This document shows positions 1-64,000 of a stretch of 64,000 nt of DNA, piece after piece. Within the stretch, counting starts at the first letter, position 1; every line of letters starts with the position of its first letter. A program made the position numbers and the translations under genes. Location: the IMG/VR virus record IMGVR_UViG_3300013121_000019, positions 1 to 64,000 of that record. One strand, given 5' to 3'. Source of the DNA: a virus. Its lineage: Duplodnaviria; Caudoviricetes. The notes beneath the pieces were generated by a model that was given only the letters and a program-made list of their open reading frames with translations, did no database searches and was not told the DNA's origin.

Positions 1-633
1 CGTCGGGAGCATGAAACGGAGCTGGTGGCCCGTGTTAGGCAAGTCAGCTGTGCGGGTCGCGTACACGTAGACGATGCCGGCGCCCTCATCTACCGCGATC
101 CTCAGCGTCAGATAGTCGTCTCCTATGTCGACGATCTGCTGGCTGTCCGGAAGTGGCTGTGGCGGATCGGTCGAGTGCGCCGCGTAGGCGAACCCGGACC
201 TGGACAAGAACACGCCAGCCGCGCTGCCAGCCGCGTTCGAAGTTCCGACGAAGACGCGCCGTAGTGTCGTGTTGGCGAAGTCGGTCGGTAGCGAAACCAG
301 GTGGATCGTGGCCTCGAGCGTGCGCTGCGCCGGCACCGTCGTGTTGACGTGCACGTTCGTCGCCAGCCCGTCGTCGCTGCGAAGAACGAGATCCTGCAGT
401 ACTTCGTCGATCTCCACGTTTGGGGCCGTGGTTGCCGTCGGGGGCGGATGAGTAGCCAATAGCTCCGTGTGCAGCAGCACGCCAAGCATCGGGCCACACG
501 GACCGAAGCAGTAGATGTCGAACGGCTCCTCCGTCGGCAGCTCACCACCAACGGCGACCTCCGTGGGGGCCCCCCACGGAGCCTCACCCCACGGTGCTTC
601 GCCGAACCCGTACCCCGCGCAAGCCGATGTCAT
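1..633 (-). CDS. Partial virion/baseplate-type protein, runs off the window start
   Basis: Hand translation from ATG 633 (AAGGAG upstream) stays open to base 1: MTSACAGYGFGEAPWGEAPWG... It is absent from the ORF track because it is truncated. Lies in the structural gene block. Confidence 0.7.
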   Translation of the reverse strand, partial: MTSACAGYGFGEAPWGEAPWGAPTEVAVGGELPTEEPFDIYCFGPCGPMLGVLLHTELLATHPPPTATTAPNVEIDEVLQDLVLRSDDGLATNVHVNTTVPAQRTLEATIHLVSLPTDFANTTLRRVFVGTSNAAGSAAGVFLSRSGFAYAAHSTDPPQPLPDSQQIVDIGDDYLTLRIAVDEGAGIVYVYATRTADLPNTGHQLRFMLPT

Positions 634-641
634 GGCGCTCC

Positions 642-902
642 TTACGGCAGGACCACGTGACTTGTAGACCCAACTAGGATGTCGTGCCCCAGCCGCGTGG
701 CCGACGGCGCGCCGCTCGAGGTCCACGGCTCGGGTGCGCTGTGGTCGCTGCACCAGCCGCGGTTCAGGTAGATGACTGGCGTGGGCGCTGGACCGCCGCC
801 CCCGATCTCGCCGCCGGTCGTGCTTGCTCCGCGCCCAGCGCGTACTGCGACCCCGCCGTCGGCGATACTGGAGAGCCCCGTGGTTGCGTCGATCGTGGCC
901 AT
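642..902 (-). CDS. Small hypothetical virion-region protein (86 aa)
   Basis: MATIDATTG... starts immediately after the stop of 904..1887; tight gene packing. Confidence 0.55.
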   Translation of the reverse strand: MATIDATTGLSSIADGGVAVRAGRGASTTGGEIGGGGPAPTPVIYLNRGWCSDHSAPEPWTSSGAPSATRLGHDILVGSTSHVVLP

Positions 903-903
903 G

Positions 904-1887
904 TCACACCAGCCAATCCGACGTGCCGTCCCACACCGCGATGTACGGGTAGCGGTTGTACGGGGAGAGCGCGACGCGGCTCTTCGCGACGCCATCGAGC
1001 GGCACCATGTCGCCCCGCGTGACGGCCCCGTTCCACAGCCACCTGAAGAGCGTCGAGTAACCCTTGGCGCCGAACGGCCCACCGAGGTTCGTCGGCCGCG
1101 CGTAGAGCACGGGAAACGTGTCGTAGCTGCCGGTGTTCGTGTTGACCGGAGCGTAGTTGTCGCCGACGCAGAGGGAGTGGCGGTTGCCGAAGTAGCACAT
1201 CGGCATACGCACATGCGTGTTCGACTCGCCCGCGTAGTAGCCGATCGGCCCGAGGTTCTGCGTCTCCTCGGACCCGTCCCATGGGTAGCTCCGATAGGCG
1301 AGCCACTCCCCCTTCATGTCGAACGCCACGGGGTCGACATCAGCAGGGTCCTGGAGGCCCGTCAGCGGATCGATGTAGAACCCGAGCACGGGAACGCTGG
1401 TCCCGACGCGGAACGTTCCCGCCCAGAAACCATCCGTGGTGTCGATCGCGATGACGTGCCCACGGTACGGGTAGCTCGCGTTGTCCCCGCCGCCAGCGTA
1501 GAAGAGCTGCTCGAAAGTCGGCGAAGCGTCCGTGCCTCCGCCGCAGAGCACGAACTCGGCGAGCCCGGAAGCGCGAGCGGGCGTGATCGTAGGGTTTCCG
1601 TTGTCGTATTCTGCGAACGCGCCCTTGATGTACTTGACCCTCCAGTGGGTCTCGGCGGTGCCACGCTGGATACAGATCTGCCGCTCGCCGCTGGGCGACT
1701 GGCCGACCCACCACGCGTAGTCGTGGTTGTTGTCACCTTCGGCGGCCCACAGGTCCGATGCAGCGGCAGTTGTGCCGTTGCACGAAGAGATGACCGTCCA
1801 TCCGGCTGCTTTCAGTACGTTCTTGAGTCGGCGCAGGTACTCTGCACCGGTCGGCGGGTTGATGTTCGGGTCGCTACTGATGGTCAT
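904..1887 (-). CDS. Putative virion structural/tail protein
   Basis: 327 aa, beta-rich and aromatic-rich, GAGGAG RBS, in the structural operon. Confidence 0.6.
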   Translation of the reverse strand: MTISSDPNINPPTGAEYLRRLKNVLKAAGWTVISSCNGTTAAASDLWAAEGDNNHDYAWWVGQSPSGERQICIQRGTAETHWRVKYIKGAFAEYDNGNPTITPARASGLAEFVLCGGGTDASPTFEQLFYAGGGDNASYPYRGHVIAIDTTDGFWAGTFRVGTSVPVLGFYIDPLTGLQDPADVDPVAFDMKGEWLAYRSYPWDGSEETQNLGPIGYYAGESNTHVRMPMCYFGNRHSLCVGDNYAPVNTNTGSYDTFPVLYARPTNLGGPFGAKGYSTLFRWLWNGAVTRGDMVPLDGVAKSRVALSPYNRYPYIAVWDGTSDWLV

Positions 1888-1905
1888 GCTGTGCTCCTCG
1901 CGCGG

Positions 1906-2484
1906 TCACTCGAACTCGATCTCGGCGCTACCGACAGTCGCGATTGCGCCGGCACTCCATCCCTGCAACTGCAGCCAGCCGGTACCGGCGCCACCAGCAT
2001 TCGTCAGCAGCGCGCTTACGTCTACTTCCAGCAACGTGCCGGCCACGCTTGCGGAAGTGATGAGTGTGCCGATGATTTGCGGCGCTGCGTACACAGCGGC
2101 GTCGGCATCATACAACCGCACACTGGCGGCCTTTATCGAGTCGCTGGTGCGAAGGTACACACGCAATGTCGCGGTAGTGGCCCACGATAGTGCTGCCTGG
2201 TCTAGCCAGTAACCTCCCAGCTCCTCTGGTGACCCCACTAGCGCCGCTGTTGTGCACAGCTTCGCCACAAGAGGAATCAGCGTAGGACGCTGCACGACCG
2301 GAGCGGTTGCGGCCGACGGCAGCGTCTGCAGCAAGCAGACGTCCGCCAAGTCCGTCCACGCGTTCGGGTAGGCCACACTGGGCCCGGGGTACCCGGCGTG
2401 CAGACCGAACGGCGTGTCGGTGGTCCAGAAGATGTCTTTTGCCGCTACGGTGTCGTACGCACGGATGATCGCGGTGGCAGCCAT
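1906..2484 (-). CDS. Hypothetical structural protein
   Basis: 192 aa ORF tightly packed in the minus-strand operon. Confidence 0.55.
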   Translation of the reverse strand: MAATAIIRAYDTVAAKDIFWTTDTPFGLHAGYPGPSVAYPNAWTDLADVCLLQTLPSAATAPVVQRPTLIPLVAKLCTTAALVGSPEELGGYWLDQAALSWATTATLRVYLRTSDSIKAASVRLYDADAAVYAAPQIIGTLITSASVAGTLLEVDVSALLTNAGGAGTGWLQLQGWSAGAIATVGSAEIEFE

Positions 2485-2486
2485 CG

Positions 2487-3395
2487 TTACACCTTGTTCC
2501 GGAAGAGAAGACGCGCGTACAGCACATGCACGGCGTACGCCGACGGATTCGTCAGCAGATCACCGGGATCTGTGGAGATGAACGACGGGGCCACACGAAG
2601 CTCGTAGCGGTGTGCTCCGGCAAGAAATCGATCGACCAGGAAGTCTGTGTAGTCGACCGACACGAGCTTCAGGCCGTCCCCACTCACCGTGCTGTACTCA
2701 CCGATCGATACACTCGGCGGGCCTGCTTGACGAAGCTCCACGCGGGTCCGGTTCTCCGTCGTCGGGTGCCACAGCAGCACCTCAAGACGAACTTGGATGT
2801 TCGAAGTCGCATGACGGAACGCCACGGTGTCGAACATCACGTGGGCAACCCGAGGGATCGCGAAGTCGAGCGCCACCGGCATGGCGTCCAGCGGGGAGCT
2901 GAACACGAACGGCAGCGTGTCCTGCGCGATGAACGCGTTCTCTTCGATGTCCTTGAGGGCCGTCTCGAACAGCGGCGCGTAGCTTCTGGTGTTGGGAATG
3001 TCGGCGACCTTGATGCGGTTCTCCGCGGCCGACTCCTTGAACGCCGGAAGACCCCATCCACGACGTGGCGTCGCCAGACCGGGCGCATTCGACAACACGC
3101 GAAGCACCTGAACCGACACGTTGCCGGGCCCACCACCGTTGGTCTTCAGCTGGACGCGCGCGGTACCGGCTCCGCCGAAGGCGGTCAGCGTGGTCAGCTG
3201 CGACGATGGCGCCGACAGCGCGCACAGCACCCCGGTGGTGGCGTCCTCGATGGACCACTCGTACGAGGTGTTGCCGAGGGGCGACACCGGCACCAGCTGG
3301 ATGTCCTGGTCAGCGTGCAGGTCATCTCGCGGCACGCCATCTTCACCGGCGCCAGCGCCGGGCGACTGATCAACTCGAAAGATTGCACCGGCCAT
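2487..3395 (-). CDS. Hypothetical structural protein with Ig/PKD-like N-terminus
   Basis: 302 aa; 'TSYEWSI...TTLT...G.ARVQL' resembles a PKD/Ig beta-sandwich. Confidence 0.5.
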   Translation of the reverse strand: MAGAIFRVDQSPGAGAGEDGVPRDDLHADQDIQLVPVSPLGNTSYEWSIEDATTGVLCALSAPSSQLTTLTAFGGAGTARVQLKTNGGGPGNVSVQVLRVLSNAPGLATPRRGWGLPAFKESAAENRIKVADIPNTRSYAPLFETALKDIEENAFIAQDTLPFVFSSPLDAMPVALDFAIPRVAHVMFDTVAFRHATSNIQVRLEVLLWHPTTENRTRVELRQAGPPSVSIGEYSTVSGDGLKLVSVDYTDFLVDRFLAGAHRYELRVAPSFISTDPGDLLTNPSAYAVHVLYARLLFRNKV

Positions 3396-3445
3396 GTTTT
3401 TGTGGTCCCACTTTAGCGGTATCAGTACCCCGGAGCCAAGTCACC

Positions 3446-3760
3446 ATGCCGATCGTCGAGATGGATCCTGAGCTCGCGTGGCGAGCGATCGAAGGCTACG
3501 AAAACGTCCTCACTCCTGCGGCCAACTCCCTTCGCGAGCGGTACGCCCAGTTCCACTGCAATCGCTGCGGCGGCAAGTACCAGGAAGAGATCGATCCGCG
3601 GCACGTGTTCCGTGATGGCACGCTCGTACCGCGTTCTCTCCTGCGTTGCACCTCATGCCGTCACCTGCTGGATCCGTTCACTGGGCTCACCATCGAAGTC
3701 GGCAACGTCGTCGAGGAGCCTACGCCACACGGCGGGTTACGGTTACCCCATCCGGGATGA
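3446..3760 (+). CDS. Zn-ribbon protein (104 aa)
   Basis: MPIVEMDPE... with CNRC and CTSC pairs; converges on and overlaps the end of the baseplate gene. Confidence 0.55.
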   Translation: MPIVEMDPELAWRAIEGYENVLTPAANSLRERYAQFHCNRCGGKYQEEIDPRHVFRDGTLVPRSLLRCTSCRHLLDPFTGLTIEVGNVVEEPTPHGGLRLPHPG

Positions 3761-6700
3761 ACGTCGCGAGCCGCCCGGTGCTGAGCTTGTTCTGTGAGCG
3801 CTCCAGCACGACGGAACGGTCCACCCCGAACACCACCGCGATGATCTCGATCGGGTTCTCGATCGAGACGGCACCACGGCGCTGCATCAACCTGATCAGC
3901 TCACTGACCTCGATGTAATCATCGGGCAGCAGCCCGTTGATGTAGTCGAGGATGTCGGGGCGCACGACCGACTCAGCAGATCCGCCCATGTAGGTCAGGG
4001 CGCACCGCACCATGTGGACGATGAGGTGGCGGGCCAGCGGGCTCGCATCGACGACACGTTCGAGTGACGCCGACAGGAAGTTCTGCGCATCGGCCACCGT
4101 CTGCGAGCGCCAGTAGATCACCTGCAGACCCTGGCCCAAGAGATGTGTGGCGTTCTCAGGATCGTCGGATGTACCGACCTCTAGGATCGTCGGGGACAGC
4201 GTCATCGTGACGTCTTCGGTTGTAGAGAACGTCAGGTTCTGGCTGCGGGTCGACAACCGGTACCCGTCGGACCGATACCCCGTGGCGGTCATCAGATTGC
4301 CCGCGGAGATGTTCCAGGTGTCGCCCGGTCCCTCCGACAGGAGCTCTACGTCGAACCAGTAGAGTCCGTTAGGAAGTAGGTTCTTCGCCATGTCGGTCGC
4401 TACGATGCGCTGCACACCAGGTCGAATCACTCGGAAGTGCTGGCGCGTTGCCGCGGTGAACGTCTCGCCACCACACGTCAGCGCCCCGGGGGCTACGGCG
4501 GTGATGGCGTAGCGGCCAACATTGGGGCACGGTGTTCCGGCCGTGTTGAGCGTGTCGGCCACGGCGCTGAACCCAAGGAGGGCATTGGCGCTACCGCTGG
4601 CGCGTACCACGATCGACACGTCACCCTCGAGCTCCAGGTGGTTGCCAACACCGAGCGTAGCGAGCGTTTTGCCGATGGCCTGATTGATCTGCTTGGCGAC
4701 AGCGGCACGGGTCACAGCGCCCACAGGGATCGACGGATCATCGCGCATGAACGTGATGGTCTTGTCGGAACTTCCAGCGATCGACAGCACGAGCGTCTTC
4801 AGGGCTAGCGACGGTACAGGGTCCGCCAGCCCAACGGATCCAACGATCGGCCCCGAGTCGATCGACAGGATGTCGCCGACTGCCACGAGCTTACTGATGA
4901 AGTCGATGGAGCTCGAGCTGAGCGTGTCGACGCCGGTGGTCACGCCATCCGACGGCGATGTGACGGACGGCGGACCCGGAATGCGTGTGTACTCGAGCGT
5001 CGGGTCGGGTCGGTAATGCAGGTCGCCGAGGTTCTCGTCGACGTACGTGAACGTCGCGGATGCATCGACCTCGAAAGTAGTGGGCTCCAGGAAGAAGAGT
5101 CGGCAGCTGCCGAGGGACGGAGCTCCGATCCGCACCTTGCGCCGCAACTCCGGCACGAAGTCACGGTCGGTCATCACGGCCTGGCTGACGCCAGAGTAGA
5201 CGCTGACGGCGCGACAGAAGCCGACCTGCCCGCCGTCCATGACTGCCACGACGTCCATGTCCTCGAGCGGGATCGTCAACCCGTTGGACCAGTTCGTGAT
5301 GCTGAGCGATCGAACATGTCGCGAGTCGAACGCAGCGGCTGCGCCGAACAGCTCAGTGACCGCGGTGCCACCGGTGACCCGTAGGTTGCGCCCCATGGCA
5401 CGAAGACCAAGACGCTCCTCAGCACCGTCAGGCACGATCACCGCGATGTTCTGCAAGATGTCCGCGGAGGACACCGCGTTGATCTGGCTCACGATGGACG
5501 ACAGCGAGATGGGCTCGCCGCCGACCAACGTGATGTGCATCGTCGTCAGCCCGTCGACCAGGATGTCCAGTGTGAGCCCCGCAGCGTTGTAGCCGCTGCC
5601 GGCCTGGCGGCCCACGATGCCGAGCAGTGCATCGGTGACCTCGGCCTTCACGCCGCGTGCGATGTTCGAGAACGCGGTAGAGCGCCCGTCCACCGGGCAC
5701 GCGTACGGCACAGTGGAGCCGACAGGCTGCCCGGTGGCGTCCAGCAGCTCCACGCTCTTCACGCGCAGCAGTGGGCGAACCACACCGCCGGAAGGATTGA
5801 GCTTGAAGATCGTGAAGTCTACGTGAGACGTGGTCGACTTGAACGGGCGGTCAACCACGACCTCCGTGAAGAAGGCACCGCCACCCAGCGACCTGACGGT
5901 GTAGTCCCCGGCGTCCGGGCCACGGTGCACCCTCAGGATGTCCTTGGCCGCCACACCGAACTCGGACATGTCCGTACCGCTCAGCGTCGTGACCGTTGCC
6001 GAGCCCTGAACCGTCGACAGGTCGGAGCCGCGCAGTCGAATGAACTTCGGCTCGACCAAATCGACATCCACCTCATCGGAGATGCTCCACATGAGGCCAG
6101 TCTCAAGTACGAAGGGCGCCGGATCGACCTCCACGTACGGGTGGTCGTCGGGCACCGACGGCTGCACAACCCGTAGGATGCGAAAGACGCCAGCCGCGAC
6201 ACCGGAGGGAATCGTGATGGAACGCCCCACGGAGCGCTCGAGCTCTAGGTAGTGCGCGTCGTCCTCCTCGTAGTTGGTGCCCAACGTGTAGTCATTGAGG
6301 TAGATGCGCGCAGGGCTCTCCCAGGTAGTGGCGCGGGCCCCGCTGAGCAGTGGGGTCTCGTCACTCAGCGTAGAGATCGTCAGCGAAGCCTCATCGGGCT
6401 CCGCGCCCTGGCAGTACACATCGTACGCACCGCCAATGTGCACCACATCGTCGTCCACATGAGTGAGGCCGAACTCGCCCTCGGGGAAGAGGATGCCGCC
6501 GGGGATGTCCGAGAGGGTGAGCTCGCTACGACGCAGCATCCAGTACAGCGGCACGACCACCGGCGAGGTGTCGAGCAGCACGCTGTCCACGACGTCCACC
6601 TCGACCGAAGGGGCACCGCCGTTGGGCACGACGCTGACGATCGACAGATCACGTACCTGAGGGCTAGTGGCGAATCCGCCAAACACCGTCAGGATGAACC

Positions 6701-7709
6701 GACCTCGCACAGGCCCAGGCGGTCCAATCAGCGAGTGCAGGTTCGGAGATTCCCCCGTCAGGGCATCCTCGCCGAGACGGAACCTGCGGGTTGTCGTGGT
6801 CAGCGACCCATCGGGGACTGCCTGGCCAACCACACCGGCGGCCAGCACGGGCCCGAGACCGCCGCCCTTCAACACGTCGCGCTGCATCTCCGGGTCGCCC
6901 ATGCCGACCACCGCGATACTGCGGACGCTCGAGACCACGGCGGGAAGACGCGCCATGATGCCGCGCAGACCCACAAGAGAGCGCTCGGTGACTTCCTGAC
7001 GGGCACGATCGATGAACTGCTCCGAGGTCTCTGCCGGTAGCCCGTCACGAGCTCGGAATTTGTTCGTGACCCGTACGGCGGTTGCGAGATTCGCGATTGC
7101 GTTGATGGCGCCAGCCGCCACGTTGTACTGATCGCCGGGCTTCTCCGCGATCACAGAGATGTCGAAGTAGTAGAGGCTGCCCTCCTTGTTGAATACCATC
7201 TCTTCGGTGCGAATCGACTGGATGGCGATGGGGAGGAACCGTAGCTCACCAGCCGAGCAGTAGTTGGCCGGCGAGACCGACGTCGAGCGAGGGTTCGCGA
7301 AGTACAAACGAACGGTCGTGCGTGCGTAGGCGCCCGTGGCGATCTCGGAGAAGACGTTGGCGCCAAGCGCCTTGGCCTCATCGGTCGTCAGCACTGCAGG
7401 ATCGATCATCGACTGCTGGGTCTTGACGAGAGACGTCTCCCGCACGACGGGATCCAACATCAGTTGGACCGGCGTCACCAGCAGGTCTGCGAGACCGCCG
7501 CCCTCCTCGATGTACGCGTCCGGGAACTCCTGTGCCATACGCGTACGAACGAACGTCGTCAGGTCCGTCGTGTACGGGTCTGTGCCGAGCCTTCGGAGCA
7601 ACGGCCGCAGCACCTGCGTGTCGAAGGGCGAGCCATCCGAGGTGTCGACGGTCGAGTCCCAGGCCGCCATTCTCTCGCGCAGGTACGTGGTTAGATCGGT
7701 CTGTGCCAT
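3720..7709 (-). CDS. Baseplate J-like / wedge protein
   Basis: 1329 aa with J-like motifs: 'VIAEKPGDQYNVAAGAI', 'VTN...RDGLPAETSEQFIDRAR', and C-terminal 'I.DYINGL..D..IEVSELI'. Confidence 0.75.
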   Translation of the reverse strand: MAQTDLTTYLRERMAAWDSTVDTSDGSPFDTQVLRPLLRRLGTDPYTTDLTTFVRTRMAQEFPDAYIEEGGGLADLLVTPVQLMLDPVVRETSLVKTQQSMIDPAVLTTDEAKALGANVFSEIATGAYARTTVRLYFANPRSTSVSPANYCSAGELRFLPIAIQSIRTEEMVFNKEGSLYYFDISVIAEKPGDQYNVAAGAINAIANLATAVRVTNKFRARDGLPAETSEQFIDRARQEVTERSLVGLRGIMARLPAVVSSVRSIAVVGMGDPEMQRDVLKGGGLGPVLAAGVVGQAVPDGSLTTTTRRFRLGEDALTGESPNLHSLIGPPGPVRGRFILTVFGGFATSPQVRDLSIVSVVPNGGAPSVEVDVVDSVLLDTSPVVVPLYWMLRRSELTLSDIPGGILFPEGEFGLTHVDDDVVHIGGAYDVYCQGAEPDEASLTISTLSDETPLLSGARATTWESPARIYLNDYTLGTNYEEDDAHYLELERSVGRSITIPSGVAAGVFRILRVVQPSVPDDHPYVEVDPAPFVLETGLMWSISDEVDVDLVEPKFIRLRGSDLSTVQGSATVTTLSGTDMSEFGVAAKDILRVHRGPDAGDYTVRSLGGGAFFTEVVVDRPFKSTTSHVDFTIFKLNPSGGVVRPLLRVKSVELLDATGQPVGSTVPYACPVDGRSTAFSNIARGVKAEVTDALLGIVGRQAGSGYNAAGLTLDILVDGLTTMHITLVGGEPISLSSIVSQINAVSSADILQNIAVIVPDGAEERLGLRAMGRNLRVTGGTAVTELFGAAAAFDSRHVRSLSITNWSNGLTIPLEDMDVVAVMDGGQVGFCRAVSVYSGVSQAVMTDRDFVPELRRKVRIGAPSLGSCRLFFLEPTTFEVDASATFTYVDENLGDLHYRPDPTLEYTRIPGPPSVTSPSDGVTTGVDTLSSSSIDFISKLVAVGDILSIDSGPIVGSVGLADPVPSLALKTLVLSIAGSSDKTITFMRDDPSIPVGAVTRAAVAKQINQAIGKTLATLGVGNHLELEGDVSIVVRASGSANALLGFSAVADTLNTAGTPCPNVGRYAITAVAPGALTCGGETFTAATRQHFRVIRPGVQRIVATDMAKNLLPNGLYWFDVELLSEGPGDTWNISAGNLMTATGYRSDGYRLSTRSQNLTFSTTEDVTMTLSPTILEVGTSDDPENATHLLGQGLQVIYWRSQTVADAQNFLSASLERVVDASPLARHLIVHMVRCALTYMGGSAESVVRPDILDYINGLLPDDYIEVSELIRLMQRRGAVSIENPIEIIAVVFGVDRSVVLERSQNKLSTGRLATFIPDGVTVTRRVA

Positions 7710-7711
7710 CG

Positions 7712-8362
7712 TCAGAGCTCCATGTTGGCTTGTCCCGTTTTACCGGACTGCGATACTAGCTCGATCCCCATGGCGAGCGCGGTCTCGTTTCTGTTGAAGC
7801 CCGCGTTGATGACCTTCCCGCTGAGTAGGCGCTCGGTCAGGGGCAGCTTCGGGACACGGCTTTGCACGGCGATCAACTGCCGTGTGGTGGTGTCCGCAGC
7901 GATCACCATGCCGCTGATGATGTTGCCGATTTCGTTCTGTCCGAACGACTGCCCGTACACCATCTGAGCGCCGCCACCGATGCTCTTGTTGGAGATACTC
8001 GTGCCCTGCGTGGTGAAGAACATCTTCAACCACGTCTGCATCAACCGCATGATGCCAGATGCCTTGCGGGCCGCGTCGCCGATCTTGAACTTGATCATGT
8101 TCTTCGACGACAACGAGATGCTGGCACTCGAGATCGTGACGGACGTGATCCGCTGGCGCACCATGATCGGAGGCACCTGCGCCAGCAGCCGCCGTTGCGA
8201 CACGATCACGACGTCTGGCGAAGGGACGTCGTTGATCAGCACCTGGTCGACCAGTCGGAAATCCTCACCGATGATGTCGACGGTTAGCGGCGGACCGTAG
8301 ACGAGCTTGGCCGACGATACCGGAATCATCTCCTGTGGAAATGCGAACTGGATGTCGAGCAC
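7712..8362 (-). CDS. Baseplate wedge protein (IPT-like N-terminus, gp25-like C-terminus)
   Basis: 'SGIMRLMQTWLKMFFTTQGT...GGG' and 'LPLTERL' match the gp25-like pattern; adjacent to the J-like gene. Confidence 0.55.
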   Translation of the reverse strand: MLDIQFAFPQEMIPVSSAKLVYGPPLTVDIIGEDFRLVDQVLINDVPSPDVVIVSQRRLLAQVPPIMVRQRITSVTISSASISLSSKNMIKFKIGDAARKASGIMRLMQTWLKMFFTTQGTSISNKSIGGGAQMVYGQSFGQNEIGNIISGMVIAADTTTRQLIAVQSRVPKLPLTERLLSGKVINAGFNRNETALAMGIELVSQSGKTGQANMEL

Positions 8363-8368
8363 AAGCCC

Positions 8369-8665
8369 TCACTTCGGCGTGTTTACCGCCGTGCTGTCGT
8401 CCTTGTCGTTGAACGCATCGTCGGGCATCGACCTGATCTTCTCGATGACCGCTACCAGATCGTTCTCCACCTTGTCGATCCGCTCCTTCATGCTGGGTCG
8501 TGAGCCGGCCCCACCGCCCTCGAGTCTCGAGATCTGCATGTCTAGGAGCTCCTCGAAGGTCCTGACGGTGAACGAGCGCGAGAGCTCACGACCGCGTACC
8601 GCGTTGTACGCGGCAGCCAAAGCCGCACGTTGTTCGTCGGATGCTGCGATCTTGTTGTCAGCCAT
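8369..8665 (-). CDS. Hypothetical protein
   Basis: 98 aa helical ORF; start overlaps the upstream stop. Confidence 0.55.
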   Translation of the reverse strand: MADNKIAASDEQRAALAAAYNAVRGRELSRSFTVRTFEELLDMQISRLEGGGAGSRPSMKERIDKVENDLVAVIEKIRSMPDDAFNDKDDSTAVNTPK

Positions 8666-11600
8666 CAGGGTACATTCCCCGTTTGAACATCCGGAGCGTC
8701 GGGCTGCTCCGGATCGATGTCATCGTACTCGGCGTCGTTCTCCTGTAGGGCCGCTAGGCGAATAGCCTCAGATGCGGACGTGCGACCGAACCGACTGATC
8801 GGAAGATCCTTCTGTACAACCTTCTGCGACGCCTCCAGCAGCGCACCAGTGTACGAAGAGGTCGAGGAGGTCAACGTGAAGAAGCTTTGGAAGTTCGCAG
8901 CCAGCAGCACATCGGCAGCGCGCCCACAGCCCCTTCCACGAAGCAGGGTGAGGATGTCGTCCACAGCGGGCACGCGTGCTGACGAGTGCTGATCCAACGC
9001 GTACTCGAGCGTAGCGACCGCGTCGTCGCTGCCAGCCACAGCGAGAACATCGTGCAGCTCGAACAGCCTCGCCTTTGCTGCGTTCACGGAGGCGCGCGAG
9101 GAGCTCACGTTGGTGATCAACGGAGACAGCGCCGCGTTCAACGTACGAAAGAACGCGCTGGTGTTGACCGACAAGCGCAACCACGCTGCCAAGCGCGCCT
9201 GCAGGGTCTCGTACCGCTCCAGGTCTTGGTTGGTGACCCGCCCGAACGGCACCTGCACACCGCTCTGAAACGACCACGAAGAGTCATCCTCATCCGACGG
9301 AAACTCCGGGCTGACCTGCACGACAGAGCCACCATCGGCTGCCGTGAACACAGCCACCACAGTGTGACGTCTGGTGTACGCGGCGTAGTTGGACGCGAAC
9401 ATGTCCACATGATCGCCCACTTCGACTTCGTACTTCGAGGTCGACAGGTACCGGGCGTCTTTGCGCAGACGAAACCAAGGCGAAGTGCCGACGGCCCGTA
9501 CGGGGTAGCTATCGAAGAACGCCGGGAGCGCACCGCCATCGACGGACAGCCGAGAGGTCAAGTCCGCTCGACGCGACTCGATGCGCACACGTTGCTGCGA
9601 GACGTTGCACACGAAGGTGCTCGGTGTCTCGACTAGCTGTCGATCGAGCTGCACATGTGCTGGAACGTCGGGATTCGCCGTTACGACGCGGTAACCGCCA
9701 GCGTTAGGCCCCGTCGGGATACTTAGAAACATCCCGATGATGCCCGTGGTGGGAACCACCTCGATGATGTCGTTGTCAGCCACAGGAGCGATCGGCCCTG
9801 TAGCGATGAGCTGCGAGGCCGATACCTCGCTGACGATCCAGGACTTGCCAGCGTTGGTCCCAGAGATCACCAGCAACTGATCCCCCACACGAACGGCGTC
9901 GAAGGACCCATCGGCGATCGTGGCACGCACGTCCGTCGTACCGACGACTTCTAGATCAGCAGCTACGCCGGATACCCGAAACAGCATCACGGTGCCAGGC
10001 CCGACAGACCGAGCGCTGACCCTGCTCAGCACGGTGGTGTCGACTGCTGTTGCGGTAATGCGCGGAGACACCCGCGACAGCTGCCGAGCTACATCCGCAG
10101 ACGTCATCGAGGTAGACCTGGCTGTACTTCCGGCAACAAACCCGAGCACCTGCTGCGCAGGAGACGAGCGCATCTCGAGGAGTGACCCGTAGCCAGCCAA
10201 CGTGGAGGTCAACTGCAGGTACTTCGGCGACCCCGCGGGGTACCCAGACGGCACCACCTCGGGCACCAGACCGGTCAGTGCAGTCACGACATCCGACAGG
10301 GACAGCAGACCTGCCGGTAGCGCCACAGAGTACTCCGTGGAGTTCGCCACAAGACTCAGCTCACGGTTGTCCGGTGTGCCGGTCAGCTTGTGCCCAGACG
10401 TAAGACCGAACAGCGCGTTGGCCTCCGTACGGGCGCCCACGACGCAGGAGTAGGCAGGGCCCGGTTGGTTCGCTGTGATCCTCGGACAACCGACCACTAC
10501 TGCACAGGTAAAGTCGGAAGACATGCCCGTGCTGGCCAACTGTGCCGTCAACAGCGCCTCTACCTGCGCCGCGCTCACGGCGGCACCGTTCGGCAGCGTG
10601 ACCTCGATCCGCTTTGTGCCCACACCTTGTCGAGACAGGTAGAGCTCAAAGCGGCGGTCGGAGAGGCCCGTCGTGTTGTACGGCTCGGCGGACAACGGCA
10701 GAGTGGCGCTGCTGTTTTCCGTAAACAGGAACGGGCCCTCTACGGACCCACGTAGCTGCGCCTCTGTTGGCGGCGACAGCACCACCGTTACGGTTTCCGA
10801 CGGGTCATCGACAGCGATCAGCAGCGTTCGATTCGTGTCATCCGGATCCACGGCACTCGAGTTGAACGCCCACGGTCCCAGCATCTCCGTCGTCAGCGCA
10901 GCAGGTGTCGCCGGGTAGGCGCTGGAAGCGAATGATCCACCGGTCGTTCCATCTGGAAGATCAGCCGATGCGGCCGGCACATGAAGCGACGACACATTCA
11001 GTACCAGGCTCTTCGCGGTCAACAACGTCAGCAATGACGAGCGTGCCATCTCCGCTCGTGCCGATGTAGAGCCGGCCATGTACGCGGCGTATACGTCGAG
11101 CACTTCGGCACGGATGCGGTTCAGCGTGTCGGATGCGGTCTTCGAAGGCAGCTCCAGCGCGTTGTAGGAATCCAGCGCAGCAACCAGTAGGCCCGCGCGC
11201 CGGACAACATCGGCATGCGCCGTAGCAAGATCACGCAACTTCTGAGGCAGGAGCAGCCGCGCCTCTTCAGGAGACTTGGTGACGCGCGAACCAACGACCA
11301 CGTTTGGCGCCAGAGACTTCCTGGCAAACGCATCGATGTTCTTGGCGAAACGCGCGTATGCAGGCGTCTTGGCCAACGAGCGAGGCGCAGACGCGCGTTG
11401 GCCAACCGATAGCGTCAGGTCACGGATGGCCGCGGCGGCGTTGCCAAGCGGTGTGATGTCGACGATCGGATCCGACTGACGTGCCAGCGTGTCTACGAGA
11501 TCAGTGATCTCCTCGAGCGCTTCGATCTCGTTGCGAACCAACGACAGCAGCTTCCGAGCAGCCAGCGCCATCGCGTAGAACACGGCGCGTGGCCGCAGCA

Positions 11601-11745
11601 TGAACACCAACGACAGCGAGCGTTGAATGTCGGAGAACGCGAGCTCGAGCTCGCGCCCGCCTAGTGCGTTCTTGCGAAAGCGGGTACCGCTGCCAAGCAT
11701 TCGCTCGACGGCGGTTTGCATCTCGGTGTCGGTGTAGCTCGCCAT
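8665..11745 (-). CDS. Large virion structural protein
   Basis: 1026 aa with helical ends and a beta-rich core similar to segments of the J-like protein. Confidence 0.6.
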   Translation of the reverse strand: MASYTDTEMQTAVERMLGSGTRFRKNALGGRELELAFSDIQRSLSLVFMLRPRAVFYAMALAARKLLSLVRNEIEALEEITDLVDTLARQSDPIVDITPLGNAAAAIRDLTLSVGQRASAPRSLAKTPAYARFAKNIDAFARKSLAPNVVVGSRVTKSPEEARLLLPQKLRDLATAHADVVRRAGLLVAALDSYNALELPSKTASDTLNRIRAEVLDVYAAYMAGSTSARAEMARSSLLTLLTAKSLVLNVSSLHVPAASADLPDGTTGGSFASSAYPATPAALTTEMLGPWAFNSSAVDPDDTNRTLLIAVDDPSETVTVVLSPPTEAQLRGSVEGPFLFTENSSATLPLSAEPYNTTGLSDRRFELYLSRQGVGTKRIEVTLPNGAAVSAAQVEALLTAQLASTGMSSDFTCAVVVGCPRITANQPGPAYSCVVGARTEANALFGLTSGHKLTGTPDNRELSLVANSTEYSVALPAGLLSLSDVVTALTGLVPEVVPSGYPAGSPKYLQLTSTLAGYGSLLEMRSSPAQQVLGFVAGSTARSTSMTSADVARQLSRVSPRITATAVDTTVLSRVSARSVGPGTVMLFRVSGVAADLEVVGTTDVRATIADGSFDAVRVGDQLLVISGTNAGKSWIVSEVSASQLIATGPIAPVADNDIIEVVPTTGIIGMFLSIPTGPNAGGYRVVTANPDVPAHVQLDRQLVETPSTFVCNVSQQRVRIESRRADLTSRLSVDGGALPAFFDSYPVRAVGTSPWFRLRKDARYLSTSKYEVEVGDHVDMFASNYAAYTRRHTVVAVFTAADGGSVVQVSPEFPSDEDDSSWSFQSGVQVPFGRVTNQDLERYETLQARLAAWLRLSVNTSAFFRTLNAALSPLITNVSSSRASVNAAKARLFELHDVLAVAGSDDAVATLEYALDQHSSARVPAVDDILTLLRGRGCGRAADVLLAANFQSFFTLTSSTSSYTGALLEASQKVVQKDLPISRFGRTSASEAIRLAALQENDAEYDDIDPEQPDAPDVQTGNVP

Positions 11746-11747
11746 AG

Positions 11748-12122
11748 TTACCGGATGGCTCGATTCAGTTGAAAGCGATCGACACGCTTGACATCATGTA
11801 CAGACATGCGTCGGATGATGCTCCGTAGACGGTCGGCGTCGACGTTGATCTCTCGGCAGATGTAGTTGAACGACGTCACGCGCCGATCTTCTGATTCCCG
11901 CGTCTTCCACATTGGGGTGCCCGGCTGCTCCATGAACAACCAGACGTACGCCGAATGCGCCAACAGCCGGTGCTCCATGCGCCGGCTGCCACGGTACAGA
12001 ATCCAGTCGAAGCAAGCTCGACGGATGATCTCGATCAGCAACAGACGGCAGTTGGACGCATCGTCGTTCTCCTGCGGTTCCGCGCTGGGACGCCATAGGT
12101 CCAGCAAGATCTGTGGAATCAC
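11748..12122 (-). CDS. Hypothetical phage protein (124 aa)
   Basis: GTG start overlapping the TGA of the upstream gene (GTGA); 'SFNYIC..I.VD...LR' motif. Confidence 0.55.
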   Translation of the reverse strand: MIPQILLDLWRPSAEPQENDDASNCRLLLIEIIRRACFDWILYRGSRRMEHRLLAHSAYVWLFMEQPGTPMWKTRESEDRRVTSFNYICREINVDADRLRSIIRRMSVHDVKRVDRFQLNRAIR

Positions 12123-12994
12123 ACCACGGTGATCACCGCGCCGCTTCCTACGATCGGCACCGCTGGGATCTTTGGAACCGAGACGTTCCGTCTTTCTGCC
12201 AGCAAGACTGTTGTCCCGGGCTTTCTTCCGAGCACCGTGAGCTTGGTGTCGGTTACGCTGACTGCTGCAATCGACGGATCGGACGTGCTCCATTGAACAT
12301 CCTCTGACGCGGTTCCGTGTAGGTGTTGCCCATCGCTGGCGAACACGGACGGTACCACGTCCACTGTGTCGCCTACAGCCACTGTGAACGGGGCAGCCGG
12401 TTCCAAGACGACGGACTGAACGATCGGCATCAGCAAGTCTGGCAGGTTGATCGATGGCGCATCAGGAACCACCACAGAGAGCGTCCGATCATCCATTCCG
12501 ACGACCATTACGTCGTACTTCGCGCAGCGCACAAGAGATACTTCGCCGTACCCGTTGCGGTCGAAGCGAAGCTCTACACGCTCCCCCACTACACCGCGCC
12601 CGTCTAGAATGGCGGCCCTGTATTGGGGCACGAAGTGCATCACGAGGTCGCGAGCGGGCACTCCGTTGCCGCGAATGAAAAACCCAGCAGCTAGACAAAA
12701 ACGTGGATCCGGCGACACGGGCTGTACGAACACCGTGCCGCCGAAATCGAACGTGTTGTCGACGTCGTCCTCCACCGTGATGTAGCGTGGATTCTGAAAC
12801 GTCGACTGCGCCTTGAAGATGCGAACCTGGTACTCACCGCTGGCCAGCAGAAAAGCGGCAACTCCGTCAACACCGGATTGCTCCTGAGCGAGCAACTGAG
12901 CCCCGTCGAACGAGTACACCGACACGGTGGCACCCGAGATCGGCGACTTGGCGGGAGTAGTATCGGAAAGCACGATGTTGACGGAGTTGTACAC
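12119..12994 (-). CDS. Ig-like domain virion protein (carboxypeptidase-regulatory-like + Big_2)
   Basis: N-terminal 'PISGATVSVY...SGVDG.A.F.L..GEYQV'; C-terminal 'VQWSTSDPSIAAV...G..PGTT'. Confidence 0.7.
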   Translation of the reverse strand: MYNSVNIVLSDTTPAKSPISGATVSVYSFDGAQLLAQEQSGVDGVAAFLLASGEYQVRIFKAQSTFQNPRYITVEDDVDNTFDFGGTVFVQPVSPDPRFCLAAGFFIRGNGVPARDLVMHFVPQYRAAILDGRGVVGERVELRFDRNGYGEVSLVRCAKYDVMVVGMDDRTLSVVVPDAPSINLPDLLMPIVQSVVLEPAAPFTVAVGDTVDVVPSVFASDGQHLHGTASEDVQWSTSDPSIAAVSVTDTKLTVLGRKPGTTVLLAERRNVSVPKIPAVPIVGSGAVITVV

Positions 12995-13009
12995 TGGTCA
13001 CCTACGCGG

Positions 13010-13222
13010 TTACTGCATCTCGATGATGTCGCCAGGGCGGGGAACGTGCGCCATCCGTAGCGGCCTTCTCGTACAGAAGTCGATCAACCTCGAGCGCAGC
13101 CGCTCCGAGATCAGATGACGCTGTCGAAGGTACACACGGAGCGGCTGACCTGGGACGTACGGAATCACGGCTACCTGGCGATAGCCCGCCTTGTAGTACC
13201 GCAGCTCGAACGTTGCGCTCAT
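13010..13222 (-). CDS. Small protein, possibly beta-grasp fold
   Basis: 70 aa ending 'VPRPGDIIEMQ', reminiscent of ThiS/MoaD-like ends; no terminal GG. Confidence 0.4.
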   Translation of the reverse strand: MSATFELRYYKAGYRQVAVIPYVPGQPLRVYLRQRHLISERLRSRLIDFCTRRPLRMAHVPRPGDIIEMQ

Positions 13223-14214
13223 AGACTCCTCCGGACGACGAAGTCCAGGTTCGGTACCTGAACTTTGAACGCATCGTCGTCCGTCCCTACGGCGGGATCC
13301 AGCAGATCGAACGACGACACATCGCTAGCGATCGGAACCGTGATGCGCCTGACGATGCTGGTGCCACTGATCGCCACGGTCAGCTCTGCCCCGCGCAGCA
13401 GCGTGAACCACACGTAGCCGTTGGTGTTGGTCAGGCGCCAACCGCTGGCACCCAGAACAAGCGACCCGTCCATCCGGACGGGCACCTCCGTGCCGACAAA
13501 CACCGACCGGTTGGCCACCGGAATGCCCTCCGGATCCACTAGCCGGCAGTACCCCATGCAGTACTGCTCCGGCGACGGACGCGTTGTCGGCGACGGTCGA
13601 AACGCCGGATAGAAGGCAGACGTGAGCTCCGTGTCGCTGTTGCTCCATCGGAACGTGTAGTAGGCGTCCTGCGACCCGTGCGGATCGACGAAGGTGTAGG
13701 CTGCCTGCTGCGAGACCAGCGCGATCCTCCCGTCGTTGCCGTGGGCCTGTAGCCCGAGCATGCCCAGGGCCGCGGCTGCGGCCCCGCCTGTGACCTCCTG
13801 GGTGGCCTGCAGGCCCGTCTGGACGGTCTTGAACAGGGCACGGAGCCCGTCGACCTCGCCGGTCAGGCGCCCGGAGCTCTTGGCCGTGACCTGCGCCGCC
13901 ATGGACGACAACGACACAGGATCTGGACCATCGAAGGTCACCGTGGTGGCGGTGCCGGTGACCGAGATGACGAGGTCCTTGCCGGCGATCTTCTGGGCGC
14001 CGTCGTAGCCGGTCCGAACGACCGCAGGGCCAGCGACCTCACCGGTCAGCTCGTAGAAAGGGCCACTGGCACCGATGGCGGACTTCCACACCTCGATCTG
14101 ATCGAAGTCCTCCATGACATTGGACAGCTCCGGAACGATGATGCCGATCCGTACGACTGACCCGGCGACGTCTGTAACGACGCCAGCGTGCGACACCACA
14201 ACCTGTGCGGACAT
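13219..14214 (-). CDS. Hypothetical structural protein
   Basis: 331 aa, beta-rich; C-terminal half resembles the second domain of 12119..12994. Confidence 0.55.
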   Translation of the reverse strand: MSAQVVVSHAGVVTDVAGSVVRIGIIVPELSNVMEDFDQIEVWKSAIGASGPFYELTGEVAGPAVVRTGYDGAQKIAGKDLVISVTGTATTVTFDGPDPVSLSSMAAQVTAKSSGRLTGEVDGLRALFKTVQTGLQATQEVTGGAAAAALGMLGLQAHGNDGRIALVSQQAAYTFVDPHGSQDAYYTFRWSNSDTELTSAFYPAFRPSPTTRPSPEQYCMGYCRLVDPEGIPVANRSVFVGTEVPVRMDGSLVLGASGWRLTNTNGYVWFTLLRGAELTVAISGTSIVRRITVPIASDVSSFDLLDPAVGTDDDAFKVQVPNLDFVVRRSL

Positions 14215-14218
14215 GTCG

Positions 14219-14437
14219 TTACTCCGTCTGTAGGAAGTCGCTGAGCTGCTCGACCACGATGTCGATACCGGCCTGCGCGTTCTGGTCGCTGAGACGCTCA
14301 GATCCTGTACGCCCCTTCAGGATCCTTCTGCCGGCCTTGATCCGACTGTCGATTTCCTTTCGGGCTTCCGATGCCCACTCCTTGGTAGCCGTCTGAAGGT
14401 CATCCAAACGCTGGTTGCGCTCCGCTACGGACGGCAT
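14219..14437 (-). CDS. Hypothetical protein
   Basis: 72 aa; start overlaps the sigma gene stop. Confidence 0.55.
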   Translation of the reverse strand: MPSVAERNQRLDDLQTATKEWASEARKEIDSRIKAGRRILKGRTGSERLSDQNAQAGIDIVVEQLSDFLQTE

Positions 14438-15189
14438 CAGCGGTACCTCTCGATCTTGGCGGCGATGCTTGCCTTCGCTCGAGATACATCAGATCCGGTC
14501 AATCCCAACCGCTTGGCGATCGCACCAGGAGCGGTGACTTTCGGCTTTCCATTGCGGCCCAGGAGTAGGTCGTAGACATCCCTCTCGCGCTCCGACAGCA
14601 CGTCCGGCAGAAGGTCCTGGATCTCAGCCATCCGAGAGGCAGCCTGCTGCGTGGGATCCGACTCCCACTGCGACGACGGAATGTCCCGCCGTAGCGACCG
14701 GCGTAGCTGCTCCACCTGCCGTACCGGCATGCCGAGTCGAGACGCGATCTCTTTGGAAGTAGCCTGCACGCCGGTCTCACCCTCGATGTCGTCGCGAGCT
14801 CGTTGGAAGTCGCCGATGCGGTTCGTCAGCTGCTCGCTGATCGATCCCATGTTCTGCCGTTGGGCGTTGTACCTCTTCAGCTTCTGGATGTGGGTGTTGA
14901 CGTAGGTCGGGAGGGCCGCCCCACCTGTGGGGCTCCACTGCTCGATTGCGTGCATCGTCAGCAGCATCCCCTCGGCCTTGAACGCGGCCTCGGGAATGTG
15001 CGGAGCCTTCCAGAGCCGCATCTTCTGGTTCAGTAGCGGCTCGAAGTGCGTGAGCATCGGGCCCATCAGCTCGGGCGGACGACCTGCTTCGTTCCAGGCG
15101 TGCCAGTGCTGATGAACCCGATCGGTCTTGGTTTCTGCTGCTGCCGACTTCTTCTGCTCGTCGAGAAACTCATCGATGGGATTCGGCAT
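14437..15189 (-). CDS. Phage RNA polymerase sigma factor (sigma70 family, FliA/SigB-like)
   Basis: Region 2-like 'AIEQWSPTGGAALPTYV', region 3 'TSKEIASRLGM', region 4 HTH 'LSERERDV...IAKRLGLTGSDVSR'. Confidence 0.85.
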   Translation of the reverse strand: MPNPIDEFLDEQKKSAAAETKTDRVHQHWHAWNEAGRPPELMGPMLTHFEPLLNQKMRLWKAPHIPEAAFKAEGMLLTMHAIEQWSPTGGAALPTYVNTHIQKLKRYNAQRQNMGSISEQLTNRIGDFQRARDDIEGETGVQATSKEIASRLGMPVRQVEQLRRSLRRDIPSSQWESDPTQQAASRMAEIQDLLPDVLSERERDVYDLLLGRNGKPKVTAPGAIAKRLGLTGSDVSRAKASIAAKIERYR

Positions 15190-15210
15190 GATCGACTCCT
15201 GTCGATGTTG

Positions 15211-15237
15211 TTATGCCCGAAGTATGTAGGATGTTGC
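15211..15237 (-). promoter_or_regulatory. Shared promoter-like motif upstream of the sigma gene
   Basis: Minus strand reads GCAAC-N15-GGCATAAC, followed by AGGAG and ATG. Confidence 0.6.
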
Positions 15238-15238
15238 G

Positions 15239-15613
15239 CTACCGTGTGACGGGCGTGAGCCGCTGAACCGGGGCCATGCGTGCCCGATCGGCGATCTTCT
15301 GCAGCTCATCCTCGAGAGCCCAGAACATGATCGAGGCGGCCTTATCGAGGAGCGTCGTCCCGGCCTCCGCGGACCCGAGGCCCGGCATCATCTTGCTGAC
15401 GTCGCTGTGCATCTGGCTGGCGGCGGTGTTGGTGTTGTTGAACGCATCGCGGAGTGCACCGACCGACACCTGTTGGTCGATCTCCTTGACGGCCGGCGAG
15501 CCCGTCATCGGCGCCGGATCGAGGCGGTACGGTGCCGATCGAGGCGTGGACGGGCGGTCGTTGGAGTTGTCCTCGAGGATCGTTCCGGAGGCCATCTTGA
15601 GTTGTCCGATCAT
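15239..15613 (-). CDS. Hypothetical protein with 'EDELQKIA' motif
   Basis: 124 aa; motif shared with neighbouring genes. Confidence 0.6.
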   Translation of the reverse strand: MIGQLKMASGTILEDNSNDRPSTPRSAPYRLDPAPMTGSPAVKEIDQQVSVGALRDAFNNTNTAASQMHSDVSKMMPGLGSAEAGTTLLDKAASIMFWALEDELQKIADRARMAPVQRLTPVTR

Positions 15614-17301
15614 AGTGCGCTCTTCGTGGTTGCAGGGTCGGGCATCCCGACGGTTCTGGCGATCTGGTTGATGGACGCGCCACGACGTCCCAGCGACCCA
15701 GGATGCGTGGCGACCTGTTGTGTGCGTGCGAGGCGTTGCGCGGGAGAAGTCATCGATGCCTTCTCGAACGCCGCAAGTGCGCGCTCAGCGACAGGATCTG
15801 CGAGTTTCTGTCGCGCGTACGGAGACGGACGATGTAGCGGCGCCGGGAAGTACTGGTTGTTGCGCGCATTCAGCGGACCCATGTCGGTGCCGGCCGAGTA
15901 CTGCGACTCCTCCATGGCGACCTTCTTCAGAGCTTCTGCGGCCGCGTGCGACAACGCAGACGATCCGTGTCTGGATGCGTCGTGCAGATCGTACAACAGC
16001 GAGCCACCGATTACGCCTACAGTCGACAGCCCCAACGCCTTAGCAGCAGCCGACATCGGATGCGACTTGCGCCCGACTTCGTGCTCGTCGGCGTCGTGGT
16101 GCCGCCCGTCACCCACGTAGCGTGTGTACGCCGCCGTCTTCGGTTGCGCGTACGGTCCCGGGATCTTCCGGACCTCGCCAAAGTAGTAAGGGTTGTCCTC
16201 CTTGGTACGGATCGCGCCCTGGGTGCCCCAGCCGTTGTACGAAGAGGTCTCGAACGCCAGCTTGCCTACGAGGTCAGGCCGTCGCTGCCGCAGGCGCTCC
16301 AAGAGCGTGTCGACCGAGGTCGCCGCGTGCTTGTGATGCACCGACTTATCGACCTCTTTGACGTATTCCTTGAGCACACCCTTGTGGGCCGTCTCCTTGG
16401 ACTTCTGCAGGGCCAGTCGGAGGGCACCGCTACCGACAGCGCCCTTGAATGCGTCAGCCGCCACTGTCAGCGCCTTCTCCTTCGCGCTGTGTCCCTTGGT
16501 CCAGCGACCGGTCTCGATCTTGCGCGCCACACTCATCGTCACAGGATTCAGCACACCGCCGACGACCGCGTCACGCGCGACCTCACGAGCCCGCGGCCTC
16601 TGCTGCTCGAGCTGCTCCAGTACTGTCAGGCTGCGTTTGGCGTCTTCATCGGTGACGAATCCGAGCTTGTTGAGCTCATCTACCATCGCGGCTGTCTTGT
16701 TGTGCTGAGCCAGCACACGATCGAACGCCGCGGCAGCTTCCTGACCGGTTCCACCACGACGCAGAACCGCATCGTGCGCAGCTGCCGCAGCCTCATGAGC
16801 CTTGATGTCTTCTTCCGACGGCCTAAAGAAGTCGAAGAAGCCGGCGGTCTTCAGCTGCTGGCGAACCAGCGCAGGCGTCACCTTGTTCATCTGATTCCTC
16901 TTCCGCAGGGCCAGCTTCAGGTCTTCGACCAGCACCGCATCGATCGGGCCAAGGAACTTCGGATCGTCGTAGTGCTCCAGATAGAGCTCTCGGGCTTCTT
17001 GTTCCGTGAGACAACCGAGGATGATCTTGTCCTCGTCGAAGCCGGTGCCGTCCTCTCGGTGCTGATGCACAACGAACGCCACGGGAGCGTCCTTGTGCGG
17101 ACCGACGTAGCAGTCGATGCCCTCGCCATCCTTGCCCTTGGTGCCGACCAGGTACCCGTACGGTGCCTTCATAACGGTGCGCCAGGGCTTGCCGTCTTTG
17201 TCCTTGCCCGAGCGTACGGATCCCTTGCGATTCTCGACCGCGACCTCGAGGCCCTGGAAGTTCAGGTGCCCCTGCAGCCGGTATGCTGTCTTGTGGTTCA
17301 T
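15610..17301 (-). CDS. Multidomain protein with N-terminal phage inorganic-pyrophosphatase-like (InPase) domain
   Basis: 'GLEVAVENRKGSVRSGKD..GKPW...M..PYGY..GT.G.DG..IDCYVG...FDEDKIILG' is the polyvalent-protein InPase signature. Confidence 0.8.
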   Translation of the reverse strand: MNHKTAYRLQGHLNFQGLEVAVENRKGSVRSGKDKDGKPWRTVMKAPYGYLVGTKGKDGEGIDCYVGPHKDAPVAFVVHQHREDGTGFDEDKIILGCLTEQEARELYLEHYDDPKFLGPIDAVLVEDLKLALRKRNQMNKVTPALVRQQLKTAGFFDFFRPSEEDIKAHEAAAAAHDAVLRRGGTGQEAAAAFDRVLAQHNKTAAMVDELNKLGFVTDEDAKRSLTVLEQLEQQRPRAREVARDAVVGGVLNPVTMSVARKIETGRWTKGHSAKEKALTVAADAFKGAVGSGALRLALQKSKETAHKGVLKEYVKEVDKSVHHKHAATSVDTLLERLRQRRPDLVGKLAFETSSYNGWGTQGAIRTKEDNPYYFGEVRKIPGPYAQPKTAAYTRYVGDGRHHDADEHEVGRKSHPMSAAAKALGLSTVGVIGGSLLYDLHDASRHGSSALSHAAAEALKKVAMEESQYSAGTDMGPLNARNNQYFPAPLHRPSPYARQKLADPVAERALAAFEKASMTSPAQRLARTQQVATHPGSLGRRGASINQIARTVGMPDPATTKSAL

Positions 17302-18785
17302 CGATGTAGTAGCTTGGCCGCCGGTGCAGCCGCCAAGATCCCGAGGCCAGCGGTGTCGAGCACCGCATGACCGGTCTCACCGAGGAGCTGCTTGTGCTCG
17401 ATGTCCTGATCGGTGGCGCCCTTGCCGGCTCGAAGGTGCGCCTGGATCCGGTCGGCGCCGATGGCGCCAAGCACCCCTAGCCCTGCCGCGTCAAGGTGGT
17501 CTTCATGATGGTGCAGCCACTTAGCCAGCCGCCGCCCAGCATGCTCTGTTGCCTCTGCTGTGGCGGACGCCTGCTTGGGCTGCACCAACTCCGGGTACTG
17601 TTTGGCAATCTCCCGGTAGACCTTCATTGCCTTCGGACCAGTCGGCGGTTTCTTCTCGGACTTTGCTGCTTCTGCGATCTTCTGCAGCTCGTTGAGAAAC
17701 GAGGAACGAATCGATGCCATCTTCGGCGACGGCACGGTCGGCAGTGTCTGCGCCGCCGGTTGTGGCACCGGCGCGGGCGGCGGAAGACGAGGAGGGAGCT
17801 TCGAGTAGTCGATCTCATGCGGGAGAGCGCCGCTTGGATTGAACACTTCGCGTCGTAGCTTGTTCATGTCGACGGCGTCTTCGGTGTGTCGGCGCGCAAA
17901 CATCTGTCCGTCGAAGGTATTGGCAATGTTGTTCTCGCGGTAGGACTTGATTGCCGGAGACGTTTGCCCGACAGCGCTCGGTAGCGAGTCGACGATCTTT
18001 GTGCCCTCTGGCGTGTGCACCACGTTCCCGGGGTTGTGCCGGTAGGTACTCCCTCGGTTTACCACGGTGTCGCCAATGTCGTATCCCTTGGCGGCCATCG
18101 GCGCGATCACCGTACTGTGCACACGCGCCAACTCCGCATCGGCGTTCCCGCCGTGCGCGTCGGCAAGATTCGTCATGCCCGGAACCCACTCGTGCTGGCT
18201 GGTGTACTGCGGAGACTGTTGCGTGCCGACGTTTTGATGCCCGTACATGGCTGGCACCATCGCCTTTGCCTCAGGCGACAGCGCACGCATCTGATCGGTC
18301 GTGGTCTGCTTCAGATCCAGCAGCTGCCCAGTGTACTGACCACGGGTGATCGGCGAGTCGGGCTTGTAAAGCTTGCGTGCGAGGTCACCGGTCGGGTTGG
18401 GCGCTACCGGGGCAGGCGTCGGGGCAGTGTCCCGTAGTAGCGCGGCACGCCCTTGAGGTGACTGCATGACGTTGGCGGACGGCGCGCGCCCCTGCAGGCC
18501 GAGCTGCTTCTTGTTCGCCTGGTACTGCTGGAACCGTTGTTGAAACGTCGGGTCTGCGGCCCGCTGACGAGGGCCCGCAGCGCCGATCATGCGGTCGACG
18601 CCGGCTTCTGCCCCACCGCCCGACACATCCACCACCTGTCGAGGCGCCAGATTGAGCTGGGCCGCACCTCGCGCGATCTGGCTGGTCTGCTGGGTGTTGC
18701 CCGCTGCGTTCGCAATTCGCCATTCCTTGACCGATCGTGTAAGAGCGAACTTCTCCAGAGCGGCCTGCAGTACGCGATCCATCAC
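17298..18785 (-). CDS. Protein with protein-kinase-like domain
   Basis: Motifs in kinase order: GGGAEAGV, LARKLY, VPAMYG, HEWVPG, IGD...NPGNVV, KIVD. Confidence 0.55.
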   Translation of the reverse strand: MMDRVLQAALEKFALTRSVKEWRIANAAGNTQQTSQIARGAAQLNLAPRQVVDVSGGGAEAGVDRMIGAAGPRQRAADPTFQQRFQQYQANKKQLGLQGRAPSANVMQSPQGRAALLRDTAPTPAPVAPNPTGDLARKLYKPDSPITRGQYTGQLLDLKQTTTDQMRALSPEAKAMVPAMYGHQNVGTQQSPQYTSQHEWVPGMTNLADAHGGNADAELARVHSTVIAPMAAKGYDIGDTVVNRGSTYRHNPGNVVHTPEGTKIVDSLPSAVGQTSPAIKSYRENNIANTFDGQMFARRHTEDAVDMNKLRREVFNPSGALPHEIDYSKLPPRLPPPAPVPQPAAQTLPTVPSPKMASIRSSFLNELQKIAEAAKSEKKPPTGPKAMKVYREIAKQYPELVQPKQASATAEATEHAGRRLAKWLHHHEDHLDAAGLGVLGAIGADRIQAHLRAGKGATDQDIEHKQLLGETGHAVLDTAGLGILAAAPAAKLLHR

Positions 18786-19129
18786 GACCTCCCGAGCTCG
18801 CCGATCGGGCGGCCCTTTCTGATGCCCTTGGCCAACATCGTCGATACCCGCAGAGGGCGGCGACCCGACCTGAACTTGCCGAAGTGACGGGCAAAGTCGC
18901 TGGCTTGCTTGGTGTCCTCGTCCGGCATCAGCGCCAGCGCTCCGCCGGCCGCGGTCGCCAGGCCACCGAGCAGCAGGCCCTTGCCAACGGTCGATGCAGC
19001 ATTCCCGATGGCCTTCTTGGCGGATACCGCGGCGCCAGGCGCCCGGTCGGCCAAGTACTTCATGACGCCTGCAATCTTCTGCAGCTCGTCAGAAAAGGCC
19101 CGCATTTGTACGTCGAGTAGGTGTTGCAC
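18782..19129 (-). CDS. Hypothetical protein with 'AFSDELQKIA' motif and hydrophobic segment
   Basis: C-terminal part of the 18782..19579 ORF; plausible starts GTG 19129 or ATG 19105. Confidence 0.55.
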   Translation of the reverse strand: MQHLLDVQMRAFSDELQKIAGVMKYLADRAPGAAVSAKKAIGNAASTVGKGLLLGGLATAAGGALALMPDEDTKQASDFARHFGKFRSGRRPLRVSTMLAKGIRKGRPIGELGRS

Positions 19130-19192
19130 GGACCCAAAGTTACCACCGGCTGGGCTGCGGCGGCTACTGGGGCTTGACAGGACCCAAACGGT

Positions 19193-19220
19193 GCAAAATC
19201 GACCTGTCAAGTAGGCATAA
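19193..19220 (+). promoter_or_regulatory. Shared promoter-like motif
   Basis: GCAAA-N16-GGCATAA; overlapped by the inverted repeat CTTGACAGG/CCTGTCAAG. Confidence 0.6.
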
Positions 19221-19283
19221 CAATAGTGAAGGAAGTAATGAGCACACTTCCTCGCCGACAACCAAGTGCTCAGGTGATTGATC

Positions 19284-19835
19284 ATGAAGATCGACCTCGC
19301 GTCGCAGCTCGCCGAGATGTCCGCCGAGGAGCTCGAGGATGCCATCAACGGCGGCAACAGCGGCCTCATCGCCAGCATGGCCGCGCACTGGGCCAAACAG
19401 GAGGGCCTCACGCCCGAGCAGGCCACCAGGCTGAAGGGCCTGCTGGCCGACGCCGCCGGCATGGGCCGCAAGAACATCGAGTCGCTGCACGCGAAGGCGG
19501 CACCGACGCCGAAGACGGCGGCCGAAGACGCCGCGGAGATGCTGCAGGCTGAGGCGAACCGTCTGAAGGGCCTCCGCAACGCCTACGCGGAGCTCGAGCA
19601 ACACGAACGCCGGTCGGCCGCCCTTCGACACGCCGCCATGCCGGAGCGGTTCGAGGCGGAGCAACTCGCGGAGGTCGAGCAGCGGCGGCGGCAGCCCGAA
19701 CAGGCACACGCGGAAGGCCAGCGGTACGCCGAGCGTGAGCTCCGCGCGATCGCGAAGGCCACCGGCGCCATGGTGGCGACGGTGGCCGGCTCCATGGTGC
19801 TCGCCGTGCTGGTGAAGAAGGCGCTGCGCCAGTAG
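19284..19835 (+). CDS. Accessory coiled-coil protein with C-terminal hydrophobic helix
   Basis: High GC3 codon use; has its own promoter motif and a downstream hairpin. Confidence 0.65.
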   Translation: MKIDLASQLAEMSAEELEDAINGGNSGLIASMAAHWAKQEGLTPEQATRLKGLLADAAGMGRKNIESLHAKAAPTPKTAAEDAAEMLQAEANRLKGLRNAYAELEQHERRSAALRHAAMPERFEAEQLAEVEQRRRQPEQAHAEGQRYAERELRAIAKATGAMVATVAGSMVLAVLVKKALRQ

Positions 19836-19931
19836 GAACATCGGCCGTCGTCTGTTCCTTCCGGCGGCCGGTTAGGGCGGGTCGGTCACCCGCCCGGGAA
19901 GAGGTTGAGCAGCGAAAGCTGTTCCTTCTTT

Positions 19932-20792
19932 CTAACTACTGTGTCGTCTCATCACCGGCAGCACTACCTGCTCAATGGGCCATCCCTGTGCCAGCCGCCA
20001 ACGCAACGTTACATGGCTAACACCAGTGATTTCTGACAACTCACGAAGTGTGATCTTACGACCGTGGTAGTCCACCAGGTGGTTGCTTCTCCGATTCCGC
20101 TGTTGCTGCCTGTGCGTGGCCCACCGGCAGTTGTCGGGCCGATAGTTGCCGCTGTTGTCTACACGATCAATGGAATATCCGCCTTTGATGCTAGAGGCCC
20201 CAGGGCGTGGCCCCATATCGGCGATGAAGTGTGCAAATCCATCTGGTCCACGCCAACGGGCGCACACCTCGATGCCACGCCCGCCGTAGTTCGCATAGGA
20301 GGCGTTGGCCGGATCGGCACATCGCGAGATCATAGCCTTCCAGGCTCGATACTCGACGGTGGCGTGCTTGCCCACTGTATGCCCGTGCTTGAGCGACAGC
20401 TTGCCCGTGGCGCTCGACACTTCGCGCCGTAGGCACCCGCATGAGCGTGTGCAGCCGTAGAGCAGTTCGTGCTGACCCACATCCTTCGCGGTTCCGCAGT
20501 CGCACAAACATGACCAGCGCCCGCCACCAATGTGTGTCTGGGCCACAAGACGTCCGAAGCGCTTGTCTTTGAGGTCACGCCACTTTTTTGGCTTTGCTCC
20601 TTTGCGCGCCCTGCGGATCTCCTGCGCTAGGCACCCACAAGAGGCTGTGTCGCCCGAGCGCAAGGCGGACATCCGCACCGCTTTCTCGGTGCCGCACGTA
20701 CAGCGGCACAGCCAGAAGTAGGTGTTGCCCTCTTTCTTGACGAAATGCAGAACCGTCAGCCGCCCGAAGCGTTTACCCGTCTGGTCTTCCAT
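19932..20792 (-). CDS. Putative HNH homing endonuclease
   Basis: Two 'GKRFGRL...W.C.C.CG...SCGC' repeats, 'YGGRGI.VC.RW', 'SIDRVDNSGNYRPDNCRWAT..QQ.N', and a C-terminal HTH. Confidence 0.85.
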   Translation of the reverse strand: MEDQTGKRFGRLTVLHFVKKEGNTYFWLCRCTCGTEKAVRMSALRSGDTASCGCLAQEIRRARKGAKPKKWRDLKDKRFGRLVAQTHIGGGRWSCLCDCGTAKDVGQHELLYGCTRSCGCLRREVSSATGKLSLKHGHTVGKHATVEYRAWKAMISRCADPANASYANYGGRGIEVCARWRGPDGFAHFIADMGPRPGASSIKGGYSIDRVDNSGNYRPDNCRWATHRQQQRNRRSNHLVDYHGRKITLRELSEITGVSHVTLRWRLAQGWPIEQVVLPVMRRHSS

Positions 20793-20815
20793 ATGACCGA
20801 CCGTAACACAATTTT

Positions 20816-23800
20816 TCAGCCTAATGAAGCCTTCGAGAACGCGATCATGTTGGCCAACTCCATCACGGCGTCATGTCGACGTTTTCGGATGTCACCCTTC
20901 ATGGCAGCCGTTGAGCCCCGCTTGATCCCGACGATCGACTCGATCTCCGGGGTCACGAGTCCGAACAGGTTGTCGTAGGGGCCAAAGGCGCGACTGTGGA
21001 AACCCTCGATGCCGTTCAGCACCTTGGTGCCGGTTTCGTCCATCTCTAGGTCGCTCGTACCGAACATATCGAGCATCGTGGCGACCGGCCGCCAACCGTA
21101 CGCGCGAATGAACTCGTCCACGTCTACGCCCGCGGACTGACGGATGTAGCTGTAGAGGATCACGAGGAACTCGACGGCCTGCTGGATCGAGGAGCCAGCA
21201 TCGAGCTGCAGTAGCGCACCACCGTAGTTCCGAACATCCTCCCCGTTCGTGGCGGCAACCTGATCCGCTACAGCGTCCTGCACGGCTGCAGGAGCCGAAG
21301 TATCAACTCCACCGCCGGCCCTGGGGTCCGTCACGGAGATCGTGTCGGTGATCGAGCCGGTGCGGAAGAACGCCTGGTACGCCTTGCCGATGTTGGCCGG
21401 GTGCCAGACGTCTCCGTACCAGCCGGGCCGAATGTACTCTTCGGCCGGCAAGTCGACCTTGGTCTGCCGGTACTGCGGTACCAACTCATCGATGCGGTAC
21501 GCGCGGAACTGGATCACTCGGTCTGGGTTCAGCTCGAGCAGCGTCGGGATCTCGGGGCCGAAGTCCTTGGCCTTCTTCGCCACACCGATCGGGACACGCG
21601 GAGCGCCAGCCAGCCCCTCGCCACCCTTGGCGGCCTGCTGCTGGCTGACGAACACCGGCAGCCGCATGTCCATGGTGGTCGAGATGTAGGCGTCGCCACT
21701 GGTCTCCTGGAGCGCGTTGGGGTTGGCGTACTCCTGGGTCTTGTAGAGGCCGGTCGCGTCGCGCACGGCGCTTACGGTGCCGCCAGACGGCCCGATCGAG
21801 CCAGGCCGAGGCGGGTAGATGCCGGCCACGTCCGTCGAACGCAAACGCTCGTTGTCGGTCTTCTTCTGCACGGTCTGCACAGAAGCCAATGACCCCAGGA
21901 ACTCCACGGACTCATCGTGCTGCCGGGCGTAGCCGATGTTGTAGACCGTCGTACCGCCCTGCTGCTGGTCCACCTGATGGGTCACCTCGGTGAAGTTGCC
22001 GAGGAAGTGCGTACCGACGAATCCCTTGGACATGTCGGGACGGTAGTCCCCCATGCCGGTCTGCTGCATCGCGGTTGTGACCGACACCAGCGCGGCCATG
22101 TCGACGTATCGGTCGATGATCAAACCGGGGAAGCCGCATGCCACGAACGGGTTGAACTTCCCAATGACCTGCGTCTGTCGAGCCGCAAAGCGGTACTTGA
22201 AGTAGAGGAAATTGGCCGACCGCTGCGCGAGACCGACCTTCTTGAGGGTGGGATCCTTCGATCCCTGACGAGCGGCCATGATGTTGAGCTCCCCCATCTT
22301 CTCGAAGCGCGGGAAGATCCCGCAGAAGAGCTCGTGGTCCATCAGATCGCTGGTGAACGTCAGCGCCTTGGACTTCTTGATGTCCGCCACCTTCGGGGCG
22401 AAGTAGAAGTGATCGAACAGCTCGTCCTCGCCGAAGAACTGATCGTTGGTCTTCAGCAGGAATCGCGTCGGCTCTTCAGTGAAGTTGCGGCCGTAGGAGA
22501 ACTGAGTGTAGAGCTCCGGGAACAGCACGTTACACTTCGGCGGACTACTGAACCAAACATCGGGGCGGAAGATCTGTTGGTTCAACCGAGCCGGACGCGC
22601 GGTCTTCTTTGGCGTCAGGTTGATCTCAAGGTTCTGCACCTTCTGCATCTGCTCGAGTGCGTCCTTGAGCGGCACCGTGATGGCCTGGACAACCGGATCG
22701 GGCGGTTGCGGCTTCCACTTCATCCGGATGAGCGTGTCGGCCTTGCCGACCGACGCAAGCGACGTCGTGAAGTAGGAGACCGCCACGTCGATCTTCTTGG
22801 TGCGGATCTGCTGAGTCGTGACCGCGATGGTCTTTCGGACCGCAGCGATGCGACTCAGAATGTCGCTCTTGGTCGGCGGGTTCTCGACGTTGGTGTACGA
22901 GACGGCCGTGATGAGATCCTGCAGCTGCGGCACGAGCGTGTCGGCTGTCGTGGCGACGAACGCCTTGTCCGGATCGTTCCTGATAGGAGCCCGCACGTAC
23001 CCGCTGATCGTGCTGCCTGTGCCGGGCACGTAGCTAGGGCACGGCTGGCCAAACGTCTCGTGGAAGATCTTGCTCTGCAGGCTGTTGATCGTCTGGCGGA
23101 ACGAAACCTGACTCCCCATGTTGCCGAGCTCGCGCCCCACCAGGTAGTCGCAACCGCCACGAATGAGGTTCTTGGCAGTCGGGTCATCCTCGTAGGCCGT
23201 GATCATCTGGGTGATGTGCAGCCGCAGCTCCGCAAGGCTGAAGAAGGTGTTCTGCCCGGCGAACTTCTTGCCCTCGTAGTAGCTGCCGCCGATGGCCTCC
23301 AGCAGATGCACGATGCCGCCCAACATGCCCTTGAGCTTCGGGTAGTTGACCGACGGACTGTTGATGATGTTGATGATCGTCTCAGACGCACTCGACAGGA
23401 AGTCGGTGAACAGGTTCGTGCCGCCACCGGAGAACAGCGCCTTGTACCCTGGGCCGAACACGTCGGTGTTCTTGAACTGGAACGCGTAGTCCCAGTAGTT
23501 GGACCAGTCCATGCACTTCAGGACGAGCGAACGGGAGTGCGGGGTCTTGGTCCAGTCCCACCCCAGGAGATCGCCACCGAACAGCAACTTGTACTGGCTG
23601 GCACGGAAGTCATCTTCCAGAACCTTCTGGTTCTGAATCATGATCTGACCGTTCTCGTCTAGCGACGCCTTGTTCTTCAGCGACTGCTCCCAGACGTTGG
23701 CATCGACGGTCCCGTAGGTGCTGACCTTGGTGCCGTTGGCACCCGTGGTGCTGACCAGCGGGCTGGCGATCTCGTAGAAGTCGAGGAAGAAGAGGTGCAC

Positions 23801-23959
23801 TAGCGTCCGTGGGTGCAGCCGTGTGCCCTCGGGCAGTGGTGGGATCTGGATGGACGCCACACACGGTGCGTTGGGCTTGGTCTCGACAACGGCCGCGATC
23901 ACCGGGATCTCGACGCCCTCGAGGAACAGCCGCAGCTTGAGCTTCTGTGCGACCGTCAC
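20816..23959 (-). CDS. Baseplate hub / tail tip protein
   Basis: 1047 aa; hub-like N-terminus 'LRLFLEGVEIPV' and 'FNPFVACGFPGLI...FTEVTHQV'; near the tape measure gene. Confidence 0.55.
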   Translation of the reverse strand: MTVAQKLKLRLFLEGVEIPVIAAVVETKPNAPCVASIQIPPLPEGTRLHPRTLVHLFFLDFYEIASPLVSTTGANGTKVSTYGTVDANVWEQSLKNKASLDENGQIMIQNQKVLEDDFRASQYKLLFGGDLLGWDWTKTPHSRSLVLKCMDWSNYWDYAFQFKNTDVFGPGYKALFSGGGTNLFTDFLSSASETIINIINSPSVNYPKLKGMLGGIVHLLEAIGGSYYEGKKFAGQNTFFSLAELRLHITQMITAYEDDPTAKNLIRGGCDYLVGRELGNMGSQVSFRQTINSLQSKIFHETFGQPCPSYVPGTGSTISGYVRAPIRNDPDKAFVATTADTLVPQLQDLITAVSYTNVENPPTKSDILSRIAAVRKTIAVTTQQIRTKKIDVAVSYFTTSLASVGKADTLIRMKWKPQPPDPVVQAITVPLKDALEQMQKVQNLEINLTPKKTARPARLNQQIFRPDVWFSSPPKCNVLFPELYTQFSYGRNFTEEPTRFLLKTNDQFFGEDELFDHFYFAPKVADIKKSKALTFTSDLMDHELFCGIFPRFEKMGELNIMAARQGSKDPTLKKVGLAQRSANFLYFKYRFAARQTQVIGKFNPFVACGFPGLIIDRYVDMAALVSVTTAMQQTGMGDYRPDMSKGFVGTHFLGNFTEVTHQVDQQQGGTTVYNIGYARQHDESVEFLGSLASVQTVQKKTDNERLRSTDVAGIYPPRPGSIGPSGGTVSAVRDATGLYKTQEYANPNALQETSGDAYISTTMDMRLPVFVSQQQAAKGGEGLAGAPRVPIGVAKKAKDFGPEIPTLLELNPDRVIQFRAYRIDELVPQYRQTKVDLPAEEYIRPGWYGDVWHPANIGKAYQAFFRTGSITDTISVTDPRAGGGVDTSAPAAVQDAVADQVAATNGEDVRNYGGALLQLDAGSSIQQAVEFLVILYSYIRQSAGVDVDEFIRAYGWRPVATMLDMFGTSDLEMDETGTKVLNGIEGFHSRAFGPYDNLFGLVTPEIESIVGIKRGSTAAMKGDIRKRRHDAVMELANMIAFSKASLG

Positions 23960-25365
23960 GGGTTCACCACGTTGTCGATCTGATCGAGCTGGTCACACCC
24001 ACCTATACGCAAAAACTCCTCGACCGGTCGCATCTTCTCCTGGGCAGCCTCCACCGCAGCTGCACTACCGTTGAAGCGAACGGTCCAGTACTCGATGCGC
24101 TGCTGATATTCGGCATCCGACTCCGCTTCACCCTGCGGATCATTGATGTATACACGCGCCTCTTCACGCCCATTGCGCGCGCGTACGATCTCTTCGTTGA
24201 TGGCTACCCACTGTGCCTTGGCATCAGCACAGACCTGCACTCGGTCCGACATCGGGACGTTGGAGTTGGTGGCGACACCGCCACCACCACCGCCACCGAG
24301 AACCTTTTGCTGCTCGATCGGGTTATCCGCGGCAACACCGTACTCCTTGAGCAGCTGCGTCATCGAGTAGACGAACCGATCGTCCGCATCGACCGGCGGG
24401 ATGGAGCCTGGCGGCCCCCCGACGTGAGGTCCGGTCCACTCGTCGTAGTTGTCACTGATGAGGCTGCGAAGCGGCAGTGAACGCTGAATCGTCGGCGGCG
24501 GGTAGGCATCACCGTACATCGCGTACGACGCATTTCGAATGAATGCCTGGGTGTCCTGCCCAGGGAATGTGGCCGACGTCATGTTCTGCCGGATCGCATC
24601 CGACAGCATCTGGGTGGTGCCGAAGCCATTCTCGTCGGGCCAGATCTGACCGAGCTCCGTAGCGCTGGGGGGACGGTGCGACAGGGCGAATAGCTTGTCG
24701 TACCCGTCGGCAGCCGTCAGGTCGATGCCGGGCGGAAGGTTGACATCCGCACGGATCGGGTAGTTCGGATCCCCGATGAACGAGATGTTGCTGTAGTTCG
24801 TCAGGAACAACGTGAACGACAGCTGCACCTGACTCTGCTGCATGGCGGTCTTCTGCGCTTCCGCCTGCATCATGTAGCCCTCGACGATGATGTCCTCGTA
24901 GAACATGTAGAGACGGGCACCCATCTCGGCGAGCTTCGTACCGCGCAGGTACTGGTTGTAGTTCTCCCAGAACTCTGCTTCCCAGTTGAAGTCCATCGAG
25001 TTGAGCAGCAGCGCCTGCACCTGCAGAAACCTGGGCTTCTCTCCGAAGAAGAAGATGTAGGACTCGCCGAACGTCTCGATGATCTGAGTCTTCTCGACGC
25101 GCTGCTCGGCGACCGTCTGGAGGATGAAGTTGGCGTACTGGGCAGATTTGCCCGAGGCGTCGCTTGAGTCGAACAGGTGCAGCTCGGAGCCATCAGAGCG
25201 GATCACCCGCATGATCGCGTGGGTGTTCTCCTTGACCTCGACGCCGCGCAGTGGGCGACGCACAGACGGCACGCCAGCGTGAGCGTGCTCCAGGCGCCCC
25301 TTCTGCGCCATCGTCTTGAAGCTCTGGGCGAATGCGTCAGTCGAGAGCTCCACAAAAACTGCCAC
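23956..25365 (-). CDS. Tail/baseplate protein (tube-initiator-like N-terminus)
   Basis: GTG 25365 with RBS; 'FILQ.V.E...EK.QI.ETFGE..IFFFG..P' motif. Confidence 0.55.
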   Translation of the reverse strand: MAVFVELSTDAFAQSFKTMAQKGRLEHAHAGVPSVRRPLRGVEVKENTHAIMRVIRSDGSELHLFDSSDASGKSAQYANFILQTVAEQRVEKTQIIETFGESYIFFFGEKPRFLQVQALLLNSMDFNWEAEFWENYNQYLRGTKLAEMGARLYMFYEDIIVEGYMMQAEAQKTAMQQSQVQLSFTLFLTNYSNISFIGDPNYPIRADVNLPPGIDLTAADGYDKLFALSHRPPSATELGQIWPDENGFGTTQMLSDAIRQNMTSATFPGQDTQAFIRNASYAMYGDAYPPPTIQRSLPLRSLISDNYDEWTGPHVGGPPGSIPPVDADDRFVYSMTQLLKEYGVAADNPIEQQKVLGGGGGGGVATNSNVPMSDRVQVCADAKAQWVAINEEIVRARNGREEARVYINDPQGEAESDAEYQQRIEYWTVRFNGSAAAVEAAQEKMRPVEEFLRIGGCDQLDQIDNVVNP

Positions 25366-25415
25366 TTGAGCCGCCTTTCTCTTGCACACGGCAGCTTACC
25401 ACGATGGCCAAACCC

Positions 25416-25443
25416 GCAAAACCACCGGGCATAGTGGGCATAA
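25416..25443 (+). promoter_or_regulatory. Shared promoter-like motif
   Basis: GCAAA-N16-GGCATAA, with ATG 8 nt downstream. Confidence 0.6.
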
Positions 25444-25451
25444 TAGTCGTG

Positions 25452-25919
25452 ATGGGAACCAATACCCCCACCGACGCGAGCACGGTCGTTGCTCGCACCG
25501 TCTACCACGCCGACCACGGCGTCACCGCCGACCACTTCGACTGGGTGCAGGCCCAGCTCGGAGACGCGCAGGGATTCTTCCTCCGGAGCTTCAAGCTCCC
25601 GGAGAACCTGCCCGACCTGCAGAGTGCGCTCCACGGCCCCAGCGAGGGCGACCTGCCGGTGCCCAGCAAGGAGTGCACGTTCCGGTGCAGGAACGGCCGC
25701 CCCGTGGCCTCGCGCCTGTGCTGGCGCAAGCCGCGCCCGGCCCGCCACATCGTGGTGGTGGGTGTGCGGGAGGAGAACCGGCTGGTGTTCTTCACCGCGT
25801 ACGGCAGCATCAACGGCGTGCCCTCACCGCGTGAGCCCGGCGACACCAGCATCGACACCTGGGAGGGGGTGCTGGAGTCGAGGGCGTTCTGGGCCGAGCA
25901 CGCGCTCAGCGACGGGTAG
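25452..25919 (+). CDS. Accessory hypothetical protein (155 aa)
   Basis: MGTNTPTD...; 'FFTAYG....PREP.D......SRAFWAEHAL' motif; high GC3. Confidence 0.65.
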   Translation: MGTNTPTDASTVVARTVYHADHGVTADHFDWVQAQLGDAQGFFLRSFKLPENLPDLQSALHGPSEGDLPVPSKECTFRCRNGRPVASRLCWRKPRPARHIVVVGVREENRLVFFTAYGSINGVPSPREPGDTSIDTWEGVLESRAFWAEHALSDG

Positions 25920-25946
25920 ATCCGGTGCCCACGAGGGCACCGCTTC

Positions 25947-26017
25947 GAGAAGAGATGCTGCCCTTTGGGCCGTTTCTTCTTAGCTACTGGCAAAGCACAG
26001 GACAGAACACGGCATAA
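25947..26017 (+). promoter_or_regulatory. Hairpin-TAGCTA terminator fused to the next promoter motif
   Basis: Hairpin, then TTCTTAGCTACTG, then GCAAA-N16-GGCATAA. Confidence 0.6.
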
Positions 26018-26025
26018 CAGTAGTG

Positions 26026-26379
26026 ATGGGAACCAAGCCGACCCTGACGTCCGCACAGGCTGTTGCGGGCAACAACGTGATCGACATCTCCTACCCCTCG
26101 AACCCCGAGGTCCGCGGCGAGATGGTCGTGCGGATCATGCGGGCTGCGGCCGAGCGCACCGGCCACACCGATCTCGTCAACAAGATCGACTCGGCGGCCA
26201 ACTACAGCGAGCAGGTGACCGCCATCGGCATCGAGCTCAACGACATCGACAACCTGACCGGCGAGTGGCGTGACCTCATCCTCGCGGCCCTGCGGGTGCT
26301 GCCGATCGACGGCGAGTTCAACGACGACGGCGCCTACTGGGCCAGCTTCATCAACCACGTACGGGCGGTGGCGCCGTGA
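26026..26379 (+). CDS. Accessory hypothetical protein
   Basis: MGTKPTL...; high GC3; first gene of a three-gene operon. Confidence 0.65.
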   Translation: MGTKPTLTSAQAVAGNNVIDISYPSNPEVRGEMVVRIMRAAAERTGHTDLVNKIDSAANYSEQVTAIGIELNDIDNLTGEWRDLILAALRVLPIDGEFNDDGAYWASFINHVRAVAP

Positions 26380-26588
26380 AGCCGCTCGACGTGCGCGACA
26401 TGTACGCGATGGCGGCCCTGCAGGGGCTGCTGGCCAGCAATCAGTCTGGCGTCAACGCGAGCCTCTTGCACGAGGAGCACACCAGCAAGCTCGGTGAGAT
26501 CTTCGAGCAGCAGGTCCAGAACGCCACCGAGGTGGCCATGCTGATCGCCGACGAGATGATGCGGCTGCGCGAGAAGGAGCCAAAGTGA
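26376..26588 (+). CDS. Small phage protein of the 'RD.FA..A.QGL...A..IAD.M' family
   Basis: 70 aa with this common phage motif; GTGA overlap. Confidence 0.65.
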   Translation: MKPLDVRDMYAMAALQGLLASNQSGVNASLLHEEHTSKLGEIFEQQVQNATEVAMLIADEMMRLREKEPK

Positions 26589-26983
26589 GACTCCTACCTG
26601 GCCAGCACGAGGAGTGCTGGAAGAAGTTCCCCGAACAGCCGGTCATACGGGCGTCCTTCATCATGGACATCCTCGAGACCGCTGCGCGGGCCAAGGGCTA
26701 CCTGGCGTGGCAGGCGGAGTTCACCCGCGGCGACTGGATCCTCGCGTTCCAGACGATCCACATGGTGGTAGACCGCGACTACGTGGCGAGCCCGCTCGAG
26801 CGGGCCAACGCCCGTCGTGTGCGGCGTAACGACATGCGGCCCTGGTACGACCAGCAGTTCCGCGAGATGCTCGAGACGGCCCTCGACTGCTGGCCGACCG
26901 AGCTCGGCGGCTACCACCCCTGCCAGCACGAGCGCTGGGGTGACTTCCTCGACGAGATCTCCCTGGCCATTCGCGCCGGGTGA
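26585..26983 (+). CDS. Accessory hypothetical protein
   Basis: 132 aa; GTGA overlap; followed by hairpin and TTCTAGCTAC. Confidence 0.6.
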   Translation: MRLLPGQHEECWKKFPEQPVIRASFIMDILETAARAKGYLAWQAEFTRGDWILAFQTIHMVVDRDYVASPLERANARRVRRNDMRPWYDQQFREMLETALDCWPTELGGYHPCQHERWGDFLDEISLAIRAG

Positions 26984-27014
26984 CGGTCTCGTCGAGGATA
27001 TTTCCTTCTAGCTA

Positions 27015-27290
27015 CTAGATGATGGAATCGTGCTTGATGAGGAAGTCCTTCATCGCGCGGGTTGGCGGAACACCGCCGTAGGCGCTGACGGTCCATTGGG
27101 CCACGGCGATGGCTTTGACCATCGAGCAGTACGAGTCCTCCACGGTCGTCTTGTTGCGGACCGTGAACGTCAGCATCTTGCCGCGGTACGGCAAGGTGAA
27201 CGACCTCTCCTCGCGGCCCAGCAGGCAGGTAGCCGGGAGCCGCAGCGGTGTCGGGTTCTCGATGGTCGGTTGGTACAGTAGCGACTTCAT
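27015..27290 (-). CDS. Hypothetical protein downstream of tape measure
   Basis: 91 aa; ATGA overlap with the TMP stop. Confidence 0.55.
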   Translation of the reverse strand: MKSLLYQPTIENPTPLRLPATCLLGREERSFTLPYRGKMLTFTVRNKTTVEDSYCSMVKAIAVAQWTVSAYGGVPPTRAMKDFLIKHDSII

Positions 27291-30200
27291 GGCTTCCTCT
27301 CCGCATTCTTCGAGTTGATGGCCGAAACCACCTCGCCGAGCTTACCGACAATCGCACCCTTCATGTCGGTCAGGCCCGACACGACCTTCTCCGTCCCCTT
27401 GTCGGATGCCTTGGCCTCCTTACCACCATCTTCGGTCTTCTTCTTCTCGGCCTCGGTCTTAGTTTGAATGGCGCTGGCGCGCTCTGCCTCGGCCTTGCGC
27501 ATCAGTGTTGCAGCTTCCGCCGTCTTGCCCGCCTTCTGCGCCCGCACAGCATCACGAATATCCTTGGCTAGCTCCTTGTTGTTCTCGAGGCCGTCACGCT
27601 TCAAGAATGCTCGCACACCATCATCATTTGACAGATCGAGGTCTCCGACGCCCTCCTTGACGGCTTTGCTATCGGCGCCAAGGATGCCGGCCATCATCTG
27701 CTGGACCCCCTTGTCCTTGGAGCCTCTGGCCTTGTTGAGCTGCGCCATTGTATCGGACTGATCGCGAATGCCGCGAGCCATCCGCGAGTCGCCCTGTTCT
27801 TCAAGGCGGGCCGCCATCTTGCGCTGCTGCTCCACGGTCATGCCGCTGACCTTCTTCAACAGAGCCTCTTCGGCATCCCACGCCTTTTTCTGCCCCTCGC
27901 TGTCCCCCTCGCCAAGCTTCGAGCGGTCCTGTGCAAGTTTCGCAGCAGCCAGCATGATCTCTTCACCACCCTGGATGCCGGCAAGGGACTTCTTACCCTC
28001 AGCCGAGATAGTCAGAGTCTTGCCGTCCTTACCGACCGTGACGACGCCGCCCTTCTTGGTCATCTGGTCGTAGGCTTCCTTGCCCTCCTTGGCCATGATC
28101 TGCCGACTCTTCTCGCCGTTTGCCAGCCGTTGCTGCTGCGACATCATCACTAGAGTACTGGCCGCCTTGTCAGCGTCCTCCACCGACATACCTCCAGCGT
28201 CGGCGATCTTCTCCAGTTCTTCTGTCTTGGCGCCACGCGCCTTGGCCTCTGCGTACTTGCTGGCCGTCAACATGCGATTCTGCATCTCGTTGACTACACC
28301 CTCGCTGCCCTCCATGTCGCTTCGCAGCTTGTCACGGGCTGCCTGCACCTCATCCTGGTTGGACGACACAAGCCCCATTGCTAGCTGCTTTGCTTCGTCT
28401 GAGTTCAGGTACGCGTTGGCCTTACCCTGCTCTGTCTTACCGCGAAGCAACCTCGCAATGTCAAAGCCAACGTTGGAGATCACGTTGGTGGCAGACTCGC
28501 GCTTAGCGAACGGGTTCTCCACACCGAACCCGCTGGTCACCTGCTCCTTGTACTCTTTTTCGCTAAGTCGACGCTGAATCACCGTATCGGGAGACTTCAT
28601 GTGCTCGCCAATTCGGTGCTCTTTCTTTACTCCGGCGCCCTCTTCCGCAGAGTTCATCATGCGCGCCTTCTCTTCACTCGATGCGTTCTCGTACTTCTCG
28701 CGCAGACGAGGATCTGTGATCGTCTTGCCGAACGCGCGCAGACGTTCCTCTCCCTCCCCGCGAATGCCTTCAGAGCCTTTGCTCAGGTAACGATCAGACA
28801 GAATCTCGCCTTCGCGCTTACCGTATGCCTTGAACTCCTCATCGTAGTCAGACCCACGCGCCGCAGCCCGCATGCGATCGATCTCGTCAAGCTTCTTGCC
28901 GAGCGATGCGTCGTCGTTAACGCCAGACATGTCGTATCCGGCCTCTACGAATCGATCCTTGTTGTTTGTGCGCAGCATGCGAGAAATGGCACTGATTGGG
29001 TCCACTGCGCCGCGTGCTCCTGCTTCCACGAAAAGTGCGCGCTCACCGCCAAACTGTCCCAACAACTTTCTGCGCTCATCGAGCGCATTCCCCATGAACA
29101 TGTCGTAGGAACCGGCAGCTCCGCGCTTGAAACCGCCATCGCCCATGAAGCTTGCCGCGTCTTTTCCGGTGATCTTGGAGAACTTGTTGGCCTGCTCTGC
29201 AGAAACACCAAAGTGACCACCGCGCACAGCTGCGCCGCCGCCGACCATATCGGACAACTTAGCCGCAGTGTCCGTCATGTGCGATTCGTAGGTACCCATC
29301 AGATCGTTGATTGTGTCATCAACCCAATTGGAGGCGTCGTTCATCATCGTGCGACCGGCTTCCTCGAAGCGCTCCTTGACCGCGTGGGTCACGGAATCGA
29401 TACGCTTCTTCACGCCGGCAAGCCCCATGTTGGAACGCCGTTCGGCATCCGCCTTCAGTTGCTTGTCTAGGCGTCCAGCTCGCTGTTGCTCCTTCATGAT
29501 CTGCGGCAGGTCACGCGCCATCTTCATGATTGCGTCGGTCTCATCAGCAGAAGTACCGAACTGCCTGCCAGCCCAGATGGCCGCACGGTCATCCTTCTCA
29601 TTGAAGAGATCGATGCCCTTACCCTCAGCCCACTGACGCATCTGCAGCGCGGCCCCCATACCGGCGAACTGCTCCATCGCAGCGCTACGAAGCTTGCCTT
29701 CGTTGCGGATGAAGTTGGCACGGCCGACCTTACCGAGATGCTCGCCCGCGGCCCCACGAGTATCACCGACCGTCATCTCGCCGTTCTTGATGCGATCCAC
29801 CACATCCATGTCGAGGGTGCCGTCTTTGCCGGCCATCGACGCCAGCATCCAGCGGCCCTTGGCGGACCTGAAGAACTGCGCGTCGATCTGCATCATCCTG
29901 GTGGCCATCGCCTGACGACCCTCTGCACCGTCGAGGCCCGTAGCGTTGTAGATGTCCTCGTTCGACATCACGCCGAGCTGCGTCGCGGTCCCGACCGTAC
30001 CGAGCGCCCGCATGCCACCGATTGCGCCCTGCTTGCCAAGCCCGCCCATCGACCGTGCGATCTGGCTGCCGATCTGACCGGCCGCCGACATCTCTGTGAG
30101 CGACATGTTGCCGCTGAGGGCCATCTGGCGAGCCAGCTGAGTCGCCCGCAGCTTGTCGGCGTTCTGGAAGAAGCCACTCGACTGCTGGGCCTTCGAGAAC

Positions 30201-30865
30201 TCCAGCGCCCCCTCGAGGGTGGTGCCGAGGTCTTGGGCCATCGTCTTGAGGGTGTTGATCGTCTCCTTGAACCGTGCGGTGAACTGCTGCACGTCCCGCA
30301 CACCGTTCATCATCCCCATCTGACCGAGCTTACCGGCAACACGCGAGAGCTCATCGAACGAGCTTCGCTCGCCCATCGGACCGACCTGGTGGACCATGTC
30401 GCCCATGACCGAGCCGATACGGGTCACATCGGAGCGGTTGAACCCCTGACGACCAGCGCCCATGAAGTTGTAGTTCTGGCGCATCGTGTCATTCAGAAAC
30501 AACTGCTGCTGAACCCCCTGCCCCATCATCCCGGCAGTGGCCCCCAGGACGGCGCCGCCCGCCTGGAGTCCGATTCCGGCCACCATGCCGGCTGGTCCGC
30601 CGAAGGTCCCCAACATGGTACCGGCCATGCCCAGCATGGAGCCTGTACCCTGCATGGCACCGAACACAGGGTTCAGAGCCGAACCAGCCAATCGCTCGGT
30701 CGCCATCTCTCCGACTCGACCTGGTGCTCCGAAGCCTCCCAGCATGCCGAAGCCAGGAGGGGCCATCGCGAAGCCAGCGCCGATCTGCTGAGCGAATGCT
30801 TGCTGCTGAGCAAACATCATCTGCTGCTGGCCGATCATCCCGGAGATCTCAGCGGAATTGAGCAT
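27287..30865 (-). CDS. Tail tape measure protein
   Basis: About 1190 aa, Ala/Gly/Met-rich and helical, with a G-rich amphipathic N-terminal segment; upstream of hub-like genes. Confidence 0.75.
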   Translation of the reverse strand: MLNSAEISGMIGQQQMMFAQQQAFAQQIGAGFAMAPPGFGMLGGFGAPGRVGEMATERLAGSALNPVFGAMQGTGSMLGMAGTMLGTFGGPAGMVAGIGLQAGGAVLGATAGMMGQGVQQQLFLNDTMRQNYNFMGAGRQGFNRSDVTRIGSVMGDMVHQVGPMGERSSFDELSRVAGKLGQMGMMNGVRDVQQFTARFKETINTLKTMAQDLGTTLEGALEFSKAQQSSGFFQNADKLRATQLARQMALSGNMSLTEMSAAGQIGSQIARSMGGLGKQGAIGGMRALGTVGTATQLGVMSNEDIYNATGLDGAEGRQAMATRMMQIDAQFFRSAKGRWMLASMAGKDGTLDMDVVDRIKNGEMTVGDTRGAAGEHLGKVGRANFIRNEGKLRSAAMEQFAGMGAALQMRQWAEGKGIDLFNEKDDRAAIWAGRQFGTSADETDAIMKMARDLPQIMKEQQRAGRLDKQLKADAERRSNMGLAGVKKRIDSVTHAVKERFEEAGRTMMNDASNWVDDTINDLMGTYESHMTDTAAKLSDMVGGGAAVRGGHFGVSAEQANKFSKITGKDAASFMGDGGFKRGAAGSYDMFMGNALDERRKLLGQFGGERALFVEAGARGAVDPISAISRMLRTNNKDRFVEAGYDMSGVNDDASLGKKLDEIDRMRAAARGSDYDEEFKAYGKREGEILSDRYLSKGSEGIRGEGEERLRAFGKTITDPRLREKYENASSEEKARMMNSAEEGAGVKKEHRIGEHMKSPDTVIQRRLSEKEYKEQVTSGFGVENPFAKRESATNVISNVGFDIARLLRGKTEQGKANAYLNSDEAKQLAMGLVSSNQDEVQAARDKLRSDMEGSEGVVNEMQNRMLTASKYAEAKARGAKTEELEKIADAGGMSVEDADKAASTLVMMSQQQRLANGEKSRQIMAKEGKEAYDQMTKKGGVVTVGKDGKTLTISAEGKKSLAGIQGGEEIMLAAAKLAQDRSKLGEGDSEGQKKAWDAEEALLKKVSGMTVEQQRKMAARLEEQGDSRMARGIRDQSDTMAQLNKARGSKDKGVQQMMAGILGADSKAVKEGVGDLDLSNDDGVRAFLKRDGLENNKELAKDIRDAVRAQKAGKTAEAATLMRKAEAERASAIQTKTEAEKKKTEDGGKEAKASDKGTEKVVSGLTDMKGAIVGKLGEVVSAINSKNAERKP

Positions 30866-30962
30866 GCCGCAAGGGTACCACGGGCTACGGAGCGTTCGAA
30901 GCACGCCCAACTAGGCAAAAACCAGCGGCCCACCAGGCATAAGAACTGTGAAAGGAGCCGAC

Positions 30963-31400
30963 ATGGACATCCACCCCGAGGCCCACCGTTGGATCGACGA
31001 CGTGCGGGCCAACATGGTCCGCATGGTCCGCAACGGAGCTCGCACGCAGGCGGTCCACCGCTTCGTGCAGCTCGGCGTCGACCCGCCCGACGGCAGCTGC
31101 GACTGCCGGGTCGACGAGATCTCCGGCCAGCACGGTGACGTGCTGGTGTGGCTGCACCTGCACCACCGCCAATACAACCAGCTGGTGTTCGCGGCGCTGA
31201 CGCCCCAGCAGCTGGAGTTCATCGCCGTCGGGATCGAGCGCGACATCGCGCTCCCGACGAAGTGCCGAAATCGCCGCACGCCGAGCGGCCACAGCCTGTG
31301 CGAGAACTCGTGCCTCTGCACCGACTACGGCAACATCGTGCAGCGCGCCTACGGCCGCGCGCTCATCGACAATTTCCTCCGTGGCGACACCTGGCGCTGA
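30963..31400 (+). CDS. Accessory hypothetical protein, Cys-rich C-terminus
   Basis: Promoter motif at 30915-30942 and AAGGAG RBS. Confidence 0.6.
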   Translation: MDIHPEAHRWIDDVRANMVRMVRNGARTQAVHRFVQLGVDPPDGSCDCRVDEISGQHGDVLVWLHLHHRQYNQLVFAALTPQQLEFIAVGIERDIALPTKCRNRRTPSGHSLCENSCLCTDYGNIVQRAYGRALIDNFLRGDTWR

Positions 31401-31408
31401 GCGAGCCT

Positions 31409-31753
31409 ATGCTGCACAACACCGAGCACGACGCACGAGTCGCATACACGATCGCACGTGACGCGGCCGCGGCCAAGAACAGCGCCTACGGCGAAAGCGC
31501 CGTGAAGAAGCTGGCCGAACAGCTCAACTGTACCGCCGCTCTACTGTACTCGTACGCGCCAGTGGCAGAGGTATGGGACGAGTCTGCGTTTAATGCGATC
31601 ATGCAGCGCAGAAACAGCAAAGGCCGCCCACTGGCATTCTCGCATCTCGTCGCAATCGCAAAGGTCTGCAAGCGCGACGTGCAGATGATGAACGAGCTGC
31701 TGGAGCGCACGTTCAACGAGAGCCTGTCGTACCGCGCGCTGCTACGTGCATGA
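31409..31753 (+). CDS. Helical protein resembling DUF1016 N-terminal/HTH domain
   Basis: 'YGESAVKKLAEQL...LAFSHL' pattern. Confidence 0.45.
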   Translation: MLHNTEHDARVAYTIARDAAAAKNSAYGESAVKKLAEQLNCTAALLYSYAPVAEVWDESAFNAIMQRRNSKGRPLAFSHLVAIAKVCKRDVQMMNELLERTFNESLSYRALLRA

Positions 31754-31856
31754 GCCAGTGAAGCCGGTCTCCCTGCGGGTAGAGACCTGTTTCACTAGCT
31801 CCTAAGTGCCAATTTCAGGGGTCCGGAGCGGCATAAGAATAGTGAAGGGAGGCAGT

Positions 31857-32222
31857 ATGCTGATCTCCGAGTTCACCGACCGATACACTTCCGGACGGTA
31901 CACGTTCGCGAACGTCGTCTCGGAGTTCCGCGAACTCCTCGAGGCGAAGACCACGGCCGAGTCCGTGGAGGAGTACTGGGATGTCGTGATGGCCGCGCAG
32001 CTGTGGTTCCACAGCGTGACGGGGCTGGACGCGACGATGCTCCTGCCGGAGCAACATATCGCGAAGTTCGAGCGACGTAGGGGCATCTGGATGCAGATCT
32101 TCGCGGCCAAGGGGATGGTGTTCTCGCCGCGGTACCTGGCGGCGGGCAGCAACTTCCAGAAGCCTGAGAAGATCGAGGCGGCGCTCGCGGCGGCGCGGCG
32201 CGAACAGGAGGCAACGTGCTGA
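31857..32222 (+). CDS. Possible MazG-like nucleotide pyrophosphohydrolase
   Basis: 'SEFRELLEA...VEEYWDV' acidic helix pair; promoter motif at 31808-31836 and GGAGG RBS. Confidence 0.4.
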   Translation: MLISEFTDRYTSGRYTFANVVSEFRELLEAKTTAESVEEYWDVVMAAQLWFHSVTGLDATMLLPEQHIAKFERRRGIWMQIFAAKGMVFSPRYLAAGSNFQKPEKIEAALAAARREQEATC

Positions 32223-32599
32223 CTCTACTCGATGCCATCATCACGATACTTGATGGTTTTCTGCTGCACACGCTGCAGAAGATCCTCCCTGCTTGCGACG
32301 CCGCCACGATGGTGACGGACCGCGTGACGGGCAAGACGTACGGCCCGTTCCCCGAGTACGTCGATGGCGCGACGGGGGCGCCGGTCGAAGTGGTTATTCG
32401 TGGCGGTAAGCTCGAGTGGCCAAGCGGTGCCGTCACGATCCTGCTGACCAAGCGGGAGCGTGCGGAGTTCGCTGTCGCACGGGCGACTCGCAATACCGAG
32501 TCCATACGGTACTACCTCGGGTTCGCCCGTAACCGTGTGGTGACCTGGCACAAGGAGCAGACTCTTGGTGGGGTCAACCCGCCGTGGGTGCCGCTCTAG
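32216..32599 (+). CDS. Hypothetical protein
   Basis: GGAGG RBS; operon packing. Confidence 0.55.
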   Translation: MLTLLDAIITILDGFLLHTLQKILPACDAATMVTDRVTGKTYGPFPEYVDGATGAPVEVVIRGGKLEWPSGAVTILLTKRERAEFAVARATRNTESIRYYLGFARNRVVTWHKEQTLGGVNPPWVPL

Positions 32600-32632
32600 C
32601 AGTCAACTGAGACGTCCAACTCGGAGGGTAAC

Positions 32633-32971
32633 ATGAAGAAGATCGTGATCGTGGTTATTGGCAGCGTGGTGTGGTTTGGCGGGTGCTACCTGATGGGCAC
32701 CCTGATCGGCAAGTGGAAGGCCAACCGAGACATGCAGTCCCCCAGCGAGGAGGAGCTGATCGAAGCGGCCGAGGCGTGCATGCCGGTCAACATCGAGGGC
32801 CTGCTCGCGCACCTGCGCGAGCTCCCGCCGGTCGCGCGGCGCGAGTTCGTCGCCATGATGCTCGAGGGCGATGGCAGCTGGGACACGGCCGCCCGCCACG
32901 CCAGCCAGATCGGGGCCTGCCGCGTCATCGGCCCGTTCTGCGAGTACGACAACGGAGAGGAGGTGAAGTGA
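32633..32971 (+). CDS. Hypothetical membrane-anchored protein
   Basis: N-terminal hydrophobic helix; GGAGG RBS. Confidence 0.55.
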   Translation: MKKIVIVVIGSVVWFGGCYLMGTLIGKWKANRDMQSPSEEELIEAAEACMPVNIEGLLAHLRELPPVARREFVAMMLEGDGSWDTAARHASQIGACRVIGPFCEYDNGEEVK

Positions 32972-33184
32972 TGCGAATGTCCGTGGGCCCCGCAGGGGGC
33001 TGGGCCCACACGTCTCAGGTCTGAGTACAAGACGAATGACGTGGTGCGGTGACGAGGCCGGCTCCCCTAGGGTGAGCCCTTCTTCACTAGCTACTGCAAA
33101 CCAGTGGCGATCGCGGAATAAGTACAGCGTAGAGGATTAGCCACTCTACAGACATCACGCACCTACCAAAGGACGTGCACGACG

Positions 33185-35257
33185 ATGAGTACCGACAACT
33201 TCCCGCAGTTCGCCAACATCGTGGCGCGATCGTTCCAGCACATGGTCAAAGACCCGGTCTTCGTGGCCAACATCGACGGCGACGCACTCTACCAGGCGTA
33301 CCTCGAGGCGTTTCCGGAGGGGACCAATCCCATCTTCAAGAAGGCCACGGAGCACGACTGCAGCTGCTGCCGGCACTTCATCAAGCGAGTCGGCACGGTG
33401 GTGACGATCGAGGGCCGTGAGGTCCGCACGATCTGGGACCACGCCACCCTGCAGGCTCCTGGTGTCTACGCCCACGTGGCAACCGTCCTGCGGAACCTCG
33501 TGCGTAGTGCTCGCATCCGCGACATCTTCCGCGTGGGTGCGCGAGAAACCCGGTTCGGGGCGAGGGTTTCGCGCTCCCTGGATCCCGAGACGCAACGGGC
33601 CATCACGTGGAACCACTTCTACACCGGGGAGATCCCCAGCAACCTGCGGACCGACCAGGTCGACACCGTGCGGGGCGACTACCGCACGACCGTGCAAGTC
33701 TTCGAGCGTGGTCTCGTCGAGCTCAAGCCCGACGCGATCGAGACCGTTCTCTCCCTCATCCAGGCCAACAACCTGTACCGGGGGGAAGAGCACAAGACGG
33801 CGGTCATGGGCTTCCAGAGGCTCCAGCGCGAGTTCAACGCCAAGAGCGCGGCCGACCGTAACCTCTTCGTGTGGGCGAACGCCAACAGCCCCGGTGCGCG
33901 GTTCCGCAACACCGTGATCGGCACGCTGGTGCAGGATCTCTCCGAGGGCATGGATCTCGAGGCGGCCGTCCGGTCCTTCGAGACCAAGGTAGCCCCGCAG
34001 AACTACAAGCGTACGACGGCGCTGATCACACCCATGATGGTGAAGAAGGCGATGGAGACGATCGAGTCCCTCGGTCTCGAGTCGGCTCTCGAGCGTCGCT
34101 TCGCGGTCATCGGCGACGTCTCGGTCAACGACGTCAAGTGGGTCGACGGCACGGTGAAGCCCCTGATGAAGGGCGGCATCGGCGACAGGCTGATGCAACA
34201 CGCCACCACGGGTCGCGTTTCTAGCAAGAGCGACGAGGAACGCGCCGAGGACATCAACATCGACGACTTCATGACGAAGGTCTTGCCGGAGACCCAGGGC
34301 ATGGAGATCCTGTTCAAGAACGAGCACGCAGGCAACCTGATGTCGCTCACGGCGCCCGTACACCCGGAACCCCGACAGCTCTTCCGATGGACCAACGACT
34401 TCGCCTGGTCGTACGGCGGGAACGTTGCCGACTCCATCAAGGAACGGGTCAAGAAGGCGGGAGGCCGGGTGACCGGCGTCCTGCGGGTCTCGCTCAGCTG
34501 GTTCAACTACGACGACCTGGACCTCCACATCGAGCAGCCGTCGGGCCGCGGTATGAACGCGGCGATCAACCGCATCTACTTCGGCAACAAGCACGGGTGG
34601 ACCGGCGGTACCCTCGACGTCGACATGAACGCGGGTCACGGGGCCACCCGTGAGCCGGTGGAGAACGTCATCTGGCCCGGCAAGATCCCCGATGGGTCTT
34701 ACAAGGTCGTGGTCAACAACTACTGCTTCCGCGAGTCCAGCAACCCTGGCTTCGTCATCGAGGTCGAGAACGGCGGCAAGGTCTCGCACTTCTCGTACAA
34801 CAAAAGCGTGAGGAGCGGGCAGGACATCCGCGTCTGCACGCTACACATGAAGGATGGCCTCATCGTCCAGGTCGACCCTGGTGACCCGGGCATCACCGCG
34901 TCCGCCATCTCGCAGGAGAAGTGGGGCCTCAAGACCGAGACCTACGCCAAGGTCACGGCCGTGATGTTGAGCCCCAACTACTGGGGCGATAACGCCGTCG
35001 GTAACAAGCACACGTTCTTCGTCCTCGAGGGAGCAAAGAGCGACGAGGACACTCGTGGGTTCTACAACGAGTTCCTCCACCCCCGCCTCGAGCAGCACCG
35101 CAAGGTGTTCGAGGTCATCGCCGACAAGACCAAGTGCCGTCCCACCGAGGGGCAGCTATCGGGACTCGGCTTCTCCTCCACCAAGAAGGAGACCTTCGTC
35201 GTCCGCGTCCAGCAGGGCAAGAAGCAGCGCCTGTTCAACGTGCACGTAGGCACCTGA
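33185..35257 (+). CDS. Conserved large-phage protein with DUF2135/YfaP-like domain
   Basis: 690 aa; N-terminal 'EHDCSCCRHF'; 'LRVSLSWFNYDDLDLH...LDVDMNAG...PVEN.IW'. Confidence 0.7.
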   Translation: MSTDNFPQFANIVARSFQHMVKDPVFVANIDGDALYQAYLEAFPEGTNPIFKKATEHDCSCCRHFIKRVGTVVTIEGREVRTIWDHATLQAPGVYAHVATVLRNLVRSARIRDIFRVGARETRFGARVSRSLDPETQRAITWNHFYTGEIPSNLRTDQVDTVRGDYRTTVQVFERGLVELKPDAIETVLSLIQANNLYRGEEHKTAVMGFQRLQREFNAKSAADRNLFVWANANSPGARFRNTVIGTLVQDLSEGMDLEAAVRSFETKVAPQNYKRTTALITPMMVKKAMETIESLGLESALERRFAVIGDVSVNDVKWVDGTVKPLMKGGIGDRLMQHATTGRVSSKSDEERAEDINIDDFMTKVLPETQGMEILFKNEHAGNLMSLTAPVHPEPRQLFRWTNDFAWSYGGNVADSIKERVKKAGGRVTGVLRVSLSWFNYDDLDLHIEQPSGRGMNAAINRIYFGNKHGWTGGTLDVDMNAGHGATREPVENVIWPGKIPDGSYKVVVNNYCFRESSNPGFVIEVENGGKVSHFSYNKSVRSGQDIRVCTLHMKDGLIVQVDPGDPGITASAISQEKWGLKTETYAKVTAVMLSPNYWGDNAVGNKHTFFVLEGAKSDEDTRGFYNEFLHPRLEQHRKVFEVIADKTKCRPTEGQLSGLGFSSTKKETFVVRVQQGKKQRLFNVHVGT

Positions 35258-35325
35258 TGTGGCGGATGTTTCTGAATAAGGAAGTCTGGGAAGAAATACT
35301 ACTGGGATTCTACCAAGGAGACACA

Positions 35326-35736
35326 ATGAGCATCGACAGCATCTTCCTGTACGCCACCCGCAACAAGATCCGCTTCGCGTCGTCCCGAGGAGCCCTCACG
35401 GTCGAGCAGCTCTGGGACGTTCCGCTGCGCTCTGCCGATCAGTTCAACCTCGACGTCATCGCCAAGGGCATCAACAAGACCGTCAAGGAGGCGGCCGAGG
35501 AGAGCTTCGTCTCTACCAAGAAGACCACGGCACAGACGCAGCTCGAGACCGCGCTCGAGATCGTCAAGACCATCATCGCAGCCAAGCTCGCCGACGAGGA
35601 CGCGGCCAAGAAGCGCGCAAGCAACAAGCTCGAGAAGGAGAAGCTCCTGAAGATCCTCGCCGAGAAGCAGGACGGCAAGCTCTCGGCGCTCACCGAGAAG
35701 GAGCTCCAGGACCGAATCGCGGCTCTCGAGGAGTGA
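35326..35736 (+). CDS. Conserved phage coiled-coil protein
   Basis: 'RF.S.RG.LTVEQLWD.PL' motif; AAGGAG RBS. An alternative start at 35257 is possible. Confidence 0.7.
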   Translation: MSIDSIFLYATRNKIRFASSRGALTVEQLWDVPLRSADQFNLDVIAKGINKTVKEAAEESFVSTKKTTAQTQLETALEIVKTIIAAKLADEDAAKKRASNKLEKEKLLKILAEKQDGKLSALTEKELQDRIAALEE

Positions 35737-35757
35737 GCTGCTGATCGAGCAGTAGCC

Positions 35758-35801
35758 GGGACAGGCGTCTCCCGAAAGGGGGATGCCTGTTCTTTTAGCT
35801 A
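35758..35801 (+). terminator. Intrinsic terminator ending in TAGCTA
   Basis: GGGACAGGCGTCTCCC-GAAA-GGGGGATGCCTGTTCT then TTTAGCTA. Confidence 0.75.
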
Positions 35802-35850
35802 CACCTACGCAAACATAGGCATAGTCACGAGATAACAGTCGTAAGGAGGG

Positions 35851-36666
35851 ATGATGGCCGACATCAGCTTACTTGTTAGCGACGACGACGCAACGAACGC
35901 CAAACCCTGGCGACAACATGACCTAACCGGACAGGTCATTCACGAAGTGGTGGTGGAGGCATGCATCGCCACCACGATAGACAAGCAGAAGAAGTGGAGA
36001 GTTCGCTGTCTGTCTTGTGGAGGTGCGTTCGCGCGTACGACCTACGAGATCAATCAGTACCGACGTGACCGCACCACGTTTTCTTGTCGGACGTGCTTCG
36101 AGGAGCTTCGCGACGGCACGCGCAGTGAGCGTCGAAGCTACTGGCACATGCGCCTGAAGCAGTTCTGGGACCAGTACGGCATCCTGTACGGTGCCAGCTA
36201 CCATCACGCAGAGATCGAAGCCCTACGTGAGGCGTTCTTCGCCGACGAGGGACCGCCGATGGAGCATTTGCGACCGGAAGACCTGACGGTGGCAGTAGCT
36301 GGACGGAAACAGCCACACACTGCCCGTATTCAGAACGTCTTCGAGCTGTACCCGGTGAGGGCCGGCAAATCCGAGGCGTTCAATTGCGAGTACTGTAGCC
36401 GACTGCACACGAAGGGGTTCGCGTGCACGTGCTGCCGCACGGTGGTGTGCTGCGCGTGCGTGGAAAACGAAACGCATGCCTGCGAGGGCAGCGGGCACGA
36501 GCACGACGAGTCCGCTGGATGGGTGACCGATCGGCACGGGCAGCTGGTATACGACTGGTACGCCGGTAGTCAGCCGGAGTTCCTCAAGCGCATCGCGCAG
36601 TCCTGCCTGCTCTCCAAGGTCAAGGTGACCAAAGACGGTGGGCTGGCGACATTCCGACGAGCATAA
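35851..36666 (+). CDS. Multi-Zn-finger protein
   Basis: Several CxxC pairs; N-terminal 'DLTGQ...WRVRC..CG' resembles HNH-associated repeats; AAGGAGG RBS. Confidence 0.6.
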   Translation: MMADISLLVSDDDATNAKPWRQHDLTGQVIHEVVVEACIATTIDKQKKWRVRCLSCGGAFARTTYEINQYRRDRTTFSCRTCFEELRDGTRSERRSYWHMRLKQFWDQYGILYGASYHHAEIEALREAFFADEGPPMEHLRPEDLTVAVAGRKQPHTARIQNVFELYPVRAGKSEAFNCEYCSRLHTKGFACTCCRTVVCCACVENETHACEGSGHEHDESAGWVTDRHGQLVYDWYAGSQPEFLKRIAQSCLLSKVKVTKDGGLATFRRA

Positions 36667-36714
36667 GCGGTGAAACGTGCATCCCGGCGTGGGGCGCGCG
36701 TTTCACTAGGTACT

Positions 36715-36740
36715 ACAAATCGCGCTAAACAACGGAATAA
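36715..36740 (+). promoter_or_regulatory. Promoter-like motif of the RAMP/array unit
   Basis: ACAAA-N14-GGAATAA directly after a hairpin ending TTTCACTAGGTAC; GAGGAGG RBS follows. Confidence 0.6.
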
Positions 36741-36762
36741 GCACTATGAGGAGGTTACCTTC

Positions 36763-37419
36763 ATGACCGATAAGAAGACCGCAGATGATGCTGGTTCCGA
36801 GGCCAAGGGCCAGATCCCGCCGCCGAAGTTCGCGATCGCCGAGTTCATCCTGACCGGGAATGCCCCGTACGTCAGCAACAAGTTCTCCCAGGAGGCCCGC
36901 GAGATGATGCGGGCCAAGCAGGCAGCCGGCTCCACGGCTCGCAAGGGCGCCAAGCGCGAGCCCAAGGACTTCGACAAGTGCTTCAAGCAGTCGATGCACG
37001 CGACCGAGGACGGCAAGTACGGCGTGCCGGCGTCGTGCTTCAGGCAGGCCCTCGTCAGCGCTTGCCGCATCGTCGGGTTCAAGATGACGCTGGCGAAGCT
37101 CGCGCTGTTCGTGGTCGCCGACGGCATCGACGCGGACGACGCCAGCCCACTGGTGTTGTTCACGAAGGGGGAACCGCAGCACTTCGAGAGCGCCACCCGC
37201 AACGAGACCGGCGTGGCCGACATCCGCGCGCGTGGCAAGTGGGATACCGGATGGCAGATCCGTCTGCGCGTCCGGTACGACTCCGACATGTTCACGAAGT
37301 CCGATGTCACCAACCTGCTGGCGCGCGTCGGCGTGCAGGTCGGGATCGGCGCCGGAAGACCCGACTCCAAGACCTCCTGCGGTCAGGGATGGGGTACGTT
37401 CGATATCGAGGCGGTCTAG
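36763..37419 (+). CDS. Solitary Cas7/RAMP-like RNA-binding protein (218 aa)
   Basis: RAMP hallmarks in order: 'FILTGNAPY' beta1, 'YGVPASCFRQAL' (cf. IPGSSLKGAL), thumb-like hairpin 'RNETGVADIRAR', and C-terminal G-rich loop 'GIGAGRP...GQGWGTF'. Confidence 0.75.
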   Translation: MTDKKTADDAGSEAKGQIPPPKFAIAEFILTGNAPYVSNKFSQEAREMMRAKQAAGSTARKGAKREPKDFDKCFKQSMHATEDGKYGVPASCFRQALVSACRIVGFKMTLAKLALFVVADGIDADDASPLVLFTKGEPQHFESATRNETGVADIRARGKWDTGWQIRLRVRYDSDMFTKSDVTNLLARVGVQVGIGAGRPDSKTSCGQGWGTFDIEAV

Positions 37420-37420
37420 C

Positions 37421-38002
37421 GGCCAAGCTGGCTGAGCTAAGAATGGTGTGGCCCAGCATGCCTGAGCATGGCGAAGCGGGCAGGGCGTAGCTAGGAATGG
37501 CTAGTCAACGCACAGCGGGCATGGCATGGCTTGGCAACGCCAAGCAAGGCCAAGCAGGCTAGGTGGAGCAATCACGGGCTTGGATTGGCGAATCGTGGCA
37601 AAGCAGAGCGAGTCCAAGCAGGCTCAGCGCGGCGTGGCTTGGTCAGGCCAGGCAGGCGTGGCAGTGGAGGTGGAGCATGGAATAGACGAGTTCGGTCAGG
37701 CAACGCAGAGCCGGCGTGGCATGGCACCGCTGCGAGCAGCTCGGTAAAGCAAAGCCGGCGAGGCTTAGCTACACCAGGAAGGACAAGGCAAAGCAGGCGT
37801 GGCGGAGCGGAGCGGGGTGTGGCAAAGATGCGCGAAGCAGCGCAGGCCGCGCTGGGCATGGCAACACCGAGTAAGGAGGTGAATGGCCAGGCAGGCTGAG
37901 CAAGGTGTGGCGAGGCGGCGCAACGCGCAGCAGAGCTGAGCAGCACCATGCTGGCGTAGCTGAGCTTGGCGTCGCCCGGCGCGACGGGGCTTAGTGAAGC
38001 CA
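37421..38002 (+). ncRNA. Pentamer (RGY-NN) array, putative guide-RNA precursor of ~12 units
   Basis: Hand parse gives 106 pentamers plus 13 tetramers = 582 nt exactly; about 77/106 pentamers start with RGY. It fills the gap between the RAMP stop and the terminator. Confidence 0.8.
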
Positions 38003-38046
38003 GGAACGAACACCCTCTTCGGAGAGTGTTCGTTCCTTTTAGCTAC
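38002..38046 (+). terminator. Intrinsic terminator closing the RAMP/array transcript
   Basis: AGGAACGAACACCCTC-TTCG-GAGAGTGTTCGTTCCT then TTTAGCTA. Confidence 0.85.
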
Positions 38047-38408
38047 TACTTCACTCGCGGATCGACCTTCGGAACGTGGCCAGACGGGTTGGCCTTCGGG
38101 ACGTCGGCCCGCGGATCCGCCTTGGCGACCAGCGTCTTGGCGGCCTTCTCGGCAGAAGGGTCTTTGGGCTCGCGCTTCTTCCGCGGGGCACCCGACAGCT
38201 CCGGCGTCGCCTTGTCCCGCTTCCGACGGAGCTCATCGATCAGCGTGTTGACCTGCTGACGGCAGGCCCCGCAGAGATCCTGGAACTCGAACGTCAGCGG
38301 CCACTTGACCTCGAGGGCAGGTCTGTGGGCGATCTGCTCTACCTTCGGCTGGTACTCGACGCGGGGGCACCGGTCGCACTGGATCTTGACGACCTCTTCA
38401 CGCGCCAC
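38046..38408 (-). CDS. Zn-ribbon protein with basic tail (Lsr2-N-like)
   Basis: 'CDRC...QDLCGAC' followed by a Lys/Pro-rich tail. Confidence 0.5.
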   Translation of the reverse strand: MAREEVVKIQCDRCPRVEYQPKVEQIAHRPALEVKWPLTFEFQDLCGACRQQVNTLIDELRRKRDKATPELSGAPRKKREPKDPSAEKAAKTLVAKADPRADVPKANPSGHVPKVDPRVK

Positions 38409-38878
38409 GGACCTTACCCCGCAGCTTGTAGAAGAGGTACGTCTTGATCGCCGCCTTCTCGGACCTCACCAGGGGGTCGTTCGGCAGCGACTGGAACCAG
38501 GCGTCGAAGGCCGCGATGTCCGCGTCTACTTCCGCTTCGATCGCGGCCTTCTGGTCAGTTTCGGCTTCGACCTTGAGCACGGTACACCTCATTCGGGACG
38601 ATCGGCCGACGAAGCTCCCTCGAAAGGCTACGCCGCACGGCAGCGAAGTCGACACGCTGGCTGCCGTCCACCGGCTGTACCTCCAGCTCGTCGCCCATCA
38701 TCTGCACCAGCACCGACACCGCATCACCGTTGGCGTCGAGCGCGACCACCGCAGCACCATTTCGAATGTTCGTCATGACCGTTCTCCTTGTTCAGCTGAA
38801 GCCCACAGAGCCTCCTGGAGCGTTTGCTCAAGAGACACTATGTGACATGACACTCAGCTGATCAAGGGGAAAACCTCA

Positions 38879-39298
38879 TCAGGCGGCCATCTTGGCATCT
38901 CTTCCCATCACGATACCGTCGACGCTGCCGTGGTAGTAGGCGGGTAGCATCCCCATCGGAAGGAAACCGAAACGACGGTACAGCGCCTTCGCTGGCTCGT
39001 TGTCGGCGCGGACCATCAGGGTCTGGAACCGCACGGGTGACCGCTCGATGACCGCGCGCAGTAGATCCTCGCCGAGCCCCCGACGCCTGGCCGACTCCAG
39101 GACGCCGATGCGGACGAGCTCGTCGTAAGCCTCCTGGCGGTGCACCAGGCAGTAGCCCTGGCGGTCATCTGTCATGAGGCCGAAGCCGAGCTCGCGCACC
39201 CTGCTGACCGCCTCGAAGGACCAGCGGTCCCGCTCGAACACCTGGCAGTCCAGCCGGTGCACAGCCAACACATCGAGGTCGGTCATCATATCGATCAC
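38879..39298 (-). CDS. GNAT acetyltransferase, RimI-like
   Basis: 'IGV...RRRGLGEDLL', 'LMVRADNEPAKALYRRFGF', 'YY....DG..M'. Confidence 0.85.
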   Translation of the reverse strand: MIDMMTDLDVLAVHRLDCQVFERDRWSFEAVSRVRELGFGLMTDDRQGYCLVHRQEAYDELVRIGVLESARRRGLGEDLLRAVIERSPVRFQTLMVRADNEPAKALYRRFGFLPMGMLPAYYHGSVDGIVMGRDAKMAA

Positions 39299-39486
39299 AG
39301 CGTGGAACTCCCGAATACGCAGCCGCAGCCGCACTTGTACTCCGACGTCCCGTTGGTCTTCTTGACCTCGGAGACGAACTGGCTCTTGCACTTCGGGCAG
39401 GCCATCTTGCGGGGCCCGCCCTTGGCGCCCTGGTGAACTACGGTGGACTGCTGACCGGCCGGGATGATCGTTACCTTACGCGACAT
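39295..39486 (-). CDS. Small Zn-ribbon protein
   Basis: CPKC...CGCG; AAGGAGG RBS. Confidence 0.6.
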   Translation of the reverse strand: MSRKVTIIPAGQQSTVVHQGAKGGPRKMACPKCKSQFVSEVKKTNGTSEYKCGCGCVFGSSTL

Positions 39487-39496
39487 GGTGCCTCCT

Positions 39497-42400
39497 TCAG
39501 TCGCCGAAGATGACGGCGCCCTCCTCGGGATCGAACTCCTTCGGTGCCGAGGAGCTCTCAGAGTATCCGACCGGCTCGACCGGTGGCTCCTTCGTCGGCT
39601 GCTCGAGCCACGCTCGATGACCGGCGCAGAAGGCGGCCAACCCAAGTGCCGCCACGTACTCTCCGCGGTAGCGCGCCCAGTCGATCGGTCGCTGGCCGTT
39701 CTCGAAGGTCTCGCCCTCGACGCCATTGAGCCAGCCGAGGTACGGCATGCCGACCCACATGTCGTTGAAGGCCCGTTGGTAGATCGCCATGTTCTCGTCT
39801 GCGCCACCGAGGGCATCACGGAGCGCCATGTCGTTCTGGTACAGCTGCTGCAGATGGTGGTTCAGCGTGGCGGTGGTCTGATCCATCGATGTCTGAACCG
39901 CGCTCACTACGGAACTGGTGACATCCTCGTGTCGCTCCAGCGTCATCTGCTGGTTCAGGATCATCTCGTAAATGCCGTCGAGGCCATCAAGAAGATGACC
40001 CATCAGCTGCTTCAGGTGTGCCCACTTGACGAGACTTCCGTCGAGCTGACGACCCATCATGCTTCGCAGGCGATCGGTGAGCTTTTCCCTCGGCTGGCTT
40101 GGCATCTCGTGCAGATCCCTTGCCACCTTGCCGAGTTCCTCGACCTCTCGACGGTGCTGGTCCATCAGCATCTCGGTTTTCACCGCTTGCCTTCCCGCCT
40201 TCAGCTCCTGCTCGCTCATCGATCTTCCTCACTTCGTACTTGGACAGCTCATCCAGCAGCTCGACCTCGAACTGCTCCAACCTCTGCAAGATGTCGCGGA
40301 GCACTGCCTGCGGGACAATCCGCTCCGCGTAGGGGGCCTCCTCGCAGGTCAGCTGCTTGCGCGGAGGTGTGTCGAGCTCGACGTAGTCCTCGGACAGCGC
40401 ACGACCCAGATGGGCCCAGACGGTTCTACGGTACTGCAGCTCGAGCTGCTGCTCACGCGCGCCCATCACGCCACCAGGAACGCGTAGAAGCGCTTGTCGA
40501 TGCTAGCTCCCGCGGCGCTGTCCTTGATGATGTTGCGCAGCGGGTAGATGTGCTTGCCACGATCCTGACGTGCCTTGTTGAGCAGGTTGCCCTGACTTGG
40601 CTTGCCGATCTCCAGGGCCGACGTCACCCGGATGTCCGTCGGGTGGTACTTCAGGTAGATGTCGGCGTTGAACTGCAAGTCGCGGAAAAGGTTGTAGGTA
40701 GCCTCGGCCCACTTCTGCATGGGCAGCTTGAAGAACAACTCGCCGATTGTTTCGGCTTCGGTCCACCGTGACTGGCACACGGGACAGATACGGAATCCGA
40801 ACCCACTGTGGCTAGCACAGATCGGGGCCTGGCAGGTGTTCTTGCCCAGACGACGACCAGGACACAGGTAGACCTTCTCGTCGCCACCGCCGTTGAGCTT
40901 CGTGCCAGACTCGTAGAACGACATGACGCCGACCGTGAGTCCGTTGATGCGACGTTGCGTGCCGAACAGGATCTCGATTTTGTACTTGGCGATCTGCTTC
41001 CGCGCCAACAGCTTGTCGAGGTTGTCCTGCCGGGCCTTGAGGGCAAGCTGCTCGTCTTCCGACAGTGCCCGAACATCGACGGAATCGCGAATGGAACTCG
41101 CCTGTGTCTGCTGAACGCTCACTTCGACCTCCGCGGACTGTACGGTGCTTCGCCGCGCTTGCGCACAAGAGGCATCGGACGAACACCGGCGCCGTACTGC
41201 CCCGGAAGTCGTGCGACGTCTTCGACGTATCCTCGTGTTACTGGCGCTGAACGGATAGCCGACACGATAGAGGTTGCGGCGCCCTCGATCGACGCCGCAT
41301 CGATGATGAAGCGCCAGCCAAAGACTTGCTGACCGAGACGACCTTCATCGTCCTTCAGCGTGAAGTACTGCTTGGATGTGTCGATGGCCCACCCGTTGGC
41401 GCAGTCACGAAAGTGCTTCAGGAACGGCAGCCACTCCTGCATCGACACACCCGCATCGACCTTGCCGAGCAGGCGCAGCTTGGTGGGCTTCACCATACGA
41501 CTCCGCACGATGAACCCGCGGTCGCTCAGCGCCTGTTCGATACGGCCAACCGCCTCGTATAGCGTTTCCTCGCTCATTCTGTGATCTCGATGGCATCACC
41601 CGGAGACAGCCGGTTTCGAAGAGCAAGGAGCTCCTCGCGCCGATGTTCGATGGCCGTCAACGCCAAGGTCAACGACCCCATGACGGCGTCCGTGCCGGCC
41701 CACCCGATGAGCGAGATCGGACCATCGTTGCCCGCGTCGCTGGACTCCGTGATCCGCCGCTGCAGCGTGTTGAATGCGGTGCGGAAGACCATCAAGTCTT
41801 TGGTGGTCTCCTCGAGCGCCGTTGAGATGTCGGTGTACGTGAACTTCACGTCGGCTTCTCAGCGGGCTTGAACGCGACGAACACCATCGCGTCACCCAGG
41901 TAGAGCGGCACCGCCGACACCGGGTAGATCGGATCCTCGAAGATGCGCTGCGTGTGCCCTTCCGGATGCGGCGGCACGCAGAAGCGAACGTACGACTCGC
42001 CGCTCGTCAGCACGTCGATGATCGAAGAATCGTTGTACGGCAGCAGGTACTCGCCGAGTGCATTGCGACCGATCTCCGCCATGATGGTGAGCTCCTGCAG
42101 CTCGTACTGCAGGTGCAGCTGCGCCGGACGCGCGGTCTTCTTGTACCGAGCGATCACGTCGGGGTCGGTCAGCACCACCGGCCCCTGATCGGTCGCCTCA
42201 GCGGCCTGCTGTAGCGCCAACACGGCGGCCTCCGCGGTCTTAGGCGGTTCGACGGGACCATCCGGCACCTCGATCGGCGACTTCCAGCGCTGGAACTCAC
42301 CCAGCATGTCGGGGGTGATGACGCCGGTCTGAATGGTAGCTAGAGACAAGTCTTTCACTGGTCCTCCTCTCCGCGCGGGATGGTGAGCTTGAACGTCATG

Positions 42401-43864
42401 TGCGTGTTGGCCAGGTTCGTGGAGCTACCGTATCCGGCCGACAGGAACAAGCTGTACGAGGTGATCTGAGGGTCCGTGTAGACGGGCAACCCGTACAGCT
42501 CCTCGTGGCTCACGAACGAGACCCGTGTCGTGTCCTTGAACCAGCTCCAGAACGAGGTGGGTCGTCCCAGCACGAACGCGATCGGCTGAAGCCGCGCCTG
42601 CTGAATCGCATCGAACAGCCATGCCAGGCAGACCGCCGCGTTGTCCTGCAGCGTCGGTGTCTCGAGCTCCACGATCTCCCCGGCCACTCGGATCATCTCC
42701 CAGGGGCTCACCGTCTCGAGCGTGATCTCGGCAGGCGCATCCGACTCGCCTTCATCGACCACGCGGGTGAAGTGCACACCTTGACGGTCGAGCGTCACTG
42801 GGTACTGCACACGCGGAATCTTGATCAACGCTTCCATCGCCTCGACGATGGCGCGCTTGCCCAGCCCCTGCGGAAGACGGATGGTCTGTCGAATCTCTTT
42901 CATCAGATGGACTCCGCGTCGTACGGTGTCGTGTCCTTGGACTCTTCGGCCTCCAGGATAGCTCGAAAGTGATCCTCTACGATGCTCGTTAGGGTCACAT
43001 CGCGCGCTTCTGCGAAGGCGTGCATCTTCGTGAGCAGCCGCTGGCTGATGCGCAAACTCAAGCGGCCGCGCTTGCCGGATGCGGCCTTCTGGCTCACGGG
43101 GTCCTCACGAACTTGATCGCATCGAGGTAGTCGTCGAGGCCCTTGAAGTGCGGGAACATGGCGACGATCTCCTTGACCACCAGATCGTGCGCCAACTTGA
43201 GGTTCTCTTCGGTCATCGCCTTACCGACGAGGTGCTCGGACACGACCTTATCCAACTTCTCGAGCGTATTCCTGTTGAACGTCAGCCAGGACGGCAGCCA
43301 CATGAAGTTGATCTCGACGGTCGCTTTATCAGTTGGGACGACCAGCAGCACGGGCACCTCCTACATGGTTCTTGACGTACTCCATGATGGTCCGACGAAG
43401 CCACCGGCCGGTCCAGGCAGCGACGTCACGAAGGATCTCGTTGATCTCTTGTTGCTCTGCAGGAGTCAACTCTAGAACGACCTTCTGGGTCGACGCGGGC
43501 GGTTGACGACGCTTCACTTGGGAAGCTCCGCAGACCGCACGGTACCGGCCTCGCCGAGGATGCTCTCGAGGTTTGATCGGAACTCCTCGACGGCGTTCGA
43601 GATGCCGACGATCGTGTCGTCAGCATAGATGGTAAAGCTGATCGGCTGTGCCCCGTAACAAGACATCTGGCCCGTCAGCAGCTGGCACTTCACCGTCAGT
43701 GGCGCGGGGCTGTTCTCCATCAGTGTGTGGGCGACCTCGAACCAGGGCGCGCGCTCGTCCTCTGGAAGATACTGCCACTGTAGCGCCGGTTCACCTTGCC
43801 TGGCGGCGCAGTACGCGCGGTACGCCTTCTCGGCCAGCAGCTGCTTGAGCTCCTCGATGATCAT
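39497..43864 (-). other. Run of ~11 tightly packed hypothetical genes, including a Zn protein (40466..41122) and a ribbon-helix-helix-like protein (42903..43097)
   Basis: Consecutive minus-strand ORFs with start/stop overlaps; 'RLSLRISQRL...AFAEARDVTLTSIVE' fits an RHH pattern. Confidence 0.6.
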
Positions 43865-43988
43865 GTCGACCCCTTGTTGCGCCGCTTGGCAGCATCGCGG
43901 TCCGACTTCCACGACGCGAACCCGATGAACAGGATGACGAACCCCAGGCAGAGCGCCGTGAGGATGTCGTTCGGCGTGATGACGATCG

Positions 43989-44258
43989 TCACGGCACTTC
44001 CTCCCAATCCTCCGACAGCAGATCCGTTTGGCTAGCCAGCCACCCTACCACCAGCGGACCGTGTGCTGGCTTCATACAGATGAACTGACTGTCGGCATTC
44101 AACATGTCCGTGCCCGGTCCGTTGCCTACGATCTCATTCGGGGAGCAGCTCGCCAGGAAGATGAACATCCCCTTCCCGTTCCAGCCAGTACGAGCAACGC
44201 GTCCGCCGGCCTTTAGTAGCTGAAGCGCCACATCAAAGCCGAACAGCTCAGTCGCCAT
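43989..44258 (-). CDS. DUF2829 / Tad2-like protein (89 aa)
   Basis: 'FGFDVALQLLKAGGRVARTGWNGKGMFIFL...WLASQTDLLSEDW' is a full family signature. Confidence 0.85.
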   Translation of the reverse strand: MATELFGFDVALQLLKAGGRVARTGWNGKGMFIFLASCSPNEIVGNGPGTDMLNADSQFICMKPAHGPLVVGWLASQTDLLSEDWEEVP

Positions 44259-44556
44259 CGTGCACCTCACTCCAGTCCTCGGCGAAGACGTCGGCTTGCT
44301 CGGGCTCCCACGACGGAACAATGCGGCCCCGTCGATTCACCAGGAAGATGTGGCACCGCATGTCACCGGTCGGCATGGCCGGCGGGTGAAACACTGCCTT
44401 CTGCAGCTCCTCGACCGACACCGTCAGGAGGTCTGCACCGCACTGGCGGCCGCAGAACAAGTACTGACCCGGCAGTTCGCCGCGTGTGACCTTCTTGCCC
44501 TTCTTGAGCAGCTGGATGGCGACATCGAACCCGAAACGTTCACTCTTGTGGCTCAC
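44248..44556 (-). CDS. Divergent DUF2829 / Tad2-like protein (102 aa)
   Basis: 'FGFDVAIQLLKKGKKVTR...WEPEQADVFAEDW'; AGGAGG RBS. Confidence 0.7.
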   Translation of the reverse strand: MSHKSERFGFDVAIQLLKKGKKVTRGELPGQYLFCGRQCGADLLTVSVEELQKAVFHPPAMPTGDMRCHIFLVNRRGRIVPSWEPEQADVFAEDWSEVHDGD

Positions 44557-44881
44557 TGCGCGCCTCCTTCTTGAGAATGCTGATGTGAAGTTGCCTGTAG
44601 AGCTCATCCGGCACCGCCACGCGGTACAGGTCACCAAGCGGACCGAAGACTGTGATGTGCTTGTCGGTGAAGCCGCGCACCCACAGCTTCGGGTCTTGCT
44701 CCCCGAACTGCGTGTACTGGGCAGACTCGCCGATGGCCACACCCATCAGCGTGAACAACGCGTCGTTGCCCACGAGCTTGTCGGTCAGACGAAGCAGCTC
44801 GTCAGACACCAACCCGCCTTGGCACTCATCGACGAGCTGCTTGAGACGTTCCTTCTCCGCAAGCGTCAGAAGCGCCATCAC
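44540..44881 (-). CDS. Hypothetical protein
   Basis: 113 aa; its C-terminus resembles the N-terminal region of the upstream gene (V.VP.ELY). Confidence 0.55.
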   Translation of the reverse strand: MMALLTLAEKERLKQLVDECQGGLVSDELLRLTDKLVGNDALFTLMGVAIGESAQYTQFGEQDPKLWVRGFTDKHITVFGPLGDLYRVAVPDELYRQLHISILKKEARSEPQE

Positions 44882-45966
44882 GAACCTCCGTTGTAGATCA
44901 ACCAGTCCTCGGCCAGTAGGTCAGCCTCGCTGAACTGGTGGTTCATGCGGCATGTGCCATCGCCGTAGTACGCCACGAAGCAGGGGCGAATGGCAGCACG
45001 CAGAACTGACACACCTGGGTCTGCGAAGTGGACGCGTGCGTGCATCTTGCTGTCCCAGGCAGCCCGCCGCATGGCCTTACCCTCCTTCAGCAAGTAAAGG
45101 GCACCACTGAAGTCGAAGCGAATTGGCAACCCCACGGACCCTTCGATGCCCTTGCGCATGATGCCTGCGATCTGATCCTGGATCTTTTCCCTGTGGGACT
45201 GCAACGGCTTCTTCTCGACCGGTGTCTCCATGGAGGGGGCATCGACGAGATGCGCCACTACAGCCTCCAGCTCCGTAGCAGGCAGCACGCTCGAGATGAA
45301 CTTCGGGTAGACGGTCATGTCGATGCTGGTGAACGGTGTCACGCAGACCGGCAAGACTCGCACGCCACCTGTACTAATCATGTACAGCGACTGGCAGTTC
45401 GAGATCGGAGGAGTCGGAATCACGCGAAGCTCCTCCGCCGTCAGCGTCTCGTGCTGCGTGCCGTACCAGACACCATTGATGGCGAATCGGTACGGGGGCG
45501 GCACCTTGATGGTGTAGTCGCTGTCCTGCCGATCCAGCTGCTCCGTCACTTCCTTCACCACGTGTGCCATCGGCAGCGGCACCTGCTGGGACGAGTTCTT
45601 GAACGCGTTGACGATCTCCTCCGCGCTGAACATGTCGCTGTTCAGGTTTGCCGGTGTGGCGATGAGCGGAGGGTGTTCGATGGCCTCCTTTAGGGCCAGG
45701 TCAGCCTTCTCGTTGTACAGCGGGGTCTCGAGCTTCGGCGGCATACCGGGCTGAGAGAACTCCGCCAGCTCGCAGACTTCCTTGTACAGCTCTTCCGGCA
45801 CAGTGATGTCGTAAGTCTTGCCGCCAGGGCTCACGACCACTAGCCGGAACCCGTCCATTGTCGTCTCTTCGATGTGGCCGACAACGCCTAGCTTCGCGAA
45901 GGCATTGTCCATCGTCAGCCGCAGATCTTGAAGAGACTTCGTCTTTGCCTCGGTCGTGGCCTGCAT
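44878..45966 (-). CDS. Multidomain protein: multiubiquitin-like domain plus C-terminal DUF2829/Tad2-like domain
   Basis: 'YRFAING..Y....TLTAEEL...LY...IDM....KFIS' and 'FDFSGALYLLKEGKAMRRAAW...ADLLAEDW'. Confidence 0.6.
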   Translation of the reverse strand: MQATTEAKTKSLQDLRLTMDNAFAKLGVVGHIEETTMDGFRLVVVSPGGKTYDITVPEELYKEVCELAEFSQPGMPPKLETPLYNEKADLALKEAIEHPPLIATPANLNSDMFSAEEIVNAFKNSSQQVPLPMAHVVKEVTEQLDRQDSDYTIKVPPPYRFAINGVWYGTQHETLTAEELRVIPTPPISNCQSLYMISTGGVRVLPVCVTPFTSIDMTVYPKFISSVLPATELEAVVAHLVDAPSMETPVEKKPLQSHREKIQDQIAGIMRKGIEGSVGLPIRFDFSGALYLLKEGKAMRRAAWDSKMHARVHFADPGVSVLRAAIRPCFVAYYGDGTCRMNHQFSEADLLAEDWLIYNGGS

Positions 45967-45968
45967 GG

Positions 45969-46451
45969 TCAGTTGAACTCCAACAGCTGGTCTGCCGGGT
46001 AACAGCAGAGGATGTCGCACTCGCGCAGCAGCATGTGGTCCTGCCCCAGCAGGTGCGTGAGCTTCTTCCCCTGGGTGTGCTCCTGGTGCCAGCGGAGGAA
46101 CGCGACCCGCTCGCCGACCTGCGCGTCCACCGGAACCCGCACGCCGGTGTCGGTGCGACGACCAGGACCGACCGCCACGATGGTGCCGGTCCGGACGTGC
46201 TCGGTCTCCCGATTGCCCGTCAGGATGATGCCGTTCTTCTCCTCACGGAACGGATCGACGCGAACCAGCAGGTAGTCCGCGTACGGCTTGGTCTTCAGGG
46301 GATCGACCGGTTCGTCAGCGCGGCCAGACCACTCCGGATCTCGCGCAAGACTGTCGGACATGGCGTCGTACTCGTGCTGACTCATGAAGTTGACCGGCTC
46401 GTCCACGCTGATCGAGTCCGCCGGTACGCCTCGGATGGGCTTCCGCATCAC
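45969..46451 (-). CDS. groES: Co-chaperonin GroES-like protein
   Basis: 'KPYADYLLVR...GIIL...GTIVAVGPG......PVD.QVGERV.F...LLRECDIL'. Confidence 0.85.
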   Translation of the reverse strand: MMRKPIRGVPADSISVDEPVNFMSQHEYDAMSDSLARDPEWSGRADEPVDPLKTKPYADYLLVRVDPFREEKNGIILTGNRETEHVRTGTIVAVGPGRRTDTGVRVPVDAQVGERVAFLRWHQEHTQGKKLTHLLGQDHMLLRECDILCCYPADQLLEFN

Positions 46452-46620
46452 TCGCCTTCCTTCTGCTGGCCGCTGAGATCCAGCGGCTCATCCGTGAGCT
46501 CGACCTTGACGCCTGCCTCGAGGGGCTGCTTCGCGGAAGTGTCCTTTGTGACCTCCAGAAAGAAGCGGCTGATGTCGTCCCACTGCTGCTGGGTAAAGCG
46601 CAACACCTGGGGTCGCGGCA

Positions 46621-49600
46621 TCACTGCTCTCCCGTGACGTCGACGTCATCGTCGGAGGGCGGGGCCCCTGCAGACTTCGTCACGGTGCGCTCGGCCAGCT
46701 TCGCCTTCATGGCGGTCTGCAGCCAGTCGCTCGGGATCTGCAGGCTCTTGGCTTCGCGCTCGTCGCCGATGAAGTAGAACGACTGACCGTCGTACCCGAC
46801 GATCCGCGGATGAACGGTGCCCTGATCATCCGAGAAGAAGACGCTGAACAGCTGCATAGGCGCCATCGCCAGCAGCTGCTTCGGGGCCGCGATCTCGGGC
46901 CGCTTGCTGCGCTCGGAACGACCACCCATGATGCGAACGGAACGCGAACGGGAGTTGTTGGGACCTACGATGCTCATGTCGACTCCTTGATCTGCTGCCA
47001 CTTACGGTTGAGCTCCTCGAGGTCGTGGCGGGACATCCAGGGGCTGTTGGGATTCCACTTCTCTGTGATGTAGAAACGATCGAACGGCTTTGACAGAAGC
47101 TCAAGCGCGTCAAAGGTCGCCATGTGCGGGCCGAGCTCTAGCACTCGGAAGAGTGCCAGGCACTTCTTCCTACAGACGAACACGCGGTCAACATCGTAGA
47201 CCGTCGACCACATGCCGCAGCCAGGGCACTCGATGTCGCCGTTGCGGCGGCCGTAGTGAACTGTGCCGTGAAAGTGGTCGGTCATCGGGTCCACCGGGCG
47301 CTGCACCGGTAGCGGCCGACGTAGCGCGTCAGCGAGCGGGTTCTTCTCCGTCAGATGGTCGGGCTCGTACGTCAGCGACTTGATAGCCCGAACCGGATCG
47401 GTACGGAGCATCTCGACGAACTCGGGCTCCATCTCAATCGGAACCAGGCCGGGTCGATCATCACGATGAAAGAGCAGACGGTCACCCGGCTGCAGCTGCA
47501 AGTGGACCAACCGCATCATGCGGCTGAAGCCCTCCTGCCCGAAGGCCATCGGCGGGTGACCCTCGACCGTGATGCTGCCCGACGACAGAATCGAATCTCC
47601 TTCACGGTGGTACTTCAGGGTGACGGTTCGCACTTCGGCTCCTTGGGCTCGACGATCTTGTAGACGATGGCGCCGTGTGTCGACGCCCCGAAGTACATCC
47701 TGTGTCCGCTGTCGAACTCGATCCACTCGAGGCAGAAGCGCGTGTCGGACACGCTGTGACCGCCGATCAGGTGGATCTGCTTGTTACGAAGAAGAGACTC
47801 GACCGCATCACGAGAACACGCACGCTCTGACGGAAGTCCCTGGCCAGAGCATGCCCGACACGTCTCGGCGTACGTGAGCTCGCGGGTGCCGCTGTGTAGA
47901 AGACCGCGCTCCACCGCTGCGAGCTCCGACAGCGTAACCGCTCGACCTCCACAGCCCCAGCACTGCAACTCCGTGCGGCTGAGCGTCATAGCCTGCTGCT
48001 CGGTGCAGATGACGCGCGCGGCCTCCGAGCAAATTGAGCACTGCACGACGATCATACGGACGGCACCCCGTCTTCGTCGCCATCGAACTGCTGGCGTGGC
48101 CTGCGTCCGGCCACCTGCGGGTTGCCAGCATCATCCTTTTGGATCGTGCGGACCGGTGGAGGCCCCTGACGAGGATCCCACGCCGGCCGTTGCGGCGGAG
48201 CCTGTGACGCCCACGGGGTCGCCTCTGCGGCGGCAGCCGGTGGACGGCTGTAATCGTCCGCCTCTTCCGGCACATGAGCCTCGAAGTCACCGCCAAAGAC
48301 CGGCGCCTCGGCCTCGAGGGTGAACGACTCTCGAGGTGCCTGGGGTGCCTGAGGCGTGGGCGCTCGAGGTGCAGGCGGCGTCGGCCGCGCAGGCTCCGCC
48401 GTCATGGTGTTCTGGATGATGTAGGACGCGATGTCGGGCGAGATGTTCGCCCGTAGCTCGGTCCCGTCCGGCAGCTGAAGCACCGCCACCAGGGTCTCGG
48501 CCTTGGTGCCAAGGTCGATGCGGTTCTCGATGCCTGTGATCTTGGCGTGCATCACTTGCTGTCTTTCTGGGGGCACCAGTAGACGACCCGGTACTGCCTA
48601 CAGTGGTAGAGCAGACCGCTCGACTGACACATGAGACCCACCGGTTGACCGCCAGCGCACGGCTGCTCGGGAACGAACGGCTTCGAACCGTCATCCGACA
48701 GTACGAACCACACGCCCAACATCAACAGGCCGAATACCGACATGGCCATAGCGACGAGATTGGGGGTGCGATCCGGCGGCATGGCAAAGTGATTCATCGT
48801 GTACCCTCCTCACAGGTGCAGCACTTGTACGGGTTTGGCGGAGCTAACGCCGCGATAATCACTCCACCTGCCACAACCGCAACGAACAGCATGACCATCA
48901 GCAGCATGGAGCCAGCGTCTCGCTCATCGGCGATTGCCCTGTGCTCCACAGGTGGCTGTGCCCGGTACGGGGCGTTCATCGCGGCACCATCGGAAGTCGA
49001 CGATGCGCGTCGGCTTCACGGGCATCTTCTCGTTTGTTCCACCTGATGAGCTCGAGGGCGATGATGTTGACGTGCTTGGCCTCGCGGTACCCGTTGACCA
49101 GCTCGAGGCAACGAGCCCAGGGCTGCCCGATGTGCTCCTTCGATGGGGTCACAAGGAACGCGATGCAGTCAGGACCGCAGACGCGCTCCATGGAACGGTG
49201 ACACATCAAGTTGTCGCCAGGCGGTACCGGGTTGGTCTCGACCGGCAACTCGTCGTTGTCAGGGTACTCGGCCACGGCGTGCCTCCTCTGCTACGTGCTT
49301 CTTGCGAACGTCATCGGAGTACGTCAGCACGATGGCGTTCATCACACTCTTGAGTACCGCGATCAGGTACGTCGACAAGAGAGCCTTGTCGGTGGCCTGC
49401 ACAAAGCCGAACTTCACCAGCAGACGCCCGAGAGGAAGCGACAGATGCTGCGCCAGCGTGACCTGCACTTCCTTGACGAACGCCTTGAGCATTAGCTCGG
49501 CATTGGCCTGGCTGGCGCCAAGCGTTGCGATGAGCTCCTTCTCCAGTCCGGTCCAACCGCACTCGCCACACGACGCGGTACCGGCAACCGCCTGAACATC

Positions 49601-49669
49601 GACGTGCTGCCCGTTCATGCACTTCGGGCACAGCCGAATGAGTTCCTTTTCCTTGATCAACGTTTCCAT
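46621..49669 (-). other. Run of ~8 small hypothetical genes (Zn-ribbon, Pro-rich and membrane proteins)
   Basis: Packed minus-strand ORFs: 46621..46977, 46974..47633, 47615..48055, 48052..48552, 48552..48797, 48794..48979, 48976..49275, 49259..49669. Confidence 0.55.
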
Positions 49670-50100
49670 GGGATGGATGGCCCCATCTTCTGCAGAAGGC
49701 TCGGACTGACCGAGCCAACGGGTTCCGGCGCGGCCGCAACGCGCTTGGCGCGCTTCAGCCGACTATCGATGGTCTTCTCATGCTTCTTGGTGATCACCAA
49801 CGGGCCGATCTCTGCCTCGCGGCGCATGACCTCCACGATCGCGCTGACCTCACGGCTCTTGACTGTCTTGAGGTACGGGAATGCGATCTCCATGTACTCT
49901 TGGAAGGCTTTCATACCTTCGGTCTTGTCCACCAGAATCTGAGCAAGGGCCCTTAGCTGTGCGTGCTGAATGTTGTCTTGCATCATCACGAACAGAAGCA
50001 GCGCAGACTCCCGAACCGACCCTCTCTTGGGCGGCCCCTGCAGGGTGTGAAAGAGCAGCTTGGCTCTAGCCCACCCTTCGGGAGTCTTCAGCCATTTCCC
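49657..50100 (-). CDS. Putative frameshift extension (GT-like) of tail assembly chaperone
   Basis: Open -1 frame beginning at the slippery GGGAAAT and reading GKWLKTPEGWARA... Confidence 0.55.
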   Translation of the reverse strand, partial: GKWLKTPEGWARAKLLFHTLQGPPKRGSVRESALLLFVMMQDNIQHAQLRALAQILVDKTEGMKAFQEYMEIAFPYLKTVKSREVSAIVEVMRREAEIGPLVITKKHEKTIDSRLKRAKRVAAAPEPVGSVSPSLLQKMGPSIPWKR

Positions 50101-51284
50101 ACCTTCTCCGTCACCACGAGCTTGCGGCATCGGATGTCGAACCAGAAGAAGTGGACGCCGAGGCTGGCCATCATGAAGATCGGCTTACGCGCCAGCGCGT
50201 TGAACTTCTGCCAGAAGCGGTCGTCGTCGAACACCGGAATGCCGTTGGCGCCAACGATCGTGTGCTCCGGTAGCCGCATGTTGTTGATCGCCACGGTTCC
50301 GGCGACAACCGTCATGACGGCGTACTTGTCCAGCAGGTAGTGCTCTTGGATCTTGAGCTTCTGCGCTTCGAGCATCAGAAGACGCTTCAGCGCGAGCTCC
50401 TCCTCGGCGGAGATCGTACGGAACGTGGGCTCGAACTTTCCCGGGATGATCGGGACACGCTGCTCGAGGTAGTCGTTGATGATCGCGTCCTCGATGTTGA
50501 GCTTCTCGCACCGAGACTCGATGATCTGACGCTGTTCCTCGTTGTTGATGAGGTCGCGCTGCATCATCTGCCGGAAGACATCGAAGTCGAAGTCGTCCAG
50601 GTTCTTCTTGGCCAGCGCCTCTACGTCCTCCGCGGTCGCCGGAGACGTACGGGTGTCGCCCGGGGCATTCCCCAGACGAGCGGCCGCACCGGAGGCCGAC
50701 TTCGTGGCGTCCTCTTCGACTTGCTTGTCGGACGCGTGCTCGGTGTGCTGCGCCTGCTGCTGGTTGAACTCGGCCAGCGCCTTGACGGCCTCGATGGTCT
50801 CCGGCTTGAACCTCGCCTTGTTGTCGTTGTCGGCCAGCGCGGTCGGCGGGATGAACTGCCCGTTGCGCACGACGCCGTACTTCTTGGCCAGATGCGGCTG
50901 GCTCAGCGCCTGCATCGACCCCATGCCCTGCTGGAACTGTGGATCGGCCATCGCCGTGTTGGGCAGCATGTCCATCGGCAGGATGCGCTCCTTGCCCATC
51001 GGGGGAGCCATCGGCGGAGGCGGAGCGCCCATCGTGAGCTCACCCGCCTCGGCAAGCGCCTGCTGGGCCGCATTCTGCGCCATCGTCATGCCCTCGCTGA
51101 AGTTGCGAGCGTCCAGCCGGGGCATCGGGGTGCGCTGCTCCTTCTGCGCCGCCTGCCGCCGAGCAGCGAGCTGCGCCTGGTACTGGGCGGCTGCCGAGTT
51201 GGCCAGCCGCGGGTCAACGTACGGCACGGCACTGCGCGGTGTCGTGTCCGGTAGCTGCATTTCGACCTTCTTCTTCTCCACCAT
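50088..51284 (-). CDS. Putative tail assembly chaperone (G-like) with Pro/Met/Gln-rich N-terminus
   Basis: C-terminal 'PTFRTISAEEEL' chaperone-like region ending ...KVGNG over a G-GGA-AAT slippery site; GGAGG RBS. Confidence 0.55.
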   Translation of the reverse strand: MVEKKKVEMQLPDTTPRSAVPYVDPRLANSAAAQYQAQLAARRQAAQKEQRTPMPRLDARNFSEGMTMAQNAAQQALAEAGELTMGAPPPPMAPPMGKERILPMDMLPNTAMADPQFQQGMGSMQALSQPHLAKKYGVVRNGQFIPPTALADNDNKARFKPETIEAVKALAEFNQQQAQHTEHASDKQVEEDATKSASGAAARLGNAPGDTRTSPATAEDVEALAKKNLDDFDFDVFRQMMQRDLINNEEQRQIIESRCEKLNIEDAIINDYLEQRVPIIPGKFEPTFRTISAEEELALKRLLMLEAQKLKIQEHYLLDKYAVMTVVAGTVAINNMRLPEHTIVGANGIPVFDDDRFWQKFNALARKPIFMMASLGVHFFWFDIRCRKLVVTEKVGNG

Positions 51285-51956
51285 GACCTCCAACGGAGGA
51301 CGTACGTTGTACGTCCACCTAGTAGCTACGAAAAACGGATGCGCGTCAAGAGGTGACTGTCACGTTGGCAACTTTTCGAGAAACTCCCCTAGAAGTTGCT
51401 GATGCGGGGTGCCCTTGTCGAACTCATCGACGCGCACGAACCAGAAGTCCTTGAGCGACGCCGGCACGATGCCGGGCTTCGAGAGCTCCCCACGCAGGTA
51501 GTGGAACGGGCCAGTGCTGACGACCTGCCCCCCGATCCAGATCGAGCCGCTGAACAGCGCATCGATCGGTTGGCCGCTGAAGATGACCGTCATCGCCAGC
51601 TTGGTCAGATGCGCGAGGTGACTGCTGAACAGCGCACCCCGCGCGTGGTCGGTCACGATCGCGAGCTTGATGGAGTACTCCGACATCTTCAGGAGCGCCC
51701 TGCCATCAAGCCCTCGCAGCTCGCATAGTTCGCTCATACGGTCGGCAACCTCGAGAAGCCAGGGGTTTCCTCGACGACCGCACCGGAGTCCGGCACGGAC
51801 GTCACCTCGAGGACGTTTGAACGAGAGCAGCGACGACACCGGCCGTACCAGTAGTCGTCGCCGCCCACCTGAATCACATCGCCGATCTTCAGGCCACTCG
51901 TTACGCACTCGTGCAGTGTGCGGGTTGCCCCGCACACCTTGCACTTCAGCGCGTAG

Positions 51957-52436
51957 TCACCGTACAGGAGCTCGTTTACGTTGTTTGGGTCGAGTAGATC
52001 CGGCATGCTTCATCTCCTTCGCCTTCCGGAGAACGCGGCTAGCGTACTCCTTCGAGCGTGGATTGTAGATGCCGATCGGCCCCTTGGGGCACTTCCCACG
52101 ATTGACGTAACAGTAGCGCCTGCCGGCCAGCATGATGCCCACGCCGCGGCGGATGTTGACCGCCGGGTCCTGCAGCTCGGCCATCAGCGCCTCGGAGCAG
52201 TCCTTGATGTTGACCTGCATCAGCCCGACCGAGCAGGTACCGTCGCGCTCGTGCCGAACGACCGAGCGGTGAAAGCGGCTTTCCGTCTGGATGATCCCCA
52301 GCACCATCCACGGGTCGATCTCGTTGTCGCGCGTGGCCTGGTGGACGAGGTCCGCGTACTGGCGCGACTGCCGCTCCGGGAGTCCGGCGACCAGATGGAT
52401 CGCCAGCGCGAGAGACTCAACTAACGGCATAAGCAC
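51957..52436 (-). CDS. Lytic transglycosylase (SLT domain)
   Basis: 'IIQTESRF', 'VGLMQV', 'NIRRG', 'YN...YASRVL'. Confidence 0.85.
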   Translation of the reverse strand: MLMPLVESLALAIHLVAGLPERQSRQYADLVHQATRDNEIDPWMVLGIIQTESRFHRSVVRHERDGTCSVGLMQVNIKDCSEALMAELQDPAVNIRRGVGIMLAGRRYCYVNRGKCPKGPIGIYNPRSKEYASRVLRKAKEMKHAGSTRPKQRKRAPVR

Positions 52437-52872
52437 CTTTCTGCTGTGAAGTGGTTATTTTGCGTCCTTGATAGCCTGCTGGCAGGCCAGACACAGGATG
52501 AGCCCGGTCCAGCCACCAACGCGCAGACGCACGATCCTTGTCGGAAGATGGCCACAGCCGCGGCATTGCTGCCCCGCCGCTGCCTCGAACGTGGCAACTC
52601 GATACGGGTCGGCCACCGCAGCGCACTCTTCCGCAGAATCCGATGCGTTGAGGCGCGGCTCAGCAGGGCACATCTTTGATTTCCCCAACGATTGGCACTG
52701 GCTGTCCCGTCACCTTGATGCACCCCGGGCACACCCAACCGTGGTCTTTCAGTTTCTTCCATCCGCCCTCTCGCCACTTGCGGATCGCCAGGCTCTTGGA
52801 GCACTCTTTCGATCCCAGTCCATACAGCGGCCACACCAGACGACGAACTCTGTCGAGATGGAACCAACACCG

Positions 52873-54805
52873 TCAGTCATGACCCTTCACTCCGTTGTGG
52901 CGACGTCTGTTCTTCCAGTTACCAAGCGCATCCAGCATCTTGCTGGTGTCTCCAGCCATCTCGGCCTCGAGCACCGCGGTTGGCAAGATGAAGCACTCGT
53001 GGGCCACCGGCTTACCATCACGTAGCCGATGACCCTGGTTACAGAAGCTCGTCTGGTAGATCTTGTCCTTAGCCATTGTTCTCCGTGACTTTGTGCCGAT
53101 CGCTCAACCACGTCAGCGCCCCAGACAGGTCGTCGGGCATGCCCTGGGCGCGCAACCCGTCGACCAGTGCTGCGACTGCATCCCTCGTGACGTCACCGTA
53201 CGGCTCGTATAGCCGCCTGTGCTCGGGCGGATAGGCCACTGAAACAGACCGAAGACTACCCAACGTGCGGGCGGCCATCTACTTGAACCCCAGCTGCAGC
53301 TCGACCGCGACACAGCCCTCGTCGGCTTCATCGAACTCAACCGCCTGGGACTTCAGGTAGGCGTCGTGGAACACGATGTCGCCATCCTGTAGCTCGCTGT
53401 CGTCGTGGACCCAACAGAGCAGGTGGGCCTTACCGTGGATGGCCGTGATGATGTAGGGGCCGTCTTCGTCATTGAAGAGACCGGGCGGATGGTCCGCGGG
53501 CTCGATGGGTCGCAGCACCATCGTGGTGGAGATCTTGTCGCTCATGTCACCTCCGATACGTTGCAGAACTGCGCCACCAACCCGTGGGTGGCGCAGAACA
53601 TCGCCTTGGAGCCGCCGACCTGGCGGACCTGTAGCGTTGCCCGGCACTGCGGACATGTTTCGTCGTTGAGGGCAGCCACCGCGGCCAACATCTCCGCACG
53701 GTCCTTCGCCACATCCTCTTCTGTGGCCGCCTGGTACTTCGAACACCGGCAATCCGGGGTCTTGTTCGTCTCCGCCAGGAAGCCGGTCAGACACGGCAAG
53801 TTGTACCGTGGAGTGGCGAGATCGTGGTAGTCGACGCCGGCCTCGCACAGCTTGTTCTGGATGCCGTTGAAGTGGATGCAGTCACCGAGCTTCATGTTCC
53901 TCCGTGGTGTCGTTCAGAAAGTCGTAGGCGTCCTGCACTGTTGCCTCTGCGAGGTGCAGACGCGTCCGCGCGTACTTGAAGAACCGCCATCGTTCTCTCC
54001 CGTTCACGTGAGTGAAACCGACGGCGGCCAACTGTTCACGATACTTCTCGACGCAGCGCCACAGAAGATGGCGAAGCGCCGACTTACTTAGCTCCCGCGG
54101 CTTCCGCATCACCTCTCCGTCGGGGTCTCTACGTAGTGGCGATCGCGGGGGTCCGCCGGCAGCTTCAAGTAGATCTCTACGTTTAACATCGTGTACGGCG
54201 CAGACGACACAGGGAGCATCTGGCGCACCGGGTACACCACGTCGATCACCCTGTACACGGTCGGCGCGTGCTCCTGCCCCCAATGCTGAAAGCGGATGTG
54301 CTCGCCTACGCGTGGGACATGCTCGACCTCGAGAAAGACTCGATCTCTGTTCGGTAGCTGAAACATGGCTCTAAGCATGCTACGCATCCTTCTTGTCTGA
54401 TGAGATGAGCTTCTTCATTCGACGCACCAGCTCCGGAGCGTAGAACCCCATGACGGCTTCGTTGTAACTGCGCCACGGAAATGACTTTTGGTAGTGGCAG
54501 TTGCCGATTGCGTGCTCTGCCGCGTGAACAAACGCCTCGTCGGTCAGGTGCGGCAGGATGTGCTCCCACTCGTAGGAGTTGCACTTGAGCGCCTGGTACT
54601 CCTCGAACGTGACGTTGCCACGCTTGGCGAGATCCTGGATCTCCTGACGGACATGCTCGAGTCGGTTGTTGGGCAGAAGAATCTTGAACGGCATAGACCT
54701 GCTGTGCTCCTTGGCAATCTCGTGAAGCAGCTTCACGAGGTTTGGATTGATCGGCTTGTGCGGACCAGGCTTCAAAAGCCCGATGTAGTCGATGTAGCGA
54801 AACAC
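52873..54805 (-). other. Run of small hypothetical genes
   Basis: Packed ORFs 52873..53076, 53069..53278, 53279..53545, 53542..53895, 54109..54387, 54380..54805, downstream of a minus-strand promoter motif. Confidence 0.5.
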
Positions 54806-54838
54806 GGCTTTCTCCGATGGTGGCTGCCTACATTGGTG

Positions 54839-54892
54839 TTATGCCGCAGAAGGCCCGCGTTGTGCGTAAAGAACAAGCAACAGCCGGCATAA
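54839..54892. promoter_or_regulatory. Back-to-back divergent copies of the shared promoter motif
   Basis: Minus strand GCACA-N15-GGCATAAC (54865-54839); plus strand GTAAA-N15-GGCATAAC (54866-54892). Confidence 0.6.
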
Positions 54893-54931
54893 CAACTATG
54901 AAGACTGAGATTCGTCTTCAGGAGGCCGACC

Positions 54932-55636
54932 ATGCACGAGATCAGCAGGTTGATCTACAACGAGGTTCGAAAGAAGGCCAAGACTCTGCCGGAGGCCGCG
55001 AAGCTGCTAGGCGTTGGCGAGGCGGCCACGCGTCTGCTTCTGAGCGGTGAGCACGGTCTGAAGAGGACGACCTGGAACAGGATCGAGCCTCATCTTCCGG
55101 GGTTCAGCGCACTGATCCATTTCCCCACCAAAGCGCCGCATGGACCACGGTCCGCAGAGCTCACCGACGAGGGCATCAAACGGTACAACGAGCTGCAGCT
55201 CCACGGGTCGTTGCCGTTGTACTGGGAGGAGCCGCTGCAGGTGAGTCCGATGGGCGTACCATCTCAACAACGCTATCTGGAGCGTATGCGACGCCTCGCA
55301 CAGGAGAGCGGCCCTGCACACCGAAGGACCACCGAGAAGAAGGCGGCAACCAACAAGAAGGCGAAGACGCCGATGAAGAGCAAAGCCGCGAAGAAGCCCA
55401 AGCAGGCCAAGGCGCCCACCGTGGTGGCCAACCCCATCGAGGCCAACATCGGCGCCGGTAAGGAGAAGATCCGAAGTGCGCCGGGCGGAAAGGTGTCGAA
55501 GGGCATCGGCTACTGTGGCGCGCTTCTGGCGCGGCTGGTCAGGATCCCCGGAATGCGGGAGGACATCACCATGCTGGATGAGACGCTCCGCAACGATGGC
55601 AGCTCGATTGCGGAGGCCCTGAAGATGATTCCGTGA
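54932..55636 (+). CDS. XRE/Cro-like HTH protein with Lys-rich linker
   Basis: 'TLPEAAKLLGVGEAATRLLLSG' HTH; GGAGG RBS. Confidence 0.6.
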   Translation: MHEISRLIYNEVRKKAKTLPEAAKLLGVGEAATRLLLSGEHGLKRTTWNRIEPHLPGFSALIHFPTKAPHGPRSAELTDEGIKRYNELQLHGSLPLYWEEPLQVSPMGVPSQQRYLERMRRLAQESGPAHRRTTEKKAATNKKAKTPMKSKAAKKPKQAKAPTVVANPIEANIGAGKEKIRSAPGGKVSKGIGYCGALLARLVRIPGMREDITMLDETLRNDGSSIAEALKMIP

Positions 55637-55691
55637 GCTAGTGAAAAGCGAGCCGAGCCCAGACGGGCACCCGGACCGCTTTTCACTAGCT
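55636..55691. terminator. Bidirectional terminator with perfect 15-bp arms
   Basis: AGCTAGTGAAAAGCG...CGCTTTTCACTAGCT between convergent genes. Confidence 0.75.
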
Positions 55692-56208
55692 CCTAGAGGC
55701 CGACGTTCGTCAGCTGGACCGTCAGGACGGTCTGCACCACGACGCCGCACCCGAAGGCGACGAAGGTCTCGACGGCGTGGTCGATGGTGTGGACCAGGAA
55801 CTTGGTGCCGTTGACCGTCATGGTCTCCCCGATCGACGGGGAGAAGACGATATCGTCGTTGCCATGGAACAGAACGTGGCGAGTACCGTTGGGCATCACG
55901 ATGATGATCTGCATGTTGAGACTCCTAGCTGTTGTCGCTGTAGACCTGTAGAGATGCGTACACGGAGGTGGCGAACGAACATCCCCAGATGAACGCCCAC
56001 ATTGCTGCTTCGATGCTGCCCCAGCTGGAGGCGAGACGCTCCATGGACACAGCGATGAACGGTTGAAACGCCATTGCCAGAACGATCGTGCGTAACGCTC
56101 GAAAGCGCGTCAGCTTTGGCTTCACCTCGACGTTGAGGCTCACCGCACTACTGTCTTCGATCCTGCTGACCGTGGCGGTCGGCTCACTCGGCTGCTGTAG
56201 CGGGCGCA

Positions 56209-56694
56209 TCAGTATCCCTCGTTCAGCCAATCGGGTTGGTAACCAGGCTCGGTCCAGCGCGCCAGGTGCGGCTTCATCTTGATCTTGTACCGGTAGTAGC
56301 GGCGATACGCCTCGACCGCGTCGGGTCCTCTGAGCTCTTCCGGCATACTCTGCACGAACGGGGTACGGGCGCGAGACGGGAAGTTCACTGTTCTGTGGCC
56401 CGCATCAACCAGCACGAGCCGTGATGCGTGCACACGCCCGTAACGGCGCTCGTACTCGTTGCACAGCTCACGGGCATGGGTGAACAACCAATCGAAGTTG
56501 CTGGCGGCGCTGCCGGCCCAGCGGACCACCGGATGGTTGCGGTGCGTCGGGCGGTACTGCAGGTCCTTCACACCCAGGTCGTGCAACACCGTGCAGATGA
56601 TCTGAGTGCTCTCGAGCGGCATCTTGACGATGTGCTTGTCGAAAAGGGCTCTGGCGGCTTGTTCGGGATCTGAATCGACGATGAAGATGTTCAT
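56209..56694 (-). CDS. Pyrimidine dimer DNA glycosylase/endonuclease V family protein
   Basis: 'MNIF.VD.DP..AA.....H..KM.LE..Q', 'Y.PTH.NHP...W', 'EY..RYG..H', 'V.AYR.YY'. Confidence 0.85.
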   Translation of the reverse strand: MNIFIVDSDPEQAARALFDKHIVKMPLESTQIICTVLHDLGVKDLQYRPTHRNHPVVRWAGSAASNFDWLFTHARELCNEYERRYGRVHASRLVLVDAGHRTVNFPSRARTPFVQSMPEELRGPDAVEAYRRYYRYKIKMKPHLARWTEPGYQPDWLNEGY

Positions 56695-56830
56695 TGGCGT
56701 TTACTCCAGCGCACTTCAACAAACTGCGCCACCAGCACGACGCATACCAGCAACACCGCGATGCACGCCGTCACCACGCACGGGAATGCCAGGATGGTGA
56801 ACAGTACCGGATGTAGCTCGATGAACTGAC

Positions 56831-57202
56831 TCATTTTTCCTCTAGAATAGCGAACACATCGAGAAGCGGGCGCAGCACCTTGTTGGACTTGGTGGTAGAG
56901 AAGTTCCGCTGCTTGAGCTCCTTCTTGAGGAGCTTATGAAGAGCCACCACGGCCTTCGCCACTCCTAGAAGCCGCTCCATGTCAGTTCGAGAGTGGGCGA
57001 TGAAGGTGGCGTTGCGTGCAGCTGCAGTTCTGCTGATGATCTGGCTAGGGCCCACAACGGAGGCGAGGGAACCCTCACAGCAGTCCGCAACCGCCGCGAT
57101 AGCCCGCACCTCCTGACCACGCGATGTCCACGGACCCTTGGTGGCACCGGTAAGCCGCCGATCCATGGCCGCGATGTTGTCGTCGATCTTTTTGAGGTTC
57201 AT
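56831..57202 (-). CDS. Ead/Ea22-like phage protein
   Basis: 'ATKGPW...NATFIAHSR.D...LL' motif. Confidence 0.6.
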   Translation of the reverse strand: MNLKKIDDNIAAMDRRLTGATKGPWTSRGQEVRAIAAVADCCEGSLASVVGPSQIISRTAAARNATFIAHSRTDMERLLGVAKAVVALHKLLKKELKQRNFSTTKSNKVLRPLLDVFAILEEK

Positions 57203-57499
57203 CGGCTATCTCGTTGCTCCTGTAGCTGAAGGATGGTTCTGAGAACTTCCTGGACCGACGGTTCCGGTTGAGTGCCATCCGGATCGGGTGGTGGCGGCTG
57301 TAGACGACCGTTGACGATGTCGTCGCGTAGTTGTTCGGCTCCAAGCCGCACGATCCAGTTGGCCTGCTGCTGCAGCCCCTCGAGGAACCGGTTGGCGAAG
57401 AGCCCGCAGGTGCTGCACAGCATCATCCCCTGGTGGAAGACCGGCTCTGCTGTTGGTTCACGACAGTTCAAACAAGTGGACATCGCTGCCTCATGGTTC

Positions 57500-57566
57500 T
57501 TTTGCCCGATTTGACGAGCGGATTGCAGTAGCTAAGAGGACGGCCCCGCAGGGGGCCGCCACTCTC
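57500..57566 (-). promoter_or_regulatory. Hairpin-TAGCTA terminator fused to a promoter motif variant
   Basis: Minus strand: GC hairpin, CTCTTAGCTACT, then GCAAT-N15-GGCAAAAG. Confidence 0.55.
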
Positions 57567-58321
57567 AAAGCCTCACTGTGGCTTCGTCCATCGGAGCTCG
57601 CCGTCTACCTGAACCAACGCGATGGTCCTGACCTTCAGGATCAGCACGGCCTGGCTCACGTTGGTCAGCACGAGGTTCTCGTACTGCAGTCGGTCTACCT
57701 CCAACTGAACCAACATCGAGCGGACAGCCTGCTGCTGCATCGCCGGAAACCGGTAGACGTCGCCGAGGCTTGTGGTGACTTCGATTGTGGATAGCGGTTC
57801 AGGCATCGGTACCCACCACGGCATCTAGCACGTTGTACGGGATGGAGTAGCTCTCCAGGTAGAGCGGCATCCCCTGTGCTGTGCGGGGCTCGAACCGCGC
57901 AACGATGTAGAACTCATCCTGTCCCACGCACACCCGGCCATTGTCCGCCATACGCCCAGCCGGAAGCGCCCCACGATGGTAGACGTAGCCAGCGTCCAGG
58001 TTGACGTGCGACTCCCGCACCAACGCGAACGGAAGGGCCGTGTGTCGGCGAACACGGCATTCACTCGAAACAGCGCCGTCGTCGGACAACTGAGTCAGCG
58101 AGCGACGCACCGCGCGAAGCCGACGGATGTTGCCAACAGCCTCCGTGGTCAAGGCCAGGCTCAGGATGTACTTGCTCGAGTTGATGCACTCGAGGAACAG
58201 CACATGGTCCTTGCTGCCCATCACAGAACCACCGGCTTGGGCTGGGTCGTGGCGTCGATCGCAGGGCACAACGCGGGCCACGTCCACGAGATGCACGACA
58301 GAACGAACATACGGGTGCGCT

Positions 58322-58951
58322 TCACGATGTCTTCTCCTCGGCCGCCGGAGCCGGCGGGATGATGGTCGTCTGGGCAACTGGGGCCGGAACCTCCTGGGGT
58401 TTCGGCTCGGCGGGCTTCTGTTCCTTCATCTGGGCGAGCCTCTTCTTCTCTTGCTCACGCCGACGGATCTCCTCCTTCTGCTTATCCGTCAGGCTGGCCT
58501 CGAGACGCTCTTTGAGCCCCTGGGTCTCGAACGTCGAGGCTTCCTTGGCCACTTCCTGGTAGGCGCGGACGAACGCGCTCTTGACCGACGTTGCGATGAA
58601 CTCGTCGACGTTCGCGTCCGCCAGATGAGCGTGGCTCGCGCACAGCTCCTTCTTGGCGATCTTCTCGTCCGGAACCTCTCGTCGGTAGCTGGGCGGCATC
58701 ATCAGATGGTCGCGCAAGACACCGAACGCAGAGCGACTACGACGGAGAAGCGGATAGGGCTCGACAGCAGGCTCACCGCAGAAACACTTCGGCTGATCTT
58801 CCGGCAGAGCCAGCAGAGACGGCTGCTGAGCCGGCGAAACAGCCGCGGAGGGCTTCCGCATGAGGGCCGCGATGACCTTCGGGATCAGGATCACGATGAT
58901 CCCGAGGATCACGAACCCATACAGGATGTACTGGGGGTCTCGTTCGTTCAT
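58322..58951 (-). CDS. Membrane-anchored protein with Zn-binding motif
   Basis: N-terminal TM helix; 'CFCG...LCASH'. Confidence 0.6.
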   Translation of the reverse strand: MNERDPQYILYGFVILGIIVILIPKVIAALMRKPSAAVSPAQQPSLLALPEDQPKCFCGEPAVEPYPLLRRSRSAFGVLRDHLMMPPSYRREVPDEKIAKKELCASHAHLADANVDEFIATSVKSAFVRAYQEVAKEASTFETQGLKERLEASLTDKQKEEIRRREQEKKRLAQMKEQKPAEPKPQEVPAPVAQTTIIPPAPAAEEKTS

Positions 58952-60780
58952 CCGACAGAATCTCCTGTTGATTGGAAAGGAAACCGCCTAGGGTGGTACC
59001 GCAGCCGGTTGAGCAGGTCCCAGTCGATCTCCTGTTGGTTCTGTTCTCTGGTCGGGGCAAACCAGTACAGGGTCGGGACATCGACCAGGACCGTGTTGAT
59101 CATCGCCCAGACAGGACGATCTTCTGTCCCTGGTTGATGCTGCGACAGCCACTGGCGGCACCGAGCCACGTTGTCGCGGAACTCGAAGAACGTCGCCCGC
59201 AGACGCCCGTGGAGCGACGGAACGACCCGGACCGTCATGGGGTCGACTACCCGGTAGATGGACGAATCTGTGCCGGTTGGTACCGCTTCAACCACCGGAG
59301 CCGTCGGCTGTTCGAGTAGCCGCTGCTTCAGCCACTGCATCTCCTCCCGTACTTGGTCGGCCTGTTGGTCCTTCAGCTTCAGTAGCCGCTGAAGCTGATG
59401 GTTCTCCGACAAGTACCGCTCGGTATCGGAAACCGCCAGGTCGAGTGCAGCCTTGGTGACCCCCATCTTCACCTGAAGCTGCTCGAGCTGAGTGGTGAAC
59501 CGACCCTTGTCCTGGACCCACTGGGCCTGCTGGGTTGAGTGCTGATGTTCCTGATCATCGATGCGCTTGAGCAGCTGCTCCTTCTCGGACCGCAGGGCAT
59601 CACGGTCCGACGTGATGATCACGATGTCCTGACGCAGGCTCTCGATGGTCGCGCAGTGGCTGCTGGCTTGCGCCTCGAGCGCACTCTCCACATTCTGAAC
59701 ATGCAGGTCATGCGCATCATTGAGGAACTTGATCTCCTTGTGGGCGGTGGCGAGCTCCTCTTCGAGCTTCGTGGTCTTCTGCTCGAGCAGCTCCTTGTTC
59801 GTCCTGAGCTCGACGTTGATCCCATCGAGGGTCTGCATGCCCTCGTTGAGCGCGTCGTTACGCCGCGAGAGGACCACGTTGTCCTCCCGCATGGTTGCGA
59901 TCTGGTCGTCACGCTGACCCAGGGCGTCGTTCAGCTTGTTCAGCTGCCCTGCGAGCCCATCGATCTGCAGACGTTGCTGATCGAGACTCTTGTCACACCC
60001 CTCGGTGCACTCCTTGAGCTGCCGCTGCAGGTCCGACACCCGAACGGCCAGGCTGGATTTTGTCACCGACAGCGCGTGCTTGTCGGAGTGTAGCCCTTCG
60101 ATTTGCAGATTCAACGATTTGATGGTCGTGCGGTCATGCCCCGCTTGGTCCTTCAGCTGCCGCAGCTCGCCTTCGAGCCCGGCGATCTTGTGCCCTCGGG
60201 CATCGCACTCCGCCTGGAGCTCGTCGTACCAGCCTCTGAGGGACTTGATCTCGTCGTTGTCCGCCTGGGTGGCGATCTGCTCCTCGGCGAACGCCTCTGC
60301 GGCCCGCTCGAGGTGACCGGTCAGCTCACCGATGCGGGCATCCTTCTGGTTGATGGTGGCCTGCAGGGCGCTGACCTTCTCTTCGAGATCCCGGTACTGC
60401 TTGCCGACGCACACACCCGCCGTCCGCAGGGCGTTGTGCTCACGCTTCTCGTCAGCCAGCTCGCGCTCCAGCGCCTTGATTCGGTCGGCCGCCTCGGTCG
60501 GCATCACCGTGGCATCAGGGTCGAACGGATCACTGGTGATGTTGATCTTGCCATCGGCGATCTTGTGGAGCGCCGTGGCGATCTCGTCTTGTGCGTCGAC
60601 TTGTGCCCGCTGCGTCTCCAGCTGCTCCCGCAGGGACAGCTGACGGATCAGCTGGTCACGCACCGGCAAGAGGTTCTTGGCCTTCTCGACGTCGGTGGTG
60701 AACTCGGCGTTGATCTTCTCCAGCAGCTTCTCGGACTGCTCGAACGCGTCTTCGAGTGATCGGCAGATCTTGGTGATCAT
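58948..60780 (-). CDS. Long coiled-coil protein
   Basis: 610 aa heptad-rich; no Walker motifs. Confidence 0.7.
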   Translation of the reverse strand: MITKICRSLEDAFEQSEKLLEKINAEFTTDVEKAKNLLPVRDQLIRQLSLREQLETQRAQVDAQDEIATALHKIADGKINITSDPFDPDATVMPTEAADRIKALERELADEKREHNALRTAGVCVGKQYRDLEEKVSALQATINQKDARIGELTGHLERAAEAFAEEQIATQADNDEIKSLRGWYDELQAECDARGHKIAGLEGELRQLKDQAGHDRTTIKSLNLQIEGLHSDKHALSVTKSSLAVRVSDLQRQLKECTEGCDKSLDQQRLQIDGLAGQLNKLNDALGQRDDQIATMREDNVVLSRRNDALNEGMQTLDGINVELRTNKELLEQKTTKLEEELATAHKEIKFLNDAHDLHVQNVESALEAQASSHCATIESLRQDIVIITSDRDALRSEKEQLLKRIDDQEHQHSTQQAQWVQDKGRFTTQLEQLQVKMGVTKAALDLAVSDTERYLSENHQLQRLLKLKDQQADQVREEMQWLKQRLLEQPTAPVVEAVPTGTDSSIYRVVDPMTVRVVPSLHGRLRATFFEFRDNVARCRQWLSQHQPGTEDRPVWAMINTVLVDVPTLYWFAPTREQNQQEIDWDLLNRLRYHPRRFPFQSTGDSVG

Positions 60781-60789
60781 TGTGCCCCT

Positions 60790-61302
60790 TCAGGTGTTGG
60801 TGTTGCCGACGGCCAGTGCGCGTAGCTCATGCTGAAGAGACGCGACCTGCTGTTCCAGTGCCGTGATGCGCTCCTCGTTGGCTCTCGTCTGCGCAAGAGA
60901 GCGGGCGATGTCGACGGCGTGGCCCTCCAGGGTGCCCTGCATGGCCTTCAGGAGCGCGATGATCCGATGGATGTTCTTCCGATGCTTGGTCATCGTGTCT
61001 TTGGCCAGATTGAGCGCCGTGACGACGTCATCCAGCGTGGACTCGTGCGCATCGGCCATCTCGTTGGCCCGCGACGCCACCGCAGTGGTGACGAGTGTCA
61101 TGAGCCGCCACATGCCGGTCTGGGGACCAGCAGGATTCTTCTTGACCTTCTCGAACGCCTTGACCACCAGCGGCATGGTGCCGTCGGCGAAGTCGTACAG
61201 CGCCTGAACGTTGTCGGCGCTCATCGCCCGGTCGAACATCTCGAACAGCAGTGCGTCGGTGAACTGATCCACCATCACGATCGGCTTCTTGTTGACCTTC
61301 AC
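60790..61302 (-). CDS. Coiled-coil hypothetical protein
   Basis: 170 aa; GAGGAG RBS. Confidence 0.6.
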   Translation of the reverse strand: MKVNKKPIVMVDQFTDALLFEMFDRAMSADNVQALYDFADGTMPLVVKAFEKVKKNPAGPQTGMWRLMTLVTTAVASRANEMADAHESTLDDVVTALNLAKDTMTKHRKNIHRIIALLKAMQGTLEGHAVDIARSLAQTRANEERITALEQQVASLQHELRALAVGNTNT

Positions 61303-61303
61303 G

Positions 61304-61582
61304 TCAGTTCTCCTCGGATTCGTTGGTGACTTCGATGTACGCCCACACGGGGTGCTCTGCTGGAAAGATCCCGCTCAGCAGTTGGTGCACCTCGTTCCCC
61401 TCGACGTTGTCCATCCGGATCTCGGCGTAGTTCCCCTTGAGGATCGCGCCCAGCAGGTAGACCATCATGGTGCCGAGCGGCCCTTCGAACGTATCGGTGG
61501 CCTCGAGTGCCTCCTGGTAGACGCGGCGGGCCAGCTGTGCCCGACGAAGGAACGCCCAATCGACTCTGTTACGACCTGTCAC
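61304..61582 (-). CDS. Hypothetical protein (92 aa)
   Basis: GTG start after GGAGG; C-terminal part of the 61304..61981 ORF. Confidence 0.5.
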   Translation of the reverse strand: MTGRNRVDWAFLRRAQLARRVYQEALEATDTFEGPLGTMMVYLLGAILKGNYAEIRMDNVEGNEVHQLLSGIFPAEHPVWAYIEVTNESEEN

Positions 61583-61600
61583 ATAGACCTCCAAAACGCA

Positions 61601-61630
61601 GAAGGGCGGCCCCCGTGGGGACCGCCCTTC
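61601..61630 (-). terminator. Hairpin terminator after the histone-like gene
   Basis: GAAGGGCGG...CCGCCCTTC inverted repeat. Confidence 0.6.
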
Positions 61631-61650
61631 AGTACTGCCTCGAGGGAGTG

Positions 61651-61902
61651 CTACGCCTGGAGCGCAGACTGCACCGCCTTGAGGGCCTTGTCGACGCGCT
61701 TGCCCGTGTCCTTGTCGCCCTTGATCTCGGCGCGCCCCTGGATGCGGGTGAGCTTGTCGGCGATGCCGTTGAGCATCTTCTGCGCCGTCACGAACTGGTT
61801 CGCCGGCGTGCGCTCCGCCTTGCGGCCGACGCCCTCGCCCGTCTTCGCAGCCTTCTTCGCCGTCTTCTTCGCGGCCTTCTTCGCCCCGGTCTTGCCTGCC
61901 AT
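61651..61902 (-). CDS. Small basic histone-H1-like protein (83 aa)
   Basis: MAGKTGAKKAAKKTAKKAAK...; AAGGAG RBS. Confidence 0.6.
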   Translation of the reverse strand: MAGKTGAKKAAKKTAKKAAKTGEGVGRKAERTPANQFVTAQKMLNGIADKLTRIQGRAEIKGDKDTGKRVDKALKAVQSALQA

Positions 61903-61991
61903 GAGAGTGCTCCTTGTGAGTCGTTGCAACCGAATTGGTCGCTGCAGAAGTGACCATAACCGCAAGGATCGACCTCTGCAAGAAAGATTTG

Positions 61992-62663
61992 TCATCGGGA
62001 CGAACTATTTTTCGTGAGCCGGTAGGACCGGCGATGGATCGGGCAGGGTCCGAGCTTCTCCAACCCCTCGTAGTGCTCCTTCGACCCGTAGCCCATGTTT
62101 CGCTCGAACCCGTAACCAGGGTACCGCTGGCTGAACTGGATCATCAGCGCGTCGCGTCGGTCCTTGGCCAGGATCGAAGCCAGCATGATGGCCGGCACGA
62201 ACGTGTCGCCCTCGATGATCGACTTGATGTCGTGGCCGAGCTCCAGGTCGCCATCGGCCATGAGCTCCACGGCGGGCGGCGGAGACCCGACGTACTGTTT
62301 GAGACGCCTGTGCACGTCCTTCAGCACGTCCACGTGCATGTCGCCTATCAGCTTGTGCGGATTGCGTATGATGTCGATTTGCTTCGAATCCGCCAACGTG
62401 AAGCACGTCAACGGGTTCGGTTCGAACTCGACGAACGCGTCCATGATGGCTCGACGCTTCGGGATGGCGACCTTGGGTGCTCCAAAGCCCTTGGAGTCCC
62501 GGAGGGCAGCCCACTCCCAGTCCTCCGGTACCGCCACGGCCGCCACGCAGTAGGGGCCCGCCAGGGCCCCGTACCCGACCTCATCGGAGCCGATGACCCA
62601 GTGGTGGTCCTGGGATGAGAACTTCCTGCTAGGGCTCGGTAGGGGTTTGGGCTGGCGGGCCAA
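61992..62663 (-). CDS. rnhB: Ribonuclease HII
   Basis: 'GSDEVGYGALAGP', 'LRDSK', 'ADG', 'GD.....I..ASILAK..RD', 'NMGYG...H...L...GP.PIHRRSY'. Confidence 0.92.
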   Translation of the reverse strand: MARQPKPLPSPSRKFSSQDHHWVIGSDEVGYGALAGPYCVAAVAVPEDWEWAALRDSKGFGAPKVAIPKRRAIMDAFVEFEPNPLTCFTLADSKQIDIIRNPHKLIGDMHVDVLKDVHRRLKQYVGSPPPAVELMADGDLELGHDIKSIIEGDTFVPAIMLASILAKDRRDALMIQFSQRYPGYGFERNMGYGSKEHYEGLEKLGPCPIHRRSYRLTKNSSSR

Positions 62664-62824
62664 AGGTCTGCCTGATCTTGTCGGCGAGCTCGAGTAGCTC
62701 TTCGCGTGTCAGCACGTTCAGCACCTCGAGGTCGTACACCGGCTCGAGTGTGTGCCTGGACCGAAACTCATCCAGCCGAATGCTGGCGGCTTCACTCTCT
62801 AGTTGGATCAACGCCATCGTCACC

Positions 62825-63196
62825 TCATCCGAAGTACGCACCGTAGGGGGTCCAGCCGACCAGCTGCCCGGGGTCGGCCGTCACCAGGACCGTCACGGGC
62901 CTGCGGGCGACGCGAGCCAGCAGGGCGTCGACGTCGCTCTTGATGATGGGCCGATCGAGCTCGAGCAGCTCACGGAGCTCGGGCGGCCACTTCTCGGGGA
63001 AGTTGGTCGAGGGCGGCAACGGTGTCCCTGCCTCCTGCCACTGCACCCACAGGGTGTAGCGGTGGATGCCGTTGCGATCCTCGATTGCGCGGATGTACGT
63101 GTCGATGGCCCTGGCTCGGTCGGGTGTGTCGGCACCAAACCGAGCCATCGAGGCCATCGCACGAAACTCGTCAGGGGTCAGCTGGATGTTGGGCAT
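62825..63196 (-). CDS. Hypothetical protein
   Basis: 123 aa ORF with operon packing. Confidence 0.55.
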   Translation of the reverse strand: MPNIQLTPDEFRAMASMARFGADTPDRARAIDTYIRAIEDRNGIHRYTLWVQWQEAGTPLPPSTNFPEKWPPELRELLELDRPIIKSDVDALLARVARRPVTVLVTADPGQLVGWTPYGAYFG

Positions 63197-63271
63197 CCGC
63201 TGAGGTTACTTCGCTAGGTCGCTCTCGGGAATAGACCGCTACTTTTGACGCTTCCACGGTGGAACGTCCGC

Positions 63272-64000
63272 CTAGGCATCATCGTACGGCCGCAGATTGC
63301 CCTGATCGATATCCCGCTGGACTTCCTTCTTCAGCTCCTCGATCCGCATCAGGCGGTCCACCTGCGCGTGCAGCACCTCGATCGTGGACGTGTTGCTGAT
63401 GAGTCGCTGGAACGTGCTGTCGGGGCAATCCAGACCCTTCTCGGAGGTATGCTGGGCCGCCTGGCCCTCGAGACCACCGCGCCCCTGCACCCACCAGAGC
63501 TGCCCGCCTGCTGCGCGGATGGCCTGGCCCTCGTTGCCAGCTGGCCAACGAACGTCGGCGATCACCACGCCCTTGACCGACGGGTAACCGGGCACCAGCC
63601 CCTCCCGCTGGTTGTACCGGCAGCCGCCCGCCAGCAGCTTCTTGGCGGTGCTGACGGCCAGCCGTGTCCAGGTGTCTGGGTAGATCAGACGCCCGACCTC
63701 GGTCCCGATGATCTGGAACGCGTGGCGTGGCGTCAGGAAGGGCTGCTCTAGGTCTAGGTTCTCGAGCGAGCACGCCACCAAGACGTCGTAGTCTCCATCG
63801 AACAGAACGTGTGCCATCGGATGCTTTCTGTTCTCCAACAGCATCTCACGGATGGTGCCGTGGTGCTCGTGCAGATGCCCCTTCGGGCCGCGACGATAGA
63901 TGACCCGCTCACCCACCAGACCCCGCACACCCACCGGGTAGCGCTCGTCGGGCTTGTCCTTGTCCTGCCCCCAGACCTGCTCGTCGGTGAACCCGTACCA
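63272..64000 (-). CDS. Deoxynucleoside monophosphate kinase (5'-truncated by window end)
   Basis: 'TPR..FQ.IGTEVGR...PDTW', 'VVIADVRW...NE..AI...GG', 'HTSE'. The frame is open to base 64000 (WYGFTDEQVWGQDKDKPD). Confidence 0.85.
   Translation of the reverse strand, partial: WYGFTDEQVWGQDKDKPDERYPVGVRGLVGERVIYRRGPKGHLHEHHGTIREMLLENRKHPMAHVLFDGDYDVLVACSLENLDLEQPFLTPRHAFQIIGTEVGRLIYPDTWTRLAVSTAKKLLAGGCRYNQREGLVPGYPSVKGVVIADVRWPAGNEGQAIRAAGGQLWWVQGRGGLEGQAAQHTSEKGLDCPDSTFQRLISNTSTIEVLHAQVDRLMRIEELKKEVQRDIDQGNLRPYDDA

What the first reader, a model, noticed from the sequence alone, without database searches (positions are those of the whole stretch)
36715..38046. Self-contained Cas7/RAMP-like gene plus pentamer-coded RNA array: candidate non-CRISPR RNA-guided system
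Seen: one transcription unit made of a promoter motif, a 218-aa protein, a 582-nt periodic non-coding tract starting 2 nt after its stop codon, and a strong terminator. No other cas genes and no repeat-spacer CRISPR array are present in the window. Established: the protein has RAMP/Cas7 hallmarks (N-terminal beta strand, 'VPASCFRQAL', thumb hairpin, C-terminal G-rich loop), and Cas7 proteins polymerise on RNA with a fixed nucleotide step per subunit. Inference: each protomer binds one constant RGY triplet and displays the variable NN, forming a programmable nuclease-free filament that recognises nucleic acid, for example to silence competing phages or host defence genes. I recall recent reports of phage RAMP + GGY/NN arrays (VIPR) that this may belong to. 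I cannot verify that here, so novelty needs checking.
Basis: partly seen in the sequence, partly recalled or inferred. Interest (0 to 1): 0.97.

Follow-up and report, generated by a model that had tools for sequence, protein, structure and literature searches.

The report
Phage VIPR system with staggered guides
This uncultured 132-kb phage carries a real VIPR system, the CRISPR-related RNA-guided DNA silencer first described in 2026 preprints: a small Cas7-like protein gene followed by about 12-13 guide RNAs written in five-base units. It is a good new example of a published kind, and its targets were not found.

Summary
A 218-aa gene (36763-37419) is followed at once by the only 5-nt-periodic tract in the 132-kb phage genome (37419-38005). 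The tract ends in a strong hairpin with a short U run.

With an alignment the protein folds confidently as a single-RRM RAMP (Z 12.3-11 to Cmr4, Csm3 and gRAMP). A family profile has one significant PDB hit, the SUSP1 Vipr protein (E 3.9e-5; hhalign 94%).

81 of 82 related loci carry a pentamer array next to the gene. Nucleotide similarity to relatives stops near the stop codon, as expected for a conserved protein with variable guides.

The array is 13 in-register runs (12 of 7-13 units, one of 3) joined by -1 register junctions (RGC-N-GGC). This matches the published "staggered" vrRNA arrays.

VIPR was published in April 2026, and this scan has already noted it in at least 89 other genomes. 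I therefore class it as a new member of a known kind.

Local features:
- There is no vap accessory gene anywhere in the genome.
- The repeat is relaxed to RGY (36% A at position 1). This goes with Ala in place of the G-loop acidic residue that reads G1 in SUSP1.
- The first unit of every guide stays GGC.

No targets were found; all hits were at chance level.

The parts
36707..36751 (+). promoter-like bipartite motif (TAGSTACTRC-N17-GGAATAAG, then N6-GAGG)
   Evidence: The same 35-nt bipartite motif occurs only twice in 132 kb, here and at 33088 upstream of the 690-aa gene. Its 3' half is a variant of GGYATAAS-N6-GAAG, which has 8 other copies in the genome. No sigma-70 match. Function is inferred.
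36748..36754 (+). ribosome-binding site GAGGAGG
   Evidence: Read from the sequence; 8 nt before the ATG.
36763..37419 (+). vipr gene: 218-aa single-RRM RAMP (P0001)
   Evidence: AF2 with alignment pLDDT 87.9, pTM 0.82. Z 12.3/11.9/11.1 to Cmr, Csm3 and gRAMP. Foldseek top hits are all Cas7-type RAMPs. Profile A2 hits only SUSP1 Vipr 36pp at E 3.9e-5. hhalign 94.4% over 174 columns. dN/dS about 0.28-0.30 against relatives.
37419..38005 (+). vrRNA array: about 120 NN-RGY pentamers in 13 staggered runs
   Evidence: Periodicity. Segmentation. Runs start at 37428, 37477, 37516, 37555, 37619, 37653, 37667, 37711, 37755, 37794, 37843, 37892 and 37951, with 10, 8, 8, 13, 7, 3, 9, 9, 8, 10, 10, 12 and 11 units. 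The array is not alignable with relatives although the gene is 84% identical.
37428..37432 (+). first of 13 junction/start units: the last C of one run, one N, then GGC (GGT at one junction). The other 12 run starts (first-unit coordinates) are those listed for the array part
   Evidence: Twelve of the 13 runs open with C-N-GGC; the 37667 run opens G-A-GGT, following the atypical 3-unit run. Relatives have 613 four-nt junctions and none of 6 or 7 nt. Junction consensus GGC-A-GGC over 328 junctions. In the window's clade the first unit has G at position 1 in 97% of 63 runs, against 57% inside runs.
38002..38040 (+). intrinsic terminator: 12+3-bp hairpin with UUCG loop, then U run
   Evidence: -29.7 kcal/mol, z -4.65. 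It overlaps the last, imperfect unit of the array.

Best explanation
This is a phage-encoded VIPR system of the staggered-array kind. One transcript from the phage promoter-like motif carries vipr and then the guide array, and ends at the hairpin terminator.

Vipr protomers bind the RNA one per 5 nt. The thumb arginine (R157, matching SUSP1 R138) and the G-loop arginine (R199, matching R179) hold the flipped-out RGY bases. The two variable bases of each unit are left free to pair.

Each in-register run of 7-13 units would act as one guide. It would read double-stranded DNA with the published 2-paired/1-skipped code and block transcription without cutting. The -1 junctions (RGC-N-GGC) break the 5-nt register and so separate neighbouring guides. 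The first unit of each guide is always GGC and may be the start or processing signal.

Shown here: fold, homology, array anatomy, family-wide linkage of gene and array, variable guides and purifying selection. Taken from the SUSP1 work and only inferred here: filament formation, DNA targeting, the skip rule and silencing. Pure inference: the role of the junction, and the targets (most likely rival phages or other mobile elements in the same host).
For: - Fold and homology. Donkeykong gp49 bridges the alignment: 34% identical to P0001 with a SUSP1-type G-loop GVGDWRP.
- Gene-array linkage: 81 of 82 relatives have a pentamer array next to vipr. The architectures are listed.
- Variable guides: nucleotide similarity to L084 (84%) ends near the stop codon.
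- Staggered junctions: matching the fig. S18 legend of 10.64898/2026.04.26.720920.
- Orientation: GGY is on the + strand, and the terminator follows on the + strand.
- No self-targeting, as the paper reports for its systems.
- Published mechanism.
- Gene under constraint: dN/dS about 0.3.
Against: - No target was found: eight of nine decoded exact-pattern scans of viral, metagenome and genome collections gave nothing or chance-level hits, and the single hit of the ninth (L093) was not followed up. The skip rule is therefore unverified for this clade.
- Two SUSP1 contact residues are not conserved: D177 is Ala197 and W178 is Gly198 here.
- Only about 45% of units are canonical GGY.
- The vap-like gene present in about 75 of 82 relatives is absent from the whole genome.
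- There are no expression or binding data.
Confidence: 0.9

Rival explanations
1. The locus is a decaying, inactive VIPR remnant. The accessory gene has been lost and the repeat motif is eroding (AGC, CGC, GGA in place of GGY).
For: Only about 45% of units are GGY. No vap homologue exists in 132 kb. One run has only 3 units. No targets were found.
Against: - The closest relatives (L084 84%, L085, L001) share the vap-less layout and AGY-rich repeats, and carry even larger arrays of about 1-2 kb.
- The gene is intact and under purifying selection.
- Deviations are patterned rather than random: the first unit is always GGC, and A is concentrated at the last unit.
- Promoter-like motif, RBS and terminator are all intact.
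- The paper states that Vipr plus one vrRNA suffices, and that Vap1 only enhances.
Confidence: 0.06
2. The protein-RNA filament is real, but in this clade it acts on RNA or serves another purpose (for example regulating the phage's own or host transcripts), not silencing of double-stranded DNA with the 1-nt-skip code.
For: The nearest structural neighbours are RNA-targeting type III/VII Cas7 proteins. The G-loop differs from SUSP1 at two contact positions. No DNA target was found under the 1-nt skip rule, and a small local test showed no excess for skip 1 over skips 0, 2 and 3.
Against: All seven published VIPR types are described as built on the same recognition code. There are no matches in the phage's own genome under any skip rule. 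The local test set was far too small to detect targets.
Confidence: 0.05
3. The periodic tract is a protein-coding repeat or a plain satellite, unrelated to the gene upstream.
For: Several ORFs of 70-125 aa can be drawn across it on both strands. In Mycobacterium phage Donkeykong the equivalent tract is annotated as a gene.
Against: A 5-nt period with regular -1 slips cannot keep a reading frame. Spurious ORFs are expected at 62% GC. The tract is tied to vipr in 81 of 82 loci, lying upstream or downstream or after the accessory gene. Its constant positions are conserved while its other positions are not.
Confidence: 0.01

Closest known systems
VIPR systems with staggered vrRNA arrays (bioRxiv 10.64898/2026.04.26.720920, main text and fig. 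S18 legend)
   Same: Phage-borne lone Vipr RAMP. Adjacent non-coding array of NN + GGY-type pentamers. Neighbouring guides overlap by 1 nt, so the register slips by -1. No CRISPR array or cas genes.
   Different: No vap gene. Repeat position 1 is relaxed to A or G. I could not assign the type number (I-VII), because the supplementary tables are not held.
Type II VIPR of Escherichia phage SUSP1 (Vipr-vrRNA, PDB 36pp; 10.64898/2026.04.26.720927)
   Same: Homologous protein (hhalign 94%, full length). Thumb Arg and G-loop Arg-Pro are conserved. One protomer per 5-nt unit is expected.
   Different: Only remote sequence similarity. SUSP1 vrRNAs are separate units of about 100 nt with a 3' pseudoknot tail and strict GGY, and the locus has vap1. 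Here there are no tails, the guides abut, D177 is Ala and W178 is Gly.
CRISPR Cas7-family RAMPs (Csm3, Cmr4, type VII Cas7, gRAMP domains)
   Same: Same fold: RRM core, thumb hairpin and G-rich loop. Z 10-12, Foldseek E about 1e-5.
   Different: No repeat-spacer array, no other cas genes, a 5-nt rather than 6-nt step, and a guide encoded discontinuously. About 10-16% identity.
Homologues in cultured phages: Cyanophage Cy-LDV1 g34 (54%) and Cluster F mycobacteriophages such as Donkeykong gp49 (34%)
   Same: vipr homologue with flanking pentamer arrays.
   Different: Those loci have the vap-like gene (g33, gp50) and near-strict GGY. They sit beside the immunity/excision region of temperate phages.

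Membership tests
VIPR system | Vipr protein: small single-RRM RAMP with thumb and G-loop, homologous to described Vipr | tested here: met
   Model pLDDT 87.9. RAMP hits at Z up to 12.3. The only significant PDB sequence hit of the family profile is SUSP1 Vipr, E 3.9e-5. hhalign 94.4% over 174 columns.
VIPR system | Adjacent non-coding tandem array of 5-nt units, a constant GGY-type triplet alternating with variable NN | tested here: met
   The constant triplet is GGC 35, AGC 31, CGC 9 and GGT 8 of about 105 five-nt units counted, so the motif is RGY rather than strict GGY.
VIPR system | Gene-array linkage conserved across homologues, with variable NN | tested here: met
   81 of 82 loci. Nucleotide similarity ends near the stop codon.
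VIPR system | No CRISPR repeat-spacer array or cas operon; viral genome | tested here: met
   No 20-mer occurs three or more times within 600 nt anywhere in 132 kb. The tools treat the record as a virus. Neighbours hit PHROGs. Neighbours give no PADLOC or NCBIfam hit. Not every gene of the genome was screened for cas.
VIPR system | vap accessory gene next to vipr (typical, not obligatory) | tested here: not met
   An HMM of the clade's roughly 160-aa partner gene finds nothing in the six-frame translation of the genome at E<=10. The partner is present in about 75 of 82 relatives.
VIPR system | Conservation of SUSP1 RNA-contact residues (H17, R138, D177, W178, R179) | tested here: inconclusive
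   R138 aligns with R157 and R179 with R199, both invariant in alignment A1 and >=90% conserved in the broader A2. H17 aligns with N39, D177 with A197 and W178 with G198. The mapping rests on sequence alignment only, because 36pp is not in the fold libraries.
VIPR system | vrRNAs expressed and co-purifying with Vipr | not testable with these tools
   Needs small-RNA sequencing and a pull-down.
VIPR system | Targets matching the NN string under the 1-nt skip rule | tested here: inconclusive
   Exact-pattern scans only. Viral scans: 0, 0, 0, 0, 0 and 1 hit. Metagenome scans: 0 and 3 hits. Genome scan: 7 hits. The hits examined do not extend into flanking units and share nothing outside the pattern; the single viral hit (L093) was not followed up. 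Mismatch-tolerant searches of large collections were not possible.
Staggered vrRNA array subtype | Adjacent guides overlap by 1 nt, so the register shifts by -1 at each boundary | tested here: met
   13 junctions in the window, all of the 4-nt kind. 613 four-nt against 0 six- or seven-nt junctions in relatives, with equal penalties.
CRISPR-Cas class 1 effector (Cas7) | Cas7 encoded with other cas genes and a repeat-spacer array; 6-nt step on the crRNA | tested here: not met
   No array, no cas neighbours and a 5-nt period. Only the fold is shared.

The most novel reading that the evidence does not exclude
In this subclade repeat position 1 carries punctuation. Vipr proteins whose G-loop has Ala in place of the acidic residue (SUSP1 D177, which reads G1) tolerate A or G inside a guide. 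The first unit after each -1 junction nevertheless stays GGC: 97% of 63 guides in the window's clade, and in L055 every guide is one GGC followed by an almost pure run of NN-AGC units. This would mean the guide-start unit is recognised separately, as a nucleation or processing signal, from the elongation units. A single G-loop residue would then set repeat specificity.
Probability: 0.35. Interest if true: 0.5.

Novelty: new member of a known kind. Interest (0 to 1): 0.3.

Why it matters
In itself the locus is one more VIPR system in an uncultured high-GC phage, and this scan has already noted the class in at least 89 other genomes.

It is useful as a clean minimal example: one protein, one array, its own promoter-like motif and terminator, and no accessory gene.

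It also belongs to a natural variant set, Ala against Glu/Asp in the G-loop with AGY-rich against strict GGY repeats. That set points to the residue setting repeat specificity, and to a distinct GGC start unit in staggered arrays. Both can be tested directly by mutagenesis, and both bear on how to engineer multiplexed VIPR arrays.

Tried and rejected
- **Single-sequence AF2 model.** It was useless (pLDDT 37.8). The alignment-based model was used instead.
- **Family libraries.** Pfam, NCBIfam and PADLOC gave nothing for the protein. PHROGs gave only phrog_4652, of unknown function.
- **Rfam.** No family hit, and no hammerhead, in 36400-38400. This is therefore not the ribozyme-interspersed array type.
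- **Nucleotide search of phage records.** No match.
- **Self-targets and cross-targets.** Window guides against the 132-kb genome, 514 relatives' guides against this genome, and 372 guides against 764 kb of loci all stayed at background for every skip rule.
- **tRNA-3'-half lead.** The seven genome hits have no tRNA or Rfam match at the site and no similarity outside the pattern. The implied T-stem would also mispair. Rejected.
- **Metagenome hits of the 13-unit guide.** L094 and L096 are the same sequence, and L095 is separate. L094 and L096 fall in an ORF open across the displayed stretch with the skip at the wobble position. They do not extend into flanking units (21 of 26), appear AT-rich by eye, and lie in a 79-aa ORF. 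Judged to be chance.
- **Upstream 271-aa ORF (35851-36666) as an accessory gene.** It has no family or PDB hit, is not conserved beside vipr in relatives, and is separated from vipr by an inverted repeat and the promoter-like motif.
- **Phylogenetic correction of the Ala/AGY covariation.** Only 1 independent contrast sits on supported branches, and 5 on the best tree. The naive p of 2e-5 cannot be read as evidence of repeated co-evolution.
- **VIPR type assignment (I-VII).** Not possible, because no supplementary files are held.

Full report
**What is there.** The window belongs to a 132,374-bp, 62% GC single-contig virus record. At 36763-37419 on the + strand lies a 218-aa ORF with a GAGGAGG ribosome-binding site. 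From the stop codon to about 38005 the sequence has a 5-nt rhythm. Lag-5 autocorrelation is 0.449, and lags 10, 15 and 20 are also raised, whereas the ORF shows the usual lag-3 signal. A sliding-window scan finds no other such region in the window or in the genome. The tract ends in a hairpin at 38002-38037 (-29.7 kcal/mol, z -4.65) followed by Us.

There is no sigma-70-like promoter. However, 36734-36751 is a variant of a motif, GGYATAAS-N6-GAAG, with eight other copies in the genome; where a start codon is visible downstream, the motif lies just upstream of it. A longer bipartite motif is shared only with the region upstream of the gene at 33185.

**The protein.** Pfam, NCBIfam and PADLOC give nothing, and PHROGs gives only an unannotated family. 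The family is large: 1,220 proteins in one search and 2,072 cluster representatives in another, almost all from metagenomes.

With a 50-sequence alignment, AlphaFold gives pLDDT 87.9 and pTM 0.82. Foldseek against the PDB returns only Cas7-type RAMPs at the top (E about 1e-5). The Foldseek-independent search gives Z 12.3 (Cmr-beta subunit), 11.9 and 11.1 (Csm3) and 11.1 (gRAMP), and the first 25 rows are all CRISPR RAMPs.

A profile of 150 diverse family members has exactly one significant PDB sequence hit, the "SUSP1 Vipr protein" 36pp (E 3.9e-5). hhalign against the SUSP1-type protein of phage Alf5 gives 94.4% probability over 174 columns. The gene is under purifying selection against its three closest relatives (dN/dS 0.28-0.30).

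**The literature.** VIPR systems were described in April 2026 (10.64898/2026.04.26.720920). They consist of a phage-borne ancestral RAMP (Vipr) plus vrRNAs made of GGY/NN pentamers. The NN dinucleotides read double-stranded DNA while skipping one target base per unit, which causes transcriptional silencing of rival mobile elements. Seven types are defined, and array forms include "staggered arrays" in which neighbouring vrRNAs overlap by 1 nt.

Cryo-EM (10.64898/2026.04.26.720927) shows one protomer per repeat. G1 is read by H17 and D177, G2 by R138 and W178, and Y3 by R179 of the next protomer. Two later preprints extend the biology and recover VIPR arrays from entropy periodicity, including non-canonical triplets.

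**Family-wide linkage.** I examined 82 related loci: 80 from IMG/VR, plus Cyanophage Cy-LDV1 and Mycobacterium phage Donkeykong. Of these, 81 have a pentamer-periodic tract directly beside the vipr homologue. The tract lies downstream, upstream, or after a conserved gene of about 160 aa.

That partner gene is present in about 75 of 82 loci. An HMM of it finds nothing in the six-frame translation of this genome. The closest relatives (L084 at 84% nucleotide identity from a 140-kb contig, L085, L001) are likewise vap-less, with 1-2 kb of array. Nucleotide similarity between the window and its relatives ends near the vipr stop codon. This gives a conserved protein next to variable guides.

**Array anatomy.** A dynamic-programming segmentation that allowed 4-, 5- and 6-nt units (plus single-base skips) with equal penalties for 4 and 6 splits the tract into 13 in-register runs of 10, 8, 8, 13, 7, 3, 9, 9, 8, 10, 10, 12 and 11 units. 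Each boundary is a 4-nt unit: the last C of one run serves as the first N of the next (RGC-N-GGC).

In the relatives there are 613 four-nt junctions and none of 6 or 7 nt (that run also allowed 3- and 7-nt units). The consensus over 328 distinct junctions is GGC-A-GGC. This is what the fig. S18 legend describes. There is no 3' tail of the SUSP1 kind and no hammerhead or other Rfam match.

**Local peculiarities.**
- *Relaxed repeat.* Position 1 of the triplet is A in 36% of units, against a median of 5% in relatives.
- *G-loop substitution.* The residue aligned with SUSP1 D177 is Ala here (GIGAGRP). It is Glu in most of the family (GIGEGRP) and Asp in Donkeykong, whose motif GVGDWRP is identical to SUSP1.
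- *Covariation.* Ala-type loci have a median A fraction of 0.30 (n=12) against 0.05 for Glu-type loci (n=50, maximum 0.18). The Mann-Whitney p is 2e-5. The Ala loci need 6 changes on a weakly supported tree, and only one contrast sits on supported branches. The covariation is therefore suggestive, not proven.
- *Patterned relaxation.* In the window's clade the first unit of a guide has G in 97% of 63 guides, inner units have A in 34%, and the last unit has A in 62%. In L055 each guide is one GGC followed by 7-14 almost pure AGC units. This points to separate recognition of the start unit, which is an inference.

**Targets.** Decoding NN with one skipped base gives 12 usable guides of 14-26 specified bases. 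NN is 43% GC (N1 50%, N2 36%), below the phage's codon positions 1 and 2 (59% and 41-48%).
- There is no self-match above background under any skip rule.
- Guides of the relatives do not hit this genome.
- A pooled test on 764 kb shows no excess for skip 1.
- Exact-pattern scans of public collections gave nothing or chance-level hits. The hits examined (the seven genome and three metagenome hits) do not extend into flanking units, and the seven genome hits share nothing beyond the pattern; the single viral hit (L093) was not followed up.

**Verdict.** The finding is a new member of a published class, which this scan has already recorded many times. The residual interest lies in the vap-less minimal layout, the Ala/RGY variant and the GGC start-unit grammar.

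Noticed in passing
L082:3421-3840 (Mycobacterium phage Donkeykong, NC_051648.1 about 36847-37266): The annotated CDS gp48 (locus 3444-3830) coincides with a strict GGY pentamer array of about 7 staggered guides just upstream of the vipr homologue gp49. gp50 matches the clade's vap-like HMM. gp48 is probably a mis-called ORF. Twenty-seven mycobacteriophage records (Donkeykong-like, genus Cheoctovirus) carry the homologue.
   Followed up: partly
L055:3471-6190 (IMGVR_UViG_3300036828_001051): This locus has three arrays in which nearly every unit is NN-AGC. GGC appears almost only as the first unit after each -1 junction. It is the clearest case of a start-unit grammar.
   Followed up: partly
L084:2911-3990 and 4701-5740 (ENA contig of 140,694 bp): The closest relative of the window's vipr (84% nucleotide identity) is flanked by about 1 kb of array on each side, about 440 units in all. 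A LexA-like gene lies upstream and an integrase downstream.
   Followed up: partly
window 33088-33122 and 36707-36741: A 35-nt bipartite motif, TAGSTACTRC-N17-GGAATAAG preceded by TTCAC, occurs only at these two places in 132 kb. Both copies are upstream of + strand genes. TAGSTACTAC-like words are also over-represented: 9 in the window against 0.95 expected.
   Followed up: partly
genome positions 19214, 31830, 36734, 54886, 66272(-), 68416, 76170(-), 76615(-), 114540: GGNATAAS-N6-GARG occurs nine times, mostly a few bases before a GGAGG-type RBS. It is a candidate phage-specific promoter or 5'-UTR element. Earlier notes on this genome also mention a phage-encoded single-chain RNA polymerase, which I did not check.
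   Followed up: partly
window 36670-36706: An inverted repeat (8-bp arms GTGAAACG/CGTTTCAC, 21-nt loop) lies between the stop of the 271-aa ORF and the vipr promoter-like motif. It may be the terminator of the upstream unit.
   Followed up: no
L086-L092 (genome-contig hits of the last guide's pattern): All seven unrelated hits carry T at the first skipped position (GTTTG), although nothing else outside the pattern is conserved. This is unexplained. It may be compositional or a property of the scan.
   Followed up: partly
window 33185-35257 (+) and 38879-39391 (-): The 690-aa protein is a full-length match to phrog_1735 (E 1e-235). That family is widespread in large phages and is annotated inconsistently, as structural protein, RNA polymerase or ABC protein. 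A GNAT acetyltransferase lies downstream of the locus on the other strand.
   Followed up: no

What the first reader, a model, noticed from the sequence alone, without database searches (positions are those of the whole stretch)
37421..38002. Array grammar: RGY-NN pentamers segmented by 4-nt spacers into ~12 units with AT-rich variable dinucleotides
Seen by hand parse: the tract tiles exactly into 106 pentamers and 13 tetramers (AGCT, AGCG, AGCG, AGCA, AGCA, GGCA, TGGA, AGCC, AGCC, AGCA, CGCA, GGCA, TGCT). Each tetramer is followed by GGY, making a recurrent GCAGGC-like junction. Units hold 6-12 pentamers; TGGA is treated as an internal irregularity of unit 6. Example, unit 37518-37556: GGCAT GGCAT GGCTT GGCAA CGCCA AGCAA GGCCA AGCA. 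NN strings include U1 TG-TA-AT-GT-CC-AT-TG-AT-GA, U4 TA-GG-AA-CG-TT-TT-GA-GT-AA-AG-GA-CA and U12 GT-TG-TT-GT-CC-GC-GG-TT-GA-CA. The NN positions are ~60% A/T by my count in a ~65% GC genome and differ between units, unlike a slippage microsatellite. Inference: the tetramers mark processing or filament boundaries and the NN strings carry target information in a gapped code. A 2-match/1-skip reading would tolerate wobble-position escape mutations.
Basis: partly seen in the sequence, partly recalled or inferred. Interest (0 to 1): 0.9.

Follow-up and report, generated by a model that had tools for sequence, protein, structure and literature searches.

The report
Phage VIPR guide-RNA array (staggered type)
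The 582-base five-letter-repeat tract is the guide-RNA array of a VIPR system, a CRISPR-like, phage-borne RNA-guided DNA silencer first described in 2026 preprints. It is a real new example of a known kind, not a new kind.

Summary
The NN positions are 59% A/T. The lag-5 autocorrelation exceeds all 500 shuffles.

The tract follows a 218-aa gene (36763-37419). That protein folds as a Cas7-type RAMP, and its family profile hits the solved SUSP1 Vipr protein. Relatives of this gene lie next to period-5 arrays in about 60 phage and prophage loci from many phyla, including 47 of 51 genome loci.

This is a VIPR system (bioRxiv 10.64898/2026.04.26.720920): Vipr plus vrRNAs of GGY/NN pentamers, whose NN bases read DNA with a one-base skip. 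The tetramers correspond to the paper's "staggered arrays", in which neighbouring vrRNAs overlap by 1 nt.

I found no natural target for any unit. The searches were mismatch-tolerant on held DNA and exact-match only in IMG/VR and metagenomes.

Local peculiarities:
- The first base of the repeat is relaxed (RGY).
- All 14 unit-initial pentamers are canonical GGY, against 37% of the others.
- There is no vap-like gene.
- The array ends at a strong terminator hairpin.

This scan has already noted VIPR-like loci in at least 194 other genomes.

The parts
36763..37419 (+). vipr gene: 218-aa single-domain RAMP (Cas7-like) protein. The ORF is open from GTG 36670, but ATG 36763 is preceded by GAGGAGG.
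37421..38002 (+). Staggered vrRNA array: 106 pentamers (R-G-Y-N-N) and 13 tetramer junctions, about 12 guide units.
   Evidence: The same architecture lies next to vipr homologues in other loci.
37430..37478 (+). Unit U1 (9 pentamers + AGCG). It is preceded by a 9-nt stub, 37421-37429.
37479..37517 (+). Unit U2 (7 pentamers + AGCG)
37518..37556 (+). Unit U3 (7 pentamers + AGCA), the best-formed unit
37557..37620 (+). Unit U4 (12 pentamers + AGCA). A second parse splits it at 37571-37576.
37621..37654 (+). Unit U5 (6 pentamers + GGCA)
37655..37712 (+). Unit U6 (irregular: 2 pentamers + TGGA, then 8 pentamers + AGCC)
37713..37756 (+). Unit U7 (8 pentamers + AGCC)
37757..37795 (+). Unit U8 (7 pentamers + AGCA)
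37796..37844 (+). Unit U9 (9 pentamers + CGCA)
37845..37893 (+). Unit U10 (9 pentamers + GGCA)
37894..37952 (+). Unit U11 (11 pentamers + TGCT)
37953..38002 (+). Unit U12 (10 pentamers), which runs into the terminator stem
38002..38040 (+). Terminator-like hairpin (16 predicted pairs with one internal mismatch, UUCG-type loop) followed by a T run. It lies between the array and the convergent gene 38046-38408(-).
   Evidence: Fold -29.7 kcal/mol, z -5.1, with 0 of 200 shuffles folding as well. Coordinates. The consensus scan did not call it because the T run has only 4 T.

Best explanation
The tract is the guide-RNA (vrRNA) array of a phage-encoded VIPR system (Viral Interference Programmable Repeat).

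Proposed mechanism:
- The array is transcribed with, or just after, the vipr gene (36763-37419) and ends at the hairpin at 38002-38040.
- The transcript yields about 12 guides of 7-13 pentamers each.
- Vipr, a minimal Cas7-like RAMP, polymerises on each guide with one protomer per pentamer. It sequesters the R-G-Y head and exposes the two variable bases.
- The exposed NN dinucleotides pair with double-stranded DNA in a 2-paired/1-skipped register. This silences genes of competing phages or other mobile elements.
- The tetramers are the junctions of a 'staggered' array. The last pentamer of one guide and the first (always canonical GGY) pentamer of the next share one base, so the register slips by -1 at each guide boundary.

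Shown here: the anatomy, the protein's fold and family, the conserved gene-array linkage, the junction consensus, and the 5' constraint of each unit.

Inferred from the literature on relatives: filament formation, the 1-nt skip rule, DNA silencing, and processing at the junctions.

For: (2) RNA. The array has 106 RGY-NN pentamers on the same strand as vipr, starting directly after its stop codon.

(3) Linkage. Period-5 arrays flank vipr homologues in 8 of 10 IMG/VR loci, in Cyanophage Cy-LDV1 and in Cheoctovirus mycobacteriophages. They also flank homologues in 47 of 51 bacterial genome loci, spanning Planctomycetota, Verrucomicrobiota, Bradyrhizobium, cyanobacteria and others.

(4) Junctions. 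Across 526 junctions in about 75 arrays of this clade, the tetramer is GGC-A followed by GGC (A in 81%). The modal unit is 10-11 pentamers. This fits the paper's 9-16 repeats per vrRNA and its fig. S18 'staggered arrays ... 1 nt overlapping positions'.

(5) Unit starts. All 14 unit-initial pentamers in the window are GGY, against 37% of the rest (p = 4e-6). Canonical heads decline from 5' to 3' within units. The units are therefore discrete entities.

(6) NN composition. It fits codon positions 1-2 of this phage's genes (+20.5 bits sense, +10.2 antisense over genome dinucleotides). It does not fit positions 2-3 (-41 bits) or 3-1 (-47 bits). This is what a wobble-skipping code aimed at GC-rich coding DNA predicts.

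(7) Array turnover. Arrays in six related mycobacteriophages differ by whole-unit gain or loss and by single NN changes, as expected of a guide repertoire.

(8) No CRISPR context. There are no CRISPR repeats within +/-10 kb and no PADLOC (anti-phage defence) model hit on vipr or the four neighbouring proteins scanned.

(9) The record is an IMG/VR virus.
Against: - No natural target was found for any unit. The collection scans could find only exact matches, and the host is unknown.
- The sequence link to an experimentally studied Vipr is modest: E 2.6e-4 over 56 residues.
- Only 37% of non-initial pentamers have a canonical GGY head. The first base is G 58% / A 28% / C 12%, whereas relatives show 80-100% G.
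- The neighbour gene conserved in 9 of 12 related loci (a vap candidate) is absent from this record, which is 72% complete.
- Expression evidence is weak: assembled metatranscriptome contigs from two sludge studies cover parts of the array.
- The paper does not claim sRNA-seq confirmation for the staggered architecture.
Confidence: 0.87

Rival explanations
1. A VIPR-derived array that is decaying or only partly functional. The vipr gene is intact, but many pentamers have lost the canonical head, so only some units, or only their 5' parts, still load Vipr.
For: - Only 39 of 105 non-initial pentamers are GGY, and canonical heads fall towards the 3' end of units.
- Relatives keep 80-100% G at position 1.
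- There is no vap-like gene.
- No target was found.
Against: - Positions 2 (G 91%) and 3 (C/T 89%) are well kept.
- All 14 unit starts are canonical.
- The closest relatives, L001 and L014, show the same relaxed first base, so it looks like a clade trait rather than decay.
- The array is letter-identical in contigs of two other wastewater metagenome runs, filed under a different study (X2, X3), and occurs in RNA-library contigs.
Confidence: 0.07
2. A DNA-level element. On this reading the tract is a 5-bp-periodic array of binding sites, or an R-loop- or G-quadruplex-prone G-rich tract, that acts in replication, partition or packaging and is not a guide RNA.
For: - The + strand is G-rich (G 233, C 142) with GG every 5 nt.
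- It lies in the early region of temperate phages, near the repressor, cro and excisionase genes, in relatives.
Against: - The array keeps the same strand as vipr and is bounded by its stop codon and a terminator.
- One relative (L009) uses C-rich CGC-NN pentamers with the same GCA|GG junction, which argues against a G4 or R-loop requirement.
- The linked protein is an RNA-binding RAMP.
- Homologous arrays were shown to be RNAs bound by Vipr.
Confidence: 0.03
3. A translated low-complexity protein. The ORF 37531-37899 (+) or 37572-37949 (-) is a real gene, as mycobacteriophage annotations of the equivalent tract imply.
For: - ORFs of 122 and 125 aa exist in the tract.
- GenBank records annotate the homologous tract as a CDS, for example Donkeykong gp48.
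Against: - The period is 5, not 3.
- The frame shifts by -1 at every unit.
- Stop codons occur in every frame of the tract.
- Arrays in relatives differ by insertions of 5n+4 nt, which would break any frame.
- GGC-rich sequence lacks stop codons by composition alone.
Confidence: 0.01

Closest known systems
VIPR systems with 'staggered' vrRNA arrays (bioRxiv 10.64898/2026.04.26.720920, Fig. 5A and fig. S18 legend)
   Same: - A lone small RAMP (Vipr) gene in a phage.
- A same-strand array of GGY/NN-type pentamers.
- Guides abut without spacers or hairpins and overlap by one base, giving 5n+4 units.
- There is no CRISPR array and no other cas gene.
   Different: - The type (I-VII) cannot be assigned, because the paper's tables and figures are not held.
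- The window's repeat head is R-G-Y rather than G-G-Y.
- No vap gene is present in the record.
- The paper does not claim sRNA-seq confirmation for staggered arrays, so the boundaries here are inferred from sequence.
Type II VIPR of Escherichia phage SUSP1 and a Pseudomonas fulva prophage (same preprint; structures in 10.64898/2026.04.26.720927; biology in 10.64898/2026.10.15.759431)
   Same: - The protein family: the profile hits the solved SUSP1 Vipr chain.
- The G-loop arginine aligned to SUSP1 R179 is invariant in this clade.
- Pentamer repeats with variable NN.
- 9-16 repeats per guide there, against 7-13 here.
   Different: - SUSP1 vrRNAs are separate transcripts of about 100 nt, each with a conserved 3' tail and pseudoknot. 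Here there is no tail, only a GCA|GG junction.
- The residues aligned to SUSP1 D177 and W178 (contacts to G1 and G2) are Ala and Gly here, and Glu and Gly in most of the clade.
- The accessory gene vap1 is absent.
Class 1 CRISPR-Cas backbone subunits (Cas7, Csm3, Cmr4) on crRNA
   Different: - The period is 5 nt with three bases hidden and two read, not 6 nt with five read and one flipped.
- There is no repeat-spacer array, no Cas6-type hairpin, no Cas1/Cas2 and no large or small subunits.
- The system is carried by a virus.
Non-canonical VIPR arrays recovered by a genomic language model (bioRxiv 10.64898/2026.10.21.760802)
   Same: That study reports period-5 arrays next to Vipr-like folds whose fixed trinucleotide departs from GGY. 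The relatives found here with CGC-NN (L009) and GGA-NN (L005) heads, and the window's degenerate first base, belong to the same phenomenon.
   Different: That paper lists GAC, CAC, WGT and TGH heads with about 10 repeats. It does not describe, in the text held, a junction motif that is conserved across different heads.

Membership tests
VIPR system | vrRNA: tandem YNNGG (GGY/NN) pentamers, at least 4 units, in the intergenic DNA flanking vipr | tested here: met
   106 pentamers begin 2 nt after the vipr stop codon, on the same strand. Pos2 is G in 91% and pos3 is C/T in 89%, and NN is variable. The first base is relaxed (G 58%, A 28%).
VIPR system | Guides of about 9-16 repeats | tested here: met
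   Units have 7-13 repeats. The clade-wide mode is 10-11.
VIPR system | Staggered architecture: adjacent vrRNAs overlap by 1 nt | tested here: met
   There are 13 tetramer junctions, each followed by GGY. Autocorrelation peaks at 5n-1. The consensus GGC-A|GGC holds over 526 junctions of the clade. The RNA ends themselves were not observed.
VIPR system | Non-CRISPR, viral or proviral context | tested here: met
   The record is an IMG/VR virus record. There are no CRISPR-like repeats within +/-10 kb. Vipr and the four neighbouring proteins scanned hit no PADLOC (anti-phage defence) model.
VIPR system | Accessory gene (vap) next to vipr ('typically' present; not obligatory) | tested here: not met
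   The neighbour family conserved in 9 of 12 related loci (alignment A2) has no match in the 132-kb record. The upstream 271-aa Cys-rich ORF is not shared with the closest relative. The record is only 72% complete.
VIPR system | NN strings match DNA of competing elements under the 1-nt skip rule (>= 80% NN match), better than other skip lengths | tested here: inconclusive
   No unit exceeded shuffled controls at skip 0-3 in the phage record or about 60 related loci. Exact 1-nt-skip patterns in IMG/VR and JGI metagenomes gave 0 hits or chance-level hits. No mismatch-tolerant search of large collections was possible.
VIPR system | vrRNAs are expressed and co-purify with Vipr | not testable with these tools
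   The only data are contigs from RNA libraries of two sludge studies, which cover 37634-37827 and 37850-38000. Contigs show neither ends nor strand.
CRISPR-Cas class 1 (Cas7 family member) | Repeat-spacer CRISPR array, a 6-nt guide period, and associated cas genes | tested here: not met
   The period is 5. There are no direct repeats of CRISPR type. Vipr and the four neighbouring proteins scanned matched no PADLOC model, and the neighbours scanned against Pfam gave only a GNAT acetyltransferase.

The most novel reading that the evidence does not exclude
In this large Vipr clade the guides have no tail, hairpin or ribozyme. The boundary signal may be the -1 register slip itself, at a conserved GC-A|GG junction. 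That junction is kept even where the repeat head has changed (CGC-NN in L009, GGA-NN in L005). Each guide begins with an obligatory canonical GGY pentamer.

On this reading, guide length would be set by where a 5-nt-phased Vipr filament nucleates and runs out of register, and not by a dedicated processing structure.

In the window's subclade, the loss of the acidic G-loop residue that contacts G1 in SUSP1 (Ala here) may go with a relaxed R/N-G-Y head. That would make it a Vipr variant that reads only two fixed bases.
Probability: 0.2. Interest if true: 0.5.

Novelty: new member of a known kind. Interest (0 to 1): 0.27.

Why it matters
VIPR is a newly reported RNA-guided DNA-recognition system that may be older than CRISPR, so each well-described natural locus helps to map its diversity.

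This locus adds four things:
- A clean natural example of the staggered architecture, for which the paper claims no sRNA-seq confirmation, in a roughly 130-180-kb wastewater phage.
- Evidence that the same clade spans many bacterial phyla and includes the well-studied Cheoctovirus (Che8-like) mycobacteriophages, where experiments would be easy.
- A clade-wide junction consensus and a 5'-to-3' gradient of head quality. Both constrain models of how such arrays are cut or loaded.
- A practical annotation point: public phage records annotate these arrays as hypothetical proteins.

It does not change the known picture of what VIPR is or does.

Tried and rejected
(1) Rfam (E <= 1) on 30-45 kb found nothing in the tract.

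(2) Pfam, NCBIfam and PADLOC gave no hit for Vipr or its neighbours.

(3) Self-targets and cross-targets. All window units, and about 70 units from related loci, were scanned at skip 0, 1, 2 and 3 against the 132-kb phage record and all held loci (up to 0.67 Mb on both strands), with shuffled-NN controls. No hit stood above the shuffles. The paper also reports no self-targets.

(4) Exact 1-nt-skip patterns in IMG/VR:
- U11 (10 NN), U1 (9 NN) and U9 (9 NN) gave 0 hits.
- U10 (9 NN) gave 1 hit, in a 40%-GC contig, with the next NN mismatched.
- The U4 8-NN seed gave 21 hits, all in contigs of 25-56% GC, with chance-level extension.

(5) Exact patterns in JGI metagenomes:
- U11 (10 NN) gave 0 hits.
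- The U4 9-NN seed gave 25 unrelated hits with chance-level extension. One lies in frame in a protein-isoaspartate methyltransferase gene of a 65%-GC contig; I treat it as chance.

(6) Clade-level tests of the skip rule:
- Units of six Cheoctovirus (Che8-like) mycobacteriophages were scanned against 40 kb of each phage. Nothing exceeded the shuffles.
- Their conserved 11-NN unit gave 0 hits in IMG/VR.
- A Bradyrhizobium prophage unit in 301 genomes of the genus, with up to 2 mismatches, gave 3 hits against 2 for the reversed control.

(7) Decoding the NN strings by hand into degenerate peptides, in both orientations, gave no motif I could recognise. No tool was used, so nothing is claimed from this.

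(8) RNA evidence. Only assembled contigs were available, so transcript ends and strand could not be read.

(9) G-loop Ala/Glu against first-base relaxation across 54 loci. The trend is weak (mean G at pos1 is 0.76 for Ala against 0.86 for Glu), it is confounded by relatedness, and three Ala loci keep 85-92% G. It is not claimed as a finding.

(10) Before the literature search I considered a TRAP-like RNA sponge, class-switch-like R-loop DNA, and a G-quadruplex. I dropped them for the reasons given under the rival explanations.

Full report
WHAT IS THERE

The tract 37421-38002 lies on the + strand. It starts 2 nt after the stop codon of an ORF (36670/36763-37419) and runs into a strong hairpin at 38002-38037, which is followed by a T run. 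Beyond the hairpin is a convergent gene.

The tract is purine- and G-rich (G 233, A 135, C 142, T 72). Its lag-5 autocorrelation is 0.451, and the highest value over lags 1-99 in 500 shuffles is 0.371. Lags 39, 44 and 49 (all 5n-1) are just as high, which shows regular -1 phase resets.

A dynamic-programming tiling, given only a weak xGC preference and penalties for 4- and 6-mers, returns 106 pentamers and 13 tetramers. NN A+T is 59.4%. Head composition is pos1 G .58 / A .28 / C .12, pos2 G .91, pos3 C .79 / T .10. It is the only period-5 tract in the 132-kb record.

THE NEIGHBOURING GENE

The most likely start is ATG 36763, which is preceded by GAGGAGG. This gives a protein of 218 aa.

The protein has no Pfam, NCBIfam or PADLOC match, and only a function-unknown PHROG match.

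A profile of the protein and eight IMG/VR homologues (alignment A1) has a single PDB match: chain 36pp_D, 'SUSP1 Vipr protein', at E 2.6e-4. The alignment covers the C-terminal strands and the glycine-rich loop.

An AlphaFold model (pLDDT 82, pTM 0.75) matches CRISPR backbone RAMPs and almost nothing else at the top of two independent structure searches:
- Foldseek E values run from 3e-5, for type VII Cas7, Csm3 and Cas7-11.

The family is large, with 3,716 representative clusters at E <= 1e-3.

CONSERVED LINKAGE

Homologues occur in 10 IMG/VR contigs, in Cyanophage Cy-LDV1 and in 27 Mycobacterium phage records; the six examined are Cheoctovirus (Che8-like). Period-5 arrays lie beside the gene in eight of the ten IMG/VR loci and in both annotated phages. 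The two IMG/VR loci without an array end shortly after the gene.

A scan of one genome per prokaryotic species found 51 more loci, and 47 of them have a period-5 array within 3 kb. These span Planctomycetota, Verrucomicrobiota, Omnitrophota, Phycisphaerae, Bradyrhizobium, cyanobacteria, Gemmatimonadota, Acidobacteriota and others.

In annotated temperate phages the module sits in the early operon, between the repressor/cro/antirepressor genes and excisionase.

IDENTIFICATION

[quoted passage not shown] It describes VIPR systems as follows:
- Vipr is a small RAMP that is mostly phage-encoded.
- vrRNAs consist of 9-16 YNNGG (GGY/NN) pentamers.
- The NN dinucleotides pair with dsDNA under a '1-nt skip rule', and the skipped base usually falls on the codon wobble position.
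- The outcome is repression of competing phages and satellites.
- There are seven types. Array architectures include 'staggered arrays with overlapping vrRNAs', and the fig. [quoted passage not shown]

Companion preprints add the following:
- The filament structure has one protomer per repeat. G1, G2 and Y3 are held by G-loop, thumb and helix-1 residues, and N4 and N5 are exposed (10.64898/2026.04.26.720927).
- Phage-satellite competition is described (10.64898/2026.10.15.759431).
- Period-5 VIPR arrays, including ones with non-GGY heads, were recovered by a genomic language model (10.64898/2026.10.21.760802).

A one-base overlap between the last pentamer of one guide and the first of the next gives exactly what is seen: units of 5n+4 nt, with each tetramer followed by GGY.

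WHAT THIS ANALYSIS ADDS

(a) Junction consensus. Over 526 junctions in about 75 arrays of this Vipr clade, the junction is GGC-A|GGC, with A at the fourth tetramer base in 81%. The modal unit has 10-11 pentamers.

(b) Junction kept under changed heads. The junction persists where the repeat head differs. L009 has C-rich CGC-NN pentamers, yet each unit begins GGC and ends CGCA. L005 has GGA-NN pentamers with GGCA|GGA junctions in a 1.2-kb array.

(c) Unit starts in the window. All 14 unit-initial pentamers are canonical GGY, against 39 of 105 others (Fisher p = 4e-6). Canonical heads decline from 13/13 at position 1, to about half at positions 2-7, to very few (5 of 30) from the eighth repeat onward. 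The units are therefore discrete and are constrained most strongly at their 5' ends.

(d) Relaxed first base. The window's first base is unusually relaxed (R/N-G-Y), a trait shared with its closest relatives L001 and L014. These proteins carry Ala at the G-loop position aligned with SUSP1 D177, the residue that contacts G1, where most of the clade has Glu. Across 54 loci the association is weak and confounded by relatedness.

(e) NN composition. The window's NN composition fits codon positions 1-2 of the phage's own genes (GC1 .62, GC2 .46, GC3 .81). The fit is +20.5 bits (sense) and +10.2 bits (antisense) over genome dinucleotides, against -41 and -47 bits for the other two codon phases. This is consistent with a wobble-skipping code. 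An avoidance of G/C that would blur the register could give a similar bias.

(f) Array turnover. Six Cheoctovirus (Che8-like) mycobacteriophages share some units and differ by whole-unit gain or loss and by single NN changes.

(g) A candidate accessory gene. A neighbour gene with no Pfam family (alignment A2) is conserved in 9 of 12 related loci and may be one of the paper's vap genes. It is absent from this record, which is 72% complete.

TARGETS

I ran it wherever the tools allowed:
- No unit of the window, and none of about 70 units from related loci, beat shuffled-NN controls at any skip length. The search space was the phage record plus all held loci.
- Exact 1-nt-skip patterns of U1, U9, U10, U11 and the 3' part of U4 gave zero or chance-level hits in IMG/VR and JGI metagenomes. 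Extension beyond the seeds was about 2 of 8 bases, most hits lay in low-GC contigs, and many had in-frame stop codons.
- Tests on relatives (mycobacteriophages and a Bradyrhizobium prophage) were also negative or at control level.

This is not evidence against the mechanism. The large collections could be scanned only for exact matches, the host is unknown, and the published searches used pangenomes of a known host and allowed 20% mismatch.

EXPRESSION AND OCCURRENCE

Contigs of several wastewater and activated-sludge runs hold half or more of the sampled words of this stretch. In the two DNA runs laid on it (X2, X3, from a study other than the likely source sample) the array is letter-identical. 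Contigs from metatranscriptome libraries of two sludge studies cover 37634-37827, 37850-38000 and part of vipr. Contigs cannot show ends, strand or level, and DNA carry-over is possible.

ALTERNATIVES

- Coding. This is excluded by the 5-nt period, by stop codons in every frame, and by indels of 5n+4 nt among relatives.
- A DNA-level element. This is unlikely, given the fixed strand relation to vipr, the flanking stop codon and terminator, the C-rich variant in L009, and the RNA-binding fold of the partner protein.
- A decaying array. This cannot be excluded for some units. It is made less likely by the conservation of G2 and Y3, by the perfect unit starts, and by the same head relaxation in the closest relatives.

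VERDICT

This is a genuine VIPR locus with a staggered vrRNA array: a new member of a kind described in 2026 preprints.

This scan has already noted VIPR-like loci many times (236 notes in at least 194 genomes), including one filed as a staggered array.

The remaining open points are the actual RNA ends, the targets, and whether the conserved junction and the relaxed head reflect a distinct loading or measuring mechanism.

Noticed in passing
L012:3444-3830 (Mycobacterium phage Donkeykong gp48); also L087:19551-19739 (Zizzle gp53), L090:19596-19760 (Gorge gp53), L091:19597-19755 (ByChance gp39): GenBank records of Cheoctovirus (Che8-like) mycobacteriophages annotate the (GGCNN)n vrRNA array upstream of the vipr homologue as 'hypothetical protein' CDSs. 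In Gorge, the vipr homologue and the next gene are annotated as one 405-aa CDS (gp54). The annotated vipr start (TTG inside the array) is probably too far upstream. ATG at L012:3944, which has an AGGA upstream, looks better.
   Followed up: partly
L086-L091, about 19446-19820: Arrays of six related mycobacteriophages share the first and last units but differ by whole-unit insertions or deletions (Donkeykong has the most units) and by single NN changes (for example TG/AG and TA/GA in one 12-repeat unit). This is a CRISPR-like pattern of repertoire turnover, without any known acquisition machinery.
   Followed up: partly
L009:4657-5060 and L005:4665-5830: Two members of the same Vipr clade use non-GGC heads. 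L009 has C-rich CGC-NN pentamers, and L005 has GGA-NN pentamers in a 1.2-kb array of about 25 units. Both keep a GCA|GG unit junction, and in L009 each unit still starts with GGC.
   Followed up: partly
L006:2413-2525: A second period-5 tract of a different kind lies about 1.5 kb upstream of the vipr homologue. It has A-N-A-N-N pentamers (ACA/AGA heads), about 20 repeats and no tetramer junctions. It may be a non-canonical or foreign (solo) vrRNA.
   Followed up: no
L011 (Cyanophage Cy-LDV1) 4600-4810 and 5400-5570: Two arrays flank the gene downstream of vipr (g33, a member of the conserved neighbour family A2). Each array runs directly into the ribosome-binding site and ATG of the next gene (g33 and the excisionase g32).
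   Followed up: no
window 35851-36666 (+): The 271-aa ORF immediately upstream of vipr is rich in CxxC pairs and looks like a zinc-finger protein. It has no family match and no counterpart upstream of vipr in the closest relative, L001. Whether it serves as an accessory (vap-like) DNA-binding protein is unknown.
   Followed up: partly
window 36763-37419, G-loop GIGAGRPDS: The residue aligned to SUSP1 D177 (contact to G1 of GGY) is Ala in the window and in L001, L014, L047, L052, L053 and L055, and Glu in 47 other loci. The window, L001 and L014 have the most A at pentamer position 1 (19-35%), but three Ala loci keep 85-92% G. The link is therefore suggestive only.
   Followed up: partly
window 38879-39391 (-): A GNAT-family acetyltransferase gene (Pfam PF00583, E 2.5e-9) lies about 0.9 kb downstream of the array, on the opposite strand.
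   Followed up: no
L100:757-782: The 9-NN 1-nt-skip pattern of the 3' part of unit U4 matches, in frame with the skips on wobble positions, a protein-L-isoaspartate O-methyltransferase-like gene in a 65%-GC metagenome contig. It is one of 25 otherwise unrelated hits, so I treat it as chance.
   Followed up: yes
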